Shown here: piece by piece, positions 1 to 64,000 of the stretch
Layout: each line of letters begins with the position of its first letter
How positions within the stretch are numbered: position 1 is the stretch's first letter
Assembly: GCA_041630155.1 (NCBI GenBank)
Contig: JBFKLX010000002.1
Location: forward strand, 3,769 to 67,768
Length of the DNA: 64,000 nt
Source of the DNA: Acidobacteriota bacterium
Lineage (GTDB): Bacteria; Acidobacteriota; UBA6911; RPQK01; JANQFM01
Direction of reading: 5' to 3'
Made by a program: the position numbers and the translations under genes
The notes under the pieces: model-generated
Told to the model about the DNA's origin: nothing
What the model saw: only the letters and a program-made list of their open reading frames with translations
Database searches by the model: none

Positions 1-716
1 AGCCCATCGTCGACCTCGAGAGCGGGCGCATCGTGGCCTTCGAAGCACTGGCGCGGTGGCTTCACCCGGAGCGCGGCCTGCTGCACCCCAAGGATTTCAT
101 CCCCACCGCAGAAGAGACCGGGCTGATCATACTGATTGGCCGCCACGTCTTGTACGAGGCCTGCCGCCAGTTGGTGAGCTGGCACCACCGCTTTCCGTCC
201 TTTCAAAGCCTCTCGATGAGTGTCAACTTGTCGGGCCGGGAGTTCAGCCAGTCCAATTTGATCGACCAGATCGTCGACGTGCTGGAAGAGACCGGACTGG
301 CCCCCTCGCGCCTCCGCCTGGAATTGACCGAAAGCACCCTGATGGAGCACAACCGGCCCGTGCCGGAGAAGCTGAAGCGGTTACGGGATTTGCAGATCCA
401 GCTTCACATCGACGACTTCGGAACGGGCTACTCGTCCCTGAACTATCTGCAGCAGTTGCCCGCGGACGTGCTGAAGATCGACCGTTCTTTCATCCGGCGG
501 ATGCACGACCACAACGGCGCCTCGGAGATCGTGGGCACGATCATCGACCTGGCTCGGAGCCTGGGCATGAACGTGGCTGCCGAGGGCCTGGAGACGGCCA
601 ACGAACTGGCCCATCTGCGCAATCTCCGCTGCGGGTTTGGACAGGGTTATTTCTTTGCCGAGCCCCTGGATCGGGAGCGCGCCTCCAGCCTGCTGGCCAC
701 CAATCCCGTGTGGTGA
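1..716 (+). CDS. EAL-domain protein (c-di-GMP phosphodiesterase), 5'-partial; the in-frame ORF runs to the window edge
   Basis: EAL-domain signature residues are visible in the translation: 'FEALARW', 'ELTES', 'IDDFGTGYSSL', 'QGYFF'. The ORF is in frame back to position 3. Confidence 0.75.
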   Translation, partial: PIVDLESGRIVAFEALARWLHPERGLLHPKDFIPTAEETGLIILIGRHVLYEACRQLVSWHHRFPSFQSLSMSVNLSGREFSQSNLIDQIVDVLEETGLAPSRLRLELTESTLMEHNRPVPEKLKRLRDLQIQLHIDDFGTGYSSLNYLQQLPADVLKIDRSFIRRMHDHNGASEIVGTIIDLARSLGMNVAAEGLETANELAHLRNLRCGFGQGYFFAEPLDRERASSLLATNPVW

Positions 717-831
717 GCGCCGGTCTGCCCGGAGGTGATCAGAGGGCGGGGCGGGTAGGTTGGATCGCGGGGCGCGAAGATCCCCCCAACCCTGCAGACC
801 CGGGGCATTCCCTGAGACGGCCCGTTGTCGG

Positions 832-1557
832 TTACTGTTGCTCGTCGTCCCGCCCCAGCGACGAGGCCAGGCCGTACTTCTGAATCTCTTCCTCCAGAAG
901 CTTCAGCTCGTCGGAGAATTTCTTGATCAATTGCAGATTGTACTGGGTCGCCTCCGACGGGCTCGCCTGCTCTTCCTCTTCCGAGAGTGCCTGTTCGTAG
1001 TTGGCGATCTGCTCATCGTAGAACTTTCGCATTTCCTCGTTGGGGGCCTGGGCGCGGGCATCCTTCATCTGTTGCAGAGCCATTTCCAGGCTTCCGCTGG
1101 TCTGCTGGCGGATGTTGTCCGTCCAGGTCGCCAGCCCCGCCTCCAGGATCTGCTCTTTGACCCAGGTGTATTCGGCCGTATTGTGGCCCAACTCCTGGGC
1201 GGCGCGAATGTCGGCGGTCACCAGATTGCTCAAGTCCTTGAGCGCTCCCAGGCTCTGCCAGGCGGTGGACAATCCGGCTCCCTCCTTTTCCGCTTCTTTC
1301 AGAGCCTGGCCCTTGGCTTTCAGTTGTTCCGCCGCCGCTTTGGCCAGATCCCGTTCCCGTTTCTTCACTTCCAGGTACATCCGCACCTGCTCCTCCGTCA
1401 ACCTGCCGTCAGCCGGGGGATCGTAACGGTCCTTGCTGGCCTCCTCCAGGACGTCCAGCACACCTTTGTCTTTCAAGGCTTCTTCGGCCTCCTTGGGGCC
1501 TCCCAAGCCGCAGGCTCCCAGAACCAACGCGAACATCAGCAACGATAGTCTTTTCAT
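832..1557 (-). CDS. Hypothetical secreted/lipoprotein with coiled-coil character
   Basis: N-terminal signal peptide with lipobox-like sequence 'MKRLSLLMFALVLGACG'. Charged, coiled-coil-like composition. No recognisable catalytic motifs. Confidence 0.45.
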   Translation of the reverse strand: MKRLSLLMFALVLGACGLGGPKEAEEALKDKGVLDVLEEASKDRYDPPADGRLTEEQVRMYLEVKKRERDLAKAAAEQLKAKGQALKEAEKEGAGLSTAWQSLGALKDLSNLVTADIRAAQELGHNTAEYTWVKEQILEAGLATWTDNIRQQTSGSLEMALQQMKDARAQAPNEEMRKFYDEQIANYEQALSEEEEQASPSEATQYNLQLIKKFSDELKLLEEEIQKYGLASSLGRDDEQQ

Positions 1558-1759
1558 TTGGGCTTCTCCATTTACGGGCAGGTCTGAACAGGCGTCGGCC
1601 GCAGCGAATCCGGAGCCGGGAAAAGTGGCTCCGAATCAGGTCGCTCGGCCTCAAACGCGCCCCCCAGCCTCCCTGACTTCCCGATTTTCTCATGTTCCCG
1701 AGCGGCGCGCGAGTATCCAACCACAGAGCTGCTGCCAATCTCAGTCTGGGACGGGGTGC

Positions 1760-2344
1760 TCACCCTAGTGGTTCGAGCGGATTGCTCCGCCGCTCCCGCC
1801 GTCTTCCCGGCCTCTCGCCCCTCGGCAGCAGAGCAAGAGGGGGCGGGGGCAGGCTTTCGGGATTCCGGAAGAACCGTCCCCATTGTTCTCCCAGCCGGTC
1901 CAGATCCAGGCCGCAATACGTCGAGTGGAGGGAGGCGACCTCTTGGAGCTTGTCCAGGCCCTTGCGGGCCAGGCTGCGCATTCCCGCCGGGCGCCCCATC
2001 CGGTGCTTCAACAGGGCGGCGGCCACCTGTATCAATCCCTGCAGGAACCTTCCCGGAAGATCGCGCCGGCGGGTGGACTTCCAGATTCCTTCCCAAGACT
2101 CGTGTGCTTCCCAATAGTAGCCGTGATTGTAGAGGTCGATCCCGTACAGATAGTCTTCACAGCGCCTCCAGGCTCGCGGGTCGAAGACCGCCGGAGACGG
2201 CTCTCGCAGGCCGTAGGAATGGCCCTCCGGGTCCCGCACGGGATGAGGCGTCGTTCCGGGCCGGTGGCGATAGGCGGGGAACGGCTTGGAACCATACCGC
2301 CGCGGCCTCCGGCTCTTTCTGCCCGAATCAGTCGGCCTCGTCAT
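1760..2344 (-). CDS. DUF309-domain protein
   Basis: The motif 'LYNHGYYWEAHESWEGIW' matches the DUF309 consensus (FN.G.YwEaHE..E..W). Confidence 0.55.
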   Translation of the reverse strand: MTRPTDSGRKSRRPRRYGSKPFPAYRHRPGTTPHPVRDPEGHSYGLREPSPAVFDPRAWRRCEDYLYGIDLYNHGYYWEAHESWEGIWKSTRRRDLPGRFLQGLIQVAAALLKHRMGRPAGMRSLARKGLDKLQEVASLHSTYCGLDLDRLGEQWGRFFRNPESLPPPPLALLPRGERPGRRRERRSNPLEPLG

Positions 2345-2978
2345 CTTTCCGGATTTTGTCGTAGGGCTGCACGACGCTCGAGGCGATGTTGCTCAGGTGG
2401 GCGCTGATGCGCCTCAGAATGCGCGCTGCGGCCGAGTAGACCACGGCCAGGTCTGCGCTCAGATCGCTCTCCGCGATTGCCCGCGTCAGCTCGTCCAGCC
2501 GCCGCTTGAAGTCCAAGTGGTGGGCCATCACCTGCTTGGCCTCTTCGAGGTTGTCCTCGCGAAACGCCCGGATGCACACGTCGAACTGTGGCCGCAGCTC
2601 GGCCAGGATCTCTTTCAACCCGTCTCGAAACTTGCCTTGGCGACGGCTCTTGGCGAGAGGGATCAGCTCGCCCAGTCCGCGTGCGAAGTCCCCGATTCGT
2701 TCCGCGTCCTGACAAATGCTGGCCAGCAGCAGGCTGGCCACCAGATCCTGGCTCGGGTTGACCGCCAGGTGCTCCAGCACGCTCCGCCGGATCAGGCGTT
2801 CGTTCTCGTCCACGGTGTCGTCCATGCGGTCCAGGTCGACTTCCAGAGGCTGGTTGTCGAGGAAGGCCGCCGACGCCAAATCGAGCATCCTGGCCGACTG
2901 AGTCAGCATTTCTTCGATGTCGCGATAGGCGGCTTCGATCAAACGGGACTGGCCCTTACCGAACAAGCGCTCGAGCAT
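2328..2978 (-). CDS. PhoU-like (DUF47/PhoU family) phosphate-transport regulator partner of the Na/Pi cotransporter
   Basis: All-helical protein with repeated 'D..E..I' PhoU-like motifs. It overlaps the upstream cotransporter gene by 23 bp, which points to an operon. Confidence 0.6.
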   Translation of the reverse strand: MLERLFGKGQSRLIEAAYRDIEEMLTQSARMLDLASAAFLDNQPLEVDLDRMDDTVDENERLIRRSVLEHLAVNPSQDLVASLLLASICQDAERIGDFARGLGELIPLAKSRRQGKFRDGLKEILAELRPQFDVCIRAFREDNLEEAKQVMAHHLDFKRRLDELTRAIAESDLSADLAVVYSAAARILRRISAHLSNIASSVVQPYDKIRKDDEAD

Positions 2979-4191
2979 GATCCCCTCCTCCCAGAGAGCC
3001 CCGCTGTGCTCCAGCTTCCGGCGAGTGGGGTGGCTCCAGGAGACTGGACGCCGGTGACGCGTCCGCCGGCAATGCCGGCTTCAAACTCTCCTCAGGCGCC
3101 CCAAAACTCCCCGAAAGAAGCAACAGCAAAAGCGGGATACCGAAAAACACAATCAAGATATAGCTGACCGCCAGAGGGCGGCTGCGCACCGCCACGTCGC
3201 CCATCCAGCGCGCCAGCGCCAGCGGGATGCGACGAGTCGGCGGAGGAAGATAGATGAGCAGGGCGCCGCTGACGTTGAACATGAGATGGGCGAAGGCGAC
3301 CGTCAGCGCGGTGTGGCTCCCCAGGGCCAGCGACGCCATCAGAGCAGTCACGGTGGTTCCGATGTTGGCGCCGATCGTGAATGGAAAAGCCTGTTCCAGG
3401 GTGATGACCCCCGCAGCGATGAGCGGCACCAGCACCGAGGTGGTAATCGAGCTGCTCTGGACCATGACGGTCATCAGAATCCCGGCCAGGATGGCCGCCG
3501 CAACGGACCGAAAGAGCGTCCTGTGCAGCACGGCCTCGGCTTTGCCCGAGAGCACCTTTCTGAGAAACACCACCAGGTAGCGTAGAGCAAGAAACAGCAG
3601 GGTCACCCCCAGGATCAAGGTCAATGTCGGCGAGTGCCCCATGCCGTCGCTGATCGAGTCGGCCACGGGTCGAACCACCGCCCGCAACGGGTTCAGAAGA
3701 GGCATGCCTCCGGCGCCCTCCAGAAGATTGGCGAGCCAACTGGAGAAGCGCCCCAGGAATCCCAGGGCGAGTTCCAGCGGAAACAGCAACAGCACCGCCA
3801 TCCAGTTGAAGAAGTCGTGCACCGTGGCACCCGCGAACGCCCGCCGGAACTCCTCGGTGCGGTTCACGTGCGCCAGCGCCACGATGGTGTTGGTGACCGA
3901 GGTGCCGATGTTGGCGCCCATAATGATGGGAATCGCTCCCTCGATGGTCAACGCTCCCGCACTCACCATCGCCACGGTCATCGAGGTCGTGCTGGAAGAG
4001 CTCTGGACCAGGCTGGTGGCCAAAACACCCACGAACAGGCCCACGAACGGGTTGGAAGTGGTCTCGATCAGGGCCTCGGCGAACCCTTTTCCGAACAGCT
4101 TGAAAGCCAGCTGCATCATTTCCAGGCCGAGGAAAAAGCCATAGAGGAGAACCGCCAGGGTCAGCAACCGCGCCAGCATGCCCTTCATCAA
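2956..4191 (-). CDS. Na+/phosphate cotransporter (NptA / Na-Pi cotransporter II-related family)
   Basis: Duplicated 'QSSS.TTS' and 'GANIGT.VT' repeats characteristic of Na/Pi-II transporters. Multiple TM helices. Confidence 0.85.
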   Translation of the reverse strand: MMKGMLARLLTLAVLLYGFFLGLEMMQLAFKLFGKGFAEALIETTSNPFVGLFVGVLATSLVQSSSSTTSMTVAMVSAGALTIEGAIPIIMGANIGTSVTNTIVALAHVNRTEEFRRAFAGATVHDFFNWMAVLLLFPLELALGFLGRFSSWLANLLEGAGGMPLLNPLRAVVRPVADSISDGMGHSPTLTLILGVTLLFLALRYLVVFLRKVLSGKAEAVLHRTLFRSVAAAILAGILMTVMVQSSSITTSVLVPLIAAGVITLEQAFPFTIGANIGTTVTALMASLALGSHTALTVAFAHLMFNVSGALLIYLPPPTRRIPLALARWMGDVAVRSRPLAVSYILIVFFGIPLLLLLLSGSFGAPEESLKPALPADASPASSLLEPPHSPEAGAQRGSLGGGDHARALVR

Positions 4192-4321
4192 TTCTCCTCT
4201 ACCGCAGGATTGGGGACGGCACCGTCAAAGCCGTGTCCCGGAGCCTCAAATCCAACCGACTCGCGACCGACCGACCCATTCGGATTTGGCGGCGACGGGC
4301 GCGACCGTTTCAGCCCACACA

Positions 4322-5560
4322 CTACTCCCAGACCCGCCGGAAATAAACCGTGATCTCCAAAGTCTGAGCGTCTCGCTGGATGCCGAGCTGCAAGGAATCG
4401 CCCCACTCCTTGGATGCCAGGACGCTGTTCAACTGGGACCGGTGCTCGAGCGGCTCTCCTTCCAGGGTGAGCAGCAGGTCCCCCGTCTTCAGGCCGGCCC
4501 GTTCGGCTGCCGATTCCTTCTCCACAAAAATCACTTTCAGGCGGCCCGACTCCTTGTCGGCGTGGCTGGAGATGCCGAGCGCGGGGAAGGCGGCGAACCG
4601 TTCGGGAGGATATCCCCACAGGTAATTGGCGTAGGAGGCCTGAACCTCCTCAATCGGCTCCCCTTTGCCGTCCCGGACGGGAAGTGGGATCACCGAAGCC
4701 ATCTTCCCGTCGAACCACTGGGCTGCCTGGCGTTCGATACCCAGCCCGTAGGCCACGTGTCCGGCACCCACCAGCACCACCATGATGGGATTGCGGTCGG
4801 CGAAGCGGGCCAGGGTCTGGGTGGCGTTGTAGCCCATGCTGGCGTCCCAAGTGCACTGGGCGTTGAACATGCCCTGCCACTGCTCCTCGCTCAGCGAAGT
4901 GTGGAAGCCCTCCTCTTCGTCTTCGTCGTCACTTGCGAAGAAGGCCTTGAACAGCTCGAAGTGTTCCGGGTTTTCCGTGTCGACGGTTTCCGGGACGTGG
5001 GCCCGCTCCTCTTCGGAAAGCCCATCGAATCCCTTCTGCCGGACCGCGCTCACGACTGAGCGCGGGGTATTGACAGCGAACAAGGGGATGTTTCGCTGCT
5101 GAGCCATCAGGAAGATGGAGCGGTAGTAGCGCCAGTTGTACCCCCAGTTGCGGTACCAGTCCGCCAGCCGGACGAATCCCTCCTCGGTGAGGTAGCCCGA
5201 ATTCCAACTGTCCAGGTGTTTCTGCTCCGTATAGGGGAACATCTCGAGGCCCACCAGGACGGTGCGGCCCGAGTCGGCGAGGGCACGGATGATGCGCTCC
5301 TGAATTTGGTGCACCTCGGCGCTGGTGTGGTTCTCCCCGACGAAGACCAACTGGACGCCGGCAAGCTGCTGGACCAGGTCCGCCAGCGTGATCGTCTCAC
5401 CGGTTTGTGCATCGGTGACAGCGTCCAGCATCAGCGGCACACGGCGGTCCTTGCGCGCCGGATCGCCGATTGGCATCTGCAGCAGATCCGCGGCCTTCAG
5501 GGGAACCCAGAACAGACAGAGAAGCAACCACAATCGAATACTCGTTCTCACTTTCACCAC
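4322..5560 (-). CDS. ChaN-family (Cofac_haem_bdg/Tiki-like) lipoprotein fused to a C-terminal PDZ domain
   Basis: Signal peptide at the N-terminus. 'LVFVGENHTSAEVHQIQ' matches the ChaN GExH...H motif. The C-terminus 'GLKTGDLLLTLEGEPL...LQLGIQRD' is PDZ-like. Confidence 0.6.
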   Translation of the reverse strand: MVKVRTSIRLWLLLCLFWVPLKAADLLQMPIGDPARKDRRVPLMLDAVTDAQTGETITLADLVQQLAGVQLVFVGENHTSAEVHQIQERIIRALADSGRTVLVGLEMFPYTEQKHLDSWNSGYLTEEGFVRLADWYRNWGYNWRYYRSIFLMAQQRNIPLFAVNTPRSVVSAVRQKGFDGLSEEERAHVPETVDTENPEHFELFKAFFASDDEDEEEGFHTSLSEEQWQGMFNAQCTWDASMGYNATQTLARFADRNPIMVVLVGAGHVAYGLGIERQAAQWFDGKMASVIPLPVRDGKGEPIEEVQASYANYLWGYPPERFAAFPALGISSHADKESGRLKVIFVEKESAAERAGLKTGDLLLTLEGEPLEHRSQLNSVLASKEWGDSLQLGIQRDAQTLEITVYFRRVWE

Positions 5561-5572
5561 CTCGAAATTGGG

Positions 5573-6514
5573 TCATTGCCGATGCGCAGGGAACAGACGT
5601 TCGAAATTGCCTCGGAAGATCGCCTCCTCGTCGTCGGCCCCCACACCGAGTCCCTTCAGCAGCTGGCGCTGCTCGTCCCGAATACTGCGCTGCCAGCCCC
5701 GTGGAAAAAACGACGAGTCAGTGCCGAACAAGAGCCGCCTGGCTCCCAGCACCTGGAGCGTCTGAGCGAAGATCTGCTGAAGGTTGAGGCTGGCATGAAA
5801 CTTGACCCAGCTGTTGGAGCTGGAGGTGTCCAGCAGAACATTGGGATGCATATCGGCCAGCATGAGCGCCTCCCGGAGCATGCCCGCGCCGAAGTGGGGC
5901 AGGATGACCGGGAGTTCCGGGAAGCTCGACAACGCCGGGTGCAAGTCCAACGGATTCCCCAGACGAACGTCGAAGCGGCTGGGGAGGCCCAGTTTCGTTC
6001 GGACCCCCACCGAGAGCTGCCCACAGTGCACGAAAACGGCTTGCGCCTTTCCTTTCCATGCGGCCTCGAAGAGCTCGAGAGCAGCATCCCCATCCAGGCG
6101 AAAGCCGTGCATTGCCGGGAAGAGGCAGACGACGCGCAGGGCTCGACGCTGAAGGGCCGCCGCGACTCTCCGGGCGGCCTCGTCTCGAGTCGGATCGACC
6201 ATGAAAAGACCCACTAACCGGTCGGGATGGCGGTGTACGGCCGCTTCGACCGAAGTTTCGTCACCCGGCAAGCTGGCCATCAATGCGCAGCGGCGTACCT
6301 GGTGGGCGTCCAGTTCGCGTACCCAGCGATCGGCCAGTTCCTCCGATGTCCCCGGCCATTCCCAGCCGAGTCTGTCCACCACTTGGGGGGCTGGCAGGGG
6401 CTGCTGCGGGTCGATCTGGGCGCCCAGCTTCTCGAAAAATCCCGTCGAGAAGAAGTGGCAATGGGCATCATTGACGATGATCGGATGCATTCTGTCTCTC
6501 AGAGCGCGCTTCAC
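5573..6514 (-). CDS. Amidohydrolase-2 family metal-dependent hydrolase (TIM barrel)
   Basis: The N-terminal 'VNDAHCHFF' metal-binding HxH motif, plus overall Amidohydro_2-like layout. Confidence 0.6.
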   Translation of the reverse strand: MKRALRDRMHPIIVNDAHCHFFSTGFFEKLGAQIDPQQPLPAPQVVDRLGWEWPGTSEELADRWVRELDAHQVRRCALMASLPGDETSVEAAVHRHPDRLVGLFMVDPTRDEAARRVAAALQRRALRVVCLFPAMHGFRLDGDAALELFEAAWKGKAQAVFVHCGQLSVGVRTKLGLPSRFDVRLGNPLDLHPALSSFPELPVILPHFGAGMLREALMLADMHPNVLLDTSSSNSWVKFHASLNLQQIFAQTLQVLGARRLLFGTDSSFFPRGWQRSIRDEQRQLLKGLGVGADDEEAIFRGNFERLFPAHRQ

Positions 6515-6621
6515 AGAAAGTCCTCATTGTATGGGTTGGGCGGGAGTCTCTACAAGCCACGGGTTGGAAACTCCGGCGTCTGCCTGCTGCTGGGGCCGAG
6601 GCTGATTCGCCGGTAAAGCCT

Positions 6622-7719
6622 TCACAGCAGCACGAAGTCGTTGCGGTGCACGACGGGGCCGTAGCTGTAGCCCAGGCGCTCCTCGATGCCACTGGAATGG
6701 CAGCCGGCGATGCGCTCGAGGGCCTGGCTCGAATAGCGGCTGATGCCTCTCCCCAGCTCTTTCGACTCGGGGTCCAACACGACCACGGCGTCCCCCCGCT
6801 CGAACTGGTTCTCGACGCGCAGCAGACCGGCCGGAAGCAGCGACCTGCCCTGCTCGGCCAGCGCGCGGGCGGCGCCAGCGTCCACCTGCAGGCGGCCGCT
6901 GGGTTTGGGTCCCGCCAGGATCCAGCGTTTGCGGTTCTCGAGCGGGCTCTCCAAAGCCGCGAAACGCGTCCCTCGAGGCTGGCCCTGGAGGACGTCAGAG
7001 ATCACTCCGGGAATGCGTCCCGAGGCGATCACCACATCGGCGCCGGCCCGGCGTGCCAGATCCGCCGCCTGCAGCTTGGTGATCATCCCACCCACTCCCA
7101 GGCCGCTGACGCTCTCTCCGGCCAGGCGCTGGATCGACTCGTCGATGTCGCGCACCTCCGGGATCAGCTCTGCTTCGGGGTGGCGGCGAGGATCGGCCGT
7201 GAACAACCCGCTCTGGTCGGTCAGCAGCAGGAGTAGATCGGCTTCGGCCAGGATCGCGACCCGCGCCGACAGATTGTCGTTGTCTCCCACTTTGATCTCG
7301 TCCGTGGCCACGGCGTCGTTTTCGTTGACGATCGGGATGATGCGCTGCGACACCAATGCCTGCAAGGTGTCGCGGGCGTTCAGAAAGCGGTGGCGGTCTT
7401 CCAGGTCTGCCCGGGTCAGCAACATCTGTCCCACCCGGATGCCGTAGATGTCGAAGAGGCGCTCCCAGCTGAGCATCAGGCGACTCTGCCCCACCGCCGC
7501 CAGCATCTGCTGGTTGGTGAGTGTCGGGGCCAGCTCGGGGAATCCCAAGACTTCCCTCCCCGCCGCGATGGCACCCGAGGTGCAGAGGACCACCTCCAGG
7601 CCGCCGGCGTGCGCTTCGGCAAACTGGCGCACCAGCTCCAGCATCTGGGGACGGTCCAGGCTGCGGGTACCCCCCGTCAGCACGCTGGTTCCCAACTTGA
7701 CCACCAAACGCCGGTACAT
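6622..7719 (-). CDS. proB: Glutamate 5-kinase with C-terminal PUA domain
   Basis: 'VVKLGTS.LT', '[10 protein letters not shown]' and 'GDNDNLSA' motifs, plus a C-terminal PUA domain. The start is placed at the MYRRL methionine (residue 57 of the track ORF); the upstream extension is R/P-rich and non-conserved. Confidence 0.9.
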
Positions 7720-7892
7720 CGCGCCAGATAGTGTAGCGGAAAGATCCGCCCGCTCAACGCCCCGGTGCCTGGCGGGATGGCGGCCCGATGGGGACAGGGC
7801 AAGTTCAGCACTGGCCGGCTGACGGTTCGCAGGCGGCCTTGTGAGGGGAAGTTCCGGCCAGGAGGCACCTCCATTGGCTATAATCACACGTC

Positions 7893-9146
7893 ATGACGGA
7901 TCGATCGAACCGGGCCTCCGACTGGCTGAGGCTCAGCGAACGCATGTCGCGCCTGCCCCCCTACCTGTTCGGTCAGATCAACAAAGTCAAGGACCGGAAG
8001 CGCCGCGACGGCATCGACATCATCGACATGGCCATGGGCAATCCCACCGACCCCACGCCCGATCCAATCGTCGAGAAGCTCTGCGAGGTCGTTCAAGATC
8101 CCCGCAGCCACCGCTATTCGGCCGCCGGCGGGCTCTACAATTTGCGCCGCGACGTGGCTCGTTTCTACCAGAAGCATTACCAGGTCCGGTTGAACCCGGA
8201 GGACGAAGTCATCGCTACGATCGGCTCGAAGGAAGGCTTCGCCCACCTCTGCCTGGCGCTGATCGGCCCCGGGGACACCGCCATGGTCCCGGCTCCCTCC
8301 TACCCCATCCACAGCTACGGTGTGGTGCTGGCGGGGGGGAGCTACCTGAGCATTCCGATTGCCGACGATGAGGCCTTCCTGCGCGCCGTCGACCAAACCT
8401 GCCGCACCTACTTTCCCCGGCCCAAGGTCCTGTTCCTCAATTACCCGCACAACCCTACGGCCCGGACTGTCTCTCTGGACTTCTTCGAAGAGGTCGTCGC
8501 CCTGGCTCGCCGCCACGAGCTGATCGTGGTACACGACTTCGCTTACGGAGGCCTGGGCTTCGACGGCTATCATCCGCCCAGCTTCCTGCAGGCTCGGGGA
8601 GCCAATCAAGTCGGAGTCGAGTTCACCACCATGTCGAAGACCTTCAACATGGCCGGCTGGCGGATCGGCTTTTGCAGCGGCAACCGCACCGTAATTGACG
8701 GTCTGTCCCGCATCAAGGGCTACTACGACTACGGGATCTTCCAGGCCATCCAGATCGCCTCCATCATCGGGCTGCGCGGTTACGGACGCATCTCCAAACG
8801 GCAGTCCAAGCTCTACCAGGAACGCCGCGACGTGCTGGTGCAGCGGCTGCGGCAGGCGGGCTGGGACAACTTCCAGGAACCGCGGGCCGGGATGTTCGTC
8901 TGGGCGGGCATCCCTGCCGGACTGGAACACCTCGGCTCCATGCAGTTCGCTCAGCAGCTGATGGAGGAGGCTGAAGTGGCCGTAGCCCCCGGGATCGGCT
9001 TCGGGCCGGAGGGAGAAGGCTACGTGCGGATGGCGCTGATCGAAAATCGCCAGCGGATTCGCCAGGCCGCCCGCCAGATCCATCGAACGCTCAACCGGTG
9101 GCGGCAGTCCGGGGAGTCCAACGTCGAGAAGCTGAAAACCCGGTAG
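7893..9146 (+). CDS. alaC: Class I/II PLP-dependent aminotransferase, closest in pattern to glutamate-pyruvate aminotransferase AlaC/YfdZ
   Basis: Collinear with E. coli AlaC motifs: 'RLPPYLF', 'MGNP...P..IVEKLC', 'IGSKEG.AHL', 'PSYPIH', 'TMSKTFNMAGWRIGF', 'RIKGYYDYG', 'ALIEN..RIRQA'. Confidence 0.8.
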   Translation: MTDRSNRASDWLRLSERMSRLPPYLFGQINKVKDRKRRDGIDIIDMAMGNPTDPTPDPIVEKLCEVVQDPRSHRYSAAGGLYNLRRDVARFYQKHYQVRLNPEDEVIATIGSKEGFAHLCLALIGPGDTAMVPAPSYPIHSYGVVLAGGSYLSIPIADDEAFLRAVDQTCRTYFPRPKVLFLNYPHNPTARTVSLDFFEEVVALARRHELIVVHDFAYGGLGFDGYHPPSFLQARGANQVGVEFTTMSKTFNMAGWRIGFCSGNRTVIDGLSRIKGYYDYGIFQAIQIASIIGLRGYGRISKRQSKLYQERRDVLVQRLRQAGWDNFQEPRAGMFVWAGIPAGLEHLGSMQFAQQLMEEAEVAVAPGIGFGPEGEGYVRMALIENRQRIRQAARQIHRTLNRWRQSGESNVEKLKTR

Positions 9147-9236
9147 CGGGCTTTCGGAAACGATCGGCCGGCGCCACCGGAAGAGGCCAGCGTCCGACGA
9201 GATTCGGACTCGCGCAAGGGGCTTCGGGCCGTTCCG

Positions 9237-10007
9237 TCAACTCATGATCTGGCCTCCGCAAAGGTTGTAGGCCTGGCCGGTGATGTTGCGGGCCGCGGGC
9301 GAAGCCAGATAGCTGACCAGCTGGGCAATTTCCCCGGGCTCGATGATCTCTTTGAGCGGTACGCCGTCGAGGGCCATCCTCCGAAACTCTTCGTAGCTGA
9401 CATTTTGCCCCTTGGCGCCCGCCTCCATTCCCTGGCGAGCCATCGTCGTTTCGACCCAGCCCGGGCAGAGGGCGTTGACCGTGATCCTGCGCGGCGCCAC
9501 TTCCAGAGCCAGCGAACGCGTGAAGCCGATGATGCCGTGCTTGGCGCTGCAGTAGGCCGTGTAGCCCGGCACCCCGAAACGCCCCAGCACCGAGGAGAAA
9601 TTGATGATGCGTCCGCCCTCGGGCATGGTCTGCAGCGCCCGCCGGCTACAGAAGAAGGAGCCGTCCAGGGTCACGGCCAGGACCAGGTGCCAGCGGTCGT
9701 CACGAGGATCGTGAATCGGAGTCGGACCCCCTACCCCGGCGTTGTTCACGAGAATGTCGACCCGCTGCCAGCGCCCCTCCACGGCGTCGAAGAAACTCTC
9801 CACCTGGTCTCTCACGCTCACGTCGCAAACCTGGGCGAAGACCTCGACTCCTGCTTGGCGCAGCTCCGACTCGGCCCGCTCCAGCGCTTGGGAGCGCCGC
9901 GCGCAGATCGCCACCCGTGCTCCCTGCCGTCCAAGCTCTTCCGCGATGGCCTTGCCGATTCCCTCACTGGCACCTGTCACGACCGCAGTCTTGCTCTCGA
10001 GAGTCAT
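9237..10007 (-). CDS. Short-chain dehydrogenase/reductase (SDR) family oxidoreductase
   Basis: 'TAVVTGASEGIGKAIA' Rossmann motif, 'NNAG' motif, and YxxxK in 'YCSAKHG'. The start is placed at the MTLESK methionine (residue 40 of the track ORF). Confidence 0.85.
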   Translation of the reverse strand: MTLESKTAVVTGASEGIGKAIAEELGRQGARVAICARRSQALERAESELRQAGVEVFAQVCDVSVRDQVESFFDAVEGRWQRVDILVNNAGVGGPTPIHDPRDDRWHLVLAVTLDGSFFCSRRALQTMPEGGRIINFSSVLGRFGVPGYTAYCSAKHGIIGFTRSLALEVAPRRITVNALCPGWVETTMARQGMEAGAKGQNVSYEEFRRMALDGVPLKEIIEPGEIAQLVSYLASPAARNITGQAYNLCGGQIMS

Positions 10008-10189
10008 CGGCCGAGGACTATACCGGCTGCGGGCTGGCGGAACAAGAGGCGCCGTGCCGGTGGGTGGGCTGGCACCACGAAGCGGCGAGAGTCCGAGCTT
10101 CGATTCTCCGGGAAGTCTCTGCAATCCCCAATCATAGCCCCGGGGATCCGGAATTTGAGAGGAAAACGCTGGGGGGTGGCATGCCCCTC

Positions 10190-10654
10190 CTACCGAGGCG
10201 GGTTCGCGACTTTCGAGGACCGCTCAGACCATTCGGGCGGGTCGGTTCGCAGCAACGCGTCGAGACTCTTCAGATCTTCGTTGCGCGAAAAGTGCTGGAG
10301 CCCTTGCTCCAGTGTGGACAGGGCTTGGGGCAAGTCTCCAGTCTCCTGATAACCGCGGGCCAGCCAATAGTAGACCTGGGGAAACTCGGCCCCTTTCTCG
10401 AGGGCGTCCTGAAAGCGGCCGATGGCGTTCGGGAAATTGGCCAGCTTGAACTCGGTCATCCCCACGAGGTAGTGGCGCAAGGGGTCCTCGGGATGCAAGG
10501 ACAACTCCTGCTTGAACAGCTTCAGGGCCGCCTCGTACTGGGCGGCCACCGCCAGCCGGATTGCCTCGTCCAGCGTGTGATCCTGCGCTCGAGCGGGGAC
10601 CGTCAGCTGCCAGAGCAGAAGGATTCCGACGGCCGGATACCCGTTTCGCTTCAT
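10190..10654 (-). CDS. Secreted TPR-repeat protein
   Basis: Signal peptide 'MKRNGYPAVGILLLWQLTVPARA', followed by TPR-like helical repeats. Confidence 0.5.
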   Translation of the reverse strand: MKRNGYPAVGILLLWQLTVPARAQDHTLDEAIRLAVAAQYEAALKLFKQELSLHPEDPLRHYLVGMTEFKLANFPNAIGRFQDALEKGAEFPQVYYWLARGYQETGDLPQALSTLEQGLQHFSRNEDLKSLDALLRTDPPEWSERSSKVANPPR

Positions 10655-10835
10655 CGATCCCATCATACCGCACCGGCAGGTGCCTGACCGGGCGCCATGT
10701 GCCGCCCGGCCGGCGGCCCTCATGGGCTTCCGATTTCAGAGAGCACTTGCGCCGGAACCCCCCGATGCGGTATCACTATCGAGAATACGTTTTGGGGAGG
10801 CTGACAAGGAGATTCCATTCCTTTCGAGAAAGCAA

Positions 10836-11852
10836 ATGAGACCAACAACGACACGATTCGCCTTTTGCCTTGCGTTTCTCTGCCTGGCTGCCGGGCCGGC
10901 CGGACTGTTCGGCCAGGACCCCGTGGATCCGCCGGAAGGCGTGCCCCTCGGATCCGACTATCTGTACCGAAAACACTATGCCCAGGTGGAGGAGATCATG
11001 CAGCTCCCTCTGGGACAAAGGGAAAAGGCTCTGGAGAGCTATTACAGGAAACTGCATCCGGATACCAAGATCCGGCAGTACATTCCCGCCTTCTTCGGAC
11101 AGATCGTCAAGGACTACAAGAGCGCCGGCAACGCGGCCCAAGCCAAGGCCCTCGAAGACAAAGTCCTCCAGCTGTTTCCCCACCTGAAGCCGAGCCCCGA
11201 CCAGGAAGTCCAGGCCGCCTTCCAGAAGAAGGACTACGACCGGGCCATCCAGCTCGGTGAGGAGCTGTATGCCAAGCAGTCCAGCGGGAAGATAGCCAGC
11301 CTGGTGGCCAGCAGCTACATCGCCAAACAGAACGGGGCCAAGGCCGCGGAGTGGAGCGACAGAGCGCTGGACGGTCTGGGCGCCAAAGAGGGCTCTTACT
11401 ACGCCGCCTGGCTCTACGAGTACTACAAGGGACAGCAGCAGATTCCCAAGGCTCTGAGCTACATCGACAAACTGGCTGGGGCGTACGGCAACCAGCCGCC
11501 CCAGGGCTGGAAGGCGGCCCAATGGGATCAGACCCGAGGCGAAGCCGAATTCCTGCGCGCCTACCACTCCTATTCGCAGCAAAGCTACAAGCAAGCCATT
11601 CAGCAGTTCTACAAGTCGCTGGAGTACAACGGCGAGAACGAACAGGCGTACACCTTGATCGGTCTCAGCCACTGGAAGCTGAAGGAGCTGGAAGACGCCA
11701 TGGGGGCGTTCGCGGTCGCCACCGTCATGAACAAGCCTGGTTCCGCCAAGGCTCGGGAATATCTGGAGCAGATCTACAGCGCGCGTAACGGCGGCAAGCT
11801 GGACGGGCTCGACAAGCTTCTGACCGAAGCGCGCCAGGCCGTCAAGCCATAG
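10836..11852 (+). CDS. Secreted TPR-like repeat protein
   Basis: Signal peptide 'MRPTTTRFAFCLAFLCLAAGPAGLFG'. Helical repeat composition. ATG at 10836 confirmed in the sequence. Confidence 0.5.
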   Translation: MRPTTTRFAFCLAFLCLAAGPAGLFGQDPVDPPEGVPLGSDYLYRKHYAQVEEIMQLPLGQREKALESYYRKLHPDTKIRQYIPAFFGQIVKDYKSAGNAAQAKALEDKVLQLFPHLKPSPDQEVQAAFQKKDYDRAIQLGEELYAKQSSGKIASLVASSYIAKQNGAKAAEWSDRALDGLGAKEGSYYAAWLYEYYKGQQQIPKALSYIDKLAGAYGNQPPQGWKAAQWDQTRGEAEFLRAYHSYSQQSYKQAIQQFYKSLEYNGENEQAYTLIGLSHWKLKELEDAMGAFAVATVMNKPGSAKAREYLEQIYSARNGGKLDGLDKLLTEARQAVKP

Positions 11853-11930
11853 CGGGCTGGGGCTGACCCACGCTCTTGGGCCGAACCATGGCGCAGGATT
11901 GGCCCGGCCGCGCGTCGTCGCCCGCCTCCC

Positions 11931-14135
11931 TCAGTCCACTACTCGGAAGGCAGCCTCCCGGAGGTCCTCCCTGCGCGAGGACGGCCCAACCAGAACGCGG
12001 TGCTCGACCGCTTCCACTTTCCAGGCGCGCTCCCGTGGGTCGTAATAGGCCAGTTCCCGGGCCGGCACTTCGAGCACCACCCGCCTCGTTTCACCCGGCG
12101 CAAGGAGCACCTTCTGGAATGCCCGAAGCAACTTCACCGGCCGGTCTACGCTGGAATTGGGAAAGCCAACGTACAGCTGCACGACCTCCGATCCCTGCCG
12201 GTTGCCCGTGTTGGTCACTTCGACGCCAACCCGCAGCCGTCCCTCGGCTGGAATTTCCGGAGTCATTACCTCCAGAGACTCGAAGCGAAAGTCGGTGTAG
12301 CTGAGGCCATACCCAAAGGGGAAGGCGGGTTGGAGACCCACTTTGTCCAGCAACGTGTAGCCGTGGTAGTAGCCGTAAGTCACCGAATCCGCGTAGGGGT
12401 CGAAGGAGGGCAGCTGATCGAGACTCAACGGGATCGTGAGGGGTAGTTTTCCGCTGGGGCTGAGCTCGCCGAACAAGAGGCGCGCAAGAGCACGCCCTCC
12501 TTCCATGCCACCGTACCAGGCCATCAGGATGGAAGGCACCTGCTGCCTCCATTCTTCCATCGTGATGGCGCTGCCGCCGATCAGTACCACTACCGTTCTG
12601 GTGTTCTCCGCCGCGGCCGCCCGAATCACGGCCAGGTCCTGGTGGGTCAGCGACAAGGGATAGCGGTCGCCGCCCGGGCCCAGCCCAAGGATCGGTCGGG
12701 GCCGTTGCCCGGGCCGGGCACTCTTCCCTTGGATGCTGATGTATTCCCCCTCTTCGTCATGAGCGATTCCCACGACGACGATTGCGGCATCGGCTTCGCG
12801 GGCCACTCGCCGGACCTCTTCCAGGTCTGTTCCGGACGCGTGTGAGACCCGGTCGGCGCCCAGATACTCCTGAAGTCCCTGCAGAGGGGGGACCAGGTGA
12901 GGCGGTTTCACCTTACTACTGCCGCGGTCCCCGGTGTTGTCGGCACCGGCCAGGCGCCCCACGACCGCCAAGCGGGAAACGCTCTCACGTTCAAACGGCA
13001 GGACAGCCGGCTGGTTCTTCAGGAGAACCATGCTTTGCTCGGCCACCTCCCGAGCCAGTGTGACGTGCTCGTGAGAAGCCAGCCGGCTCTTCGAGTAGTC
13101 GATGGGATCGGGACGGGAGACGAATCGGAGCTTGGTGCGGAGGAGGTCCAGCACGAGCGGGTCGATCTCGTCCTCGGCGATCGCCCCCGACCGGATCAGC
13201 TCGCTCAGCCGCTTCCCGTAATGGCGAGCCGTCGCCATCTCCAGGTTGAGACCGGCCCGCACACCGGCCGTCGTGTCACGCAGGCCGTGCTCCCAGTCGG
13301 AACTGACGAAGCCTCGGAAGCCCCACTCGTTGCGCAGGATCTCGGTGAGCAGATAACGATTGTGCCCGCAAAACTCGCCGCGGACCTTGTTGTAGGCGCT
13401 CATCAGCGACGCGACCCCATGGTCGACACATTTCTTGAAATGAGGAAGATAGACTTCACGCAAGGTCCGCTCGTCGACCTGGACGTCCACGTGGTAACGG
13501 GAGAATTCGATGCTGTTGAGGGCGAAGTGCTTGGCGCTGACCATGACGTTGTGCCGTTGCGCGGCCTGCAGGTAGCTGACGGCCAGTTCGCCCGTCAGCC
13601 AGGGGTCTTCGCCGTAGCTTTCCTGGGCCCGCCCCCAGGAGGGATGGCGCAGCAGGTTGATACAGAGGCCTCCCAGGTAATTGGCACCCGCGGCTCGCGC
13701 TTCGATCCCCATCGCATCTCCCACCCGCCTCTCCAGCTCGACATCCCAGCTGGCGGCTCGCGCCAGGGCCACTGGAAAGGCCGTCGCCGGGGCCGTGGTG
13801 ATGCCGCGAGGACCGTCGGTGAAGGCTACCGGAGGGATGCCCAGCCGTGGGTTGCCTCCCGCGTGGATCACCGCAAAGTGGCCCGACCAGAGACTGGTCG
13901 CGACCGTCACCCACACCCCCTCACCGGTCATCTCGGCGAGTTTCTCGTCGAGAGTCATCCGGCCCAGAAGTTGCTCAGCCAGGACATCCATGTCCTGGCC
14001 CGGGGAGCGCTCCAACCAGGGATAGGCGGAAGGACTCACCTCCGGGCGAGGCTTCCAGAGCAGGTAGAAGAAACCCGCCGCGACGCCCAGAAGGACAGCG
14101 GCAATCAGGGCCAGAACGATCAGCAGGATTCTCAT
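11931..14135 (-). CDS. bglX: Glycoside hydrolase family 3 beta-glucosidase (BglX-like) with N-terminal membrane anchor
   Basis: GH3 N- and C-terminal domain motifs, including 'SDWEHGLRDT' (catalytic Asp region) and 'KHFALNS', followed by a fibronectin-like C-terminus. Confidence 0.85.
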   Translation of the reverse strand: MRILLIVLALIAAVLLGVAAGFFYLLWKPRPEVSPSAYPWLERSPGQDMDVLAEQLLGRMTLDEKLAEMTGEGVWVTVATSLWSGHFAVIHAGGNPRLGIPPVAFTDGPRGITTAPATAFPVALARAASWDVELERRVGDAMGIEARAAGANYLGGLCINLLRHPSWGRAQESYGEDPWLTGELAVSYLQAAQRHNVMVSAKHFALNSIEFSRYHVDVQVDERTLREVYLPHFKKCVDHGVASLMSAYNKVRGEFCGHNRYLLTEILRNEWGFRGFVSSDWEHGLRDTTAGVRAGLNLEMATARHYGKRLSELIRSGAIAEDEIDPLVLDLLRTKLRFVSRPDPIDYSKSRLASHEHVTLAREVAEQSMVLLKNQPAVLPFERESVSRLAVVGRLAGADNTGDRGSSKVKPPHLVPPLQGLQEYLGADRVSHASGTDLEEVRRVAREADAAIVVVGIAHDEEGEYISIQGKSARPGQRPRPILGLGPGGDRYPLSLTHQDLAVIRAAAAENTRTVVVLIGGSAITMEEWRQQVPSILMAWYGGMEGGRALARLLFGELSPSGKLPLTIPLSLDQLPSFDPYADSVTYGYYHGYTLLDKVGLQPAFPFGYGLSYTDFRFESLEVMTPEIPAEGRLRVGVEVTNTGNRQGSEVVQLYVGFPNSSVDRPVKLLRAFQKVLLAPGETRRVVLEVPARELAYYDPRERAWKVEAVEHRVLVGPSSRREDLREAAFRVVD

Positions 14136-14303
14136 GCAACGATCTCAGGGCACCTGCGGCACGTCGAGGAGTGAGAGGGAGCGCAACGCCGGCAACGGGC
14201 GTGGTCGCGGCCCCATCAAACGAGCTCTCTCGGAAAACGGGGGCTCAGCCCTCGTGCCTACGCCGGGAATCAACGGCAAGGATGCCGACGTCACTCCTCT
14301 TCT

Positions 14304-17060
14304 CTAGGAGTCCTCCAAAGCGGCGTGGGCGGCGGCCAGCCGGGCGATCGGCACACGGAAGGGCGAACAGGACACATAGTTCAGTCCCAGTTCGTGGCAC
14401 AAGGCGATGCTCTCGGGATCCCCTCCGTGCTCGCCGCAAATCCCGATCTCGATGTCGGGACGGGTTTGGCGGCCCAGCTCCACCGCCATCTGCATGATCT
14501 TTCCCACTCCGTTGCGGTCGATCGTGGCGAACGGATTGACGGGCAGGATCTTCCGTTCCAGGTATTCGACCAGGAAACCGGCCTCCGCGTCGTCACGGGA
14601 GATCCCGAAGATGGTCTGCGTCAAGTCGTTGGTGCCGAAGGAGAAGAACTGGGCGTACTCGGCCAGTTCGTCCGCTGTCAAAGCGGCGCGCGGAATCTCG
14701 ATCATGGTGCCGAACTTGTGCTTGACTTGAGTCTTTTCCCGTTTCATCACTTCGTGTGCCACCGCCTCGAGCGCCTCTCGCTGCTCTTTCAGCTCGTTGG
14801 CGTGGCAGGTCAGGGGAATCATGATCTCGGGATGCACCTCTACCCCTTCCCGGGTGCAGCTGCAGGCGGCTTCGAAAATGGCACGCACCTGCATCTTCGT
14901 CAGTTCCGGGATGAGCAGCCCCAGGCGCACTCCGCGCGTTCCCAGCATGGGATTGGCCTCGCTGAGCGCCTCCACCCGCTCCAGGTAGTCGGACTTGGTG
15001 CGGATTTCAGCCAGGATCTTGTCCGTTTCCGATAGCACCCGCGCGTGCTGCAGCTGGATTTTCAAATCGGTCAGGTCGTGCACCAGCTCCTTGAACGAGG
15101 GGAGGAACTCGTGCAGCGGTGGATCGATCAGCCGGATGATCACGGGATAGCCGTTCATTGCCCTGAAGAGACCTTCGAAGTCGGCTCGCTGGAAGGGCAG
15201 CAGTTTGTCCAGGGCGTGCTGCCGTTCAATCGGCGTGCGCGCCATGATCATCTGTTGGACGATGGGAATACGCTCGGCTTCGAAGAACATGTGCTCGGTC
15301 CTGCACAGTCCGATTCCCTGGGCACCGTATTCACGGGCGCGTTGAGCATCGGCCGGGTAATCGGCGTTGGCCCACACCCCCAGTTTTCGGATCTGGTCGG
15401 CCCAGCCGAGGATCTTGAGCAGCCAGGGGTTATCGAAGGAGGGGACGAAAGTCGCAATCTGGCCCAGGTAGACCTCGCCGGTGGTGCCGTCCAGTGAAAT
15501 CCAGTCGCCTTCCTTGACGACCAGGTCCTCGCCGACACTCATGTGCCGCCCGTCCAGATCGATGTCCAGTTCACTGACGCCCACAACAGCCGGCTTTCCG
15601 AACTGGCGCGCCACCAGCGCGGCGTGGCTGGTCCGACCACCACGGCTGGTCAGCACGCCCTTGGCCGCCAGCAGCCCGTGCACGTCGTCCGGTTTGGTCT
15701 CGGGCCGGACCATGATGACGTCTTTGCCTTCTTCCTTGGCCCAGCGCTCGGCAATGTCGGCGTCGAAGGCCACCACACCCACCGCTGCACCGGGGGAGAC
15801 GTTGAGTCCGCGGGCGATCATGCGGCCCTGCTTGCGCCCCTCCGGCTCCAGCTGGGGATGGAGGAAGAAGTCCACCTGTTCCGGCTTGACGCGGCGCACG
15901 GCGTCATCCTTGCTGATCAGCCCCTCCTCGACCATGTCCACGGCAATGCGCACTTCGGCCTGGGCGGTTCGCTTGCCGTCACGGGTCTGCAGCAGGTACA
16001 GCTTGCCGTTCTCGATGGTGAACTCCATGTCCTGCATGTTGCGATAGTGCTTTTCCAGCCGCTTGGCGATGCTGTCGAATTCGTCGTACAGCTCGGGCAT
16101 CTGGTCTCTCAGCTCGGCCAGCGGCTGGGTCAGCCGGATGCCGGCTACCACGTCTTCACCCTGGGCATTGATCAGGAAGTCCCCTTCCAGCTCCGGTTCT
16201 CCAGTCGAGGCGTTGCGCGACATGGCCACGCCCGTGGCCGAGCTGTCCCCCATGTTTCCAAACACCATCGTCTGAATGTTGACGGCGGTGCCCAGATCAT
16301 GAGGGATGTTGGTGGCGTTGCGGTAATCGATGGCTCGCTTGCTGTTCCAGGACTTGAACACGGCTTCCGTCGCCAGCTTGAGCTGGACGAAGGGGTCGGT
16401 GGGAAAGTCCTGATTGGTGTAGGTCCGCACGATCTCCTTGAAGCGCGAAGTCACCTCCTGCCAGTCGGAGGCTTTCATCTGGGTGTCGCTGGCCGCCCCG
16501 ATCCGTTTCCGGTGAGCCGTGATGACCGCTTCGAAGACCTCGTCGGGAACCCCCAGCACCACGCTGCCGAACATCTGGACCAGACGACGGTAAGAGTCGT
16601 AGATGAAGCGGGGATCGCGCCCCTTCTGGATGGCCAGCTGAGCGACTTCGTCGTTGAGCCCGATGTTGAGGATGGTGTCCATCATGCCGGGCATCGAGAA
16701 CTTGGCACCTGAGCGGCAGGAGACCAGCAGCGGGTTTTCCGGATCGCCGAAGGTCTTGCCGGTCGCCTCTTCGATCGCCCTCATGGCATCCACTTCCTGG
16801 CGCCAGATCTCTTCCGGAAAGCCGTTGGCGCGCAGATACTCTTTGCAGGCTTCGGTGGTCACGGTGAATCCGGGAGGAACCGGGACTCCGATGCGCGTCA
16901 TGTCGGCGAGGTTGGCCCCCTTCCCGCCCAGCAAACCCCGGACTTTCTCCCAGCTTCCTTCGAGCCGCTCCTCGGCCTGTTGCACTTCATTGAAGAGATA
17001 CACGTATTTGACGGCAGTCGCTGAAGCCTGGCTGCTTTTTACTTGCGTTTTCTCGGACAT
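14304..17060 (-). CDS. ppdK: Pyruvate, phosphate dikinase
   Basis: Full-length PPDK architecture. 'GGKGANLAEM' is the ATP-grasp motif; 'TSHAALVAR' contains the phospho-His site; the C-terminal domain is a PEP-utilising TIM barrel. Confidence 0.95.
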   Translation of the reverse strand: MSEKTQVKSSQASATAVKYVYLFNEVQQAEERLEGSWEKVRGLLGGKGANLADMTRIGVPVPPGFTVTTEACKEYLRANGFPEEIWRQEVDAMRAIEEATGKTFGDPENPLLVSCRSGAKFSMPGMMDTILNIGLNDEVAQLAIQKGRDPRFIYDSYRRLVQMFGSVVLGVPDEVFEAVITAHRKRIGAASDTQMKASDWQEVTSRFKEIVRTYTNQDFPTDPFVQLKLATEAVFKSWNSKRAIDYRNATNIPHDLGTAVNIQTMVFGNMGDSSATGVAMSRNASTGEPELEGDFLINAQGEDVVAGIRLTQPLAELRDQMPELYDEFDSIAKRLEKHYRNMQDMEFTIENGKLYLLQTRDGKRTAQAEVRIAVDMVEEGLISKDDAVRRVKPEQVDFFLHPQLEPEGRKQGRMIARGLNVSPGAAVGVVAFDADIAERWAKEEGKDVIMVRPETKPDDVHGLLAAKGVLTSRGGRTSHAALVARQFGKPAVVGVSELDIDLDGRHMSVGEDLVVKEGDWISLDGTTGEVYLGQIATFVPSFDNPWLLKILGWADQIRKLGVWANADYPADAQRAREYGAQGIGLCRTEHMFFEAERIPIVQQMIMARTPIERQHALDKLLPFQRADFEGLFRAMNGYPVIIRLIDPPLHEFLPSFKELVHDLTDLKIQLQHARVLSETDKILAEIRTKSDYLERVEALSEANPMLGTRGVRLGLLIPELTKMQVRAIFEAACSCTREGVEVHPEIMIPLTCHANELKEQREALEAVAHEVMKREKTQVKHKFGTMIEIPRAALTADELAEYAQFFSFGTNDLTQTIFGISRDDAEAGFLVEYLERKILPVNPFATIDRNGVGKIMQMAVELGRQTRPDIEIGICGEHGGDPESIALCHELGLNYVSCSPFRVPIARLAAAHAALEDS

Positions 17061-17309
17061 CTCAACCCTCCCTTGCTCACACTGGTCCAATGCCGGCGCT
17101 TTCTCCGAAATCCATTCTCATCCATTCCTCTAGCCCGGGATCCTTGCACGCTGGACCTCGCGGTTCGAACTGGTCTCTATTCGCCTCCACGGGTCGGCCA
17201 ATCACCGCCTTTTCCGCTGGAACCATAGAGCAAGCCGCTCTCGGACGCAAACCGCAGATCCAAAGACACACCGCGGCAGCTCACGGCGATTCCGCGCTCC
17301 CGGCAGTGT

Positions 17310-19172
17310 TCAATACGGCGCCGCCTCGGTAGAGATCTCGCCGCTTTCGTCTCGAAAGCTCACTTGGACCGGCTCAACATCCAACGTCCGCTCCCGGATC
17401 TTGCCGAGGATCTCCTCGACGAGAGCCCTTCGCTCCAACACCCGCTGCCCTTTCACCCGGTGGCGGCGGACCGAGACAGTACCGGCTCCCTGTTCCCGAT
17501 CTCCCACTACGAGCATATACGGGACCTTCCGTTCCTCAGCGGCGCGAACGCGGTAGTTGATCGAGTCGTCGACGTCGACTGAAGCGCGCACTCCGGCCGC
17601 CGTCAATTCCCGGCCCACGTCCTCCGCATACTCGACATGGCCGGCGCCCACCGGGAAGACCACCGCCTGCTCCGGTGCCAGCCAAGTGGGAAAAGCACCC
17701 GAGAAGTGCTCGATCAGAACCCCGATGAATCGTTCGAACGAGCCGAAGATGGCCCGATGAATGACGATGGGGCGCTGCAGGCTTCCGTCGGCTGCCGAAT
17801 AGCGCAAATCGAACTTGATGGGCAGCTGAAAGTCGAGCTGAACGGTGCCGCACTGCCAGCGCCGCCCCAGGCTGTCCCGGATGGCGACGTCGATCTTGGG
17901 ACCGTAGAAGGCCCCTTGCCCCTCGTCCACGCGATGGGGCTGGCCGAACTCGTCCAGAGCTTCACGCAGAGCGTCTTCGGCCTGCTCCCACAATTCCGGC
18001 TCACCCATGCAGGACTCAGGGCGAGTGGACAGGGCGACGTCGTACTCGACACCGAACACGCCATAGAGCCGCGAAAGCATCTCCAGGAGCTTCAGGATCT
18101 CCGACTGGAGGTGTTCGGGGCCCAGGAAGATGTGGGCGTCGTCCTGCACGAAGTTGCGGGTCCGCATGATGCCGTGGATGGCACCGGTGGGCTCGTTTCG
18201 ATGCAGCAACTGTCCCTCGGCGACCCGGAGGGGCAATTCCCTGTAGGAGCGGGTCTTGGTGCGGAAGAAAAGCATCGTGTCGGGGCAGTTCATCGGCTTG
18301 ATGACGAAACTCGGGCTCCCCTGCTCGTCCCGCAGCACGAACATGTCCTCGCGGAAGTGCTCCCAGTGACCGGAGCATTCGAACAGCTCCTTGCGGTACA
18401 GGATGGGATTGAGGATTTCGATGTAGTCCCCGCGGATGAATTCCCTCCAGAGGGCGAACAACTCGTCCCGCACGACCAAGCCCCGGGGATGCCAGAGCGC
18501 GGCGGCCGCCCAGGGATGGAAACTGAACAAGTCGAGCCGCGGGCCCAGTACCCGATGGTCCCTCGTCTTGGTTTCTTCCAGAAACACCAGGTACTTGCGA
18601 AGGCTCTTCGGATCGCGCCAAGCGGTCCCGGTCAGCCGGGTCAGAGAGGGCTGATCCTCGCGGCGCCAATGGGCGGCCGACAGGTTGAGCAACTTGAAGT
18701 GCCGGCAGTGGCCGGTGTCGGGAGCGTGCGGTCCGGCGCACAGATCGACGAAATCCCCGTTTCGGTACAGCGTGACCGTGTCGTCTTCGATCCGTTCCAG
18801 TATGTCCAGCTTGTACGACTGGCCGGCGCCGCGAAAGAGCTTTACGGCATCCGCCTTGGGCATCGCCGCGACTTCGAAAGGCTGTTGCTCCTGCACGATC
18901 TCTGCCATCACCTCCTCGAGCTTCTCCAGATCCTCGGAAGTCAAGGCTTCCGGTGGGCGAACGTCGTAGAAGAAACCCTGGGCGGTGGCCGGTCCGATCG
19001 CGAACTGGGTCTCCGGAAGAAGCCGTTGCAAAGCAGTCGCCATCACGTGAGAAGCCGAGTGTCGCACGCGCTTGAGTTTCTCGTCGGCCGCCAGGCGGTC
19101 GAACTCCCGGACGTCCACGGGACGCCAGGACAACCCCTCCAACCGGCTCACTTCTCGCTTCTCCTGGTGCAC
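17310..19172 (-). CDS. thrS: Threonine--tRNA ligase
   Basis: 'RHSASHVMA...AIGP..QGFFYD' is the N2 editing domain. The class II core and the anticodon-binding domain are both present. The start is proposed at the GTG encoding V75 of the track ORF, which has GGAGGG 8 nt upstream. The 5' portion of the track ORF overlaps the stop of the upstream gene. Confidence 0.85.
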   Translation of the reverse strand: MHQEKREVSRLEGLSWRPVDVREFDRLAADEKLKRVRHSASHVMATALQRLLPETQFAIGPATAQGFFYDVRPPEALTSEDLEKLEEVMAEIVQEQQPFEVAAMPKADAVKLFRGAGQSYKLDILERIEDDTVTLYRNGDFVDLCAGPHAPDTGHCRHFKLLNLSAAHWRREDQPSLTRLTGTAWRDPKSLRKYLVFLEETKTRDHRVLGPRLDLFSFHPWAAAALWHPRGLVVRDELFALWREFIRGDYIEILNPILYRKELFECSGHWEHFREDMFVLRDEQGSPSFVIKPMNCPDTMLFFRTKTRSYRELPLRVAEGQLLHRNEPTGAIHGIMRTRNFVQDDAHIFLGPEHLQSEILKLLEMLSRLYGVFGVEYDVALSTRPESCMGEPELWEQAEDALREALDEFGQPHRVDEGQGAFYGPKIDVAIRDSLGRRWQCGTVQLDFQLPIKFDLRYSAADGSLQRPIVIHRAIFGSFERFIGVLIEHFSGAFPTWLAPEQAVVFPVGAGHVEYAEDVGRELTAAGVRASVDVDDSINYRVRAAEERKVPYMLVVGDREQGAGTVSVRRHRVKGQRVLERRALVEEILGKIRERTLDVEPVQVSFRDESGEISTEAAPY

Positions 19173-19270
19173 AGTCGTGTCCCTCCGCTGCAACAGTCTA
19201 CCATCCTGAATGAAACGGATTGTGAAGGGCCTTTGACACCAGCATCCAGCCGGTGATTCGTCGACGCGAC

Positions 19271-19651
19271 CTACTCGGGGTTCTCCACAGGCTCCATCTC
19301 TTCCACCTGGAAGGGAGTGCCTTGCATGAAGATGGTGATGGTGTCGGGAGACTCTTTTCCCTTCACTTTCACGCGTGCACCCTCTTGGAACCACGATTCT
19401 TCCCGGTACTCGCCGATCGACAGGAGCAGGTAGGTCCCCTGCTCGGTCTCGAGCACCCAGCCGCCCGCCTCCACGGTTGGCTGCAGACGTCCTTCCAGTT
19501 CCTGCATTTCCTCCTCCGATGGGCCTGCGGCGGGATGCTGTTCGGCGGGGACCGCGGCCGGGGGCCGCGCCTCGTTTTCATTCGGCGCGCCGCGTCCGGC
19601 GCATCCCCACAACAGCAACAAGCAGGCTCCCAGCTTCCAACAGCATTTCAT
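19271..19651 (-). CDS. Small hypothetical lipoprotein
   Basis: Signal peptide with lipobox 'LLLLWGCAG'. Confidence 0.45.
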   Translation of the reverse strand: MKCCWKLGACLLLLWGCAGRGAPNENEARPPAAVPAEQHPAAGPSEEEMQELEGRLQPTVEAGGWVLETEQGTYLLLSIGEYREESWFQEGARVKVKGKESPDTITIFMQGTPFQVEEMEPVENPE

Positions 19652-19706
19652 TGGCGGTTCTCCTCAATTCGGCCCGGCAACCCGGCTAGGCGGCGCTCCG
19701 GCTGCT

Positions 19707-20210
19707 TCAGCCAGGGCGGAAAGCCGGAATTCCCTCTTCGGCGCCAAACAAAGGCTGGACCTCACGTTTGGCGGCTTCCGCCAGGCTGCGATTGGCCTCC
19801 TCGAAGCCGAGCCGTTCGAACGCCTCGATGGTCTGCTGGATCACCCCGTCGGCGGAAATCCAAAAACTGGTGGGAACGAACTCAACCCCATAGGACTCGC
19901 TGACCGTGAAGGGCTCCGGCTCGACCAGGATGGGCATCCGGATCTGATAGTCCTCCCGGAAACGGCAGGCATCGGCGACGGAATCCTGCAGCACCAGCAC
20001 CACCGAAGCCCCCTGCTGCCCGTAGTTCTGGTGGAGCCGGTCCAACAGGGGCAGGCACCACTGGCAAGTCGGGCAGGAGCTCTTGGCAAAGATGACCAGC
20101 GCGGGACCCCTGGCCAACAGCCCTTGCAGATCACAGCGGGCTTCTCTTCCCTCGGGTCGCGTCTCTTCCAATTCGAAATGGGGCGCTTCAGCTCCCGTTC
20201 CGAGCGTCAT
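19707..20210 (-). CDS. TlpA-like thioredoxin-fold thiol:disulfide oxidoreductase
   Basis: The CxxC active site 'SSCPTCQ' sits in a thioredoxin-like context. Confidence 0.65.
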   Translation of the reverse strand: MTLGTGAEAPHFELEETRPEGREARCDLQGLLARGPALVIFAKSSCPTCQWCLPLLDRLHQNYGQQGASVVLVLQDSVADACRFREDYQIRMPILVEPEPFTVSESYGVEFVPTSFWISADGVIQQTIEAFERLGFEEANRSLAEAAKREVQPLFGAEEGIPAFRPG

Positions 20211-21363
20211 GCACCAGCTCTCCTTCCACCCAAGTCGTGGTGACCCGCAGCCGCTCGTCCAGCATCACCAGGTCGGCATCGGCTCCCCTGCGGACGACGC
20301 CCTTGTTCCGCAGTCCCAGCAGGCGGGCCGGCTGGCGAGTGGCCATCGCCACCAACACCTTCAATTGTACCGGAGCAGGAGGCCCGAACCAGTCCACCAG
20401 ATGGCGCAGCCCCTCATCCATGCGCAGCGCACTGCCGGCCAGCCTTCCCTCAGCGTCCCGGCAGATACCCCGACGCAAATGCACGGTCACGCCCCCCACC
20501 CGGTAGTCACCGTCGGTCATACCGGCCGCGCTCACCGCGTCGGTCACCAGGACCAGGGATTTCGGGCCCTTGCAGCGGGCCAGCAGACGGATCATCTCCG
20601 GATGCACGTGAACTCCGTCGCCGATGAACTCGGCCATGATTTCCGGCGTGGAGCCGAGCGCGGCAGCCAGCAGGCCGGGGCGGCGGTGGTGCAGAGGGTC
20701 CATCGCATTGAAGACGTGCGTGATGGCGTTCGCGCCTGCCTGGAAGGCTCGCTGGGCCATTTCGAAGTCGGCTGCCGAGTGCCCCAGCGACACGATCGGC
20801 AAGTCCCGCCTGGCGCTCTCGATCACTTCCAGGGCGCCGGGCAGTTCCGGCGCGATCGTCAGCTTGCGGATGGTATCGCCCGCAGCCTCGCGGTAGGTCT
20901 GGAGACCCCTGAGCGAAGGTGTCTGCAGCGCCTCGGGGCGGTGAGCCCCACGGCGCTCCGGACTCAGGAACGGGCCTTCCAGGTGAATGCCCAGGGCTCG
21001 GGCCCCGCCTCGGGTGGCGTCCAGGACGCTGGACAGTTTCCGCAGCGACGAGACGAGGCCCTCCTCCCGATCGGAAATCAAGGTTGGCAAGAAGCCGGTC
21101 ACTCCGTCGGCAGCCATAGCGGCGGCCATCTTCGTCAGGGCCGCCTCCGTGCCTTCGGCAGCATCCGCACCGCGGGTCCCGTTGATATGAAGATCGAGCA
21201 TGCCGGGGATGAGCCGAGAGCCTTCGAAATCAGCGTCCGACACCCAGTCGCCCAGGCCCGCGACCCGGCCGTTTCGGACCTTCACGCAGGCCTTCTCCAG
21301 ACGCCGGGAGGGCGTCAGAACCTCGCCCGCGTTGATCCAGATGGTTTTGTTGACACCCGACAT
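20188..21363 (-). CDS. nagA: N-acetylglucosamine-6-phosphate deacetylase
   Basis: 'DLHINGTRGAD', 'HLEGPFLS' and the C-terminal 'GADADLV' are NagA/amidohydrolase signatures. Confidence 0.85.
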   Translation of the reverse strand: MSGVNKTIWINAGEVLTPSRRLEKACVKVRNGRVAGLGDWVSDADFEGSRLIPGMLDLHINGTRGADAAEGTEAALTKMAAAMAADGVTGFLPTLISDREEGLVSSLRKLSSVLDATRGGARALGIHLEGPFLSPERRGAHRPEALQTPSLRGLQTYREAAGDTIRKLTIAPELPGALEVIESARRDLPIVSLGHSAADFEMAQRAFQAGANAITHVFNAMDPLHHRRPGLLAAALGSTPEIMAEFIGDGVHVHPEMIRLLARCKGPKSLVLVTDAVSAAGMTDGDYRVGGVTVHLRRGICRDAEGRLAGSALRMDEGLRHLVDWFGPPAPVQLKVLVAMATRQPARLLGLRNKGVVRRGADADLVMLDERLRVTTTWVEGELVHDARNGS

Positions 21364-21386
21364 GCCCTCTACTATATAGGAGGCTC

Positions 21387-23252
21387 ATGACTCGTCAGAA
21401 CACGGTCGCTTCTTATTCCGCTGAAAAGATTGAAGCCCTGGAAATCATGGCCAACCGCCTGCGCCGCCACTCTCTGGTGTCGACCAGCGAGGCCGGCTCC
21501 GGTCATCCGTCCACCTGTTTTTCGTGCGCGGAGATCGTGGCGGGGCTCTTTTTCCATACCCTGCGCTTCGACGTTCCCAACCCGGACAACCCGCTCAACG
21601 ACCGCTTCGTGCTCTCCAAGGGACACGGGGCGCCCATTCTCTGGGCCGCCTGGGCCGAAGCCGGCGCGTTTCCCCGCCAGAAACTGTTGACTTTGCGCCA
21701 GATCGACAGTGAGCTGGAAGGGCACCCAACGCCGCGCAGCCCCTGGGTCGACGTGGCCACCGGCTCTCTCGGCCAGGGCCTCTCGATCGCATTGGGGATG
21801 GCCATCAGCGCTCGAATGGACGGACTGGACAATCAGATCTACGTGCTCACCGGCGATGGCGAACTGGCCGAGGGGGCCGTCTGGGAAGCCGCCATGCTGG
21901 CCAGCTATCGCGGCCTGGACAATCTGACCGCGATTCTGGACATCAATTGCTACGGGCAGAGTCAGGCCACCATGTACGGCCACGACACGGGTGCCTACCA
22001 GCAGCGTTTCGAGTCCTTTGGCTGGGAGACCGAAGTGATCGACGGCCACGACATCGAACAGGTGATCACGGCGCTCGACCGCGCCGCCGCCCATCGCGGG
22101 AGTCCCTACGCCATCGTGGCCGGGACGCTCAAAGGAAAGGGCGTCTCGTTCATGGAAGACCGGGACGGTTGGCACGGCAAGCCGGTCGCCAAGGACGGCC
22201 AGTTCGCCGAGGCGTTGCGGGAACTGGGCGACGATCGGGATTTGCCAACCGAGCTGAAGGTGACGCCGCCCCAGGGCGCCGCTCCCCAGTCTTCGGCGCC
22301 GCGACCGGTGGAGCCCCCCGATTTTGCGCCCGATGAGAAGCTGGCCACCCGGCAGGCCTATGGCAAGGCCCTGGCCAAGCTCGGACACGCCAACCCTCGT
22401 GTGGTCGCACTGGATGGAGACACCAAGAACTCCACCTACTCCCAGGACTTTCTGGCGGAGCATCCCGACCGCTTCGTGGAGTGTTTCATCGCCGAGGGCA
22501 ACATGGTGGGCGTCCAGGTGGGACTGAGCGCTCTCGGCAAGATCCCGTTTGCCTCAACCTTCGCCTGCTTCCTGACTCGCGCCTACGACCAGATCCGCAT
22601 GGGCGCGATCTCACAGGCCAACCTGAAGCTCTGCGGTTCTCACTGCGGAGTGTCCATCGGCGAGGACGGACCCTCACAGATGGGCTTGGAGGACCTGGCG
22701 ATGATGCGGGCCGTGGCAGGTTCGACCGTACTCTACCCTTCCGATGCCGTCTCGACCCAGCGGCTGGTCGAATTGGCCGCCAGCACTCCCGGCATCGTCT
22801 ACATTCGCACGACCCGTCCCAAGACCCGGCTCCTCTACAAGAGCAGCGACTCGTTCCAGGTAGGAGGCAGCAAGGTGCTGCGCAGCTCTTCACAGGACAA
22901 AGCGACCGTCGTGGCCGCCGGCATCACCCTGCACGAAGCCTTGCAGGCAGCCGACCTGCTGGCCGCCGAAGGCACTCAGGTCCGCGTCATCGACCTTTAT
23001 TCGGTCAAGCCCGTGGACGAAGCCACCCTCCTCGAGGCCGTTCGGGACACCGGCGCCATCGTCACCGTGGAAGACCACTATCCCGAAGGGGGCTTGGGCG
23101 ACGCCGTGCTGGGAGCCATCGGCGGCCAGTCCTTCCGCTACCGCAAATTGGCGGTCAGCGGACTCCCCCGCTCCGGTCCGGCTCAGCAACTCCTGAAGAC
23201 CTTTCAGCTGAGCGCCTCAGACATCGCGGCCGCCGTCAAGGCGTTGCTTTGA
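21387..23252 (+). CDS. tkt: Transketolase (single-chain short form, about 620 aa)
   Basis: 'GHPS', 'LSKGHG', 'GSLGQGLS' and '[10 protein letters not shown]' are TPP-binding motifs. The Pyr and C-terminal domains are present. Confidence 0.85.
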
Positions 23253-23652
23253 GCCGCCCCGCAGCGGCCCCTTCGCCCGAACCCAACCATCCGCGCGGCG
23301 GCCTGGCGTGCTTCCCCTCGCCGAAGTCCCGGCCAGGCGGCGGGGCATCGTTCTTTGCGGGTGGGGCCGGCGGGTTTTTTCGAGTCGGCGCCACCCTCAC
23401 CCGCTCCTCCAGCTTTTCGAATTTCTTCTCCCCGATGCCCCGAACATTCAGCAGGTCCTCGATCTTGCCGAAGCGACCGTTCTTCTCACGGTACTCCAGG
23501 ATTCGCTCCGCCAAGGCGGGACCGATGCCGGGCAAAGACAGCAGCTGACTGAGGCTGGCTTCGTTCAGGTCGATCTTGGGCTGGGGCCCGGCCCAGCACA
23601 AGGACATCACCAACAGCACGATCGGACCCGGGAACATCATGGTTCGTCTCAT
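23236..23652 (-). CDS. comEA: ComEA-like helix-hairpin-helix DNA-binding competence protein
   Basis: TM/signal segment, then '[35 protein letters not shown]...[17 protein letters not shown]', a tandem HhH. The start is placed at MRRTMM (M18 of the track ORF). Confidence 0.75.
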
Positions 23653-23824
23653 TTTCGGCCTCCTCTCGAGGCGCCGCGGAATTGCGCCGCCTTCTTCATC
23701 CATTACGTCTCAGGTCGAAAATGAGCGAAATCTGGGAATCCCAAGCCCGAGGCTCGCGCCTGCAAGCGAGGTCCCACGTCACGAAGCGGAATCTTCAGGG
23801 AAACAGCGGCGAACAGCGCAGGGC

Positions 23825-24616
23825 TCAGCCGATCCAGCCGAAGTACCAACTCAGCAGGTCGTTTCCCCAAAGCACCGAAGCCATGGCCCCGGCGGCCAGA
23901 AAGGTCCCGAACGGGAGTTCGTAGAGGCGCCCCTTGCCCAAGGTGAGGATATAGGCGGCACCCAGCAGGGCTCCTGAAAGGGAGCCCAGCAGGATCGTCA
24001 ACCAGGCCATCCGCCAGCCCAGGAAGGCTCCGACCATGACCATCATCTTGATGTCCCCGAAGCCCATCCCCTCGATCTTTTTGAGCCGAAAGTAGAGCCA
24101 GGCCACCAGCCAGAGCATGCCCCCTCCGAAGACCGCTCCCAGGACACTGTTGAACAGTTGCGACGCGGCCGAGCCGCCTCCCAGGAACTCGGAAGCCTGC
24201 CAGGGCGCCGCCAGCAAACCGGCGGCCGCCCCGCTGAAGGTGATCAGATTGGGCAGCAGCCTCTCGAACAAGTCGATGAACATCAAGACGATCAGGAGGC
24301 AGAAGAACACAGCGTTGACGGCGAACACGACCGACAGCCCGAACTTCCAGTGCAGCAGCAGCAGGCAGCCTGCCGTCAGAAGCTCGACGACCGGATACAC
24401 CCAGCTGATAGCTGCCTGGCATCCGCGGCAGCGGCCCCTCAGGAGCAGATAGCTGAGGACGGGAATGTTCTCCCAGGCGCGGATCAAGCGCCCGCAGTGC
24501 GGGCAGCTGGAGCGAGGGGTGACGACCGACTGGCTTCGGGGCAGCCGGTGGATGCAGACGTTGAGAAAACTCCCGATCACGAGCCCGAACAGGACCACGG
24601 CCAGCGGCGTCAACAT
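23825..24616 (-). CDS. pilD: Prepilin peptidase (type IV leader peptidase/N-methyltransferase, A24 family)
   Basis: 'GLVIGSFLNVCIHRLP', the 'CPHCG...CRGC' zinc tetracysteine, and a multi-TM region carrying catalytic Asp residues. The start is placed at M23 of the track ORF. Confidence 0.9.
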   Translation of the reverse strand: MLTPLAVVLFGLVIGSFLNVCIHRLPRSQSVVTPRSSCPHCGRLIRAWENIPVLSYLLLRGRCRGCQAAISWVYPVVELLTAGCLLLLHWKFGLSVVFAVNAVFFCLLIVLMFIDLFERLLPNLITFSGAAAGLLAAPWQASEFLGGGSAASQLFNSVLGAVFGGGMLWLVAWLYFRLKKIEGMGFGDIKMMVMVGAFLGWRMAWLTILLGSLSGALLGAAYILTLGKGRLYELPFGTFLAAGAMASVLWGNDLLSWYFGWIG

Positions 24617-24822
24617 CCGCCGATTATACCGTGACCGGTTGGTGACTCCGGCCTCCCGGCCGACGATTCCCGGAAAGGGCACGCCCAGACGGCTCGAGCC
24701 TCAACCTTTTCGCGAACTGGGACCCGGGGAGAGGCGCCGCCCACACCCGGGCGAGGAGGAAGGAGGTGGGGGGAGAACAGGCCTCAGGAGGCGATGGCTC
24801 ACCCCCTGAGGCAACACGATGA

Positions 24823-25878
24823 TCAGAACGGTGGCTTGGAGCTGGGATCGTCGTCGGGATCGGGGTCGTCCGACCCACGCTTCAGGGTCGGCCGGTCGCG
24901 CTTCAGGGTTGGCTTGTCGCGTTCACTGCGATCGGTGTTGGTCTTGCGCTTGAGGGTCGGCCGCTTGGCCCCTTGCGTCTCGTCGCCTCCCGGCTCGGCA
25001 AGCTTGTTGTCGATCTGGACCAGCCGCGCCTTCACGCGGTCGAAATCGGAGGTGTTGATCAGGTACTCGTCCTTACGGGGCAGATAACTGATCTCCTGCT
25101 GCACGTGCTCGATCCGGTTTTCAATGGGCGGGTGCGTCCGGAAGAAACTGGCGAACTTGCCCGGCTTGTCCTTCTCCTTGGCCTGCAGCTTTTCGAAGAA
25201 ACTGATATAGCCGTGGGGGTCGATCCCGGTGTTCCACAAGTACTGCGTACCCAGCTGGTCGGCTTCGGCCTCCGACTTGCGGGTGATTCCCAGCACGGCC
25301 AGCGACAAGCCCAGGCCCAGACCTTGGCGAATCGCCACCTGAGTCCAGTACCCGCCGACGAAGAGGGCCGGAATGGCTGCGATCTGAAGGAGCTGGCCCT
25401 TGGTCATGCGCTCGGTTGCGTGGCGCGCCGTGACGTGTGCGATCTCATGAGCCATCACCCCGGCGAGCTCCGATTCATTCTCGGCTTCCAGAATGAGCCC
25501 CTTGTTGACGAAGAAATACCCGCCCGGCAAGGCGAACGCATTCACCTCGTCGGTGTCCACGACCTTGATTACGAAAGGCACCTTGGCATCGGAGTTGCGG
25601 ACGATTCTCTGCCCCAACTCCTCGACGTACTCCGCCACTACCGGATCCTCGACCAGGCGGGCTGTCTGCTCGAACATTTGGGCGTACTGCGCTCCGATCT
25701 GGATTTCCCGCTCCAGTGAGACAAAATTCGGGAACAAACCCGCCACCCGGCCGTTGATCTTGCGGTTCCCGATGTTTTCGACGTCCCCATGCTTCCGGCC
25801 TGCCAGCAGCGGTGGGCTTGCGAGCAGGATCAGCGTTAGAATTCCACCCGTCGCCTTTCCCAACCAACTAGTCTTCAT
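24823..25878 (-). CDS. Secreted M48-family zinc metallopeptidase
   Basis: Signal peptide. 'HEIAHVTARH' is the HExxH motif. M48/BepA-like layout. The C-terminal tail is basic and repetitive ('PTLKR' three times). Confidence 0.8.
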   Translation of the reverse strand: MKTSWLGKATGGILTLILLASPPLLAGRKHGDVENIGNRKINGRVAGLFPNFVSLEREIQIGAQYAQMFEQTARLVEDPVVAEYVEELGQRIVRNSDAKVPFVIKVVDTDEVNAFALPGGYFFVNKGLILEAENESELAGVMAHEIAHVTARHATERMTKGQLLQIAAIPALFVGGYWTQVAIRQGLGLGLSLAVLGITRKSEAEADQLGTQYLWNTGIDPHGYISFFEKLQAKEKDKPGKFASFFRTHPPIENRIEHVQQEISYLPRKDEYLINTSDFDRVKARLVQIDNKLAEPGGDETQGAKRPTLKRKTNTDRSERDKPTLKRDRPTLKRGSDDPDPDDDPSSKPPF

Positions 25879-26043
25879 TGAACCTTTCCTCCCGGTTCCT
25901 CGTGTCTCTCTCGATTATAGCCGACTACGCCCTTTCAATCAGCCCGTTTCTTTGCTAACGTCTCGATACTCTTTGGATGAGCGGCGCGGGGAGAAGTTTC
26001 AATGCAGCGCCGGCGCACAGCGGCCCGCTGACCCGGACGAACC

Positions 26044-27633
26044 ATGAAGATCCTCAACGTCGAGCAAATGACCGAGGTCGACCGGCTGAGCACCGAGAAG
26101 TGCGGGATTCCCTCTCTGTTGCTGATGGAAAACGCCGGCATGAACCTCTTCCGGGCATTGCGGCACACATTCCGCGAACACTTGTCCGCACAGCGCATCC
26201 TGATCCTGTGCGGCAAGGGCAACAACGGCGGCGACGGGCTGGTTCTGGCCCGCCAGCTGGTCCAGCGCGGCATGGAGCCTCGCGTGGTACTGCTGGGACG
26301 ACGCCAGGAGGTCAAAGGAGACGCCGCAGCCAACCTGAACATCTTTCTGGAATCCGGACAGCCGGTCCAGGAAGTGGACTCCCTCGAAGCGTGGCGGGGC
26401 ATCCAACCCGAGATGGCTCGAGCCGACGTGATCGTGGATGCGCTGCTGGGCACGGGACTCGGCAAGCCCCTGCGCGACTTGTATGCCGAGGCAGTCCGCT
26501 CCATCAATCAGAACCGCGCCTTCGTTCTGGCAGTCGACATTCCGACCGGTATGTTTTCCGACTCGCTGGAGCCAAGTCCACTGTCGGTCCAGGCCGATCT
26601 GACGGTAACCTTCACGGCGCCCAAGATCGCCCACGTGTTCAACCCCGACCAAGCAGCTATGGGCCGCGTAATCGTGGCGCCCATCGGGAGCCCGGAGTGG
26701 CTCATGGACCGGCCCGAATACTACCTCCAGCTGCTGGAGCCGGAGGAACTGTCCGAACTTCTCACCGACCGCCCCCTGGACACCCACAAGGGAGCTCTGG
26801 GGAAGGTCGCGGTGATCGGCGGCAGTCGCGGCAAAGCAGGTGCGGCCGCCCTGGCAGCTTCGGCTGCTCTCCACGCCGGCAGCGGCCTGGTGACCGCCCT
26901 GGTTCCGCGCGGCGCTCAAGGTCTGGTCGCCTCGTTCCTGCCCGACATCATGACCGAGGGGCTGCCGGAAACCGACAGTGGCGGCTTCAACCGGGAGGCC
27001 GCATCTCCAGTCCTCGAGATCCTGGCGCACATGAACGCGGCAGCATTGGGGCCGGGACTCGGTACTCATCCTGAGAGCTTCGACTTCGTGCGGGAGCTGG
27101 TCACTCACTCACCCGTGCCGCTGGTTCTGGACGCGGACGCCCTCAACGCCCTCGCTCAGGACCCCAGCAAGATCCGGAACGACAAGGGCCAGCCGCTGGT
27201 CCTCACCCCCCACCCCGGCGAATTCGGACGCCTGATCGGACGCCGCACCAGCGAGCTGCTGCCCGACCGGATCCGGCTCTCCAGAAACTTCGCGCGCCAG
27301 CACGGCGTTTGGCTCGTTCTCAAGGGCTTCCGAAGTTTGATCGCGGAGCCGGGAGGACAGGTCTACGTCTGTGACCGGGGGAATCCCGGAATGGCTACCG
27401 GCGGCATGGGCGATGTCCTCAGCGGGGTGCTGCTGCGCCACCTGGGGGAGCTGGATGCGCGCGGTTGGAACCTGCCCGAAGAGGTGACCTGGCCCGTGGC
27501 GCTGGGGGTCTACCTGCACTCGGCCGCCGGCGACCTGGCGGAAGAAGACCTGGGCCCGGAGAGCCTGACCGCCTCGGCTCTGATCGAGTACCTGGGCGAG
27601 GCTGCGCGCCAGCTGCGTGAGTCCTCCTCATGA
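26044..27633 (+). CDS. nnr: Bifunctional NAD(P)H-hydrate repair enzyme (epimerase/ADP-dependent dehydratase)
   Basis: The YjeF-N domain shows 'CGKGNNGGDGLV'. The YjeF-C carbohydrate-kinase domain shows 'GGSRGKAGA', 'THPGE' and 'GMATGGMGDVLSG'. Confidence 0.9.
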   Translation: MKILNVEQMTEVDRLSTEKCGIPSLLLMENAGMNLFRALRHTFREHLSAQRILILCGKGNNGGDGLVLARQLVQRGMEPRVVLLGRRQEVKGDAAANLNIFLESGQPVQEVDSLEAWRGIQPEMARADVIVDALLGTGLGKPLRDLYAEAVRSINQNRAFVLAVDIPTGMFSDSLEPSPLSVQADLTVTFTAPKIAHVFNPDQAAMGRVIVAPIGSPEWLMDRPEYYLQLLEPEELSELLTDRPLDTHKGALGKVAVIGGSRGKAGAAALAASAALHAGSGLVTALVPRGAQGLVASFLPDIMTEGLPETDSGGFNREAASPVLEILAHMNAAALGPGLGTHPESFDFVRELVTHSPVPLVLDADALNALAQDPSKIRNDKGQPLVLTPHPGEFGRLIGRRTSELLPDRIRLSRNFARQHGVWLVLKGFRSLIAEPGGQVYVCDRGNPGMATGGMGDVLSGVLLRHLGELDARGWNLPEEVTWPVALGVYLHSAAGDLAEEDLGPESLTASALIEYLGEAARQLRESSS

Positions 27634-28058
27634 CGCTCCACAGCCGGGACGCGGCCCAGACCCGCCAGCTGGGCGAACGAATCGGCCGCCTTCTCGAGCC
27701 TCCTCGGACCGTCCTGCTCGAGGGCCCGCTGGGAAGCGGCAAGACGGTCCTGACGAAAGGCCTGGTGGCCGGCCTGGGAGGCGACCCCGAGCTGGTCACC
27801 AGCCCCACCTTCGCACTCGTCAACCGGTACCCGCTGCCCGCCGGAATCTGCTACCATCTGGACCTCTACCGGCTCGAAACCGTCCGCGACCTCTATTCGA
27901 TCGGAATCGAAGAAATCCTGGGCGAGCAAGCCATCGTGGTCGTCGAATGGGCCGAGAAACTCCCCCTCACCGTCCAACACCCGCTGCGGATCCGAATCAG
28001 AGCGGAAGGAAACCAGCGCTGGTTCGAAATCGAGCCGCCCTTGGACGAATTGAGGTGA
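27630..28058 (+). CDS. tsaE: tRNA threonylcarbamoyladenosine biosynthesis ATPase TsaE
   Basis: 'LEGPLGSGKT' is a P-loop; 'SPTFALVN.Y' is a TsaE/YjeE signature. The start overlaps the nnr stop. Confidence 0.85.
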   Translation: MTLHSRDAAQTRQLGERIGRLLEPPRTVLLEGPLGSGKTVLTKGLVAGLGGDPELVTSPTFALVNRYPLPAGICYHLDLYRLETVRDLYSIGIEEILGEQAIVVVEWAEKLPLTVQHPLRIRIRAEGNQRWFEIEPPLDELR

Positions 28059-28250
28059 ACACGGTCCAGTCGTGAGGCGGGAATTCTTGCCGGTAATCGG
28101 ACCCTTCCCCGGCGGCTGGCGGAGGCCCCGCAGAAAAAAAGATTTTCACCCCAGCTCAACAACACAAACTATTGACGCAGAACGTCTTCCAGTGAATTCC
28201 GGAACCGCGATCCCGCCTCGGGACTTCGTGCACTTCAGATCTCGGACGTA

Positions 28251-28838
28251 ATGGTGAACAGGAAGGATGAGCCGATGAGTTGGGACCTCGAGCACGAATC
28301 CTGGATTTGCAGACGGAGAACCCCTCCAGCGGACCTCCCGAAGGTGGATCGGCCTCGGGGCAGCCCGAAGGCGCCCGCCGGCCCCCCCTCGTTGACAGCC
28401 GCCCGGCGTCCCCAGCAGCACGGGTTCCAGTTGTTGGATCTCATGCTCACCTGCCTGCTGGTGGCCTTCTTGGCCGTCTCGGGTCTTCCCTTCCTGCGAG
28501 ACCTGTCCCTGCAGCAGAAACAAGTGGCCGCCTGCGATCTGTTCGTGTCGACGCTCTCCCAAGCGCGTTCCCTGGCGATTTTCCGCAACCTCCCCGTGGA
28601 GGTGCTGGTCGAGCCGCCGGGACGTTTCGCCTCGAGCGCGCGCTTCGAGGGTGAGCCAATCGTCTGGCGTCTTCTGCCCGAGCCGGTCGTCTTCCAACAA
28701 TTTCCGCGCCGATCCGTGACCTTTCACCCGCGGGGGACCGCTGCGCCCGGCGGGACCTTCGTCCTCAGCACGGGCCGGGGCGGTTTCAAGATCGTTGTCG
28801 CGGTCTCCGGCCGCATACGCTGGAGCCGGCTGCGATGA
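28251..28838 (+). CDS. gspH: GspH/FimT-like minor pseudopilin (prepilin-type N-terminal domain)
   Basis: Prepilin cleavage motif 'G|FQLLDLMLTCLLVAF' (Asp at +5). The C-terminus 'VTFHPRGTAAPGGTFVL' resembles the GspH/FimT beta-domain. The true start may be an internal TTG that would give an 11-residue leader. Confidence 0.6.
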   Translation: MVNRKDEPMSWDLEHESWICRRRTPPADLPKVDRPRGSPKAPAGPPSLTAARRPQQHGFQLLDLMLTCLLVAFLAVSGLPFLRDLSLQQKQVAACDLFVSTLSQARSLAIFRNLPVEVLVEPPGRFASSARFEGEPIVWRLLPEPVVFQQFPRRSVTFHPRGTAAPGGTFVLSTGRGGFKIVVAVSGRIRWSRLR

Positions 28839-28860
28839 GAAATCAGCGAAGGTCAGAAAG

Positions 28861-29208
28861 ATGAGTTTCTCAGTACTCACGCGGCCAGCGGGGAATCCCG
28901 GCACGAGGCGCAGGGCCGGCTTCAGCCTTCTGGAAGTGCTCATCGCGGCTTCGCTGTTCACCGTGGCGGCGGGAGTTCTCCTCCATGAACTGGCCTTCTC
29001 CTACCGCCACTACAGCCTGGCTCGAGACGACTGGAAAGCTGCTTTGGAGCTCTGGAATCGAGCCGGTCGTTGGCGGGCCGGGGGTACTACCAGCACGTCC
29101 GAGAACGCCCAGATCCGGGGCCGAACAGCGCCCCTGCACCGGATCCGCTTCGAAACCGCGAGCGCCGGTCGAACTCTCACCTGGGAGGTGTGGCATGTTC
29201 ATCCCTGA
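28861..29208 (+). CDS. gspI: GspI-like minor pseudopilin
   Basis: Leader 'MSFSVLTRPAGNPGTRRRAG' followed by 'FSLLEVLIAASLF', a canonical G|F..LE prepilin N-terminus. About 115 aa, matching GspI size. Confidence 0.65.
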   Translation: MSFSVLTRPAGNPGTRRRAGFSLLEVLIAASLFTVAAGVLLHELAFSYRHYSLARDDWKAALELWNRAGRWRAGGTTSTSENAQIRGRTAPLHRIRFETASAGRTLTWEVWHVHP

Positions 29209-29824
29209 ATTGCCCCCATGCACAGCCGGTTGCGAGCCATCGAGCTCACCCTCCGCTCCCGGCGGTTCGGCCTCAATCGGGGCTTCTCTGGTGGAATTAC
29301 TGGTCGCTCTGGGTCTCTCGATTCTCTTGTCAACGGCTCTCCTTTCCTGGGTTTGGAGTTATCAGCAGTGGAGCGGCCGGCTGAGCCGTGCCCTGGAAAG
29401 AGACGAGAACCTGCGTCTGGCGCCCGTCCTGCTGGCCGGTTACCTGTCTGGGGCCGGCAACCAGCGCTGGCGCCACGGCTGGCCCGGGCTGGAATGGACC
29501 GGGGCTGGGCTCCACGTTCAGGCCGACATCGAAGGCCCGAACGGGTTTCCCGACGGGAAGTTGGAGGGACGATTCGAGCGCTTCTGGCTTCGTCAGCAGG
29601 GGCACCAGTTCCGTCTCCGGAGCGGGCGCGGCGGCTACCAGCCCCTCCTGACTCGCGTCTCCGGCTGGGCAATCGACCGGCCCACATCCCAGCTGCTGAA
29701 GGTCAGCGTTCAGGGGCGGGCCCTGGCGGCTCCGGGGCAGAGCCGGGTGGGGCTGGACGAGAGCCTGCAACTGGAGTTCTTCCTGCCCAACTTCCGTTCC
29801 AGCCTGTTCCCGGAGGAGCCATGA
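29195..29824 (+). CDS. gspJ: GspJ-like minor pseudopilin
   Basis: 'G|ASLVELLVALGLSILL' is a prepilin-type N-terminus with Glu+5. About 209 aa. The start overlaps the upstream gene's stop. Confidence 0.6.
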   Translation: MFIPELPPCTAGCEPSSSPSAPGGSASIGASLVELLVALGLSILLSTALLSWVWSYQQWSGRLSRALERDENLRLAPVLLAGYLSGAGNQRWRHGWPGLEWTGAGLHVQADIEGPNGFPDGKLEGRFERFWLRQQGHQFRLRSGRGGYQPLLTRVSGWAIDRPTSQLLKVSVQGRALAAPGQSRVGLDESLQLEFFLPNFRSSLFPEEP

Positions 29825-31122
29825 GGGCATCCCACACCGCTGGCACAGCCGGCCTCCGCTTCACCGACCCCATTCGGCGCCAGATCGGCGCCCGGAGGAA
29901 AGAGCTGGAATCCGGCTTCAGTCTGATCACCGTTCTCCCCTGGATCGTCCTGCTGGGACTCGTGGCGCTGCTCCTCCATCTGAGGCTGCTGGGGCATCTG
30001 GAATCTCTGCCGGCCTCCGAGCGCCAGCTCTACAGCCTGGTCGTGGCCCACAACGGGATCGAGTACGCCCGCTCCGTGCTGCCACTGCTGGAATTGAACA
30101 GTTTGCTGAAAGGTCAGGATGGACGACACGCCGGAACGAACGTCCCGGAATGGCGCAATCCCCTCCCCTGGAGCAGAGCTCGAACCACCGATCCGGCCCG
30201 GATCCGACTCACCCCCGACGACGGATTGCCGTGGGGCCCACCCGAAATCGAGCTGGGCGCCCACCACCGCCTGGCCGGCAACGGCCACTTCTTCATCCGG
30301 TTCAGCAACAACCCGGAGGAGCCTCCGGATGAAGACCGCGACGGGATCGTGGTGGTTCGCAGTCTGGGTGTGGCAGCGGGCCGGCTGCCGAACCTCTCGC
30401 TGGGGCGCGTCGTGCACAGTACCTCCCTGGTCGAAGCCCGGCTGCGTCAGGAGCGGGTCTTCCAGTCCCCCTCGGCCGTGACTCTCCTGGGCGAGAGCGG
30501 TCGCTTCCAGTGGGAGGGAGAAGACTTCGAAATCCGCGGGGGCGTGCGCGCCGCCATCAGCCTGGTGGCTCCCGGCGTCGGCCCCCAGCTGGAGGGTGAC
30601 CTGGCGGGCTCCCTCTCAGAGGCTCAGCGATCGCGAATCGGAGGCCGACAGATCCGCGCCTGGGCCGACGAAACGGCAGTTTTCAGCGTCCACCCTCATT
30701 GGAAACGGCTCTTCAGCACCCGTTTCTGGGAGCATTTCGAGCAACACCTGCCGGAATTCAGCGAGCCCGCCATTCCCGGCCTGCGATTCCTGCCTGCGGG
30801 CGGCGAGTTGCAAGGCCGGTTTCACGGGGTCCTGGTGGCTCAGGGATCTCTGCGGCTGACGGGAACCGCGCGCGTTCGCGGGCTGGTCGTGCATTTGGGC
30901 GGAGGGATCGTCGCACTGGAAGATGAGGCGCAATTGACGGGTGCACTGTGGATGCGGGCCTCGAACGGGTCCGCCACAGGAGCAGTATCCGGCAGAATTC
31001 GGCTGAGGATCGCCGGAAACGCCAGGATCATCTTCGATTCCCGAGCGATGAGCGAGGCGCTGTGGCTCTTGCCGCCCACCCAGTTGGGCTGGCGGATTCT
31101 CTTTCCGGAAATGGCTCTTTGA
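29821..31122 (+). CDS. gspK: GspK/PilX-like large minor pseudopilin
   Basis: 'G|FSLITVLPWIVLLGL' is a prepilin-type N-terminus that lacks Glu+5 (Thr instead), the hallmark of GspK. ATGA start/stop overlap with the upstream gene. The first 200 codons of the 29218 track ORF lie in the wrong frame and are excluded. Confidence 0.6.
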   Translation: MRASHTAGTAGLRFTDPIRRQIGARRKELESGFSLITVLPWIVLLGLVALLLHLRLLGHLESLPASERQLYSLVVAHNGIEYARSVLPLLELNSLLKGQDGRHAGTNVPEWRNPLPWSRARTTDPARIRLTPDDGLPWGPPEIELGAHHRLAGNGHFFIRFSNNPEEPPDEDRDGIVVVRSLGVAAGRLPNLSLGRVVHSTSLVEARLRQERVFQSPSAVTLLGESGRFQWEGEDFEIRGGVRAAISLVAPGVGPQLEGDLAGSLSEAQRSRIGGRQIRAWADETAVFSVHPHWKRLFSTRFWEHFEQHLPEFSEPAIPGLRFLPAGGELQGRFHGVLVAQGSLRLTGTARVRGLVVHLGGGIVALEDEAQLTGALWMRASNGSATGAVSGRIRLRIAGNARIIFDSRAMSEALWLLPPTQLGWRILFPEMAL

Positions 31123-31284
31123 CGATCACGCGTCGCGCGCGACGAGGCCGAAAAGGCCACAAGACGCCCCACTGAAGTTCGGCCCTGCAGGCAGGCATGC
31201 CTTGCGCCGAAAGGCCGGGCACTGCGCCGCGGCTGGAAATCTGTGATCACAGCCCGCCATCCAATAGGATATAATCGGCCCATT

Positions 31285-31950
31285 ATGAGGTGGATTCTTC
31301 TGGCAATTCTGGCACTGTCAACCGCGCTCCCGGCCCAGAGCAGCTCCCAGAGCTCCCAGGATGAGAAGCAGCAGCCTTCGCTGGCGGAACTCGCGAAAGC
31401 TGCCCGCGAGCGCAAGCAGAAAGCGGCAGGCGGCACCCGTGTCATCACCAATTCCGACTTGAAGTCGATGCGAGCCAACGTCTCGACGGGCACCATCCCG
31501 ACCCCGGCCACTTCCGACACGGAAGACGTCTCCGAGGAAGCTGGTGAAGGGACCGAAGGCGAAGAAGCTCTGCCTTCGGCGGCTCCGGGCGAGCTCACGG
31601 AAGAGGACTTGGCACGCTGGCGTGAAGCCTTCGGTGAGGCTCGAGAGAATCTGCAGAACGCGGTCAGCGAGAACTTGGTCCTTCAGCTGCGCATGAACAA
31701 TCTCCGCAACGCTTACCTGCGGCAGGCCGACGGCTCCACCCAGGAGCGCATCCAAGCCCAGCTGGAAGAGACAGTGCAGGCCCTGGAACAGAACAAGCAG
31801 GAACAGGAGAACGCCCGGCGGGCCATTTCACGACTGCAGACCGACGCACGGCAATCTGGCCTGACCAACCAGCAAATTGACGAGCTGACGGGCCAGCTCC
31901 CAGAGCCCCCACCCGACGTGCTGAGCCCCGAAAGCACCTCGGGATCGTGA
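31285..31950 (+). CDS. Secreted coiled-coil hypothetical protein
   Basis: Signal peptide 'MRWILLAILALSTALPAQS'. The remainder is Glu/Gln-rich and coiled-coil in composition. Confidence 0.45.
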   Translation: MRWILLAILALSTALPAQSSSQSSQDEKQQPSLAELAKAARERKQKAAGGTRVITNSDLKSMRANVSTGTIPTPATSDTEDVSEEAGEGTEGEEALPSAAPGELTEEDLARWREAFGEARENLQNAVSENLVLQLRMNNLRNAYLRQADGSTQERIQAQLEETVQALEQNKQEQENARRAISRLQTDARQSGLTNQQIDELTGQLPEPPPDVLSPESTSGS

Positions 31951-32159
31951 GCGGCGTCTGACGCCGGGCTCTTGGCGCAACAATTCTCCCCTCTGTGAGA
32001 CCGGGATCGCTGCCGCTGTTGCTCTCCGAGAATCTGTCCCGAGCCGTGCCACAGGGTTTGCTGCCCCTGGCGACCGGTGCGCGCCTGCACCAGGCAAAAC
32101 GACTCGGGTTCGGATGTTTCTGGATTGACTTCACGTCGATCCCGATCTGAACGGATCGA

Positions 32160-35009
32160 GTGTCCACGATGGCGAGCCGGCGGACGGTCTCCAATCGGTT
32201 TTCCTGGTCGATCAGGGCCCTGTTGCCCCTGTGTTTGCTCACACCCGCGCCGGCTGCCGGACAAGCCCCGCCCACTCCGACGCTCGTGACCCCGGTCTTC
32301 CTGGGCGGCTTGAACCGAGATCCTCAACTCGGCCTCCGAGAGAGTGTCGGGCAATCCCGGCCTGGCAGCCTCCTCGTTTCCGAAGTCGACTCGGCCGTCG
32401 GCTGGATCAAGGAGGTTCGAGAACTGGGCTTCTCCCGCCCCCAAAGCCCTTTCGGCCAGGCCAAGCAGCTGCAGTGGACGGGCAGTGCAGAGGCCTCCTT
32501 CTCGTTCCAATTCCGGGGACTCGCTCCGCCCCAACTGGCCCGCCGAGCCAACCGGGGTTTTCTCGTCTTCAATTTGAGAGTCACGAGTGAAACACGGACC
32601 GATTTGCGAGTTGGGATCCGCTGCGCAGGCGTCGTCTTCCATTGCCTCACCGAGGTCACCCTCACCACCGAAGACCTTCCGGCCAGGGAGGTCTGGCAGA
32701 CCTTCCGCATCCCCGTTCACCCGCTCCCCCAGTTCACGGTGAGACCTGGACTCTCCCACGACTCCAAGGAACTTCCCCACCAAGGCGGTCAATCCGTCAT
32801 CTCTTTTCGAACTCGAGGCGCCACTCCGATGACGCTCGAATTGGCCTCGGTCCGGCTGGAAAAGTACGCCTCCGGCTGGAGCTTCGCCGAAAGCCGCGCC
32901 TCCGACCTGCTGCCGGAGATGACACTGGCGGAGAAGGTCGGCCAGATGATCATGGTCACCATCGACGCGTCTCCCGACTTCTTTCCCTCGGCGATGGCTC
33001 AATTCGGCCTGGGCGCGACCTTGATGGGGGGCGGCGCGGTTCCCGTGGACGGGGAACGAAACTCCCTGGATCGCACCGTGGAGTCCTTCGCCGCTTCTTT
33101 CGACGCCTTTCAGCGAGGCGCCCTGGCGACCCGGCTGGCCATTCCCGCGCTGAACGGCTGGGATTCGGTCCATGGCGCCTCCAATTCTTCAGGCACCACC
33201 GTGTTCCCTCATCAAATCGGCCTGGGTGCGACTCGAAATTCCGACCTGGTCCGCCGGATTGGCGAGATCACGGCTCGGGAATCGAGGGCTGGCGGTGCAA
33301 ATCTGGCTTTTTCGCCCGTCCTGGACGTGGCACGCGATCAGCGCTGGGGCAGAACCTACGAGAGTTTCAGTGAGGATCCCGAAATCGTCACTCGAATGAC
33401 CAGCCTCATCGACGGCTTGCAGGGGACGAGCGGGGCTGGGGCTGCGGAAGTCCTGGGCCCCCAGGGCGTTCTGGCTACCGCCAAACACTACCCGGGCGGG
33501 GGCTCGACCGACTTCCAGCTCCCCGATGTCTGCCGAGTGGCCGCCGCGCAGTGCCCCGGTTTTCATCAAATGACAACCCTGGACGGTAGAGACTCGACAC
33601 TCTCCGAACAGGATCTGCGAGCCATCCACCTGCAGCCTTTTCAGGAGGCGGTCCGCCGCGCAGTCGGGCTCGTCATGGTTGGCTACAGCGGCTGGAACGG
33701 CCTGGAAGCCCACGCTCACCGCTTCTTGATCACCGACCTGCTGAAAGGGGAACTGGGCTTCCAGGGGGTCGTGCTCTCGGACTGGGACGGCGACGGCGAA
33801 GTCGACCCGGCCAGCCCGCGTGACGGAGCGATCGAAGTAGTCGAGGCCGGGATCGACCTGCTCATGTTGCCCTTCCTCGAGGAGGTCTCGGGCGTGACCC
33901 AGGCCCTCATGACCCAGGTGCCGGAAACCAGAATCGACGACGCCGTCCATCGCATCTTGCAGGCCAAATTCCGCGCCGGCCTGTTCGACATCCCCTTCTC
34001 GCAGCCGGGACTTCGCAGCACTGCCCGATCCGAGGGGCACCTGCAGACGGCCCGTCAGGCCGTTCGGGAGTCACTGGTTCTGTTGAAGAACGACGCAGCC
34101 ACCCTGCCCCTGGCCCCCTCCCGAAAGATCTACCTGGCGGGAAAGGCCGCCGACAACCTGGGAATTCTGCTGGGAGGGTGGAGTCTCACCTGGCAGGGCG
34201 TGATCGACCCGGAAGACCAACGACGCCCCACAGGAACCACCATCCGCCAAGGCCTGGAGCGACTCCTGGGTGCGGACGATGTGATCTTCAGCCCGGACGG
34301 ATCGCTGCCCCTGGCCGGCGCTGAGGCGGGAATCGTGGTGGTGGGCGAGTATCCCTATGCAGAAGGCTGCGGGGATATCGAGAACCGGGTCTGGTGGTGT
34401 CCCTTCGCCAAGCCTCCGCCCACGCCCGGGAGCGTTGTGGTGACCGAGACCAGACCGCCGGGATTCGAGGCAGGTCTGTCGACGCTGCTGCCGCCGTCAC
34501 ACTCCATGAGCCTGGAAACGGACCGGTTCACTCACGTCTTTCCTTCCGGCGTCTTTGCCTCCAGCCCCGTCGAAGCCGACTACCTGATCGACCCCGACTC
34601 GGATTCCCGGCTGGTGGACCGGGTCTGTTCCGCGGTGCATGCAGCCGGAAACCCGTGTGTGGTGATCCTGGTCTCGGGGCGGCCCCTGTTCGTCGACCAG
34701 GAAATCGCGCAGGCGGACGCCTTCGTCGCGGCCTGGCTACCCGGTTCGGAGGGGGGAGACGGCATTGCCCAACTTTTGCTCCAGGACTGCGAGGGCGAGG
34801 TCGCGGCCGGTGACTGTGACTTCACCGGGACACTTTCCCACACCTGGCCCGCCCGCCCGGAGGGATCGGACTCCCCTGCCCTGGACTATCGCCCCCAGAA
34901 CATTTTCGTGGGCCAAAACGGCAGCCTGGACCGGGTTCTCGAGGTCAACGGCCAGCCCCTCCTGGTCGGATACGGGCTCAGCTACGACGGCCCGATCCGG
35001 AGGGATTGA
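32160..35009 (+). CDS. Secreted glycoside hydrolase family 3 protein with a roughly 260-aa N-terminal domain of unknown function
   Basis: Signal peptide. The GH3 N-domain motifs 'LAEKVGQM', 'FPHQIGLGATRN', 'LDVARDQRWGRTYESFSEDP' and 'VVLSDWDGDG' begin about 270 aa into the protein. A GH3 C-domain follows. Confidence 0.8.
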   Translation: MSTMASRRTVSNRFSWSIRALLPLCLLTPAPAAGQAPPTPTLVTPVFLGGLNRDPQLGLRESVGQSRPGSLLVSEVDSAVGWIKEVRELGFSRPQSPFGQAKQLQWTGSAEASFSFQFRGLAPPQLARRANRGFLVFNLRVTSETRTDLRVGIRCAGVVFHCLTEVTLTTEDLPAREVWQTFRIPVHPLPQFTVRPGLSHDSKELPHQGGQSVISFRTRGATPMTLELASVRLEKYASGWSFAESRASDLLPEMTLAEKVGQMIMVTIDASPDFFPSAMAQFGLGATLMGGGAVPVDGERNSLDRTVESFAASFDAFQRGALATRLAIPALNGWDSVHGASNSSGTTVFPHQIGLGATRNSDLVRRIGEITARESRAGGANLAFSPVLDVARDQRWGRTYESFSEDPEIVTRMTSLIDGLQGTSGAGAAEVLGPQGVLATAKHYPGGGSTDFQLPDVCRVAAAQCPGFHQMTTLDGRDSTLSEQDLRAIHLQPFQEAVRRAVGLVMVGYSGWNGLEAHAHRFLITDLLKGELGFQGVVLSDWDGDGEVDPASPRDGAIEVVEAGIDLLMLPFLEEVSGVTQALMTQVPETRIDDAVHRILQAKFRAGLFDIPFSQPGLRSTARSEGHLQTARQAVRESLVLLKNDAATLPLAPSRKIYLAGKAADNLGILLGGWSLTWQGVIDPEDQRRPTGTTIRQGLERLLGADDVIFSPDGSLPLAGAEAGIVVVGEYPYAEGCGDIENRVWWCPFAKPPPTPGSVVVTETRPPGFEAGLSTLLPPSHSMSLETDRFTHVFPSGVFASSPVEADYLIDPDSDSRLVDRVCSAVHAAGNPCVVILVSGRPLFVDQEIAQADAFVAAWLPGSEGGDGIAQLLLQDCEGEVAAGDCDFTGTLSHTWPARPEGSDSPALDYRPQNIFVGQNGSLDRVLEVNGQPLLVGYGLSYDGPIRRD

Positions 35010-35362
35010 GTTCGAGTGTCCCCGTCGGCGCGCGGTTCCCCGCGAAGAGTGGCGTCAGTTGCCGGTTTTTTGCGTCTTCCGAGGCGCCCATCGGTATGAA
35101 TCTTGCAACTAAGTTTTTTAGAGCTCGGCCGCCCGGGCGAGCCGTCCTCTCCGTTGCCGCCGCCGGTTGCCCGGTGAGACTGGGAGCCCGTTCGAGAAAG
35201 GCCGGCCTGAGCTCCCATCGTGGGGAATCGCCCTCGCGGTTGGTCTTACGGGTGAATCCACCCGTAATTGGTCGAGTTGGCCCACGACGCATCGGGCCAA
35301 CTCGGCCCTCGAAGCACCGTGGCTGCCAGCCGCGAGCGAACGATCTGGAACCGAGAACGACC

Positions 35363-35941
35363 ATGCTCGAGATTCGCTTTCATGGCCGAGGGGGACAAGG
35401 GACGGTCGTGGCTTCAGAGATTCTGGCCGTGGCCCTCTTCCAGGAAGGCAAATTCGTACAAGCTTTTCCCGCCTTCGGAGTGGAGCGGCGGGGCGCTCCG
35501 GTGGCCGCTTTTCTCCGTTGTGACGAGCGCCCGATTCGCCTGCGCTGTCAGATTGAAAGTCCCCATCACGTCGTGGTCCTGGACCCCACCTTGATCCGGG
35601 CAGTCGACGTCACGGCGGGACTCCAGCCCGGCGGGAGCTTGTTGATCAACAGCGAATGCCCTCCGGAGAGCTTCGAGGAGTTCCGGGCCGGAGGCTGGCA
35701 GGTCGCCACCGTGAACGCTTCCGGACTGGCGCTCCGGCATCACCTGGGGGCGCGAACACACCCGATTGTCAACACAGCGATCCTGGGGTCTTTTTCCCGG
35801 GTCACCGGAATGGTCGGTTTGAACTCCATCCTGGAGGCGATCGCCAGCGAAGTTCCCCTGCAGCCCGAGGACAACGTCGCAGCTGCACGCGAGGCCTACC
35901 AGGAGGTGCTTTTCGAAGCCGCCCCTGTTTCAGGAGGGTGA
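35363..35941 (+). CDS. porG: 2-oxoacid:ferredoxin oxidoreductase gamma subunit
   Basis: 'HGRGGQG' gamma-subunit motif. About 190 aa. It sits immediately upstream of the delta, alpha and beta subunits. The start is placed at the MLEIRF methionine (residue 120 of the track ORF). Confidence 0.8.
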   Translation: MLEIRFHGRGGQGTVVASEILAVALFQEGKFVQAFPAFGVERRGAPVAAFLRCDERPIRLRCQIESPHHVVVLDPTLIRAVDVTAGLQPGGSLLINSECPPESFEEFRAGGWQVATVNASGLALRHHLGARTHPIVNTAILGSFSRVTGMVGLNSILEAIASEVPLQPEDNVAAAREAYQEVLFEAAPVSGG

Positions 35942-35942
35942 C

Positions 35943-37631
35943 GTGAACCGCGAGACTCGTTTCGCCACCGCATCCGATTTGCCGCCCATGGCAGTGTCCA
36001 GGTCCGATACGACCGCCAACAAGACCGGGAGCTGGAGATATCTGCGGCCGGTGATCCGCGAAAAGCTCGCTCCCTGCCGCCATGCCTGTCCCGCTGGGAC
36101 AGATCTTCCGCGGGTCTTGCGGATGATTGGTGAGGGACGATGGAGAGAGGCCCACCAGCTCATTCTCGAGGAGAACCCTCTGCCTGGCGTGTGCGGCCGG
36201 GTCTGTTACCGCCCTTGCGAAACCGCCTGCAACCGCCGCCACTTCGACGAAGCCGCCTCGATCCAGGCTCTGGAGCGCTTCGTCGCCGACGTCTGTTTCG
36301 ACCTGCCGCCGGAGGCGGCCCAGCCCCAACGCAGGAAAGAGCGTATCGCCATAATCGGCACTGGACCCGCCGGGCTTTCGTGCGCCTATTTTCTGGCCCG
36401 CGAAGGGTTTCCAGTCACCATGATCGAAGCAGCATCGAAACCCGGGGGCATGCTCCGCACGGGAATTCCACGATACCGGCTGCCGCGCCGCGTCCTGGAT
36501 CGTGAAATCGGGAACATTGCCCGGCTCGGCGTCCAGATCCTGCTCGACTGCCGAGTGGGGGAACAGGTCACCCTGCAACAGCTCCAACAGGCCTTCGAGG
36601 CAATCTTCGTGGCCACGGGAGCCCACCGCAGCGTCAGTCTTGATCTCCCCGGGGGAAACCGGGCCAAAATCATGCCGGGGCTGGAGTTTTTGAAGCTGGT
36701 CAACGCCGGCCAGCCTCCCGAAATCGGCAAAGAAGTCCTCGTCATCGGCGGCGGCAATACCGCCATGGACGCCGCCCGCGCGGCCTTACGCCTGCGGAGC
36801 CGGCCGCTGGTCGCTTACCGTCGCAGCAGGGCCGAAATGCCCGCAGTTCCGGACGAGGTCGAGCAAGCCGAAAGCGAAGGCGTCGCGTTCCAGTTTCTGG
36901 CCTCGCCTCTGAGATTGCGGAAACGAAACGGCCGGATCGAGGTGGAGATGATCCGCATGGAGCTGGGCGAAATGGACAGCTCAGGCCGCCCCCGGCCGGT
37001 TTCGGTCCCGGGCTCCGAGTTCACTTTGATCGTCGATTCAGTTCTCGAGGCGGTGGGGGAAGGCTCTGAGCTGGCCGACCTGGCCCAAGGTCTTCTGGTC
37101 TCTGAGAAAGGCTCGCAGGTGCTCAGTGAGAAAGAGTCGCTGCAGTTTCTCGAAGCGGGAGGCCTGTTGGTCGGAGGGGACGCCGCTACCGGCGCCGGCA
37201 CGGTGGTGGAAGCCATCGCCTCTGGAAAGAGGGCGGCGCGTCAGATCGTGAGCCGCTTCTCACGGGAGCGGGAGGTCGTGCGGCCGGCGGAAGAGCCCGG
37301 CACCGGGATCCCGTTTTCCGACCTTCACCTGGAGACCTTCACCCGCAGCCCCCGCAAAGACCCCCCTCATCGAAGCGTGGCCGAGCGAATCGCGAGATTC
37401 ACCGAGGTGGTTGGACCTCTCGACGCCGCGGCAGCTGTGGCCGAGGCGAGGCGCTGCTTCTCGTGCGGGGTCTGCAATCAATGCGACAACTGCTGGGTGT
37501 TTTGTCCCGAAGGAGCGGTTTCCCGAGGCGCGGACGGCTACCGGCTCAACCTCGACTACTGCAAGGGATGTGGGATCTGCGTGCAGGAATGCCCCGGGGG
37601 GGTGATCTCACTGGTCCAGGAGGGACAATGA
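35943..37631 (+). CDS. Fusion protein: GltD/NfnB-like NAD(P)H:FAD oxidoreductase with C-terminal 2x[4Fe-4S] ferredoxin (POR delta-like) domain
   Basis: Collinear with the glutamate synthase small subunit: 'GVCGRVCYRPCETAC', 'ERIAIIGTGPAGLSCA', 'GGMLRTGIPRYRL', 'VLVIGGGNTAMDAARAA', 'GGDAATGAGTVVEAIASGKRAA'. The C-terminus 'CFSCGVCNQCDNCWVFCP...CKGCGICVQECP' carries two CxxCxxCxxxCP ferredoxin motifs. Confidence 0.8.
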   Translation: MNRETRFATASDLPPMAVSRSDTTANKTGSWRYLRPVIREKLAPCRHACPAGTDLPRVLRMIGEGRWREAHQLILEENPLPGVCGRVCYRPCETACNRRHFDEAASIQALERFVADVCFDLPPEAAQPQRRKERIAIIGTGPAGLSCAYFLAREGFPVTMIEAASKPGGMLRTGIPRYRLPRRVLDREIGNIARLGVQILLDCRVGEQVTLQQLQQAFEAIFVATGAHRSVSLDLPGGNRAKIMPGLEFLKLVNAGQPPEIGKEVLVIGGGNTAMDAARAALRLRSRPLVAYRRSRAEMPAVPDEVEQAESEGVAFQFLASPLRLRKRNGRIEVEMIRMELGEMDSSGRPRPVSVPGSEFTLIVDSVLEAVGEGSELADLAQGLLVSEKGSQVLSEKESLQFLEAGGLLVGGDAATGAGTVVEAIASGKRAARQIVSRFSREREVVRPAEEPGTGIPFSDLHLETFTRSPRKDPPHRSVAERIARFTEVVGPLDAAAAVAEARRCFSCGVCNQCDNCWVFCPEGAVSRGADGYRLNLDYCKGCGICVQECPGGVISLVQEGQ

Positions 37632-38794
37632 CCACGCTATCGGCCCAAGCGAAAGTAATGACGGGGAATCACGCCGTCTCCCACGGCGCCCTGCTGTCGC
37701 GCGTGCAGGTGATCTCTGCCTACCCGATCACACCTCAGACGCAAGTCGTCGAACGGCTGGGCCGTTTCTGCGAAGAGGGTCGGCTGGAAGCCCGGTTCAT
37801 CAGAGTGGAGTCGGAACACTCGGCCATGGCGGCCCTGGTCGGCGCCGCCACAGCCGGCGCGCGAACCTTCACCGCCACCTCTTCGCAAGGCCTCGCCCTG
37901 ATGCACGAGATGCTGCACTGGGCAGCCGGGGCCAGGCTGCCGATCGTGATGGCCAACGTCAACCGCGCCCTCGGCCCTCCCTGGTCGGTCTGGACCGACC
38001 AAAACGACAGCCTCTCACAACGGGACACGGGCTGGATGCAAATCTACTGCGAGAGCAACCAGGAGGTGCTCGACAGCCTGATCCAGGCCTACCGGGTCGC
38101 CGAGAAGGTCTCGCTTCCAGTCATGCTGGTACTGGACGCCTTCGTGCTGTCGCATACTGCCGAGCCGGTCTCACTGCCGAACCAGGAGACGGTGGACTGC
38201 TATCTGCCCCCGTACCAGCCCGAGTGGAAGCTGGACATCGCGGACCCGCGCAGCTTCAGCGGCCTCACGACACCGGACACCTACATGGAATTCCGGTTCA
38301 AGATGCAGGAGGCGATGGAGCGAGCGCTGGAAGAGTTCGAAGCTGCCGATGCCGAGTTCCAGGCGCTGTTCGAACGCCGCTACGGCCTGGTGGAAGCCTA
38401 TCGCTGCGAGGATGCAGAGCTGATTCTGGTGACCTCCAGTACCGCCACCAGCACGGCACGAGTCGTCATCGACGAGTTGCGCGAGCAGGGACGTCCCATC
38501 GGGCTGCTGAAGATCCGGCTCTTTCGCCCCTTCCCGGCCCGGCAGGTCCTCGAGGCCCTGTCCACGGCGCGAAAGGTGGCCGTGCTGGACCGGAACATCG
38601 GCTTCGGAGCCGGCGGGATCTTCGCGCAGGAGGTCAAGGCCGCCCTGTACAACCACCTCCAAATCCCGGTCTTCGGCTTCGTGGCGGGACTTGGGGGCCG
38701 CGACATCACACCCGCCGTCCTGCGGGAGGTGATCGACTACGCGACGGATCATGCCCAGCCGGAAGACCTCGTGTGGATAGGGGGAAAGCCATGA
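37628..38794 (+). CDS. porA: 2-oxoacid:ferredoxin oxidoreductase alpha subunit
   Basis: 'VISAYPITPQT' alpha-subunit signature. About 389 aa. ATGA overlap with the upstream gene. Confidence 0.85.
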   Translation: MTTLSAQAKVMTGNHAVSHGALLSRVQVISAYPITPQTQVVERLGRFCEEGRLEARFIRVESEHSAMAALVGAATAGARTFTATSSQGLALMHEMLHWAAGARLPIVMANVNRALGPPWSVWTDQNDSLSQRDTGWMQIYCESNQEVLDSLIQAYRVAEKVSLPVMLVLDAFVLSHTAEPVSLPNQETVDCYLPPYQPEWKLDIADPRSFSGLTTPDTYMEFRFKMQEAMERALEEFEAADAEFQALFERRYGLVEAYRCEDAELILVTSSTATSTARVVIDELREQGRPIGLLKIRLFRPFPARQVLEALSTARKVAVLDRNIGFGAGGIFAQEVKAALYNHLQIPVFGFVAGLGGRDITPAVLREVIDYATDHAQPEDLVWIGGKP

Positions 38795-39705
38795 GTCAGG
38801 TCCATTTCCCGTTTCCCGAAGAAGAACTCCTCAGCACGGGGCACCTGGGTTGCCAGGGCTGCGGCGCCGCTCTGGCCATGCGCCACGTGCTCAAAGGCCT
38901 GGGCGAGAAGACCGTCGTGGTAATCCCGGCTTGTTGCTGGTCAATCATCGCGGGCCCCTTCCCCTATTCGGCCCTCCGCGTCCCCGTGTTGCACACGGCT
39001 TTCGAGACAGCAGCCGCGTCGGCTTGCGGGGTGCGGGCCGCGCTGGACTGCAAGGGGGACCGCGAGACCACGGTCATGGCTTGGGCGGGAGACGGCGGGA
39101 CCTTCGACATCGGACTTCAGGCACTTTCCGGAGCCGCCGAGCGGAACGAGAACATCCTTTACGTGTGCTACGACAACGAGGCCTACATGAACACGGGTGT
39201 CCAAAGCAGCTCGGCAACCCCCTGGGGCGCCTGGACTACCACGACTCCCGATTACAAGAAACAGTCCAAGAAGGACATCATGCGGATCATGGCGGCTCAC
39301 GGGATCCCCTACGCCGCAACCGCATCCGTGGCTCACCCGGATGACCTGGTGCGGAAAGTGCAAAGCGCCCGGGACATCGAAGGGATGCGTTTCCTGCACG
39401 TGCTGGCGCCCTGCCCACCGGGCTGGAAGATCCCCTCCGAGCTCGCGATCAAGCTGGCCCGTCTGGCCGTCCAGACACGGATGTTTCCCCTCTTCGAAAT
39501 CGAAGACGGCCTGCGCTGCCGGCTCAGCCCGGTGGCCGACCCGCAACCGCTCGAAGAGTACCTGCGCCTGCAGGGCCGCTTCAGCCATCTGAGCGAGCGG
39601 GACGTCCAGCACCTGCAACGGATGGTGGACGAGCGCTGGGAGCAGCTCGAGAACTGGGCGGCACGCGAGCCCGTCTCGACGCCGGCCGTGCCGGCGAAGT
39701 CGTAA
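38791..39705 (+). CDS. porB: 2-oxoacid:ferredoxin oxidoreductase beta subunit (TPP-binding)
   Basis: 'CQGCG' motif. 'GDGG.FDIG...N' is a TPP-binding GDG...N motif. 'VCYDNEAYMNTG'. ATGA overlap with porA. Confidence 0.85.
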   Translation: MSQVHFPFPEEELLSTGHLGCQGCGAALAMRHVLKGLGEKTVVVIPACCWSIIAGPFPYSALRVPVLHTAFETAAASACGVRAALDCKGDRETTVMAWAGDGGTFDIGLQALSGAAERNENILYVCYDNEAYMNTGVQSSSATPWGAWTTTTPDYKKQSKKDIMRIMAAHGIPYAATASVAHPDDLVRKVQSARDIEGMRFLHVLAPCPPGWKIPSELAIKLARLAVQTRMFPLFEIEDGLRCRLSPVADPQPLEEYLRLQGRFSHLSERDVQHLQRMVDERWEQLENWAAREPVSTPAVPAKS

Positions 39706-39920
39706 AAGCCAGCATCCCTCGCCAAACCCGCGCGCCAGCGCTCCTGGTCGACGGCCCGGCCGATCCGCGACTCTTCGCCGGCGGCCTGGCACCCCAGCCG
39801 AGGCGTTCCCATTCACCCCCTCGCCGTCCATCGCGCCCCTGCCGATCCACCGATCCCAGGCCTCCACTGCCAGCCTTCGCCATCCCCTCTCCACAGCAAC
39901 CGAGTCGCTGTCCAGAGAGG

Positions 39921-39965
39921 CTCGATTTTCACTCACGTGTCACATTAGATTCTAGAATCTAAATA
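39921..39965. repeat. AT-rich 45-bp element, copy A (ctcgattttcactcacgtgtcacattagattctagaatctaaata)
   Basis: Direct near-identical copy of the element at 40530-40573. Strongly AT-rich in a roughly 65% GC genome. Contains the -10-like sequence TAGAAT. Confidence 0.7.
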
Positions 39966-40140
39966 TCTTCATAAAATAGAACTCTTCTCCTATTAGATCC
40001 CGTACTGGACACCCGGCTGAAAGAGAATTGCCCTGTCCCCTTTCCCGTCCCCTCTCCCGCTTGTGCTCGGGGGTTCGACCCGGCGTCGGTCCGATTGTGC
40101 CCTGTCCCCAGCCGGCCATCCGCACGGGCGGATCTGTGCC

Positions 40141-40192
40141 CTGTCCCCAGGTTTTTCGCTGTCCCCAGGTTTTTCTGTCCCCAGGTTTTTCG
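40141..40192. repeat. Tandem repeat, three units of CTGTCCCCAGGTTTTT(CG)
   Basis: Three adjacent units of 18, 16 and 18 bp seen directly in the sequence. Each unit embeds the second half of the dispersed motif (TGTCCCC). Confidence 0.8.
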
Positions 40193-40529
40193 ACCCGGTT
40201 TCCAGCTGTGACCCCGGGAGGTCTGGAGGTCTGAAGGCAGACGGAGAGTGTGTGAATCCTGCCCTGTCCTCATTCTCCGTTCGTTCCCACCTCGTCCCCG
40301 TCAGCCGGCCTCGGTCCGACTTCTGCCCTGTCCCCAGCCTGTCTGCCGCCTACGTCGAGGGCCCAGACGAGGCTCAACCGTTGGCCGGCATCCTCACACA
40401 CGGTCGACTCGTTGCGATTCACAACCCACTCCCACCCTCATCGCTGCCCTACCTCTCTGACGACTCGAAGCCCACCCTCGCCACCCTCGCCACCCTCCCC
40501 ACAAACCCCGAATGGCTGCCTGACACGCG

Positions 40530-40573
40530 CTCGACTTTTACTCATTTTTCACATTAGAACCTATAATCTAAAT
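40530..40573. repeat. AT-rich 45-bp element, copy B (ctcgacttttactcatttttcacattagaacctataatctaaata)
   Basis: Direct copy of the 39921 element (about 80% identity). Contains a perfect TATAAT. Confidence 0.7.
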
Positions 40574-41373
40574 AGCCGTAAAAAAGTTATTAATCTTAGG
40601 CGCAATTCCGTTCCCTGATGGAAACGAGCTGCCACAGAGTTGTCCAGCCCCTGTCACCCGGCCCGTCCGATTCTGCCCTGTCCCCAGTCTGCCCAGCCTG
40701 GCGAGAGCCAAGGGAAATTCACGAAGCTGCTGGAATCCTGGCCCGCGCCGCCTGGCAGGCGTCACATCTGCCCTATCTCCCAAGAGCCTTCGATCGGGTT
40801 TCAGCGGTGAGCTCCTGGGGGTCTGGATGCAACGGTTGTCCTGAATCTTGCCCTGTCCCCTATGATTCCCTTCTGCGCACTCTGCCGGGGACGGAGAATC
40901 GCTGAGGCGCGGCTGCCTGGTTGGGTGATCTGACCCGTGGGGGGTGCTTATTACACTGCCTGCTGGAAGCATCACTGTTCACACACTCCGAACCCACCTC
41001 TTCAATCTGAACAGTCCCCCGCGCTCCCCTTGCGCTCTGAGGATGACCCGGGCTGGCTCGGGTGGCCGCGCCTCGAATGACTCTCTGGCACATTGGGCTG
41101 GCTGCCTCGGCTCGGCCGGAAGGCCCTTCAGCACAAGGCTTCCCGCGCTTCGCGACGCATCAAATGCGAATCGCAGGCCAATCGAGCCGCAGCAGCTCCC
41201 GGGCCGGGATCGACCGCCTTCTGCGCCGGTCATCCCCGATCCGAGGGGACTCGGCAACCGATTGGCGAGCCGACAGCGGTATAGAAGTTGCTTCGCTGTC
41301 TGCATTCGACGGATTAGAGAATCCGGTACACGCAGAATGCTTTCGAGCCGCATTTCTGGAAGGGGGTCCAGCT

Positions 41374-43071
41374 ATGACAAGGCGAACTTTACGACTCAGC
41401 TTACTGGCAATCACGATCTCCGTGCCAGCCTTCGTGCGGGCCGATGGAGACTATCGCTCGGTCGACACGGAGGGTCCTGAGAGCCGCTCTGGCCACACCC
41501 TGAGCGGAGTGTACATGTTCGGAGGTCGGAGCGACGAAGGAGACGTCTTCGATGAACTCTGGGAGTTTGGCTTTGATGGGGAGACTGGCTTTGATCCTGA
41601 ATGGAACGAAGTGCCTTTCATTGACCCCTGGCCCGCGGGGCGCTGGGGTCACGTCTCCTGGGTCTCGGACCGCTACCTTTACATTGCGGGCGGCCGCGGC
41701 GCCGACTCCCAGTTCATCCCGGACGCGTGGCGCTTCGACACCGTCGCCAGGACCTGGCAGGAGATCGAATTCTATCCAGGCCCGCACCAGGTCGCCGGAG
41801 GAGCCGCCTCACACGACAACAACGGCTACCTGTTTGCCACCGAGGACGGCGCGATCCATACGTACGACGAGGAGACCAACCAATGGGAGACGCTACTCCC
41901 CGACAGCGGGCCCACCCAGCGCTCTCATAGCACCGTGGTCCAGAATATCCCCCCCGGACCCGCCAATGGTCAGCAGCCGCTTCAGAATGGCAACTCGTCG
42001 AAAGCCTGGGTGATCGGCGGTGCCAACGCGTCTGGCATCTCGAGCGAAGTTTGGGAGTTCGACTTCGCCACTCAAAGCTGGACCCGGCGGGCCGATCTGC
42101 CCGTGGCTCTGTCCAGCCTGGCCGGAGCTTACGATGATCAGCGAGATCGAGTGCTGGTTTTTGGCGGCGTGAGCCCCGAGGGTTTCAGCCGAGCCACCTG
42201 GGAGTACGATCCCGCCACGGATTCCTGGACGCGACGTCTCGACATGCCTGAGGCCCTAGTACTGTCCGGGGCCACGGCCACTGGCGAAGGGGGAACAATC
42301 ATCTTCGGGGGCCGCAGGAGCGACCAGACCGCTTCGGGACGAACACTCGCCTATCGCTCCGGCGAGACCCTGTACATGGCTCAGTTCGGCAACGGCCAGG
42401 GGTTCACCAGCGACATCGTGTTGGCCAACCCCACCGCCGACCAGACAGCTTCGGGCACGATTTCCTTTGCCGGAAACGAAGGACTTCCCCTGGAGGTCAC
42501 GATCGTGGGGGACACTGGATCAGCGTCCGCTCATCGAATCATTCCCCTTCAGGCCGGTTCAGAGGTGGAGTTCTCCATCCCTCCGCGAGCCAGCATCACG
42601 CTGTCGACGGACGGCCAAGGCGATTTGGTCGAGGGCTCCGCACGGGTTCTCTCAAACCTCCGCCTGGGAGGAGTGATCCGCTTCAGCATCCCCGCAATCG
42701 GGATTGCGGGCGTGGGGGCGAGTCCCCCGATGGACGGTTTCATTGTCCCGGTGCGACGCCAGGCGGGAGGTATCAACACCGGTCTGGCCATCTTCAGCCG
42801 GGAAGTGAGGCCGGTCACTCTCGTGCTGACGCTCTACAGTGATGGTCAGCAGATTGCGACCACGACGATCGAAGATTTCGTGGCCCGGGCCCACCTGGCC
42901 CGCTTCATCGATGGCCTCTTTCCCGAGGTCGACACCACCGACTTCGTAGGAACAGTGGTGGTCGAAGTGATCGACGGCCAAGTCACTGCCACGGCCCTTG
43001 AGCTCGGCCGCCAGCCCGGCCAGTTCACCACTCTACCGGTGACTCCCCTGGAGCCGAGCCCCAGTTCGTGA
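41374..43071 (+). CDS. Secreted Kelch-repeat (galactose-oxidase-like beta-propeller) protein with a C-terminal beta-rich domain
   Basis: Signal peptide 'MTRRTLRLSLLAITISVPAFVRA'. Repeated 'GG...W.FD/YD....W' Kelch blades. The start is placed at residue 105 of the track ORF. Confidence 0.7.
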   Translation: MTRRTLRLSLLAITISVPAFVRADGDYRSVDTEGPESRSGHTLSGVYMFGGRSDEGDVFDELWEFGFDGETGFDPEWNEVPFIDPWPAGRWGHVSWVSDRYLYIAGGRGADSQFIPDAWRFDTVARTWQEIEFYPGPHQVAGGAASHDNNGYLFATEDGAIHTYDEETNQWETLLPDSGPTQRSHSTVVQNIPPGPANGQQPLQNGNSSKAWVIGGANASGISSEVWEFDFATQSWTRRADLPVALSSLAGAYDDQRDRVLVFGGVSPEGFSRATWEYDPATDSWTRRLDMPEALVLSGATATGEGGTIIFGGRRSDQTASGRTLAYRSGETLYMAQFGNGQGFTSDIVLANPTADQTASGTISFAGNEGLPLEVTIVGDTGSASAHRIIPLQAGSEVEFSIPPRASITLSTDGQGDLVEGSARVLSNLRLGGVIRFSIPAIGIAGVGASPPMDGFIVPVRRQAGGINTGLAIFSREVRPVTLVLTLYSDGQQIATTTIEDFVARAHLARFIDGLFPEVDTTDFVGTVVVEVIDGQVTATALELGRQPGQFTTLPVTPLEPSPSS

Positions 43072-43145
43072 AGAATGAGTCACGGGGTACGGGAAGGAGC
43101 ACGAGGGGCAGGGCACTTTGTCCGGCTTGCCTCCTACAAAAAAAT

Positions 43146-43231
43146 TGCCCTGTCCTCACTCCCGAGAGTGCCCTGTCCCTGTCTCCAACTAGACTCCCAA
43201 CTAGAAGGTCGATGAAGTTTGCCCTGTCCCC
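43146..43231 (+). repeat. Second cluster of the TGCCCTGTCC[CT]C motif, three copies
   Basis: Copies at about 43146, 43169 and 43220. They lie between the convergent Kelch gene and the Cys-rich protein gene. One further copy sits at 51110-51121. Confidence 0.7.
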
Positions 43232-43362
43232 AAAAGATAGTCCCCAAAAGATAAAGAGAAGAGAGAACGAAATCTGGAGTGAGCTTCCTCCCAGGGCAGG
43301 GGTATTCTCTCTCGCGCGAGTCTGAGGAATGGACTGGGTTCTTCGTGAGAGTGTTCAATTCA

Positions 43363-43803
43363 TCACTGCTTCACGACCACCTCGAATATGCACGTGCCAC
43401 CAACGGAACAGCTCCCCTCGCATGCGATGATTCCGTCGATGATCCTGACCTTGCAGTTGCTGGAACCACTCGAAGAACAGGTGCAACTGAAAGTGCCCTT
43501 GACTCCGGCTGCTCCCTGCTTTCTCAAAACCAGCCTGTTTCTGGCCGCGATTTCGAATTCGTAGCCTTTCTCGAGGCTCAGTCGATTTCCCTCCAGCTTC
43601 ACTCCCTCGGGAACTCTTCGTCGTTGGGTCACCGTTCGTCCGGGCTGCTCCTCGGACCCCTCGAAACTCTCGGCTGCGGCAACGACTTTGGCGCGTTCTC
43701 GGGGAGTCGAAGGGTAGGTGTGACCTGAACTTGTTGCTTTCTTTGCGATCGCCGGGGCCATCAGAATGACCGCCAGTGCCGGAAGCAGAATTCTCCCGCT
43801 CAT
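43363..43803 (-). CDS. Small secreted Cys-rich hypothetical protein (146 aa)
   Basis: Strong RBS, GGAGGAACaaaATG. Signal peptide 'MSGRILLPALAVILMAPAIA'. Six cysteines in the last 40 residues, 'CTCSSSGSSNCKVRIIDGIIACEGSCSVGGTC'. GC content and codon usage are lower than in neighbouring genes. Confidence 0.6.
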   Translation of the reverse strand: MSGRILLPALAVILMAPAIAKKATSSGHTYPSTPRERAKVVAAAESFEGSEEQPGRTVTQRRRVPEGVKLEGNRLSLEKGYEFEIAARNRLVLRKQGAAGVKGTFSCTCSSSGSSNCKVRIIDGIIACEGSCSVGGTCIFEVVVKQ

Positions 43804-44008
43804 TTTGTTCCTCCGTTTGTTTCAACTCGTTTCGTCAGGTCGGGATTCACCTTCCGCGAGAAGGCTTCACTGTTGCACTCCTTTCTAACCGAATCAGGTG
43901 GAAGTTTCAATGGGCCAGGTCTCTCTCGAGGCGAGGGCTCGGTGTGGTTGCACCGGAGTGGAGGTGCCGGAAAACTCCCGTTTCCCGCCACTGACGGCGC
44001 AACTCGGC

Positions 44009-44698
44009 TCAAGCGGGAACACTCATCGGTCGTCCGTTGTCCTTGGGTCCCAGGCCCAAGAGAAATGGAACGGCTCGTCTCGCCCACTGTCGGGGACTCG
44101 GATGGGAAGCCGCGCTTGGTCCAAAGCAGCTCTCCAACATCTGAGTGTGAATCACTCCTGGATTGAGAGGCACCGCCGCCATCCCTTCCGGTAATTCCTG
44201 GGCCAATGCGCGCGTCAGGCCTTCAATGGCCCATTTGGTCGCGCAATAGGGAGCCACCTCCCGCGACGTGGACCGCCCCCAGCCGGAACTGAAATTGACG
44301 ATCACGCCTCTGCCACGCTCGACCATCGCCGGTACGATGTGACGAACGAGGTGATACACGCCTTTGATATTGACATCCACGACCTTCGAAAACTCTTCGC
44401 CGGGGACTTCCCACAGGGGTGCGTTCCGGTTGATCAAAGCCGCGTTGTTGAGCAGCAAGTCGGGTGGGCCGAAATCGGCCAGGATGATTTCAGCCCAGCG
44501 GCGAACTTCCTCTTCGAGACACACATCGACGGTCTCGAAACGGTGCGGGCGCGGATAGCGATGGCGCAGTTCCTCAATCTGCTGTCGTGAGCGCGCACAG
44601 CCCAGCACGGTATGCCCGCGCCGAGCGAATCCATCCACCATCGCGCGTCCCAGGCCCCGGCTCGCACCAGTCAGCAAAACCCGTTTCGACTCCCCCAT
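44009..44698 (-). CDS. SDR family oxidoreductase
   Basis: 'VLLTGASRGLGRAM' Rossmann motif, 'NNAA', and YxxxK in 'YCATKWA'. Confidence 0.8.
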   Translation of the reverse strand: MGESKRVLLTGASRGLGRAMVDGFARRGHTVLGCARSRQQIEELRHRYPRPHRFETVDVCLEEEVRRWAEIILADFGPPDLLLNNAALINRNAPLWEVPGEEFSKVVDVNIKGVYHLVRHIVPAMVERGRGVIVNFSSGWGRSTSREVAPYCATKWAIEGLTRALAQELPEGMAAVPLNPGVIHTQMLESCFGPSAASHPSPRQWARRAVPFLLGLGPKDNGRPMSVPA

Positions 44699-44868
44699 GG
44701 CAACACTCTATCACCCGGGAACCGAAGCTTTACGGACGGCAGATTCTCGAGACTCCACGGATCGAAAGTGCCGCGAAGTGCCAGTCGATTGAAGACCTGG
44801 TTGGGGACCGGGCAAATTGCGAATTGCGGACCCGATCAGGGGCTTGGATCGATGCTGGCGGGCCGATC

Positions 44869-45948
44869 TCAGGCAATCTTGCGCAGCTGTCGGTAGAGCG
44901 TGTCGCGCTGGGCGGGGACGTAGCCGGCTTCTTCCACGAGCCGGATCAAATCCTGGCTGGTGGCCTTGCGGTGGGCTCCGGCCGAACTGATCACGTTCTC
45001 CTCGATCATGATGCTGCCCACGTCGTTGGCGCCGAAATGCAGGGCAATCTGGGCCACTTTCAAGCCTTGCGTCAACCACGAGACTTGGATGTTCTGGATA
45101 TTGTCCAGGTAGATGCGGCTGACCGCCAGCAGGAGAAGATACTCAACCGCTGAAACCTCGGTCTTGATGGTCTGGGACATCGGCGTCCCTTCCAGCTGGA
45201 CGTTCCAGGGAATGAACGCCACGAACCCTCCGGTCTCATCCTGCAGGCGGCGCAGTCTCTCCAGGTGTTCCACCCGCTCCTCCAAAGTCTCGCCCCCCCC
45301 GATCATCATCGTGGCGGTCGTCAGCAGGCCCTCTTCGTGAGCAATGCGCATGATGTCGAGCCACTCCTGCGCAGTACATTTGCCCGGACCGATTTCCCGG
45401 CGCATCCGTTCGGTCAGGATCTCGGCGCCCCCCCCTGGGATGGAATCCAAGCCCGCCGCCTTGAGGCGACGGATGGCCTCCCGAAAGGAGATCCGGCTCA
45501 GCCTTGCCAGGACCACGATTTCCGGGGGGGAAAAGCAGTGGAGGTGAATCGGGAAGCGCTGGCGGATGGAGCGCAACAGATCTTCGTAGTAATCGATCTT
45601 CAAGTCGGGATTCATGCCCCCCTGCATGAGAATCCCAGTTCCCCCCAGTTGGAGCGTTTCCTCGATCTTGCGAAAGATCTCCTCGTGCTCCAGAAGGTAG
45701 CCTTCCTCGTGCCTGGGCTTGCGATAGAAGTTGCAGAAGGTGCAACGTGCCACGCAGACGTTGGTGTAGTTGATATTGCGGTCGATCAGAAACGACACAA
45801 TGTTGCCGGGATGCTTGCGGCGACGGACGCAATCGGCCGCTTCGCCGATGGCGGCCAGATCGTGCGACCGCAGCAGCACGAGACCCTCCTCGGGCGTGAG
45901 GCGTTTCCCTGCCTGAACCGACTCGAGGATTTCCGGAACACTCCTCAT
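44869..45948 (-). CDS. Radical SAM enzyme of the MqnC/MqnE/CofH family (futalosine-pathway type)
   Basis: 'NINYTNVCVARCTFCNFY' is a CxxxCxxC motif in MqnC/MqnE-like context. 'GGTGILMQGG'. The C-terminal barrel is shared with MqnC/MqnE/CofH. The start is placed at M51 of the track ORF. Confidence 0.7.
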   Translation of the reverse strand: MRSVPEILESVQAGKRLTPEEGLVLLRSHDLAAIGEAADCVRRRKHPGNIVSFLIDRNINYTNVCVARCTFCNFYRKPRHEEGYLLEHEEIFRKIEETLQLGGTGILMQGGMNPDLKIDYYEDLLRSIRQRFPIHLHCFSPPEIVVLARLSRISFREAIRRLKAAGLDSIPGGGAEILTERMRREIGPGKCTAQEWLDIMRIAHEEGLLTTATMMIGGGETLEERVEHLERLRRLQDETGGFVAFIPWNVQLEGTPMSQTIKTEVSAVEYLLLLAVSRIYLDNIQNIQVSWLTQGLKVAQIALHFGANDVGSIMIEENVISSAGAHRKATSQDLIRLVEEAGYVPAQRDTLYRQLRKIA

Positions 45949-46116
45949 CCTCACTATTGTAGAGGCTTGTTCGGACCGGCGCCAAGTGGGCGCGACGGGT
46001 GAGCTGCCCGCCGGCGGCGGGAAGCTCCCCATCGACGAGCCAAGCCAGCTCCGGGATTCGGGTCGCGGCTCAGCGCGATTCGAGCGGCCCACGGCCAAAT
46101 CGACTAGAATGAAGGC

Positions 46117-46710
46117 ATGACAGCTCGCAGTATTTTCTGCATCCTGTGCTTGCTGGGTCTCGCCTTCCAGGTACCGCCGGCGGGACGCCGCAATCTACCG
46201 CCTCCCTTGCGGCTGCACGTGCCGTTCGAGACCGTCTGGAAGGTCACTGAAACCGAGCTCGAGACCGAGCAGGAGGAGCCGCTCCTTTTGAAGGATCGCG
46301 CCCAGGGGCGGTTCATGACTCCGTTCCGCGAATTCAGCTCGGGCCTGCTCACCGAGAGCCATATCGAAAAGATCGGCGAAAGGCCCAAGCTGATCGACGC
46401 TGTGTGGAAGAGCGTCCAGTATCAGTACGACGTCGGGCTCACGTTGATCGACGACAAGCAGACCCTGCTGACCGTGGACGTCAACATCCGGGCTCTCAAA
46501 CGGGAATTCCTGGGTGCGGAAAGCTGGGTCAACATTCCCTCCAATGGCCGTCTGGAGACTGACCTGCTCAACCTGATCGGACGCAACCTCTTCGGCCAGT
46601 CCTTCTCCCTGGCTGCACCCAAGAAGGGCTTCTGGGAACGTGAACCTGGCTACATCCAGGACGCCGAAATCAACCCTCAGGTAATCGGCCCGGAGCGCAA
46701 GCGGCCGTGA
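46117..46710 (+). CDS. Hypothetical secreted/lipoprotein
   Basis: N-terminal signal peptide. No catalytic motifs. Confidence 0.45.
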   Translation: MTARSIFCILCLLGLAFQVPPAGRRNLPPPLRLHVPFETVWKVTETELETEQEEPLLLKDRAQGRFMTPFREFSSGLLTESHIEKIGERPKLIDAVWKSVQYQYDVGLTLIDDKQTLLTVDVNIRALKREFLGAESWVNIPSNGRLETDLLNLIGRNLFGQSFSLAAPKKGFWEREPGYIQDAEINPQVIGPERKRP

Positions 46711-46755
46711 GCCGCTTTGCTTGGGCCTCGGGAAACCACCCTTGTCGAGTGAAAC

Positions 46756-47415
46756 ATGAACCCGGAAGCACTCATCATTCTGGAGCAAAGCGTGCGTTGG
46801 GCGCTGTTGGCCTTCCTGGGCAGCTTCCTCATTTTGGCGCTCTACAGCTGGACCCGCCTGCGGCGACGACGCCGGGGGCTGGCCGACCTGATGCACGAGC
46901 AGTTGGACGCGGAGCTGAGCGAGGCACTGGGCCTGGACGAAGCCCAGGACACCGCCCTCCAGCTCACCCCGTCCAACCGCCTGCGGCCGTTTTTCTACTC
47001 GTTTCTGCTGGCGGGCGTCGTTTCCGTGGCCACCTTCCTGCTGTGCAGCTTCGCTCCCCTCCCTTTCCTGCACAACTTCGCCACCGAGGCCAGCTGGCGT
47101 GAGACGCCGTTGCGACTGACCGCAGTCGATTACGAACGCTTCTTCGAGGGGTTCAGTCTGGAGGGGCAGGTCTGGAACCAGCAGGATCAGGCTCTCGCCT
47201 CGATCACGGCGCACATCGAGGTGCTGGACGCGCAGCGCCAGGTGCTGGACGAGGTGAGTGCACAGGTGAAGCCAACTCCGCTGGCCCCGGCCCAATCGGG
47301 GAAATTCGAGGTGCGTTACACGGAGAACTCCCCCCTGATCTACGGTTACCGAATCGCTTTCCGGGACGCCGAAGGCAACCAGATTCCGCATGTTGAAGGG
47401 TTCGAGATTCGCTGA
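46756..47415 (+). CDS. Hypothetical membrane protein (two TM helices plus a soluble C-terminal domain)
   Basis: Hydrophobic segments 'WALLAFLGSFLILALY' and 'FFYSFLLAGVVSVATFLL'. The large minus-strand ORF antisense to it looks like compositional noise. Confidence 0.45.
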   Translation: MNPEALIILEQSVRWALLAFLGSFLILALYSWTRLRRRRRGLADLMHEQLDAELSEALGLDEAQDTALQLTPSNRLRPFFYSFLLAGVVSVATFLLCSFAPLPFLHNFATEASWRETPLRLTAVDYERFFEGFSLEGQVWNQQDQALASITAHIEVLDAQRQVLDEVSAQVKPTPLAPAQSGKFEVRYTENSPLIYGYRIAFRDAEGNQIPHVEGFEIR

Positions 47416-49147
47416 ACACCCGTTGGCCGGTCTGATTCCCTATCTGGGCCGCTATCGCGCCAAGCTGCTGCTGGGGACCGGAATGGTGCTGGCAACCAAC
47501 GCGGTGGCGGTAGTCACACCCTGGGTGCTGGGACGCGCCATCGACGACCTGAGGCTGGAAGTCACCCGTGACAAGCTACTGATCTACGCCACGGTCCTGG
47601 TGGGGCTCAGCGCTCTGGAGGGGGTCTTCCGTTTCCTGATGCGCAGCGTGCTGATCGGCACCTCCAGGCGCCTCGAGTTCGACCTCCGCAGCGACCTGTA
47701 CGCCCATCTGTTGCGCCTCACCCCTTCGTTTTACCAGCGCTACACCACGGGGGACCTGATGTCGCGTGCCACCAACGACCTGAGCGCCGTGCGCAGTGTC
47801 CTGGGGCCGGGCATCATGTACTCTCTGAACACCCTGTTCACCACTGTTCTGACCGTGAGCCTGCTGATCTCGATCGACCCGTCGCTGGCCCTGTACACCC
47901 TGATTCCACTGGTGGCGGTCTCGGTCTGCGCCCGCTATTTCGGCAGCCAGATCCACCGACGCTTTCGAAGCATTCAGGAGCAATTCTCGGAACTGACTTC
48001 GCTGGTTCAGGAAAACGTGGCGGGCATGCGGGTGGTCAAAGCCTACAACCAGGAGCCGGCCTTCGTCCGGCGCTTCGCCGAGAGCAACCGGATCTACGTG
48101 GATCGCAGCCTGGGTCTGGCCCGTATCTCGGGACTCTTCCACCCCAGCCTGGCCCTGCTGTTGGGGCTCTCTTCGCTGACCCTGCTCGGCCTGGGGGGAT
48201 GGAAGGTGACGTTGGGTGAAATCAGCCTGGGAGACCTGGTCGCCTTCATGGCCTATCTGGCCATGCTCACCTGGCCCACCATTGCCCTGGGCTGGGTGAT
48301 CAACATCGTGGAACGCGGCTCTGCATCGATGCGGCGAATCCAAGACCTGCTGGACTCACGACCGGCAATCTCGGTTCCGAACTCTTCAGCGACAGACATC
48401 ACCGCCGGTTCCATTGAAGTTTCCGATTTGAGCTTCGCCTACGACGGACCCCAGGCCCTGCAGGACATCAGCTTCGAGGTGCCAGCCGGCTCCACACTGG
48501 CGATCGTGGGCCGCACCGGATCGGGGAAATCCACACTGGCCAACCTGCTCTGTCACTTCTATCCCGTGGAGCGCGGCCAGATCCGCATCGACGGCGAGGA
48601 TCTGAACGACATCCCGCTGGAAGTCCTGCGCCGCCGCATCGCCTACGTTCCTCAGGACACGTTCCTATTCTCGGACACGGTGCGCGGAAACATCGCCTTC
48701 GGACGCCCCCAGGCCACCCGGGACCAGGTCGAAAAGATGGCCCGCACCAGTGACATCTGGTCCGACATCCAGAGATTTCCCGAGCAGTTGGACACCTTCG
48801 TGGGCGAGCGCGGGGTGACCCTGTCGGGGGGCCAGAAACAGCGCATCGCCATCAGTCGCGCGCTGCTCGTGGACGCTCCCATCCTGATCCTGGACGATTC
48901 ACTGTCCAGCGTGGACACCCAGACGGAGGAACGCATTCTGGAGCGGCTGGCAGGGCAGCTGCGAAAGCGCTCGGCGATTGTCATTTCCCATCGGATTTCG
49001 ACGGTGAAGGGGGCCGACCAGATCCTGGTCATGGACGAGGGCCGAATCGTCGAACGCGGCACGCATCGCCAACTGGTGGATCAGGAGGGACTCTACCGGC
49101 AGCTTTATGAGCGGCAGCTCTTACAGGAGGAGCTTGGAATCGAATGA
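47390..49147 (+). CDS. ABC transporter permease/ATP-binding fusion (type I exporter, MsbA-like), half 1
   Basis: Six-TM domain followed by Walker A 'GRTGSGKST', signature 'LSGGQKQR' and Walker B 'ILILDD'. Confidence 0.9.
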   Translation: MLKGSRFAEHPLAGLIPYLGRYRAKLLLGTGMVLATNAVAVVTPWVLGRAIDDLRLEVTRDKLLIYATVLVGLSALEGVFRFLMRSVLIGTSRRLEFDLRSDLYAHLLRLTPSFYQRYTTGDLMSRATNDLSAVRSVLGPGIMYSLNTLFTTVLTVSLLISIDPSLALYTLIPLVAVSVCARYFGSQIHRRFRSIQEQFSELTSLVQENVAGMRVVKAYNQEPAFVRRFAESNRIYVDRSLGLARISGLFHPSLALLLGLSSLTLLGLGGWKVTLGEISLGDLVAFMAYLAMLTWPTIALGWVINIVERGSASMRRIQDLLDSRPAISVPNSSATDITAGSIEVSDLSFAYDGPQALQDISFEVPAGSTLAIVGRTGSGKSTLANLLCHFYPVERGQIRIDGEDLNDIPLEVLRRRIAYVPQDTFLFSDTVRGNIAFGRPQATRDQVEKMARTSDIWSDIQRFPEQLDTFVGERGVTLSGGQKQRIAISRALLVDAPILILDDSLSSVDTQTEERILERLAGQLRKRSAIVISHRISTVKGADQILVMDEGRIVERGTHRQLVDQEGLYRQLYERQLLQEELGIE

Positions 49148-50922
49148 CGGCTCCCTGGGAAGAGAAAGACCGCAGCGGCTACGATTCCCACCTGGCACGC
49201 AGGCTGTTCGGCTACCTGGCTCCCTACCGAAAGGTCGTGGCCACGGCCGTGGTGCTGCTGCTGGGATTGTCGGCGGTTCGCCTGGCTGGCCCCTATCTCA
49301 CCAAGGTCGCCATCGACGGACCCATCCGCAACGAGGATCCGCAGGGATTGCTCTACATCACCTTGCTGTTTCTGCTGCTCCTGATCGCCCAGTTCGGACT
49401 CGGTTATCTCCAGACGTACTGGACCAACTGGATCGGGCAGCAGGTCATGTCCGACCTGCGCCGCCAGCTTTTCGGGCACCTGCAGAAACAGGACGCGGCC
49501 TTCTTCGACCGCACGCCGGCCGGCCGCATCATCACGCGCATCACCAATGATGTCGACGTCATGAACGACTTGTTCACGTCCGGCGTAGTGAGCGTCTTCG
49601 GAGACGCCTTCTCGCTGCTCGGAATCGTTGTGATCATGCTCCTGATGAACTGGAAGCTGGCCCTGGTCTGCTTTTCAGTGATTCCTTTGCTCTTCCTGCT
49701 CACGCTCTGGTTCAAGCTGCGGGTGCGCGACAGCTACCGCCGCGTTCGGGGGGCCGTAGCCGCCATCAACGGCTTCCTGCAGGAGAGCTTCACCGGCATG
49801 GCGGTCACCCAGATGTTCGTTCAGGAGGGGCGTAAGTTCGGAGAGTTCGAAAAGCACAACCGCCGGCACATGCAGGCCAACCTCGACTCCATCTTCTACT
49901 ATGCCGTCTTCTACCCCGCCGTCAACCTGGTGGGGGCCCTGGCGATCGCCCTGATTCTCTGGGCGGGCGGCATCCAGGTCCTGGACGCCGGGCTCACCCT
50001 GGGAGCAGTCGTAGCCTTCATTCAGTATTCGGAACGCTTCTACAAACCGATCAGCGACTTGAGCGAAAAGGTCAACATCCTGCAGAGCGCCATGGCCAGC
50101 GCAGAACGCATCTTCGGACTCCTGGACACGGGACCGACCATTCGACCGCCCCAGCGGCCGCACCGTGCCCCCGTGCAGGGCCAGATCCATTTCGATCGAG
50201 TCAGCTTCTGGTATCGGGAAGGGACGCCGGTGCTGCACGGAGTCGATTTGAGAGTCGAGCCGGGAGAGAAAGTCGCCATCGTGGGGGCAACCGGTTCGGG
50301 AAAGACGACGCTGATCAACCTCCTGGGACGGCTCTACGACGTCTGTGAAGGGGCCGTTCGGGTCGACGGGACGGACCTCCGACAGTGGGAACCGGAGGCC
50401 TTGCGGCAATCGATCGCGGTCGTACTACAGGACGTTTTTCTGTTCAACGGCAGCGTCGGGGACAACATCCGGCTCTGGAGCGGGCGGGTCACGGATTCAG
50501 CGGCTCAACAGGCGGCTCGCCGGGTGGCGGCTGACCGCTTCATCCAGCGGCTGCCCGCTGCTTACCAGTCCCCCGTGCGGGAACGGGGCTCGGCGCTCTC
50601 GGTGGGACAGCGACAGCTCCTGGCGTTCGCCCGTGCGCTGGCCCACGATCCCCGAATTCTGGTCCTGGACGAGGCGACCTCGTCGGTGGACACGGAAACC
50701 GAACAGCTCATTCAGAAGGCGCTGGCAGAGCTCATGGAGGGGCGCACCGCCCTGATCATCGCCCACCGTCTGTCGACCATCCAGCATTGCGATCGGATCG
50801 TCGTGCTTCACCGGGGCGAAATTCGGGAGGAAGGCACCCATCAGCAGCTGCTGCGGCAGCGCGGCATCTACTTCAAACTCTACCAGTTGCAGTACAAGGA
50901 CCAACTGGTCGACGCCGTCTGA
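49144..50922 (+). CDS. ABC transporter permease/ATP-binding fusion (type I exporter), half 2
   Basis: Walker A 'GATGSGKTT', signature 'LSVGQRQL' and Walker B 'ILVLDEATS'. Overlaps the upstream partner, so the two likely form a heterodimeric exporter. Confidence 0.9.
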   Translation: MTAPWEEKDRSGYDSHLARRLFGYLAPYRKVVATAVVLLLGLSAVRLAGPYLTKVAIDGPIRNEDPQGLLYITLLFLLLLIAQFGLGYLQTYWTNWIGQQVMSDLRRQLFGHLQKQDAAFFDRTPAGRIITRITNDVDVMNDLFTSGVVSVFGDAFSLLGIVVIMLLMNWKLALVCFSVIPLLFLLTLWFKLRVRDSYRRVRGAVAAINGFLQESFTGMAVTQMFVQEGRKFGEFEKHNRRHMQANLDSIFYYAVFYPAVNLVGALAIALILWAGGIQVLDAGLTLGAVVAFIQYSERFYKPISDLSEKVNILQSAMASAERIFGLLDTGPTIRPPQRPHRAPVQGQIHFDRVSFWYREGTPVLHGVDLRVEPGEKVAIVGATGSGKTTLINLLGRLYDVCEGAVRVDGTDLRQWEPEALRQSIAVVLQDVFLFNGSVGDNIRLWSGRVTDSAAQQAARRVAADRFIQRLPAAYQSPVRERGSALSVGQRQLLAFARALAHDPRILVLDEATSSVDTETEQLIQKALAELMEGRTALIIAHRLSTIQHCDRIVVLHRGEIREEGTHQQLLRQRGIYFKLYQLQYKDQLVDAV

Positions 50923-51170
50923 CCCACCGGCTGAATGGGCTCAGGCTGCTGTGCCCGCTGGTCCTGGTGTTCCGATGGGTCGATCATCTTTCGCGGAGTC
51001 GCCACTCCGGATCCTGTCGATCCTGTGATCCCTCCCGAGACCCGGATTCGATTCCGGAGACAGGACAGGATCCTCCGAGCCTCGGCGGGGAAACCCGGTC
51101 GAGGGAACTTGCCCTGTCCCCCAAAATGGGGCACCAAGCCCCGCGTTGCTGCACGGGGCGGGGGCGGATG

Positions 51171-52604
51171 CTATCTGGCGCCCCGCCCGGTGAAGACGGC
51201 GGGTATGGTCAGGAGCATGATGTGCAAGTCTCGCCACAACGACCAGTTGTCGATGTACTGGAGGTCCAGGTCCATCCACTGCTGAAAATCGATCTCGCTG
51301 CGGCCCGACACCTGCCAGAGGCACGTGATCCCCGGCTTGACGCTGAGGCGGCGCCTCTGCTTGATCGAGTAGTGGCGGACTTCCTCGGGAACGGGGGCCC
51401 GAGGCCCCACGATGCTCATCTCGCCTTTGAGCACGTTCCAGAACTGAGGCAGCTCGTCGATGCTGGACTTGCGTAGGAAGCGCCCCAGCCAGGTGACGCG
51501 CGGATCGTTGCGCATCTTGAAGACTGGGCCGGACATTTCATTGAGGTGCTTGATTTCCCACAACCGGTCCTCGGCTCCCTCGACCATGGTGCGAAACTTG
51601 ACCAGGACGAACGGCCGCCCGAACTGTCCGCAGCGCAGCTGGCGATAGAAAATGGGGCCCCTCGAGCTGAGCTTGATCAGGAAGGCGGTAGCGGCCATCA
51701 AAGGGAAAAACAAAACCAGGCCCGCCGAGGCCACCAAGAAATCCAACACTCGCTTCGCCACCAGCGGCAAGCTGTGCTCGGGGACCGTCGACAACGTCAG
51801 CAGCGGCAACTCCTCCAGGAAATCCACTGAGATGCGCGACGCCGCCGTGGGCAGGAAATCGGCCGCCATCCGAATCCGGATGCCGAGATCTTCACACAGG
51901 CGAATCATTTCTTCCGAGTCGGCTAGATCCTTGACGTCGGCGCTGTAGAAGACGATCTCATGCACCGCCAGCCCCTCGCGCAACAGCTGGGGCAGGTCCT
52001 CGAGCGCGCCCAGTATCTTGATACCTTCGGCCTGCTGCTCGCCGTTGGCCAGCAGATGCCCCACCACGCGAAAGCCCCAACGCTGGAAGCTCTCCATGCG
52101 CCGGGCCAGACGACGCGCCTGCTCACTGGTGCCCACGATCAAAATGTGGATCTGATTGTGCTCGTTGATGTTGCGGCTGCGCAGGACCCAGACCAGCAGG
52201 ACCCGGTTCAGTCCCATCAGTGCTCCGGCGCTGATCAGGAACAGAAAGAAGATGGGGCGGCTCACCTCGAGCTTGAAGGTATAGGTCAGCAGCGCCATCA
52301 GCGGTCCGGAGATCAGGAAGAATCGCGCTAGCCGGGAGGCCTGGCGGCGCGCAGGCAGGTGCAACGCCGTGTCGTAGCGCTGGGTCACCCACAGCAGTGC
52401 CAGCCAGGCGGGAAGGACGAGCAGGAAATAAAACAGGTATTCCCGAAACGGCAACAGCTGGGGATTGAAGTGCTGGCTCAGCTCCAGTGGGCTGAAGCGG
52501 ACCAGGCTGCGCAAGGAGTACGCGAGTGCCAGCGCAACCAAGCTGACGGCCCAGTCGGCCATGAAAAGAATCGTCGAGTAAACTTGCTTGTGGCGTACGA
52601 ACAT
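51171..52604 (-). CDS. Polyprenyl glycosylphosphotransferase (WbaP/WcaJ/EpsB-type bacterial sugar transferase)
   Basis: N-terminal TM block, then the C-terminal 'PIFYRQLRCG..G..F...KFRTM' and 'LPQFWNVLKGEMSIVGPR' motifs of bacterial sugar transferases. Confidence 0.85.
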   Translation of the reverse strand: MFVRHKQVYSTILFMADWAVSLVALALAYSLRSLVRFSPLELSQHFNPQLLPFREYLFYFLLVLPAWLALLWVTQRYDTALHLPARRQASRLARFFLISGPLMALLTYTFKLEVSRPIFFLFLISAGALMGLNRVLLVWVLRSRNINEHNQIHILIVGTSEQARRLARRMESFQRWGFRVVGHLLANGEQQAEGIKILGALEDLPQLLREGLAVHEIVFYSADVKDLADSEEMIRLCEDLGIRIRMAADFLPTAASRISVDFLEELPLLTLSTVPEHSLPLVAKRVLDFLVASAGLVLFFPLMAATAFLIKLSSRGPIFYRQLRCGQFGRPFVLVKFRTMVEGAEDRLWEIKHLNEMSGPVFKMRNDPRVTWLGRFLRKSSIDELPQFWNVLKGEMSIVGPRAPVPEEVRHYSIKQRRRLSVKPGITCLWQVSGRSEIDFQQWMDLDLQYIDNWSLWRDLHIMLLTIPAVFTGRGAR

Positions 52605-52898
52605 GAACGAACTCTACCCCTGCAAGAGCTGCTCCCGGCCCCCTCGGCTCGCCTTGCAAGCCCGACTCCCGATTCTCTCAGCAAAGCCCGACGGCTTGTC
52701 GCGGACCCCGTCAGATGCACCCCAGGTGCGAAACTTATCGCATTCTACCACTCGACCGCCAGCTTTCAAATGGGCCTGGTGGGCTCGAGGCGCGGAGCCG
52801 GCGGCCGGGGGGCCTGGATGGTGGTACGAGCTCGAGCCTTGGCCCCGCAGGAGCGCCGTCATCACCGAGGGTCACTCGCAAGAGTCACTCGAACTCTC

Positions 52899-53600
52899 TC
52901 AACATTCCGATAGATCCCCTACCCTCGGTAGCCTCGACAGCAGGAATCCCTCCCCGTATTGGCAGTCCACGAGGCTGCCGAAATGTCGGGCCTGGGCGCG
53001 GATCTGATCCAGGAAATCGGGGCGGCTCAAATAGGTCTCCGGCTGCTCTGAATCGGGCTGGTGCAACTGCGAGCGATAGCACCGCAACACAGCCTCCTTC
53101 TCCTCGTAGACGCCCGAAACGTCCACCACGATTTCGGGGGAACGACTCTGGCGGAACTCCAGCCAGTAGGCGATCTTGTCGGGGCGGTGGCGCTCGCCGC
53201 CGGCACCGATCCTGGCCAGGCCGGAATGATGCACCGCCTCTCGAACCAGCCGGCAGGTCTGCCCGTGATCGGGGTGGCCGGTGGCCGAATGCGTGATCAC
53301 CAAACGCGGACGGCAGGTTCGAATGATCTCGATCAACCGCAACCGCGCCTCCCGGGTGACAGTGATTTCTCCATCTTCCAACTGCAGGTTCTCCCGAAAG
53401 GCCAGGCCCAGCAGTCGGGCCGCGGACTGCGCTTCCTGGACTCGTTGCCGGGGCGTCCCCCGGCTCCCCAACTCACCCCTGGTCAGATCGATGACCGCGC
53501 TGCTCTTTCCCAGCTTTGCCAACGCCAGCAGCGTTCCACCGCAGCCCAGTTCCACGTCGTCCGGATGCGCACCAATGGCCAGAACGTCAACACTCGTCAT
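52899..53600 (-). CDS. PIG-L/LmbE family N-acetylglucosaminyl deacetylase (BshB1-like)
   Basis: 'VLAIGAHPDDVELGCGGTL' LmbE motif. A second motif, 'HPDH', is also present. Confidence 0.8.
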   Translation of the reverse strand: MTSVDVLAIGAHPDDVELGCGGTLLALAKLGKSSAVIDLTRGELGSRGTPRQRVQEAQSAARLLGLAFRENLQLEDGEITVTREARLRLIEIIRTCRPRLVITHSATGHPDHGQTCRLVREAVHHSGLARIGAGGERHRPDKIAYWLEFRQSRSPEIVVDVSGVYEEKEAVLRCYRSQLHQPDSEQPETYLSRPDFLDQIRAQARHFGSLVDCQYGEGFLLSRLPRVGDLSEC

Positions 53601-53677
53601 GGTTGAAATCAGTTCGAGGCTCTCGATTCTAGATCACGGCGCAACGAGCCATGGTCCCCCGGGCCGGAGTAACCGCG

Positions 53678-54586
53678 TCATGAGCGCACCCCTCCCGCGC
53701 TTCCTGCGGCGCGAAGCCCCAGCTCATTCAGCGCGCTCGCAATGGCCAGCTTCTCGTCTTCCTCGAGCGGCAGCAGCGGCAAGCGGCTGTGGCCGCCCCG
53801 CAAACCCAGCAGATCCATGGCATGCTTCAAGCCCGGAATACCGTATTGACCGCTGACCCGATCGGAGAACCGACACAGGCACCCCTGGAGCTCACCGATC
53901 TCCTCTCCAGCCAGGAACGCCTCGATCAGCCGAACCGGCAGATCGGGCAGGGCGGACGCCACGGCCAGGATGGCTCCCCGGATTCCCAGCGTCAGGCTCG
54001 GCCCCAGCACTTGCGACGAGCCGGTGAGGAATTGGAAGTCCGAGCCCGTCGCCGCCAGGATGCGCTGTGCATAAATCAAGTCGCCGCTGCTCTCCTTCAT
54101 CCCGATGATGCGCGGATGCCGGGACAGCCGCACCACCGCCTCCACCGGCAGGGACAGCCCTGAGAACTGCGGCACGTTGTACAGCAGCAGAGGAAAAGGA
54201 GCTGCGTCAGCCAGTTCCTGGTAGTAGCGGTAGAGCGCCTCGGCCGTCATGCGTGCCTTGAAGTAGGACGGCGCTCCGGCCAACAGGGCGGCTACCGGAT
54301 ACCCCTCCAACCGTTTCGTCCAGGCAGCCGCCAATTGGAGGCTGCCGGCCGGCGCTCCCACCAGCAACAGCTTGTCCGAAGGGAGCAGTTGGCTGCCTCG
54401 TTCCAGGATGGAGAGCATTTCTCTCTCGCTCAAGTGGACCGACTCTCCTGTGGAGCCCAGCAGCAGAACGCCCCGCAGTTGGGAGGCGAAAAAGACGCGC
54501 AGATTTCCTTCCAGCGCGTCCAGATCGACATCTCCGTTCGAGGTGAAGGGGGTCGTGACAGCGGGAAAGACTCCATCCAGTTGCAT
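53678..54586 (-). CDS. Dihydrodipicolinate synthase family lyase (DapA-like)
   Basis: 'GVFPAVTTPF' and 'LLLGSTGE' are DapA/NAL family motifs. About 300 aa TIM barrel. Confidence 0.75.
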   Translation of the reverse strand: MQLDGVFPAVTTPFTSNGDVDLDALEGNLRVFFASQLRGVLLLGSTGESVHLSEREMLSILERGSQLLPSDKLLLVGAPAGSLQLAAAWTKRLEGYPVAALLAGAPSYFKARMTAEALYRYYQELADAAPFPLLLYNVPQFSGLSLPVEAVVRLSRHPRIIGMKESSGDLIYAQRILAATGSDFQFLTGSSQVLGPSLTLGIRGAILAVASALPDLPVRLIEAFLAGEEIGELQGCLCRFSDRVSGQYGIPGLKHAMDLLGLRGGHSRLPLLPLEEDEKLAIASALNELGLRAAGSAGGVRS

Positions 54587-54812
54587 CCCGCCACTTTAAC
54601 GGATCAGGCGGCGGCGGCGCTAGCCCGGATTGCTCCGTGAGGCGGCATCGAGACGGCGGGAAGGCGAGAGGAAGCGTAGAGGCTGAGAGACTCGATTGGT
54701 TCTGCTGCGCGCTTTCCCGGGGCCTTCGGGGGCCCATGGTACGACCTCTCGGGTACTCGACTGCGACGCACGCATCGACGCGGCGCTCGCAGCTCCCGGC
54801 GACGAGCCCTCG

Positions 54813-55532
54813 TCAGGATTCGTTGCCGACCCAGAGGCTCTTTTCGGGCTGTTGCGGATCGTGGTAGGCCTGCCCCTGATCTCCCTCTTCCCAACGCTGC
54901 GCCTCCTGGGGCGACAGGTAGCCGCTCTTTCCCTGGTGCTCGACTCCATACAGGTCGCGGTAGCTGTAGAGGATTCGCCACTGCCGCACCCGGTTGACCG
55001 ACATGTTGGTCTCTTGCAAGCCGGTGACGGTCGCGCCCACCAGTTGCCCTTCCCTGCGCAGCCTGGAACGCGCCAGCTTCTTGCGCAGCGAGATCCCAAA
55101 GATGATGCCGCCCGCCAGCGTGAACGCGCCCCCCAGCAGAGTGAACACGGAAACCAGCACCCAATCGCCTTGCCCGGCCACCCGGTTCGTGTGCGGGTCA
55201 TCCGGGATGTACTCGAGCTCGATCGGACCCTGCTCCTCCAAGGCCTCCCACAAATCGACATCGATGTCCTGCCGGCCTTCGTATGATTGCTCGTCCAGGG
55301 CCTCGAACCGATACCGGACGGAGTAGCGAGTGCTGCTGCGGCTCTCCCTGCTGGCCCGCGTGATTTCCTTCGTCAGGACCTTTCCCTCGACCCGAACCGC
55401 TTCTTCAGCGAAGCGTCCCTGGCTTTGCCATTGCCACAATCCGACAATGAGAAACGGCACCCCGACGACAAGCCAGATACCGCCAAACAGCAACCCGAAG
55501 TTATTGGCCATGAACCCGCCGCTCTTACCCAT
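54813..55532 (-). CDS. DUF3592-like membrane protein (duplicated module)
   Basis: Two TM helices, each followed by a soluble beta-rich region, with patterns similar to DUF3592 proteins. Confidence 0.45.
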   Translation of the reverse strand: MGKSGGFMANNFGLLFGGIWLVVGVPFLIVGLWQWQSQGRFAEEAVRVEGKVLTKEITRASRESRSSTRYSVRYRFEALDEQSYEGRQDIDVDLWEALEEQGPIELEYIPDDPHTNRVAGQGDWVLVSVFTLLGGAFTLAGGIIFGISLRKKLARSRLRREGQLVGATVTGLQETNMSVNRVRQWRILYSYRDLYGVEHQGKSGYLSPQEAQRWEEGDQGQAYHDPQQPEKSLWVGNES

Positions 55533-55741
55533 GACCGGTTCGCCTCCTCACGAATGCCCTCATTGTCCACTTGTCGGAATCCAGAGTCGAGCCCATTCTT
55601 TTGGCGGGACAGCGGTGTTTTGGCAGAGCCCTGGAATCCCACACCTGGGGCTCCCCTGAGAGGCGGAAGGGCGCGAACGCCCAGAGCAACCCTGGCGGCG
55701 TTGCGTTCCCGCCGGCTCCCACGACATTCGCGCCCAATCCC

Positions 55742-56410
55742 CTACGCCAGGCTTCCCTGCTTCCAGAGCTGCCAGACGGTCAGCGCCCCTTGCGCGGCGA
55801 CCAGCAGGTTGACGGCCAGGGCCCAGAATTCCCAGTCGCCCGTAAGGCTGGCCAAGTGACAGGTCCATACGGCGCCCGACGAGCCGGCGGCCACCAGCAG
55901 GATCCCGCCCGCCAGGAGGACTGACTCGCCGCCCCGGCCGCGGCCGACGGCATGCCTCCAGGTCAGTGCTCCCACCAGGATTACCAGCAGGCAGGCTGAA
56001 ACCTTCAAGGCATTCAGCGTCCCGGATCCATCGTCGAAGAGAGCCGAGTGCACCGCCACCAGCGCGGCAGCGACGGCAGTGAGCGATGCCGACAGCAGAA
56101 GTGTTTTGCGCAACATTTCATCCTCGCGGAAGGGTGGGTCGCCGGCGAGACCAATGGGGGAAGTCGCCTTGGAAGCCTCGGGCTCGAGCTGTTCGAACGT
56201 CTCGATCAACTCCTGGACCGAACCAAAGCGCTGGAGCGTCAGGTCGATTGCTCGTTCCTCGGCCAACCCGGCTTGGACGAGGGATTCCGCCGACTCCAGC
56301 AGGTGTTCCCGAACCTCGTCCAGGATGCGCCGCCGCGTCGTCGCCGGCCAACTCCAGAGTTCCCGCTCCAGCTGTTCCAAAAAGGCGGAGATCCTGTGCT
56401 GGCCAGCCAA
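55742..56410 (-). CDS. DUF1700/HAAS-domain membrane protein
   Basis: N-terminus 'ISAFLEQLERELWSWPATTRRRILDEVREHL' resembles the DUF1700 helical sensor domain. Multi-TM C-terminus. Confidence 0.45.
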   Translation of the reverse strand: MAGQHRISAFLEQLERELWSWPATTRRRILDEVREHLLESAESLVQAGLAEERAIDLTLQRFGSVQELIETFEQLEPEASKATSPIGLAGDPPFREDEMLRKTLLLSASLTAVAAALVAVHSALFDDGSGTLNALKVSACLLVILVGALTWRHAVGRGRGGESVLLAGGILLVAAGSSGAVWTCHLASLTGDWEFWALAVNLLVAAQGALTVWQLWKQGSLA

Positions 56411-56481
56411 TCGGATCCTTCTTTCCGGTAACGATCGATCGAACCAACATTAAGTGGATCCGATTGGTCTTGCGTCGCTCG

Positions 56482-56946
56482 ATGATCCACGTCCGGGCAA
56501 ATGGGAACTTCTCCGTCGTATTCGACCCGCTGGCGGCGACTTCTGCACGCTTGGATGAATTTGTGCTGATTGAGCACCTCATTGAATACTCTCCTGACGG
56601 TGATGTAGCTCAGTCACTCCGAATGACTGATTGGCAAGAGGGAGCTGCCATCTGGTCGGTCTCGGCGGAGGCGCCCGACACAACGCTGGTACAATTGAGT
56701 CGCTTTTCTCCCTCGAGCGTAACAGTCTCCCGGGGCTTCGGCAACGAATCGGTGCGAAGTCTTTCCCTGCACCCGTCCCAATTGGTACGGGTCGGCCCAA
56801 GCGGGCAGCAGAGGGCGGTTGAACCAACGCCAGCTGAACGACTTCTGGGAACCACCGAGCAAGGGGACCTCGTGACCTGCACAGGAACTGACCAAGGTCA
56901 GTTGAAAGTGTATGCCGCACAAGCGAGACCGGGAGGCAGGCCGTAG
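56482..56946 (+). CDS. Possible small hypothetical protein (154 aa)
   Basis: An ATG-initiated ORF sits in an otherwise gene-less 950-bp gap. It has moderate GC and balanced composition. No motif support. Confidence 0.25.
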   Translation: MIHVRANGNFSVVFDPLAATSARLDEFVLIEHLIEYSPDGDVAQSLRMTDWQEGAAIWSVSAEAPDTTLVQLSRFSPSSVTVSRGFGNESVRSLSLHPSQLVRVGPSGQQRAVEPTPAERLLGTTEQGDLVTCTGTDQGQLKVYAAQARPGGRP

Positions 56947-57367
56947 TCGCTCTCGACGCACACCCACCACAATCTGTGCCCAGCGGCGTAATAGGGTAAG
57001 GTATCTGTTGACCGCCCAGGAATCGACGTAGGCTCCGAAGAAAGCCAGCTGTGTCCCGCCAGAGCCGAAAACTCTTGATTCACTCTATCCTCCTATGTTA
57101 CATTTCCGGCAATCCTACATATGGGATTCTCTGGTTTTCTCCAGCGGGGAGGGCTAAGCCGCTGATCGACAGCGGGGAGCTTTCTCGATTCGACCAGAGC
57201 GTGTAGTTTCAGCTGGAGAGAGTTCGGTCCCCTGTGCCGATCGGTGAAGTTGGGTTTTCCAGCGCACCGGTCAGATACTCGCCAGATCGCCACCCGGGGC
57301 TCGCAGGCCTTCCTGCCAAACCTCACCAGCCTCTTTTTTCGGGTTTCTAACGAGAGGAGGTTCTCAA

Positions 57368-58861
57368 ATGAAACGGAAGAGACTCATATTCACGGGCTTC
57401 GCATGGCTCGCCGCGGGTCTATTGGTGGTGGCGCAGATCGGCGGACCGGCGCTTCCGGACGGTTTCACCCACGAGGAAATCGTGGAGGGCTTGAGCCAAG
57501 GCGACTTGTCGCTCAAAGAGGTGCGAGCGCGCGGCCTGGCTGTCTTCTCGACACCCTTCAACACCTTCGACGGCATGGGGGACGGGCCTTTCGACGAAAC
57601 CGAGTTCCCTCCCTTCGAGTTCGGACACCGCCCCACCCTGCAGGGAAACGGGCTGGTGCTGCGGGTCAACGGTCTGGATGCTCAAAGCTGCAATGAATGC
57701 CACACCATCGTGAGCAATCGGACTCAACCCCCCACTTTGGGGCTGGCAGGCATCGGGGGGATCGTCCAGAACGCGATCATCGTGCCCACGTTGATCGACG
57801 TGGCCGACTCCTTCGATGATCGCGTCTTCTTCATGCCGGGTCACGACCCGTCGCTACCGCTGGAATTCGACGGTGTTGCCGACTACAACGGCCGCTTCGC
57901 CAATCCCCCATTCCTGTTCGGTGGCGGAGGCACGGAGCTGCTGGGCAAAGAAATGACCAGTGATCTGCAGGAGCTGCTGGACATCGCTCAGGACTCTCCT
58001 GCGGGTACGACGGTCTCTCTGGACACCCACGGAGTCAACTTCGGCTACCTGACCAGCCTGGGGGGTGGGGAGGTCGACCTGAGCAACGTCGAGGGCATCG
58101 GCTTCACTGACAACGACGCCCACGATCCGGAAGACGTTCTGATCGTTCGGCCCTTCGGACGCAAGGGCGAAAACTTCAGCATGCGCGACTTCGACCGTGG
58201 AGCCATGCAGTTTCACTTCGGCATGCAGCCCGTCGAGGTCGTCGGTGCAAACTTCGATGAAGACGGGGATGGCGTCGAGAACGAGGTGACGGTTGGTGAA
58301 ATGACGGCGCTGCACATCTTCGACGTCACCAATCCTCGGCCCTTCATGAAGCCACTTTCGGACGCTGCGGAGAAGGGTTTCCGCCGCTTCCGGGAGATCG
58401 GCTGCGCCTATTGTCACCGGCCGTTCCTGGAGACCCAATCGCGCTTCCTGCCGCTGGCTCATCCCGAGGTTCCGGACGATCCCTGGGCCAACGTCTATCT
58501 GGAAATCGACCTGGTCAAAGTGGGCTTCGAGCCTTCTCCCAACGGTGGTGTGTACGTCCCCTTCTTCGCGGACCTGAAGCGCCACGACATGGGAGACGGA
58601 CTAGCGGAGACCTTCGAGCGGGGCGAGATTCCCAACCGGGAATTCACCACGGCACGGCTCTGGGGAATCGCCGACACGGCCCCCTACATTCACGACGGCC
58701 GGGCCACTACGCTCTTCGAAGCGATCGAGGCCCACGGCGGTGAAGCCGCCTCGGCGCGCAACGCTTTCTTGGCGCTCAGGAAAAACCAACAGCGCCAGGT
58801 GATCCGGTTTTTGATGAGTCTGCGAGTCCCACGAAAACCGAACGAGGAGCTGTTAAAATAA
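57368..58861 (+). CDS. DUF1111-family di-heme cytochrome c (putative peroxidase/thiol oxidoreductase)
   Basis: Strong RBS, GAGAGGAGG. Signal/TM N-terminus. Two CxxCH haem-binding sites, 'CNECH' and 'CAYCH', spaced as in DUF1111 proteins. Confidence 0.75.
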   Translation: MKRKRLIFTGFAWLAAGLLVVAQIGGPALPDGFTHEEIVEGLSQGDLSLKEVRARGLAVFSTPFNTFDGMGDGPFDETEFPPFEFGHRPTLQGNGLVLRVNGLDAQSCNECHTIVSNRTQPPTLGLAGIGGIVQNAIIVPTLIDVADSFDDRVFFMPGHDPSLPLEFDGVADYNGRFANPPFLFGGGGTELLGKEMTSDLQELLDIAQDSPAGTTVSLDTHGVNFGYLTSLGGGEVDLSNVEGIGFTDNDAHDPEDVLIVRPFGRKGENFSMRDFDRGAMQFHFGMQPVEVVGANFDEDGDGVENEVTVGEMTALHIFDVTNPRPFMKPLSDAAEKGFRRFREIGCAYCHRPFLETQSRFLPLAHPEVPDDPWANVYLEIDLVKVGFEPSPNGGVYVPFFADLKRHDMGDGLAETFERGEIPNREFTTARLWGIADTAPYIHDGRATTLFEAIEAHGGEAASARNAFLALRKNQQRQVIRFLMSLRVPRKPNEELLK

Positions 58862-59112
58862 GCCCTTGGCTCGTGACACCGGCCCGCCGCCGGTGATCCG
58901 TTGGTCGTGAGACCAAGCCTCCCAGCCGGTGATTCGGGGCCCTCGTGTTCACTGCTGACACCGGCCGTCGAGGCCGGTTTGGTGTGCACGCGGACGGCAT
59001 CGTGCCCACGGTCCCCGGGACGGAAGGCAATCGTCAGCTCTTTCTAAGGGGCTTTCGCCAGGGCCTTTTGCTCCCGGAATGCTGGCGAAACGAGGCTTGG
59101 AGGTATTCCAGC

Positions 59113-60672
59113 TTGGGATGCAACGCGCTCAACTCGGCAGGTCAGCGAGTTGCGTCACTGCTGTTGCTCGGCCTGAGCACGTGCAGCTTTCCTGCGGGCG
59201 AGCCGGCCACTCCGGAATCCCCTTCGGGCGTCCGTACTCCGTCCCCCCGGTCCCAGTCCGAAAAAGCCGAAACTCCCTTGATCGAAGCCGTTCGCTCCGG
59301 CAACGAGCTTCTGGCGGAGCAACTCGTCTCTCGGGCCGAAGCCGACGGCCGCGGACTGCATGGCCGGACTGCCCTCATGTACGCTGCAGCCGGGGGCAAG
59401 ATCGGGGTAGTCCGTCGCCTCCTGGAGGCGGGAGCCGATCCGCACCTGACGGACGACTCGGGCAACACGGCGCTCTTCTTCCTCCCCCAGGAGGACGACC
59501 CGACCATCGCGCGCCTGTTGGTGGAAGCCGGCGCCGACGTCAATCGGACCAATCGATCCGGAGCGACTCCCCTTGTCACGGCCGCCCGGCTCGGTCACAC
59601 CGAAATCGCCCGCTATCTGCTCGAGCAGGGGGCGTCGGCTCGTGGCGACCCTGCCATCCTGATCGAGGCGATGCGCAATGTTCGCCTGGAGACGGCTCGG
59701 CTCCTCTTGGAGTCCGGCGCGGCGCCCAATCCGGCCCTGAAGGACGGCCGATCGCTGCTGCACGAGATTGCCGAGAGGGGCGAGCTGGAAGCTGTTCGGC
59801 TCCTGCTCGAGCGCGGGGTGGTGCCCGATCGTGAAGCCCCTGCTGACAGTTGTTGCCCGGGGCAGACCCCGCTGATGGCCGCGGCGGCCAACGGACACCG
59901 GGAGGTCGTCTCCCTCCTTCTCGAACGCAGAGCCCGTCCCGACGGCTCGAGCCAGGCCCGCACTACCCCGCTCCTGCTGGCCATCGGTGGCGGACACCTG
60001 GAGGTCGTGAGGCTGCTCCTGAAGGCAGGCGCGAACGTCGACCGACGGGGACGGGAGGAGTCACGCCCGACACCACTCTTGCTCGCCGCCATGGAGGGCC
60101 AACCCGAGATCCTCCGGCTGCTGTTGGACGCCGGTGCCGATCCCAACGCCCGCAACCGCCACGGCGTGACACCTCTGATGTTTGCCGCTTTCCATGGACG
60201 GACGGAGACGGCCCGCCTGTTGCTCCGGCAACGGGTCGAGTTGGAGGCAGTCAACCAGGACGGCAACACTGCCTTGATGCTGGCGGTCTTCCGGCGCCAC
60301 GCTCCGGTGGTGAAGTTGCTGCTCGAGCGGGGAGCGTCCGTCGATGTTCGCAACCACATCGGGGGGTTCGGCTTCGTCAGCCCACTCATGCTGGCGGCCG
60401 GTCGCGGCGATCTGGAGATCGCACATGACCTGCTGGAGCACGGCGCCGCCCCCGACCAGTTCGACGAAGTGGAAGAGCTGGGGCACATCAGCCCACTCAT
60501 GCTGGCGGCGCGCCGAGGGTTCAACGACCTCGTGACCCTGCTGCTGGAGCATGGAGCCGATCCGGGACTCCAGGACGACAGCGGCCAAACCGCGCGCGAC
60601 TGGGCGCGCCAGAACGATCGACCGGAAGTCGAGGCCATCCTGGAGCGTGCCACCCGAGAGAGGCCGAGGTGA
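59113..60672 (+). CDS. Ankyrin-repeat lipoprotein (at least 12 ANK repeats)
   Basis: Repeated 'G.TALM.AA..GH.EVV.LLLE.GA..' units. Putative lipoprotein signal with lipobox 'LLLLGLSTC'. A TTG start with an upstream GGAGG is proposed, since there is no in-frame ATG upstream of the signal peptide. Confidence 0.7.
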   Translation: MGCNALNSAGQRVASLLLLGLSTCSFPAGEPATPESPSGVRTPSPRSQSEKAETPLIEAVRSGNELLAEQLVSRAEADGRGLHGRTALMYAAAGGKIGVVRRLLEAGADPHLTDDSGNTALFFLPQEDDPTIARLLVEAGADVNRTNRSGATPLVTAARLGHTEIARYLLEQGASARGDPAILIEAMRNVRLETARLLLESGAAPNPALKDGRSLLHEIAERGELEAVRLLLERGVVPDREAPADSCCPGQTPLMAAAANGHREVVSLLLERRARPDGSSQARTTPLLLAIGGGHLEVVRLLLKAGANVDRRGREESRPTPLLLAAMEGQPEILRLLLDAGADPNARNRHGVTPLMFAAFHGRTETARLLLRQRVELEAVNQDGNTALMLAVFRRHAPVVKLLLERGASVDVRNHIGGFGFVSPLMLAAGRGDLEIAHDLLEHGAAPDQFDEVEELGHISPLMLAARRGFNDLVTLLLEHGADPGLQDDSGQTARDWARQNDRPEVEAILERATRERPR

Positions 60673-60724
60673 CGGGACGCCTGAGACGGGCGCGCCCGCG
60701 ACTCTCTTGCTTCTTCCCTGCCCC

Positions 60725-63700
60725 CTATTCGATGACCTGGGCCGGAACGGCCGAGAGATGGGTCAAGGCGGAGTTGCCGAAGAGCTGCTGTCCCACCAGG
60801 GGCTGGCTGGAACGCACCAGAACGTATCCTCCCGCCTGGCCCGCCGAGCGCGGCACCAGCTCCGGCAGCAGCCGTGACAAGCGCTCTCCCCGCTTCAAGG
60901 TCAACCTGCTTTCGCCCGACAAGCGGCCCTCGGCGGTGTAGTCCTGAAGCACCACCTGTGCATCCGCTTCAGACGGATTGTAGAGGGCCAGGCCCGTGAA
61001 GAAATCGCGCAGGTTGGCCACGTGGCTGAACACGGCCTCTTTGAAGGGCCGGCCGTCCAGATTCAGCGCGGCGGCGAAATTCATGTTTTCGGGGTCCCCG
61101 AAGAGCAGGTTGCCGATCAGACCCGGACCGTCGGCTTCGGCCCGCAGGGAGCCGACTCGCGTGGAGGTCGCAGGGAAACCAAAGAGCGTGGCTGCGTCCG
61201 ATTCGATCGAGTCCCCCGGTGGTAGCAGCAAGGTGACCGGGTCCGCCAGCGGTGACCCGTCTGGGGCCACGGCGTGCAAGGTGACCCGGCGAAGCTCATC
61301 CGCCGTGTTGATCAGTTTGAGGTTGGAGAAGATATTGGACCCGCTGGCCAGCTGGGCCGAGTAGAGGTGTCCGGTCTGTTCCGGCGTGACTGCGTTGAAG
61401 GCCACCAGCGTCTCCGGATCGTCCAGGCGGATGAGTTGAAACCCGATCAGGCTGCCCCGCTCCTGGGCCACCTCTACCTTGACGTGGGCGCTGGGGTAGT
61501 CGGCCCAGGCGAAGTAGCGAAAGCGGAGATCTTCTTTGTGCAGGCCATAGGCCGGGAGATTGACCCACCAGACGCTGGTCTCGGGAGCGTACTCGGGGGA
61601 GCGGTCCTTGGCGATCAGCGTGAGTTTGACCGGGACGGAGTATCCGTTGGGGTTCACCAGGTAGAGCTCGTTGAGGGCCGTCTTTCCCCGGAAGCGATTC
61701 TCTCCCATGGTGATTCGCGGGAAGTAGAGAACTCTCGAAGGCTCTTTCTGGGCAATCGCCCCGTCCAACCCGTCACCATGCTGAAAGAGGAAGAAGCTCC
61801 CGGTGGTGGCCGTCTCCGACCCCAGTTCGAACCAGAAGTTCCAAAGGCTGTCGGCTCCGAAGATCTCTTTGCCCAGCCTGGCCCATTGAGACCGGGGTTG
61901 CAGGTCCAGTAACCGGTGGTTGCTGGGGACGACGTTGGGATCACCATCGGCGTTGTAACCCCTCAGCCTCAGCCGGACCGGCTGGGCCGCGGGGTTGGAA
62001 ACTGCGAAGCCGGTGAACCTCCGGTAGTTTTCCTCGATGAAGGGAAAGATCCAGCGCACCGGTGAGCGGAGCTCCGCGGCCGAGGGGGGCGTTCCCCGGG
62101 TGCGGGAGTGCAGCTTGGACATCGGGAAGAGGACGACCTCTTCGGCGGTGCTGACGGCGAGCTGGTCGTCGCCCCAGATCAACAGGCCCGTGGGAGGCTC
62201 CGCATCGTCGATCAGCAGGACTCCCACCCGCAGGAAGGTGTGGATGTCGTAGGCTTCGACGAGCAGACGCCGGTCTCCGTAATTGCGCCGCCCCAGGTCT
62301 GCCAGGAAATAGACCAGACCCCGATCCAGGTCGGGGGCAATGAAGTCGGCCCAGTAGAACTCGTCGCTGTACAGGTCCACGGCAAACCGTCCCAGGCTCT
62401 CCTGGGATTTGGCGTCGATGATCACGGCGGCGGGAGTGAAACAGAGATCGTACTGGCAACGCATCTGGTCGGTGGAGAACACCATCGGGGTCACCCCCGA
62501 GGTGGCCGACAGCAGTTCCACGCCTTGGTCGGTGACGGCCAGCTCGCGGAAATTGAGGAAGCCATAGAGCGACCTGCCCGAGCCGTCCCACTGGATCGAC
62601 TGAATCTGCGTGTCGTAAGGGAGTTCGGAGGTCGCCCGAGGGCGCTTGCTCGGCCCGTCGAAGACCGCCACCCCGTGGGGCACGATGTACTCCGGATTTC
62701 CCGGCAAGGCAGCTCGGGCCACCACGAACGATTCGGGTCGACCGGGATAGGCGAGGATCTCATTGACCCGGGTCGGACGCCGCCCCCAACCCGTATCGGC
62801 TTCGTCGTAGAGGGGGATTCGGAGGTCGGGGACGAGATCCTCCAGCCGGACCCGCTGGACGGCCCAACCCGAATACAGTCCGGCGTACAGGTACTGGCCG
62901 TTGTCGGAAATCGCCATTTGCCAGGGGTCCGAACCGATCCAGGTCGGCATTCCCACGCGGCCCCGGACGGGGTCGATCGGCACCAGGCTGTTCCCGATCG
63001 TGGAGGACCAGTTGGGCGTGCTGGCCAGGATCCTGTTCCGCTCGGCGTCGTAGACGATGGCGTTGTTTTGGAGCGCAATGCGGCGAATCTCGCCGCTGAG
63101 CGGCTGATCGGGTGGCCGCTGCCAGGCGGGCACCTGCTGAATCAGGGAAATGGGGAAGAGGGTGATGAAGGGATTCTCCGGCCCGAATCCTCCCATCGCC
63201 AGTACCGGACCGCAGAGTACGGTCTGCTCCGGGGTCCAGGGGACGTGGACCGGACCGTAGAAGGACTCGAAGTATCCGGTCCTGCGAAAAGTCGTCCGGT
63301 CGAACTCGGCCAGAAAGAAGTCATAGCCCGAGCGGGTAGCGAAATAGACGCGATCCCGTTCCCAGTCGATGGCGAAGGAAGTGGCGAAGAGGGCCTCGAA
63401 GCTGTAATAGCGCCCTTCGATGGTCCGTTGCACGGGGTCCACGACGCGACCCTTGCTGGTGTAGAGCAGGCCGTCTCGGAACACGAGCCGGGTGACGAAT
63501 CCGAAGAACAGACCCACCACCGGCCCGCTGCTCACCGTGATTCCCTGGCCGTCGATCTTCAGCCCGTAGAAACGGAAGGCATCGTTGGACCCGTCGTATC
63601 CCCACAGAGTGCGCGAATCCGCTCCGAAACAGAAGCGAACGATCCCCAGGCCGGGCGCAAGGATCCTGGGTCGCATGACACCATCGTCGAACACCGCAAG

Positions 63701-64000
63701 TGCGGCCAGACCCGGTCCGAAACCCTCCTGGCCGACACTCGCGACAATCGAGGTGGGCCGGTCCGGAAAGACGTGAATCTCGACGATGACCCGGTCGGAG
63801 ACGCCTGTCGCTTCCGTCGAAAACACGAGATCCCTGGTGAAGGTTCGCAGGTCGACTCTGACGATGTTCCCACCCACCAGGCCGGCGTAGAGATAGCGCT
63901 CGTCGCGGGACATGGCGAGAGCCCAGGCTTCGGCTTCCAAGGGGAGAGACCGGCCCAGGGCACCCGTGCTCGGGTGGACGACGGTGATGGTGCGGGGACG
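60725..64000 (-). CDS. Very large (more than 1,090 aa) beta-propeller/beta-sandwich repeat protein, 5'-partial (N-terminus lies beyond the window)
   Basis: The ORF stays open in frame to the window edge. Repetitive 'YAGL..G', 'DG..LY', 'G..VFD' beta-propeller-like segments are followed by C-terminal beta-sandwich-like repeats. Confidence 0.7.
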   Translation of the reverse strand, partial: RPRTITVVHPSTGALGRSLPLEAEAWALAMSRDERYLYAGLVGGNIVRVDLRTFTRDLVFSTEATGVSDRVIVEIHVFPDRPTSIVASVGQEGFGPGLAALAVFDDGVMRPRILAPGLGIVRFCFGADSRTLWGYDGSNDAFRFYGLKIDGQGITVSSGPVVGLFFGFVTRLVFRDGLLYTSKGRVVDPVQRTIEGRYYSFEALFATSFAIDWERDRVYFATRSGYDFFLAEFDRTTFRRTGYFESFYGPVHVPWTPEQTVLCGPVLAMGGFGPENPFITLFPISLIQQVPAWQRPPDQPLSGEIRRIALQNNAIVYDAERNRILASTPNWSSTIGNSLVPIDPVRGRVGMPTWIGSDPWQMAISDNGQYLYAGLYSGWAVQRVRLEDLVPDLRIPLYDEADTGWGRRPTRVNEILAYPGRPESFVVARAALPGNPEYIVPHGVAVFDGPSKRPRATSELPYDTQIQSIQWDGSGRSLYGFLNFRELAVTDQGVELLSATSGVTPMVFSTDQMRCQYDLCFTPAAVIIDAKSQESLGRFAVDLYSDEFYWADFIAPDLDRGLVYFLADLGRRNYGDRRLLVEAYDIHTFLRVGVLLIDDAEPPTGLLIWGDDQLAVSTAEEVVLFPMSKLHSRTRGTPPSAAELRSPVRWIFPFIEENYRRFTGFAVSNPAAQPVRLRLRGYNADGDPNVVPSNHRLLDLQPRSQWARLGKEIFGADSLWNFWFELGSETATTGSFFLFQHGDGLDGAIAQKEPSRVLYFPRITMGENRFRGKTALNELYLVNPNGYSVPVKLTLIAKDRSPEYAPETSVWWVNLPAYGLHKEDLRFRYFAWADYPSAHVKVEVAQERGSLIGFQLIRLDDPETLVAFNAVTPEQTGHLYSAQLASGSNIFSNLKLINTADELRRVTLHAVAPDGSPLADPVTLLLPPGDSIESDAATLFGFPATSTRVGSLRAEADGPGLIGNLLFGDPENMNFAAALNLDGRPFKEAVFSHVANLRDFFTGLALYNPSEADAQVVLQDYTAEGRLSGESRLTLKRGERLSRLLPELVPRSAGQAGGYVLVRSSQPLVGQQLFGNSALTHLSAVPAQVIE

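What the first reader, a model, noticed from the sequence alone, without database searches (positions are those of the whole stretch)
39921..40573. Two copies of a 45-bp AT-rich promoter-like element spaced about 610 bp apart
'ctcgattttcactcacgtgtcacattagattctagaatctaaata' and 'ctcgacttttactcatttttcacattagaacctataatctaaata' are direct repeats. Each carries a -10-like hexamer (TAGAAT in one, TATAAT in the other), and each is followed by a GC-rich body containing the TGCCCTGTCCCC motifs. The arrangement looks like two tandem transcription units, candidate sRNA genes, or duplicated att-like ends of a small element.
Basis: seen in the sequence. Interest (0 to 1): 0.55.

Follow-up and report, generated by a model that had tools for sequence, protein, structure and literature searches.

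The report
Duplicated noncoding spacer with AT-rich cores
The two AT-rich 45-mers are real and are the best-conserved part of an old tandem duplication of a ~600-bp noncoding spacer between two ordinary genes in an uncultured bacterium; they most likely act as promoter/operator sites, but nothing marks them as a new kind of element.

Summary
A 57-nt direct repeat (39920-39976 and 40529-40585, 609 bp apart) occurs only twice in the window, and no true copy was found in the public collections. The two copies are the most AT-rich 60-mers in the 64 kb (GC 0.23-0.27; next lowest 0.38).

They are not the ends of an element. They lie inside two tandem units (about 39709-40315 and 40316-40905), each made of a C-rich tail, an AT-rich head and a body. 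The array starts just after the stop codon of a 2-oxoacid:ferredoxin oxidoreductase beta gene and ends about 470 bp before a secreted Kelch-repeat protein gene.

The units are about 52-59% identical, but the 46-nt core is 83% identical (19 of 5000 permutations reach this). It carries a conserved dyad, TTAGA-N8-TCTAA, overlapping TAGAAT/TATAAT on the + strand.

I found no coding potential, Rfam match, stable RNA fold, intrinsic terminator, mobile-element signature, oriC or dif feature. TGCCCTGTCCCC is a dispersed intergenic motif, usually in sense orientation downstream of genes.

Best reading: a duplicated terminator-then-promoter/operator module. This is inferred, not shown. The four other same-species assemblies covering copy 1, and the one covering copy 2, carry them unchanged; nothing closer than 74% protein identity was available. 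Interest is low to moderate.

The parts
39709..40315 (+). Tandem unit 1 (C-rich tail 39716-39916, AT-rich head 39920-40010, body 40078-40290). It begins a few bases after the stop codon of the oxidoreductase beta gene (39703-39705).
   Evidence: MAFFT alignment of the two units. Local alignments against dinucleotide shuffles: tails score 110 vs 54.8+-6.6, bodies 108 vs 43.7+-7.5, 0 of 200 shuffles reach either.
40316..40905 (+). Tandem unit 2 (tail 40326-40523, head 40529-40615, body 40656-40880). The stretch to its right (40906-41373) is not significantly repeated.
   Evidence: The tail-2 comparisons are not significant (27/200 and 149/200 shuffles).
39920..39976 (+). AT-rich repeat copy 1. 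The conserved 46-nt core is 39920-39965.
   Evidence: The core is 38/46 identical to copy 2 against 52% for the rest of the unit; binomial 1.3e-5; 19 of 5000 column permutations reach this in any window. It is unchanged in the four same-species assemblies that cover it (L001, L008, L009, L010).
40529..40585 (+). AT-rich repeat copy 2. The conserved core is 40529-40574.
   Evidence: It is identical in the one other assembly that covers it (L016).
39945..39962 (.). Perfect 18-bp palindrome TTAGATTCTAGAATCTAA, a candidate binding site for a dimeric protein.
   Evidence: Read from the sequence. TTAGA-N8-TCTAA occurs only at the two copies in the window (0.07 expected).
40554..40571 (.). Matching dyad in copy 2, TTAGAACCTATAATCTAA. 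The outer half-sites are kept and the central 8 bp differ at 3 positions.
39928..39958 (+). Promoter-like arrangement TTCACT-19 bp-TAGAAT.
   Evidence: Rank 18 of about 128,000 positions in my log-odds scan. Not reported by the consensus scan, which allows 16-18 bp spacers only.
40537..40567 (+). Promoter-like arrangement TTTACT-19 bp-TATAAT, at the position homologous to the one in copy 1.
   Evidence: Rank 4. Not reported.
39801..39916 (+). C-rich, G-poor tract directly before head 1 (C/G up to 3.5 in 80 nt).
40384..40574 (+). Strongest C-rich, G-poor tract of the whole window (C/G up to 5.2), directly before and running into head 2. It contains the 9-nt tandem repeat CCACCCTCG x3.4 (40472-40502).
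40029..40860 (+). Eight copies of the dispersed motif TGCCCTGTCCCC, all on the + strand, starting at 40029, 40098, 40137, 40260, 40324, 40674, 40769 (2 mismatches) and 40849. Three copies sit in a roughly 35-nt sub-repeat (40080-40113, 40305-40339, 40665-40687).
40141..40192 (+). Tandem array CTGTCCCCAGGTTTTTCG x3, grown from the 3' end of a motif copy. It is present in unit 1 only.

Best explanation
**Shown**
- The 1.67-kb spacer between the oxidoreductase operon (stop codon ends at 39705, + strand) and the Kelch-repeat gene (ATG at 41374, + strand) is noncoding.
- Its first 1.2 kb is an old tandem duplication of a roughly 600-bp unit.
- Each unit has a very C-rich, G-poor tail, an AT-rich head of about 100 bp, and a G+C-rich body.
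- The 46-nt core of the head is much better conserved than the rest of the unit.
- The core holds a dyad, TTAGA-N8-TCTAA, overlapping a -10-like hexamer on the + strand.

**Inferred**
- Each unit is a stop-and-restart module.
- Transcripts reading out of the upstream operon meet an unstructured C-rich tract of the kind Rho factor uses to terminate transcription.
- The AT-rich head is a sigma-70-type promoter whose -10 region is covered by the binding site of a dimeric regulator.
- That promoter fires rightward, in the direction of the Kelch gene.
- The duplication doubled the module, and selection kept the protein-binding core in both copies while the rest drifted.
- The TGCCCTGTCCCC copies in the bodies belong to a genome-wide intergenic motif. 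They are not a specific payload of these units.
For: **Duplication**
- tails score 110 against 54.8+-6.6 for shuffles, and bodies 108 against 43.7+-7.5.
- One search gives the unit alignment.

**Constraint on the core**
- 38/46 identical against 52% elsewhere; 19 of 5000 permutations reach this.
- The identity profile peaks at 0.80 over 39921-39960.
- Across same-species assemblies, only one 5-nt indel and one SNP occur in 39706-40500, and neither is in the core. Copy 2 is identical in L016.

**Unusual composition**
- The two heads are the lowest-GC 60-mers of the 64 kb.

**Dyad**
- It is unique to the two copies.
- All differences between the two dyads fall in the central 8 bp.

**Direction**
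- The only promoter-like arrangement at homologous positions in both heads is on the + strand, at ranks 4 and 18.

**Terminator-like tails**
- The two highest C/G tracts on the + strand of the spacer lie directly before the heads. One (C/G up to 5.2) is the highest in the window; the other (3.5) ties with one tract elsewhere for second.
- Unit 1 RNA folds less well than shuffles (z +2.15).
- No intrinsic terminator follows the operon.

**Noncoding**
- Five ORFs in the region have no Pfam match.
- The longest ORF has no homologue among 5.8 billion proteins.
- The motif falls in different reading frames.
Against: - No expression data exist, so no transcription start or end is known.
- The -35-like hexamers are weak and the spacer is 19 bp. 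The consensus scan reports no promoter.
- My log-odds ranks are inflated, because any AT-rich stretch scores well against a 64% G+C background.
- Ordinary promoters in this window are not AT islands, so the extreme composition is more than a promoter needs.
- Head 2 lies 800 bp from the Kelch start codon. That would imply a very long leader or a separate noncoding transcript.
- No regulator gene lies next to the locus.
- The Rho-type terminator reading rests on base composition alone.
- Two sequences are too few to separate purifying selection from gene conversion.
Confidence: 0.4

Rival explanations
1. The heads bind a protein but are not promoters. They would be sites for a nucleoid-associated protein, a silencer of AT-rich DNA, a site-specific recombinase or a similar factor, or the release zone of tandem Rho-dependent terminators that insulate the Kelch gene from the strongly expressed operon upstream.
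For: - The core is conserved, with half-sites kept and a variable centre.
- The AT content is extreme, beyond that of other intergenic regions.
- The highest C/G tracts of the window directly precede both heads.
- No consensus promoter and no intrinsic terminator were found.
Against: - No dif-like sequence at up to 8 of 28 mismatches.
- No recombinase gene among the neighbours scanned.
- Rho release zones are not known to need a conserved 46-nt sequence (general knowledge).
- A perfect TATAAT and a TAGAAT at homologous positions is what a promoter would look like.
Confidence: 0.2
2. Two tandem small or long noncoding RNA genes. Each head is the promoter of an independent C-rich transcript whose repeated UGCCCUGUCCCC motifs act in trans, for example by pairing with G-rich ribosome-binding sites or by titrating an RNA-binding protein.
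For: - A promoter-like head is followed by 3-5 motif copies in each unit, all on the + strand.
- Tandem duplicated sRNA genes are common in bacteria (general knowledge).
- The bodies share conserved islands, for example 40189-40268 against 40789-40861 at about 65%.
Against: - No Rfam family matches.
- No fold is better than shuffles on either strand.
- The consensus folds of the conserved islands are weak (-9.8 and -4.85 kcal/mol).
- No terminator is present.
- The bodies are far less conserved than the heads, the reverse of what is usual for duplicated sRNA genes.
- The motif also occurs at four other intergenic sites without any head.
Confidence: 0.15
3. The AT-rich islands are relics of foreign or mobile DNA, such as a small non-autonomous element or an att-type scar. 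The relic was already in the spacer when it duplicated, and the repeats have no present function.
For: - The composition is far from that of the host genome.
- There are only two copies and both are local.
- Copy 1 contains a perfect 18-bp palindrome.
Against: - There are no terminal inverted repeats, and the flanking direct repeats are not above chance (102/1000 and 562/1000 shuffles).
- No similarity to plasmids or phages.
- No true match in the genome, metagenome or viral collections; the hits are chance matches in AT-rich genomes.
- The core is conserved well above the rest of the unit, which a dead relic would not be.
Confidence: 0.12
4. A neutral tandem duplication with no functional element. 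The higher identity of the AT-rich core would be an alignment or mutation-bias effect, or the result of local gene conversion.
For: - Only two sequences can be compared.
- AT-rich anchors in G+C-rich sequence align easily.
- The locus carries several slippage products (12-, 16-, 8- and 9-nt tandem arrays), so it is structurally unstable.
Against: - The permutation test gives 19/5000.
- Differences within the dyad are confined to its centre, while both half-sites and the -10-like hexamer are kept.
- An AT island would be expected to erode towards the genomic 64% G+C if unconstrained (inference).
Confidence: 0.13

Closest known systems
Tandemly duplicated intergenic promoter/operator regions (sigma-70 promoter with a repressor dyad over the -10 region)
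   Same: - An AT-rich segment carries TAGAAT/TATAAT.
- A dyad with conserved half-sites overlaps the hexamer.
- The orientation is the same as that of the downstream gene.
- The core is more conserved than its surroundings.
   Different: - The -35 is weak and the spacer is 19 bp.
- The distance to the next start codon is 800 and 1400 bp.
- The AT content is far beyond that of other promoters in the window.
- No regulator gene is nearby, and no transcription data exist.
Rho-dependent terminators (C-rich, G-poor, unstructured rut region followed by a release zone)
   Same: - The tracts directly before each head have the highest C/G ratios of the window.
- They lie downstream of an operon that has no intrinsic terminator.
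- Unit 1 RNA is predicted to be less folded than shuffled sequence.
   Different: - Known rut sites are defined by composition, not by a conserved sequence.
- The conserved part here is the AT-rich head, not the C-rich tract.
- Nothing here was tested beyond composition.
Tandem sRNA gene pairs and arrays (for example PrrF1/PrrF2, OmrA/OmrB, the NsiR1 array) and the long direct repeats that carry type I toxin-antitoxin genes in E. coli
   Same: - Direct repeats of a few hundred bp lie in an intergenic region.
- Each repeat has its own promoter-like head.
   Different: - No terminator, no stable or conserved fold, and no small hydrophobic ORF shared by the units.
- The transcribed part is the least conserved part.
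REP-type dispersed intergenic repeats (for the TGCCCTGTCCCC motif only)
   Same: - A short motif is strongly over-represented (13 against 0.86 expected).
- It is confined to intergenic DNA.
- It usually lies just downstream of genes, in sense orientation, and often in clusters.
   Different: - It is not a palindrome and no hairpin is evident.
- The copies are direct rather than alternating in orientation.
- At 12 nt it is shorter than the typical 35 nt or so.

Membership tests
Sigma-70-type promoter | -35 and -10 hexamers close to TTGACA/TATAAT, separated by 16-18 bp | tested here: inconclusive
   The -10-like hexamers match at 5/6 and 6/6. The best -35-like hexamers match at 4/6 with a 19-bp spacer. 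The consensus scan finds none.
Sigma-70-type promoter | A transcription start about 7 nt downstream of the -10 hexamer | not testable with these tools
   No RNA data are available for this organism.
Known structured RNA families (Rfam 15) | A match to a covariance model | tested here: not met
   No match at the gathering threshold over the whole window. Only one chance match (E 7.2) at the permissive threshold over 39600-41500.
sRNA gene | A discrete transcript ending at an intrinsic terminator, with a stable or conserved fold | tested here: not met
   No terminator-like site. Fold z-scores range from +0.13 to +2.15. Consensus folds are weak. Whether a transcript exists could not be tested.
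Mobile element ends / att sites | Repeats mark the boundaries of an element, with flanks outside the repeats unrelated | tested here: not met
   The left flanks (about 200 nt) and right flanks (about 300 nt) of the two copies are homologous.
Mobile element ends / att sites | Target-site duplication or terminal inverted repeats, and a recombinase or transposase nearby | tested here: not met
   Flanking repeats are not above chance. Neighbouring genes are metabolic or secreted proteins. Only ten ORFs were scanned.
Chromosomal origin (oriC) or unwinding element | DnaA boxes next to the AT-rich region and a switch of GC skew | tested here: not met
   No DnaA box at up to 1 mismatch within the spacer. 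GC skew stays negative on both sides.
dif / Xer recombination site | A 28-bp site resembling the E. coli or B. subtilis dif sequence | tested here: not met
   No match at up to 8 mismatches anywhere in the window. There is no skew switch.
CRISPR array with AT-rich leader | Repeats of 23-47 nt at regular spacing | tested here: not met
   The motif copies are spaced 39, 123, 64, 350, 95 and 80 nt apart. The tandem arrays found have periods of 8-16 nt.
Protein-coding gene or pseudogene pair | An ORF with homologues or a domain, in a frame conserved between the units | tested here: not met
   No Pfam match for five ORFs. No homologue for the 164-codon ORF. The motif lies in different frames. There is no similarity to the flanking coding regions.
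Rho-dependent terminator | A C-rich, G-poor, poorly structured tract of about 80 nt downstream of a gene | tested here: met
   C/G reaches 3.5 (39801-39916) and 5.2 (40384-40574). The second is the highest value in the window. The z-score is +2.15 for unit 1 RNA. This feature is necessary but not sufficient.
Rho-dependent terminator | Rho-dependent release of transcripts | not testable with these tools
   This needs in vivo or in vitro transcription assays, with and without a Rho inhibitor.

The most novel reading that the evidence does not exclude
Each unit would be an independent gene for an unstructured, C-rich regulatory RNA. It would be driven by a tightly controlled AT-rich promoter, and its repeated UGCCCUGUCCCC motifs would sequester a G-rich partner: ribosome-binding sites of many mRNAs, or an RNA-binding protein. 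The same motif in the 3' regions of other genes would tie those mRNAs into the same network. This would be a new sponge-type RNA system in an uncultured lineage, probably Acidobacteriota.
Probability: 0.06. Interest if true: 0.6.

Novelty: new member of a known kind. Interest (0 to 1): 0.27.

Why it matters
If the reading is right, the locus is an example of how a regulatory module (terminator plus regulated promoter) is duplicated, and of selection keeping only the protein-binding core. It would also give a first candidate operator (TTAGA-N8-TCTAA) and a dispersed intergenic motif for a lineage that has no cultured relatives and no known regulatory sequences. This is useful for annotating these genomes, but it does not bear on a larger open question.

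Tried and rejected
**Other copies elsewhere**
- Pattern CACATTAGANNCTANAATCTAA gave 2 hits in 185,579 species genomes, 4 hits in JGI metagenomes and none in viral contigs.
- All six hits lie in genomes of 25-38% G+C with unrelated flanks, so they are chance matches.

**Relatives through flanking proteins**
- The oxidoreductase beta protein has same-species copies at 99% identity and then nothing above 74%.
- The Kelch protein has nothing above 40% identity over its full length.
- The distant orthologue loci L014 and L015 have different neighbours, no motif and no AT element.
- Two loci that share only the C-terminal domain (L012, L013) also lack both.
- Covariation analysis was therefore impossible.

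**Similarity searches**
- Plasmid and phage searches found nothing.
- A literature search for the motif found only unrelated primer sequences. A search for the assembly accessions found nothing.

**A third, degenerate head in front of the Kelch gene**
- The palindrome CGGATTAGAGAATCCG lies at 41310-41325.
- The collinear alignment is marginal (27/500 shuffles).
- The 12-mer match is at chance level, and nhmmer does not find it. I do not claim it.

**Insertion of the AT island with target-site duplication**
- Rejected, because the flanking repeats are not significant.

**An invertible promoter as the cause of the assembly breaks**
- Rejected. The breaks sit at the 9-nt tandem repeat, not at the head, and the flanking inverted repeat is only 5 bp.

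**oriC, dif, CRISPR, coding region**
- All rejected; see the membership table.

Full report

Yes. The repeat finder reports a two-copy family of 57 nt, 39920-39976 and 40529-40585. The copies are 77% identical and their starts are 609 nt apart.

The core TCACATTAGAwyCTAkAATCTAAATA occurs exactly twice in the 64 kb, even with 3 mismatches allowed. The expectation from shuffles is 0.00. A profile built from the two copies finds no third copy in the window.

The two elements are compositional outliers. Their 60-nt minima are GC 0.27 and 0.23, the next lowest value in the window is 0.38, and the median is 0.63.

**2. Setting**

The elements lie in a 1.67-kb gap. On the left is the last gene of a 2-oxoacid:ferredoxin oxidoreductase operon, whose beta subunit ends at 39705 on the + strand. 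On the right is a gene for a secreted Kelch-repeat protein (ATG at 41374, + strand).

The wider neighbourhood is ordinary chromosome: glycoside hydrolase, a radical-SAM menaquinone enzyme, a sugar transferase and DapA.

The gap is noncoding:
- Its ORFs have no Pfam match.
- The longest ORF has no homologue among 5.8 billion proteins.
- The translations are low-complexity, and the repeated motif falls in different frames.
- No tRNA was found and no Rfam family matches.

**3. The real architecture: a tandem duplication in a different register**

Homology between the two copies does not stop at the 45-mers.

- The 200 nt before copy 1 (39716-39916) align with the 200 nt before copy 2 (40326-40523). 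The score is 110 against 54.8+-6.6 for dinucleotide shuffles.
- The sequences after the copies (40078-40290 and 40656-40880) align with a score of 108 against 43.7+-7.5.
- None of 200 shuffles reaches either score.

The array is therefore two units, about 39709-40315 and 40316-40905. Each unit is ordered C-rich tail, AT-rich head, body. It starts a few bases after the stop codon of the upstream gene. Neither unit resembles the flanking coding sequences. The last 470 bp before the Kelch gene are not significantly repeated.

Because both flanks of each 45-mer are homologous, the 45-mers are corresponding points inside two tandem repeats. They are not the ends of an inserted element. Short direct repeats that seemed to bracket each AT island are not above chance.

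**4. The AT-rich core is the conserved part**

Over the aligned units, identity is 52% counting gaps and 59% without them. This is close to saturation for such biased sequence.

The 46-nt core is 38/46 identical. The binomial probability against the rest of the unit is 1.3e-5. Only 19 of 5000 column permutations give any 46-column window that good.

Within the core both copies keep TTAGA-N8-TCTAA, which occurs nowhere else in the window (0.07 expected). In copy 1 this is a perfect 18-bp palindrome. All three differences between the two dyads lie in the central 8 bp. Conserved half-sites with a free centre are what a dimeric DNA-binding protein would leave.

Six fragmentary assemblies of the same species (99.6-99.9% identical) were recovered. 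Between 39706 and 40500 they show only a 5-nt indel at 40257 and one SNP at 40382. Copy 2 is identical in the one assembly that covers it.

**5. Which strand, and is it a promoter?**

The consensus scan (16-18 bp spacers) finds neither a promoter nor an intrinsic terminator in 39600-41500.

I ran a looser log-odds scan over both strands of the window.
- TTTACT-19-TATAAT in head 2 ranks 4th of about 128,000 positions.
- The homologous TTCACT-19-TAGAAT in head 1 ranks 18th.
- Candidates on the minus strand are not at homologous positions in the two heads.

The ranks are flattered by the AT-richness, and a 19-bp spacer is poor. The promoter reading is therefore plausible, rightward and unproven.

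**6. What lies around the heads**

The + strand is strongly C-rich and G-poor throughout the spacer. The strongest C/G tract of the window (up to 5.2) runs from 40384 into head 2. Another (3.5) runs from 39801 to 39916, directly before head 1.

Unit 1 RNA is predicted to fold worse than shuffled sequence (z +2.15). The other three folds, which cover both strands, are indistinguishable from shuffles. Consensus folds of the conserved islands are weak.

A C-rich, G-poor, unstructured tract downstream of an operon with no intrinsic terminator matches the known composition of Rho-dependent terminators (general knowledge). That is a resemblance, not a test.

**7. The TGCCCTGTCCCC motif**

It is strongly over-represented: 13 copies at up to 1 mismatch against 0.86 expected. 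But it is not particular to these units.

All exact and one-mismatch copies are intergenic. Of the five loci that carry it, four are just downstream of a gene's stop codon and in sense orientation to that gene:
- after the oxidoreductase gene;
- after the Kelch gene (43146-43231);
- after a minus-strand radical-SAM gene (44803-44814);
- after the gene ending at 50922 (51110).

The fifth (7790, minus strand) lies upstream of a minus-strand gene.

Tandem arrays have grown from the GTCCCC end of the motif at two loci: CTGTCCCCAGGTTTTTCG x3 at 40141-40192 and GTCCCCAAAAGATA x2 at 43226-43253.

It behaves like a short REP-type dispersed repeat, or a C-rich 3'-region signal. It does not behave like cargo of the two units.

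**8. Other readings tested**

| Reading | Result |
|---|---|
| Replication origin | No DnaA box in the spacer; no skew switch |
| dif site | No match at up to 8 of 28 mismatches |
| CRISPR | Irregular spacing of repeats |
| Plasmid or phage origin | No similarity |
| Third, degenerate head before the Kelch gene (CGGATTAGAGAATCCG, 41310-41325) | Suggestive by position, not statistically supported |

**9. Limits**

The source genome is not in the searchable DNA collections. The pattern scans returned only chance hits in AT-rich genomes.

The nearest other organisms are too distant: 74% identity for a very conserved enzyme and 40% for the Kelch protein. They lack the spacer, the motif and the element.

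So neither covariation, nor conservation beyond the species, nor the genome-wide copy number of the core could be assessed. The best named protein hits point to Acidobacteriota. This placement is tentative.

**10. Verdict**

The finding is real. It is best described as an old tandem duplication of a noncoding spacer in which only an AT-rich, dyad-bearing core has been kept.

The most likely function is a regulated rightward promoter (a -10 hexamer under an operator) placed after a Rho-type C-rich tract, present twice. My confidence is 0.4.

The rivals are a protein-binding site without promoter function, two ncRNA genes, a foreign-DNA relic, and neutral drift. None is excluded.

It is a new instance of a known kind of feature in a poorly known lineage, and its interest is low to moderate.

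Noticed in passing
window 7790-7801(-), 40029-40860(+), 43146-43231(+), 44803-44814(-), 51110-51121(+): TGCCCTGTCCCC is a dispersed motif found only in intergenic DNA (13 copies at up to 1 mismatch against 0.86 expected). It is often preceded by GAwyyT-like bases. In 4 of 5 loci it lies 55-325 nt downstream of a stop codon and in sense orientation to that gene. It could be a REP-like or 3'-end signal of this lineage.
   Followed up: partly
window 40472-40502; ends of L001, L008, L009, L010; starts of L016, L011: The 9-nt tandem repeat CCACCCTCG x3.4 lies 30-90 nt upstream of head 2. Four same-species MAG contigs end at 40444-40498, one starts at 40470 and one at 40626. The repeat units differ by SNPs between assemblies (40498 and 40504). 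This suggests length or sequence heterogeneity of the repeat within populations.
   Followed up: partly
window 40141-40192 and 43226-43253: Two separate tandem arrays (period 16-18 nt x3; period 14 nt x2) both start at the GTCCCC end of a motif copy. The motif appears to seed local slippage duplications.
   Followed up: no
window 40257 (L008 and L009 against the window, L001, L010): A 5-nt insertion, CCTGC, inside a motif copy in two of the same-species assemblies. It is one of only two polymorphisms in 800 bp of spacer.
   Followed up: no
window 41310-41325: A perfect palindrome, CGGATTAGAGAATCCG, lies 49 nt upstream of the Kelch gene's ATG. Its centre resembles the core dyad of copy 1 (GATTAGAGAATC against GATTCTAGAATC). 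The match is at chance level, but the position is where the gene's own promoter or operator would lie.
   Followed up: partly
window 7879-7895: A perfect TATAAT ends 8 nt before the ATG (7893) of an aminotransferase-like gene, and no ribosome-binding site fits between them. This may be a leaderless mRNA.
   Followed up: no
window about 42370-43068 (C-terminal 40% of the Kelch protein): The C-terminal domain of about 230 residues has no Pfam match. It recurs at 35-59% identity at the end of more than 100 proteins with unrelated N-terminal parts (fibronectin type III, leucine-rich repeats, proteases, beta-helix), several of them from Acidobacteriota. It is an unannotated shared C-terminal module of secreted proteins.
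   Followed up: no
window 39801-39916 and 40384-40574: One of these tracts has the highest C/G ratio on the + strand of the 64 kb (5.2); the other (3.5) ties for second. Each lies directly upstream of an AT-rich head.
   Followed up: partly

Follow-up and report, generated by a model that had tools for sequence, protein, structure and literature searches.

The 12-nt sequence TGCCCTGTCCCC, which recurs between genes in the 64 kb stretch of DNA analysed here (the window), is probably the outer TIR tip of a family of RAYT-like HUH/Y1 elements, the 'TIRtrons', whose transposase is termed TIRYT. This assignment is drawn from sequence comparison. A complete element would read 5'-GGGGACAGGGCA, transposase gene, TGCCCTGTCCCC-3'; the window would hold gene-less copies only, mostly right-end-type tips in one orientation together with two imperfect left/right pairs. 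We propose that a transposase encoded elsewhere in the genome spread these copies and amplified them locally, that they have no dedicated host function, and that they persist in intergenic DNA only, since those landing in genes would be lost. The original prediction had offered a REP/MITE-like genomic repeat as one option and was essentially right in kind, as the 12-mer is a TIR tip flanking Y1 genes elsewhere.

Exact search of the window returned nine copies against 0.02 expected, and none of 100 shuffled sequences reached nine, which bears out the claim of a genuine repeat family with far less than one copy due to chance. Thirteen copies carry at most one mismatch (Table 1). Beyond the clusters, two-mismatch matches are about as frequent as chance would give (26 against 13 expected). 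Eleven copies, all intergenic and all on the plus strand, had been reported. There is a copy at each of those places, but just eight are exact and the other three have one mismatch; the first starts at 40029 and not 40028, and two minus-strand copies, one exact and one with a single mismatch, had been overlooked. The intergenic placement holds for all 13. Taken together, they show a weak consensus, g-R-A-w-y-t, ahead of the 12-mer on the inside flank and an A behind it. The 27-bp context ascribed to three copies is only approximate; (C/G)GTCCGA(T/C)T.. is common to the three, with an indel among them.

Table 1. Tips, pairs and tandem units of the repeat family, in window coordinates (D1, D3 and D7 are among the repeat families D1-D10 catalogued in the main-cluster region)
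Feature	Position	Strand	Remarks
Exact tip	7790-7801	-	70 nt upstream of proB
Two diverged tandem units, ~600 nt	39920-40528, 40529-41130	+	73% column identity on alignment; contain the main tip cluster
Exact right-end-type tip TGCCCTGTCCCC	40029-40040	+	followed by outside stutter, whole 40029-40058
Outside stutter of the 40029 tip	40035-40046, 40047-40058	+	GTCCCCTTTCCC, GTCCCCTCTCCC
Exact tip	40098-40109	+	subterminal context cggtccgattg; family D3
Exact tip with outside stutter	40137-40148	+	whole 40137-40192; family D7
One-mismatch tip TGCCCTGTCCTC	40260-40271	+	~70 nt inside sequence common with the 40849 copy
Exact tip	40324-40335	+	context cggtccgacttc
Exact tip	40674-40685	+	context ccgtccgattc
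Degenerate tip TGCCCTATCTCC	40769-40780	+	two mismatches; family D1
Exact tip	40849-40860	+	located by exact search
Imperfect inverted pair	43104-43157		like a gene-less mini-element
One-mismatch tip TGCCCTGTCCCT	43169-43180	+	
Exact tip with outside stutter	43220-43231	+	whole 43220-43253
One-mismatch tip TGCCCGGTCCCC	44803-44814	-	between MqnC-like radical SAM gene and short-chain dehydrogenase gene, both -
Imperfect inverted pair	51056-51121		between ABC exporter gene (+) and sugar transferase gene (-)

The link to a transposase comes from other genomes. No transposase gene or fragment was detected in the 64 kb window by tblastn or six-frame profile search; the element link therefore rests on those other genomes, which are mostly of a different phylum from the window. 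A scan of 185,579 species genomes for a two-copy pattern of the 12-mer gave 58 loci, of which 15 lie in 10 Planctomycetota genomes; these 15 also have further dispersed copies, in either orientation. In other genomes the two orientations can stand just a few hundred bases apart. Around transposase genes there, the 12-mer forms the outer tips, GGGGACAGGGCA upstream and TGCCCTGTCCCC downstream. Three of the 15 Planctomycetota loci contain a full-length gene of 355-367 amino acids with HUH (N-H-x-H) and Tyr (AYVDLNxIRA) motifs, and in all three the gene has G-rich tips upstream and C-rich tips downstream. Both tips were found in three Pirellulaceae genomes and the downstream tip only in one Myxococcales genome; by locus, tips lie on both sides of the gene at L017, L034 and L051 and downstream at L046 (some with up to one mismatch). 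Variant tips flank related genes at loci L063-L069, L089-L093 and L100-L101. Tips of this kind, which retain GGGGAC.../...GTCCCC, were seen in Stieleria, Novipirellula, Rhodopirellula and freshwater metagenomes, and at a second, shorter subfamily in a Myxococcales MAG. The exact 12-mer is not carried by homologues at about 50% identity (freshwater metagenomes) or about 35% identity (gammaproteobacterial plasmids), and no Y1 gene was found within 8 kb of five Chloroflexota loci with 12-mer arrays.

The transposase is about 360 amino acids long with a conserved C-terminal region, and N70-H71-x-H73 and Y184 (YVDLN) are invariant in 27 homologues. Its matches to NCBIfam NF047646 (REP-associated tyrosine transposase; E=6e-8, 32.6 bits, cut-off 80) and Pfam PF01797 (Y1_Tnp; E=8.5e-4) fall below the curated cut-offs, as does every other HMM match; source databases name the homologues 'RayT' or 'Transposase IS200-like', with PF01797 precomputed for several. 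The predicted structure is of poor quality (pLDDT 55), and none of its fold matches reaches significance. Contigs with homologues are often just 1-2 kb, and metagenomic contigs often break within the gene, as expected for a multi-copy element.

The closest described system is the TIRtron/TIRYT family (Di Nocera et al. 2013, PMC3733652; subclass 2.1 of TnpA_REP in Quentin et al. 2018, PMC6006769), for which the TIR consensus is GGGGWSAS, that is GGGG[AT][CG]A[CG] (PMC3733652, PMC6006769). The first eight nucleotides of GGGGACAGGGCA, the reverse complement of the 12-mer, are GGGGACAG and match it. Like published TIRs (PMC3733652), the gene-less intergenic copies here stand singly, in pairs or in clusters; in other genomes, long RAYT-like Y1 genes are bracketed by inverted copies; and Pirellulaceae dominate the matches, Rhodopirellula baltica having been named as rich in TIRYT-type genes and repeats (PMC3733652). 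The differences are that the window is without a TIRYT gene and that the conserved part is 12 nt and identical across phyla, against the published 8-nt consensus. For the helix-turn-helix-like C-terminal extension that marks subclass 2.1, no Pfam HTH match was obtained at E values up to 5, and the structure model is poor in that region. The IS200/IS605 insertion sequences (IS608, ISDra2) encode transposases of this superfamily, which share the HUH and catalytic Tyr motifs; ISDra2 TnpA and relatives gave the best matches in both sequence and fold, weak as these were, and in neither case is target-site duplication seen. However, IS200/IS605 ends are subterminal hairpins and not inverted repeats starting GGGG, and the proteins here are about 2.5 times longer.

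Two sites in the window resemble gene-less element pairs. At 43104-43157 a left-end-like arm, GGGGCAGGGCA (43104-43115, two mismatches, minus-strand reading), is separated by 30 nt from a right-end-like TGCCCTGTCCTC with one mismatch (43146-43157, plus strand), and at 51056-51121 the arm GGAGACAGGACA (51056-51067, two mismatches, minus-strand reading) is separated by 42 nt from an exact tip (51110-51121, plus strand). Both pairs form weak hairpins (z -0.96 and -1.92, and -0.72 and -1.72, respectively), and a further gene-less end pair is found in Rubripirellula (L035, z -3.2). The check for paired inverted copies that had been suggested thus gave these two imperfect pairs, while most copies are without an inverted partner. 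With ends 55-90 nt apart these pairs are similar to MITEs, but most window copies are solo ends and the parent transposase is of the Y1 and not the DDE type. A MITE identity was rejected, there being just two imperfect pairs in the window, neither flanked by direct repeats (target-site duplication), among otherwise solo ends.

It is highly improbable that the family belongs to the classical REP hairpins or BIMEs/REPINs (GTAG or CGTC type). Like REPs with their RAYT (TnpA_REP), the repeat is short, abundant, intergenic and clustered, it is in tandem with flanking DNA, as has been noted for REP clusters (PMC3733652), and a single-strand-specific HUH/Y1 enzyme is believed to mobilise REPs in trans; the two inverted pairs and the use of the name RayT for the associated gene family could also be taken in favour. 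REPs, however, are imperfect palindromes of 20-40 nt that are tagged with GTAG or CGTC. The 12-mer lacks self-complementarity, none of the 13 copies has either tag within 8 nt, most copies are unpaired and the hairpin z-scores in the window are weak, so that the defining hairpin-plus-tag structure is contradicted.

The main cluster lies in a 1.35 kb spacer between 2-oxoacid:ferredoxin oxidoreductase genes, which end at 39705, and a Kelch-repeat gene. Direct arrays in so long a spacer ahead of the Kelch gene could be read as operators or iteron-like sites, at which a DNA-binding protein of the host (such as a regulator or a nucleoid protein) would control the adjoining genes. An 18-bp perfect palindrome heads the array and one copy stands upstream of proB, both of which would fit this model. 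We consider it quite unlikely. Spacing is irregular (39 to 350 nt), the genes nearby have unrelated functions, selection for binding would hardly account for partial stutter copies, and in other phyla the 12-mer forms inverted tips around transposase genes. Two sites lie between convergent gene ends; as originally described, the 43.1 kb cluster falls between the Kelch gene (plus strand, end at 43071) and a 146-aa gene (minus strand, 43363-43803). A syntenic relative, with a ProB protein 81% identical, also lacks the proB copy. There the spacer is 74 nt and motif-free, against 200 nt in the window (proB start codon at 7719, as in a called product of 365 aa matched over its full length at 100% identity), and the lack of both the copy and about 126 nt of spacer indicates a lineage-specific gain; the window ProB is closest to Chloroflexota proteins. 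For the protein-binding array considered earlier, nothing independent speaks apart from binding by the transposase. Promoter and terminator scans, RNA folding and Rfam gave no support for an operator or an RNA role.

Another possibility is that the motif acts as RNA, either as modules of a non-coding or sponge RNA or as C-rich unstructured Rho-loading (rut) tracts in untranslated regions. Every window copy is sense to at least one adjacent gene, the array is rich in C on its plus strand (GC skew -0.19), RNA from that strand folds less than shuffled controls do (z +1.96), as rut sites would, and there are no intrinsic terminator-like sites in 39.6-43.5 kb. Nevertheless, this is unlikely, since just two of the five window sites are informative on orientation, both orientations adjoin elsewhere, including copies antisense to co-directional genes, and Rho needs no exact 12-mer. 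The structured RNA of the original prediction found no backing: no Rfam match reached the gathering score anywhere in the 64 kb window and neither strand folds significantly (z +1.96 and +0.47). The copies may have a side effect on termination.

It is very unlikely that the abundance of the 12-mer reflects some other drive, such as a DNA-uptake-type sequence or the preferred target of, for example, an IS110-family transposon, with Y1 adjacency secondary. The exact 12-mer is common to several phyla, and IS110-family transposases lie inside or adjoin motif-flanked elements in one Pirellulaceae MAG. Yet IS110 genes were seen in that genome only, there were no viral matches, and at many independent loci the tips are symmetric and inverted around Y1 genes and co-vary with the Y1 lineage.

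One feature counts against the element reading, which we favour: the main cluster consists of right-end-type tips only, without a left-end partner, and this is not predicted by a simple element model. In favour of it is a distinctive stutter at the element boundary, in which the outside flank and the outer part of the tip are duplicated. It is seen at tips adjoining transposase genes and at the three stuttered window copies (Table 1); CTGTCCCCAGGTTTTTCG is repeated three times at 40141-40192 with periods of 18 and 16 nt, and GTCCCCAAAAGATA twice outside the 43220 tip (43226-43239 and 43240-43253). At the planctomycete loci the outside 7-mer is repeated within 58 nt at 40 of 64 tips, against 3% at random positions, and the inside 7-mer at 18 of 64; the corresponding counts in the window are two of nine tips (0.8% at random) and none of nine. 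These partial copies may be scars of activity or of slippage at the boundary. A term search of PMC3733652 turned up neither a stutter at the outside junction nor right-end arrays of a single orientation for TIR tips. An ORF with GDRAA and PQTSGDR repeats was also observed in Phycisphaera. We put forward, as a tentative and rather doubtful idea, that the 12-nt tip is a single-strand recognition and cleavage code common to several TIRYT lineages across phyla, and that the stutter arises directly when the transposase nicks and rejoins DNA, or when forks stall, at the boundary of the element. Such a process would build one-orientation tip arrays and could even extend repeats within genes in frame, for which the Phycisphaera ORF would be an example. 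If so, a transposition chemistry that is still to be worked out for the TIRYT family could be read from these arrays.

A conspicuous intergenic repeat of an uncultured genome would thus be explained without new regulation, and the spacers that bear it would be mobile-element debris of a kind that also breaks short-read assemblies. A modest wider point is that the conserved TIRYT element end would be longer than published (12 nt against 8) and more widely shared. The boundary stutter could guide experiments on cutting and joining by these little-studied single-strand transposases.

The repeat in the window is a real family, most likely made up of gene-less ends, of the terminal inverted repeat (TIR) type, of RAYT-like elements that encode a HUH/Y1 tyrosine transposase (TIRYT). 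An exact search of the 64 kb found nine copies of the 12-mer TGCCCTGTCCCC against 0.02 expected, and all 13 copies with no more than one mismatch are intergenic, which bears out that part of the original prediction. Its eleven copies correspond to eight exact and three near matches; its claim of a strict plus-strand orientation was wrong because two minus-strand copies, one exact and one with a mismatch, had been missed. For most copies, the C-rich strand of the motif does coincide with the C-rich (plus) strand of the window. The exact minus-strand copy precedes the proB start codon by 70 nt, a start confirmed by an identical called product of 365 aa. The main cluster occupies a 1.35 kb spacer running from 2-oxoacid:ferredoxin oxidoreductase genes to a Kelch-repeat gene, and it is made of two tandem ~600-nt units that have diverged, each headed by an AT-rich block. 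The longest ORF of the Kelch-repeat gene (41062-43071, 669 aa, with a GTG start at 41062) probably overstates its length. The gene call in a MAG of this species gives 565 aa; with the shorter gene, the array-bearing spacer would reach ~41370. The AT-rich block has only two copies in the window and no match in viral contigs; both copies contain a TAGAAT/TATAAT hexamer and the first encloses a perfect 18-bp palindrome (TTAGATTCTAGAATCTAA, 39945-39962). An operator, a promoter or a separate small element are candidate roles.

Copies of the repeat and associated features in the window, and tips flanking transposase genes elsewhere (upstream and downstream with respect to the gene)
Feature	Position or source	Strand	Sequence	Remark
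Exact copies	40029, 40098, 40137, 40324, 40674, 40849, 43220, 51110	+	TGCCCTGTCCCC	exact search
Exact copy	7790-7801	-	TGCCCTGTCCCC	exact search
One-mismatch copies	40260, 43146, 43169	+		one-mismatch search
One-mismatch copy	44803	-		one-mismatch search
Stutter	40137-40192	+	CTGTCCCCAGGTTTTTCG	x3
Stutter	43220-43253	+	GTCCCCAAAAGATA	x2
Stutter	40029-40058	+	GTCCCCTTTCCC then GTCCCCTCTCCC	
AT-rich 57-nt block	39920-39976 and 40529-40585			heads of the 600-nt units; 77% identity between the two copies
Flanking tips	Stieleria varia		upstream GGGGACACAGCA; downstream TGCTCTGTCCCC	
Flanking tips	Novipirellula caenicola		upstream GGGACA(C/G/T)AGCA; downstream TGCTGTGTCCC	
Flanking tips	Rhodopirellula sp. 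P2		upstream GGGACAGAGCA; downstream TGCTCTGTCCCC	
Flanking tips	L092 (8.3 Mb contig)		upstream GGGGACAGAGCA; downstream GTCTGTCCCC	
Flanking tips	freshwater metagenome homologues		upstream GGGACACACC; downstream GGTGTGTCCC	~50% identity
Flanking tips	L100, L101		upstream GGGGACGGGGGGCG; downstream CGCCCCCCGTCCCC	relatives, second shorter RAYT-like subfamily

The link to a transposase came from other genomes. A scan of 185,579 species, each represented by a single genome, for two motif copies within 12-42 nt returned 58 loci, 15 of them from ten genomes of Planctomycetota, in which extra copies are dispersed on both strands. The remaining matches, five Chloroflexota loci among them, are mostly single clean tandem arrays, some of which may be due to chance. 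In a Pirellulaceae MAG, an ORF adjoining the arrays matches the NCBIfam model 'REP-associated tyrosine transposase' (E=6e-8) and Pfam Y1_Tnp (E=8.5e-4), both below the curated cut-offs, and has SNHFHLIL as its HUH motif and AYVDLNPIRA as its tyrosine motif. Within the loci recovered through the motif, tblastn returned full-length homologues in Rubripirellula obstinata (71% identity) and a second Pirellulaceae MAG (56%), together with fragments of the gene. Across 27 homologues, His71, His73 and Tyr184 never vary. The family is large, with at least 4144 homologues in one search and 8350 matching clusters at 50% identity, and its members are named by their sources 'transposase', 'Transposase IS200-like domain-containing protein' or 'REP element-mobilizing transposase RayT'. 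Many of the carrying contigs are only 1-2 kb long, which is what a multi-copy element predicts. The structure model was poor (pLDDT 55); IS200/IS605 transposases were among its Foldseek fold matches, none of which was significant, and the sequence match in the PDB to ISDra2 TnpA reached only E=0.22.

With the transposase gene read on the plus strand, three loci that carry it with tips on both sides (L017, L034 and L051) have G-rich tips, GGGGACAGGGCA, upstream of the gene, with one mismatch in the gene-nearest tips of L017. Downstream, the tips are C-rich and of the TGCCCTGTCCCC type; L034 has the exact sequence, L017 and L051 have variant or one-mismatch forms. These upstream and downstream tips are terminal inverted repeats. 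Related genes have variant tips (see the table) in which GGGGAC.../...GTCCCC is constant. The exact 12-mer was present at none of the 26 loci of metagenome transposase relatives, which have only the variants GGGACACACC/GGTGTGTCCC, and lies downstream of the gene in the founding member of the shorter RAYT-like subfamily, from a Myxococcales MAG. Flanks of gammaproteobacterial plasmid homologues (~35% identity) differ from these tips. In the low-GC Bacillota species Halalkalibacterium ligniniphilum (L028, 6600-7500), a short RAYT-like gene lies between GGGGTCAGAGCA and GCTCTGACCC, a T/C variant of the same tip consensus, and an array 3.7 kb from it mixes TGCCCTGTCCCC with TGCTCTGACCAC.

A second shared property is a stutter just beyond the tip. 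After three exact copies in the window, the outer portion of the motif recurs together with the 6-10 nt that follow it, and the dispersed copies in the Planctomycetota loci each have a similar stutter. At transposase-bearing elements it lies outside the tip at both ends, in mirror symmetry, and comprises the outside flank and the outermost part of the tip. In the Planctomycete loci, the outside 7-mer was repeated within 58 nt at 40 of 64 tips, against 3% at random positions, and the inside 7-mer at only 18 of 64; the corresponding figures for the window were 2/9 (random 0.8%) and 0/9. Clean tandem arrays of other phyla were symmetrical (42 vs 44 of 102). The outside-biased stutter in the window is therefore the same boundary signature as that of tips beside transposase genes. 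How the stutter originated, and how a main cluster with right-end-type tips only was formed, are points on which we infer an account.

Elements of this kind are known. Those in which terminal inverted repeats, not REP hairpins, border a RAYT-like gene were named TIRtrons and their enzymes TIRYTs; GGGGWSAS is common to many of their TIRs, which occur as singles, dimers and clusters and are abundant in R. baltica (Di Nocera et al. 2013; PMC3733652). TIRYTs correspond to TnpA_REP subclass 2.1, whose proteins are long and carry an HTH-like extension at the C-terminus and whose flanks read GGGG[AT][CG]A[CG] (Quentin et al. 2018; PMC6006769), a consensus matched by GGGGACAG of the present repeat. 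Unlike a classical REP, the 12-mer is non-palindromic and has neither GTAG nor CGTC beside any copy. The check for paired inverted copies proposed in the original prediction did find imperfect partners 30-42 nt upstream of the copies at 43146 and 51110, but the hairpins they form are weak.

Several side observations concern the elements elsewhere. In one Pirellulaceae MAG, genes for IS110-family (RNA-guided) transposases lie inside motif-flanked elements (L017 3249-4883 and L026 497-1906, both minus strand), and one of them disrupts an additional TIRYT gene copy, of which only the C-terminal 160 residues are left (3252-3734); by analogy with REPs in other bacteria, IS110 elements may target motif-flanked elements. 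A chaotic 1.2 kb array of GAGGTG and 12-mer fragments (L027 1820-3040) directly adjoins an ISL3-family transposase gene reduced to its C-terminal 90 residues, and looks as though it had taken the place of the remainder. In Phycisphaera sp. RhM (L054 6890-7180), motif arrays of period 15 and 21 nt are in frame within a 529-aa ORF on the opposite strand; in the protein they give (GDRAA)n and (PQTSGDR)n, placed after a predicted membrane helix or before it, on the side of the C-terminal region. Genes can apparently tolerate such arrays if the period is divisible by three. A 90-nt gene-less pair in Rubripirellula obstinata, GGGGACAGGGCA-N66-TGCCCTGTCCCC (L035 2175-2264), folds well as single-stranded DNA (z -3.2) and resembles a miniature element because it recurs inside a tandem unit of ~290 nt.

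Other roles were considered. A structured RNA, one option of the original prediction, found no support: Rfam gave no match at gathering score across the whole window, and the array RNA (unit A) folded no better than shuffles on either strand (z +1.96 and +0.47). Scans of 39.6-43.5 kb revealed no sigma-70-like promoter or intrinsic-terminator pattern, arguing against a promoter or terminator role. Terminator-like hairpins with a T-run numbered 0 in these 3.9 kb (39600-43500), against 3.0 expected from shuffles, and the organism may make little use of canonical intrinsic terminators. A tRNA-derived attachment site was rejected, with no tRNA or tmRNA gene within the window, as were a plasmid-borne element (no blastn match of the array to plasmids), a phage link (no match of the two-copy pattern in viral contigs) and a rule tying orientation to transcription, which is contradicted at other loci. 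A polar motif (KOPS- or Chi-like) was rejected on two grounds: the copies are restricted to intergenic DNA, and opposite orientations are found a few hundred bases apart or less. Cumulative GC skew drops steadily across the window (1-64000) to a low of about -2.28 near 59-60 kb, beyond which it climbs; this turning point could mark the origin or terminus of replication, or a mere switch in gene orientation. String searches for the 12-mer found no mention in the literature, only irrelevant eukaryotic or viral matches.

The window ProB is nearest to Chloroflexota proteins (~70% identity to named matches), and from this sequence affinity the carrier is probably not a planctomycete. Together with 12-mer arrays in Chloroflexota, Acidobacteriota, Myxococcota and other phyla, some possibly due to chance, this speaks against a Planctomycete-specific motif. 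Neither a representative search nor cluster names yielded a Chloroflexota TIRYT, and no TIRYT gene, whole or partial, lies in the 64 kb window. MAG contigs from this species match the window at 99.6-100% identity, with no array polymorphism. A relative with an 81% identical ProB has kept the gene order, and its spacer upstream of proB is 74 nt long and motif-free, against 200 nt in the window, which points to a lineage-specific gain; in a more distant relative, a 21 kb locus lacks any exact copy. We propose that the repeat most likely has no dedicated host function, though it may have side effects on transcription. TIR repeats of the TIRtron type were known already, and the window family adds to that kind.

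Follow-up and report, generated by a model that had tools for sequence, protein, structure and literature searches.

The 146-aa protein encoded by the minus-strand ORF 43363-43803 of the window (the 64,000-nucleotide stretch of DNA analysed here as a whole) is a member of an unannotated six-Cys family seen only in uncultured environmental bacteria of the Bacteroidota, the Acidobacteriota and the window's own lineage. It belongs to a familiar general kind, the small exported disulfide-rich proteins of bacteria. The features of its sequence are best explained by a stable extracytoplasmic protein with a non-catalytic binding or accessory role and probably three disulfides, a reading to which we give a probability of roughly 45%. 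The coordinates of the gene, the protein segments and the adjacent features are collected in Table 1.

Table 1. Features of the six-Cys gene and its convergent neighbour (window positions)
Feature	Position	Strand	Basis or content
Complete gene, 146 codons plus stop (43363-43365)	43363..43803	-	ORF list, sequence, HMMER matches to 59 other clusters
Shine-Dalgarno GGAGGA, 5-nt spacer to ATG	43809..43814	-	Read from sequence
Predicted signal peptide, residues 1-20 (MSGRILLPALAVILMAPAIA), predicted cleavage AIA/KK	43744..43803	-	Read from sequence
Variable low-confidence linker, residues 21-63	43615..43743	-	AF2 pLDDT, family alignment
Conserved ~85-aa cationic domain, predicted all-beta, residues 64-146 (PEG…LEKGYEF…GTFSCTC…)	43366..43614	-	Alignments A1 and A2; AF2
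Six-Cys module: C107, C109, C117, C128, C132, C138; spacings 1, 7, 10, 3, 5	43390..43485	-	Family alignments
565-aa Kelch beta-propeller protein, convergent neighbour, N-terminal signal-like segment	41374..43071	+	Pfam Kelch families
Convergent spacer, 291 bp, between the Kelch and six-Cys genes	43072..43362		Two GCCCTGTCC(C/T)C motifs (43147, 43221), tandem GTCCCCAAAAGATA x2

The ORF starts at the earliest start codon that its frame allows, and the ribosome-binding site of consensus strength that the sequence-only reading had described is present ahead of it. The low GC, the weak adaptation of its codons and the alternative ORFs of similar length that overlap it could also be explained if the ORF were spurious and lay in an intergenic stretch of low GC. 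Against that interpretation stand the strong ribosome-binding site, the family-wide homology, which was found in the coding frame of 43363-43803 only, and the GC3 of this frame, the highest of the three. Since homology is confined to this frame and its GC3 exceeds that of the other two, the ORF is on sequence grounds a real gene; a spurious ORF is refuted by the homology across the family and has practically no probability left. A word-indexed homologue search retrieved an identical protein (P0001) from five MAG contigs that share the neighbours of the gene; in DNA, the four other MAG copies of the locus are 99.8-99.9% identical.

Gene composition was compared with that of 178 in-frame 441-nt chunks from 39 long window ORFs taken as genes. 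The GC content of the six-Cys gene is 0.574, a value as low as which was found in none of the 178 chunks (mean 0.639, sd 0.024). Its GC3 is 0.639, compared to 0.783 +/- 0.066 in the chunks (3.4% equally low) and to 0.765 expected from its own amino-acid composition and the codon usage of the window, and its CAI-like index is 0.569, compared to 0.692 +/- 0.067 (4.5% equally low). The lower GC content and the more A/T-ending codons noticed by eye were thus confirmed, all three values falling within the lowest 0-5% of the chunks. A GC3 of 0.66-0.69 is also seen in several other window genes, including the neighbouring SDR gene, and the compositional dip, although genuine, is of moderate size: it places the gene in the tail of the distribution without making it a gross outlier.

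Family membership and domain architecture

The family came to light only when 1.84 billion cluster representatives were searched exhaustively with phmmer; 60 proteins were returned at E<=1e-3, nearly all of 100-170 aa. The 59 relatives of the six-Cys protein among the 50%-identity cluster representatives match its residues ~55-145 at E-values from 2.3e-10 (40% identity) to 1e-3. Word-indexed searches found just 1 protein with the single sequence, 8 with the full-length profile and 9 with the domain profile, and no relative was found when GTDB representative genomes were scanned with the single protein. The window ORF matched the local family HMM (A2) with E = 3.8e-25, a partly circular value since the window domain contributes one of the 56 rows of A2; the independent evidence for membership is the single-sequence phmmer search. 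Among the hits, a protein of 3878 aa (P0016) was rejected as a member, having eight weak partial repeat matches that lack the Cys pattern.

Family members share a signal peptide, a variable linker and a domain of ~85 residues (full-length alignment A1; domain-only alignment A2) with the consensus PEGxxIxGxxxxLKxGYxF…NxV…R…GxFxCxC…GxC…I…C…C…C. Residues G80, C107, C117, C132 and C138 (query numbering) are invariant, and G67, C109 and C128 are at least 90% conserved. Exactly six Cys are present in 55 of the 56 domains, in the pattern C-x(1-2)-C-x(5-12)-C-x(~10)-C-x(2-7)-C-x(0-5)-C, where the C3-C4 spacing is nearly always 10 and the last two Cys range from adjacent (CC) to 5 residues apart. The domains carry a net positive charge in 52 of 56 cases (median pI 8.9), and among the 56 full-length members, 50 have a segment of strong hydrophobicity at the N-terminus. 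Two tandem domains occur in P0005 and P0008, and an extra N-terminal region in P0002 and P0027. The query displays all four of the features that define the family: a signal peptide followed by a linker, the PEG, GYxF and N motifs (P65-E66-G67, L76-E-K-G80-Y81-E-F83 and N89), the Cys signature, and similarity over the whole domain. The named members come from MAGs of Chitinophagaceae, Ferruginibacter, other Bacteroidota, Blastocatellia and Thermoanaerobaculia, are all annotated as 'hypothetical protein', and gave nothing relevant in literature searches by accession number and keyword.

In the N-terminal sequence of the six-Cys protein, MSGR + ILLPALAVILMAPAIA + KK, the n-region, the h-region and the AxA-type site expected of a Sec signal peptide can be recognised, with a hydrophobic core of 16 residues that leads into the cleavage site predicted by the -3/-1 rule. 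These features, together with the conserved Cys, bear out the earlier view of a small Sec-secreted protein with a six-Cys module. That view had placed the module at the C-terminus; the module is present, but it is just the C-terminal half of the larger conserved beta domain that defines the family. Likewise, the protein is 146 aa long as described, but it does not end in the Cys string (residues 107-138): it continues for eight further residues, IFEVVVKQ, which make up the final strand predicted in the AF2 model.

The linker is rich in Lys, Glu, Pro and Thr, varies in length and cannot be aligned between family members; in an AF2 run without alignment, pLDDT fell below 50 at residues 24-27 and 41-61. 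The same run gave an overall pLDDT of 64, which rose to 81 (pTM 0.60) when the family alignment was supplied, and the resulting model has eight beta strands and no helix. The domain has a net charge of +6 and a pI of 9.3. An internal duplication of the domain was considered and found unsupported (N-terminal versus C-terminal half, hhalign probability 1%).

Comparison with known families and folds yielded no assignment, as had been anticipated by eye. Neither Pfam nor NCBIfam contained a significant match for the query, the 57 aligned members giving scattered noise only; PADLOC was negative for the protein and its neighbours, PDB sequence searches for the protein and the family, and Foldseek for the AF2 model. 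No housekeeping homologue with genome-typical codon usage, which would have spoken against the sequence-only reading, was found, and the codon usage of the gene itself is atypical. The only Pfam match of the query at E<=10 was DUF6520, likewise a family of short uncharacterised bacterial proteins; membership was rejected, with E = 0.18 over 17 residues, 12.7 bits versus a gathering threshold of 25.4, and a match in one of 57 members. A 40-residue stretch of the family profile, covering strands 4-7 and with three Cys in register, matched Tctex-type dynein light chains (PDB 1ygt, 8j07 and related entries) with a reproducible but marginal E of 0.02 in two profile searches. Those proteins are eukaryotic, cytosolic and of alpha/beta fold, whereas the six-Cys model is all-beta, and no Tctex structure was present among the 50 best Foldseek PDB matches of the model; given the marginal E, the short match and the lack of Foldseek support, the resemblance to Tctex/DYNLT was treated as chance or convergence.

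The family is a well-defined addition to the 'dark matter' proteins of bacteria, with a clean signature (signal peptide, PEG…GYxF motifs, six Cys and a fixed 10-residue C3-C4 hairpin) and with no curated model, solved relative or Foldseek match in the libraries searched. Taken alone, the six-Cys protein is one further domain of unknown function, which overturns nothing and makes no long-standing question testable.

Proposed binding role and competing functions

We propose that the signal peptide is removed after AIA20, leaving a mature protein in which a flexible linker of ~40 residues would precede a compact cationic all-beta domain of ~85 residues. Once outside the cytoplasm, the six conserved Cys would form three disulfides. 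The fixed 10-residue C3-C4 spacing would span a tight hairpin between strands 6 and 7 of the model, and the variable C2-C3 and C4-C6 spacings may correspond to disulfide-closed loops. Since C5 and C6 are separated by 0-5 residues and are adjacent in some members, each would bond to a different, more distant Cys; a candidate map is C1-C5, C2-C3 and C4-C6. The protein may act as a ligand or an inhibitor; alternatively, it may pair with anionic material of the envelope or matrix, or with co-encoded propeller or beta-helix proteins. No catalytic or known-family signature was found for it in Pfam, NCBIfam, PADLOC or PDB.

Formation of disulfides is an assumption of this proposal, and the six Cys could bind metal instead. 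Copper or zinc sequestration, or envelope redox chemistry such as a thiol-disulfide relay, would fit the CxC motif, which together with the four other conserved Cys could form a cluster site, and the Chitinophagaceae locus abuts thioredoxin, rhodanese, Pyr_redox_2 and sulfur-transport genes. These redox genes, however, lie on the opposite strand and in one orthologous region only, the highly variable spacing of the last two Cys (0-5) is unusual for a fixed metal site, and the family has no conserved His, Met or Asp co-ligands and no match to a metal-binding family. We therefore regard a metal or redox function as quite improbable.

Tendamistat, an alpha-amylase inhibitor, and the neocarzinostatin apoprotein are small secreted, disulfide-stabilised all-beta binders with no enzymatic activity. 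The likeness of the six-Cys protein to these examples would cover Sec export, a size of 70-115 residues, an all-beta build, disulfides and a non-enzymatic binding role. In contrast to them, the six-Cys protein would be stabilised by three disulfides instead of two; it has a long disordered linker, derives from MAGs of Bacteroidota and Acidobacteriota rather than from Streptomyces, and gave no sequence or Foldseek match. The same general build, shared with known small disulfide-stapled all-beta inhibitors, would suit a secreted proteinaceous inhibitor of a foreign or co-encoded hydrolase, in the style of tendamistat, SSI or the periplasmic lysozyme inhibitors. Enzyme-like or fibre-like secreted proteins, for example Peptidase_S74 and an M14 peptidase, are encoded near family members, and the conserved surface motifs PEG and GYxF could make a binding edge. 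On the other hand, no inhibitor family was matched in sequence or fold, and no single enzyme family recurs beside the family members. An inhibitor in this strict sense is unlikely.

The sequence-only reading had compared the Cys pattern with small disulfide-rich toxins and bacteriocins. As a secreted antimicrobial, the protein would be a cationic toxin, stabilised by disulfides, that harms competitors by damaging their envelope. This would agree with a small exported domain of high pI and six conserved Cys, with the atypical codon usage, and with a patchy spread across phyla in environmental MAGs only. Members are also encoded in regulated secreted-protein clusters, and that of locus L005 includes two further six-Cys secreted paralogues. 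The comparison with defensins extends to the six conserved Cys, the net positive charge and export, but their mature peptides, of the CS-alpha-beta or beta-defensin type, are of 30-50 residues and fold with three disulfides into a helix and sheet or into three strands, whereas the conserved unit here is an 85-aa domain of eight predicted strands; as this unit contains no predicted helix, it is not defensin-shaped. No defensin family of Pfam matched the protein or other family members, and there was no significant match to a bacteriocin or toxin family.

The suggested check for an adjacent immunity-like gene in relatives found none conserved among the called genes of the 11 contexts examined; these genes also included no conserved small membrane protein on either side of the family member, and neither a C39-peptidase ABC exporter nor any other dedicated exporter. 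The leader is a Sec signal peptide, not of the double-glycine type. An ABC pair of the window (47390-50922), of the generic ABC_membrane and ABC_tran type, lies 3.6 kb away on the other strand. A downstream gene of 71-72 aa is conserved within Chitinophagaceae only and encodes neither a signal peptide nor a membrane segment, and no plasmid or phage copies of the family were found. The likeness to toxins comes down to a small, cationic, Cys-rich protein. These comparisons lend no support to a toxin role, which we consider rather unlikely.

A six-Cys C-terminal region near a radical SAM gene (44869-46098), which lies ~1 kb upstream on the same strand, would also suit a RiPP precursor of the SCIFF, ranthipeptide or sactipeptide type that is matured by the encoded enzyme. 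This reading was rejected because the radical SAM protein is an MqnC equivalog of menaquinone biosynthesis (496.7 bits versus a cutoff of 428.1), with CofH_C and no SPASM domain. In addition, no radical SAM family was found among the called genes beside the 10 relatives examined, and a Sec signal peptide with a folded 85-aa domain is unlike the ~45-aa precursors. A RiPP precursor is effectively refuted and its probability very small.

Gene neighbourhoods of family members

Under the proposed exported binding role, the Kelch protein convergent with the six-Cys gene is a possible functional partner. The pairing of the two genes is kept in all MAG copies; on the other hand, they are convergent and not co-transcribed. 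The C-terminal ~230 residues of the window Kelch protein (…YMAQFGNGQGFTSDIVLANP…) match no Pfam family.

A propeller gene also adjoins the family member in other genomes. In L005, a secreted six-Cys protein of 185 aa is followed by a Kelch protein (directly upstream of the family member), the family member itself, a paralogous six-Cys protein of 182 aa and several unknowns, with an ECF sigma factor, an anti-sigma factor and a CHAT-TPR protein encoded on the opposite strand. The Kelch proteins of L005 and the window were rejected as orthologues: their similarity is at the repeat level only, and the adjacency is therefore not an inherited pair. The two secreted paralogues that flank the Kelch gene and the family member in L005 (182-185 aa; 3212-3769 and 6517-7065) have a motif of their own (…CKDxxxxxCxGGxxCGTLGSNWGKG…CAC…) and constitute a second unannotated Cys-rich family.

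In the Chitinophagaceae loci L008 and L099, the order is several unknowns, a bPH-like protein, an NHL propeller directly upstream of the family member, the family member and a 72-aa protein, with a LytTR regulator and a TPR histidine kinase on the opposite strand. The bPH-like protein recurs in three Bacteroidota operons with a family member (L008 1746-2096, L099 3391-3837 and L014 2270-2638) with 44-88% identity, and the L014 protein matches bPH_3 with E = 5.5e-5.

Locus L012, which holds P0002, the closest relative of the query, and L098, from a Thermoanaerobaculia MAG, both have a Trans_reg_C-TPR regulator on the opposite strand, followed by small secreted CARDB/CLIPPER-like proteins and the family member. 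The two regulators (L012 272-2254 and L098 5-1828) are 40% identical over their full length, which suggests a conserved cassette of a regulator and secreted proteins. L098 contains two family members in tandem (2422-2748 and 2762-3136) and then a BNR propeller; the first of the two, as called, has no signal peptide. In L097, the family member lies between a fibre-like Peptidase_S74 protein, itself preceded by a CHAT protein, and a beta-helix protein; a TPR-CHAT protein is encoded on the opposite strand. The theme of propellers, secreted proteins and TPR regulators is missing from L011 and L100.

The neighbourhoods are heterogeneous, and no neighbour family is universal. A propeller directly adjoins a family member in 3 of ~10 independent contexts, which looks commoner than a background of ~1-2%, this background being our own estimate and the comparison a lead only. 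The picture that often recurs is one of regulated operons of uncharacterised secreted proteins, including large beta-propeller and beta-helix proteins. In a broader and doubtful version of the binding role, the family would have an undescribed fold and serve, as adaptor, inhibitor or ligand, as the dedicated small partner of large secreted propeller or beta-helix proteins in signal-regulated 'secretome cassettes'. It is similarly conjectural that such cassettes would be governed by ToxR-like Trans_reg_C-TPR proteins, histidine kinase-TPR proteins, or an ECF sigma factor with CHAT-TPR across Acidobacteriota, Bacteroidota and relatives. If true, such cassettes would be a new kind of extracellular module, serving the interaction of microbes with one another or the remodelling of surfaces. 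A small, easily expressed family member offers a way into the role of regulated secreted-protein clusters in the hard-to-culture phyla of soil and water.

Genomic setting and the motif-rich stretch

Horizontal acquisition of the gene had been suggested from its lower GC content, its codon usage and its position next to a motif cluster. The compositional dip and the proximity of the motifs stand, but the dip is modest, the hallmarks of an island are missing and the setting is that of the core chromosome. The window contains no tRNA, and no mobile-element families of the integrase or transposase type were found among the ~20 window products scanned; integrase and transposase families were also missing from the called genes of 11 related loci. 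Searches of plasmids and phages by tblastn and a scan of viral contigs gave no relatives of the six-Cys protein, and known relatives lie on chromosomal contigs of up to 1.9 Mb. Upstream of the gene on the same strand are an SDR gene and then mqnC, and the core chromosomal genes around it encode MqnC, PPDK, ThrS and DapL. The window PPDK is at most 76% identical to that of a Chloroflexota MAG, 71% to Acidobacteriota and 70% to Myxococcota homologues. The patchy cross-phylum spread and the low GC3 are compatible with horizontal acquisition, but because the hallmarks are absent and the nearest relative of the protein is only 40% identical, it is neither excluded nor demonstrated.

The gene does lie near the motif cluster, as had been noted. 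The oriented motif GCCCTGTCC(C/T)C occurs in 11 copies in the window compared to 0.15 expected; seven are at 40030-40860 and two in the 291-bp spacer that follows the stop codon (43147-43231), with others at 51111 and 7790. Its plus-strand CTGTCCCC cores are intergenic in 10 of 11 cases. In the spacer, an exact tandem duplication of GTCCCCAAAAGATA at 43226-43253 overlaps one copy of the dispersed motif. No site resembling a terminator was found in the spacer, the RNA fold of which is not unusual (z = +1.05), and Rfam gave no match within 39500-44100.

Most copies belong to a motif-packed 1.67-kb stretch upstream of the Kelch gene (39706-41373), in which no long ORF has coding-like third-position GC. 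This stretch has a strong negative GC skew, contains a tandem CTGTCCCCAGGTTTTTCG x3 at 40141-40192, and may represent an array of sites bound by a regulator, or else a dispersed repeat. Also within it (39945-39962 and 40549-40574), an AT-rich 57-nt repeat, the two copies of which are 609 bp apart and 77% identical, carries the 18-bp perfect palindrome TTAGATTCTAGAATCTAA, which looks like an operator-type site.
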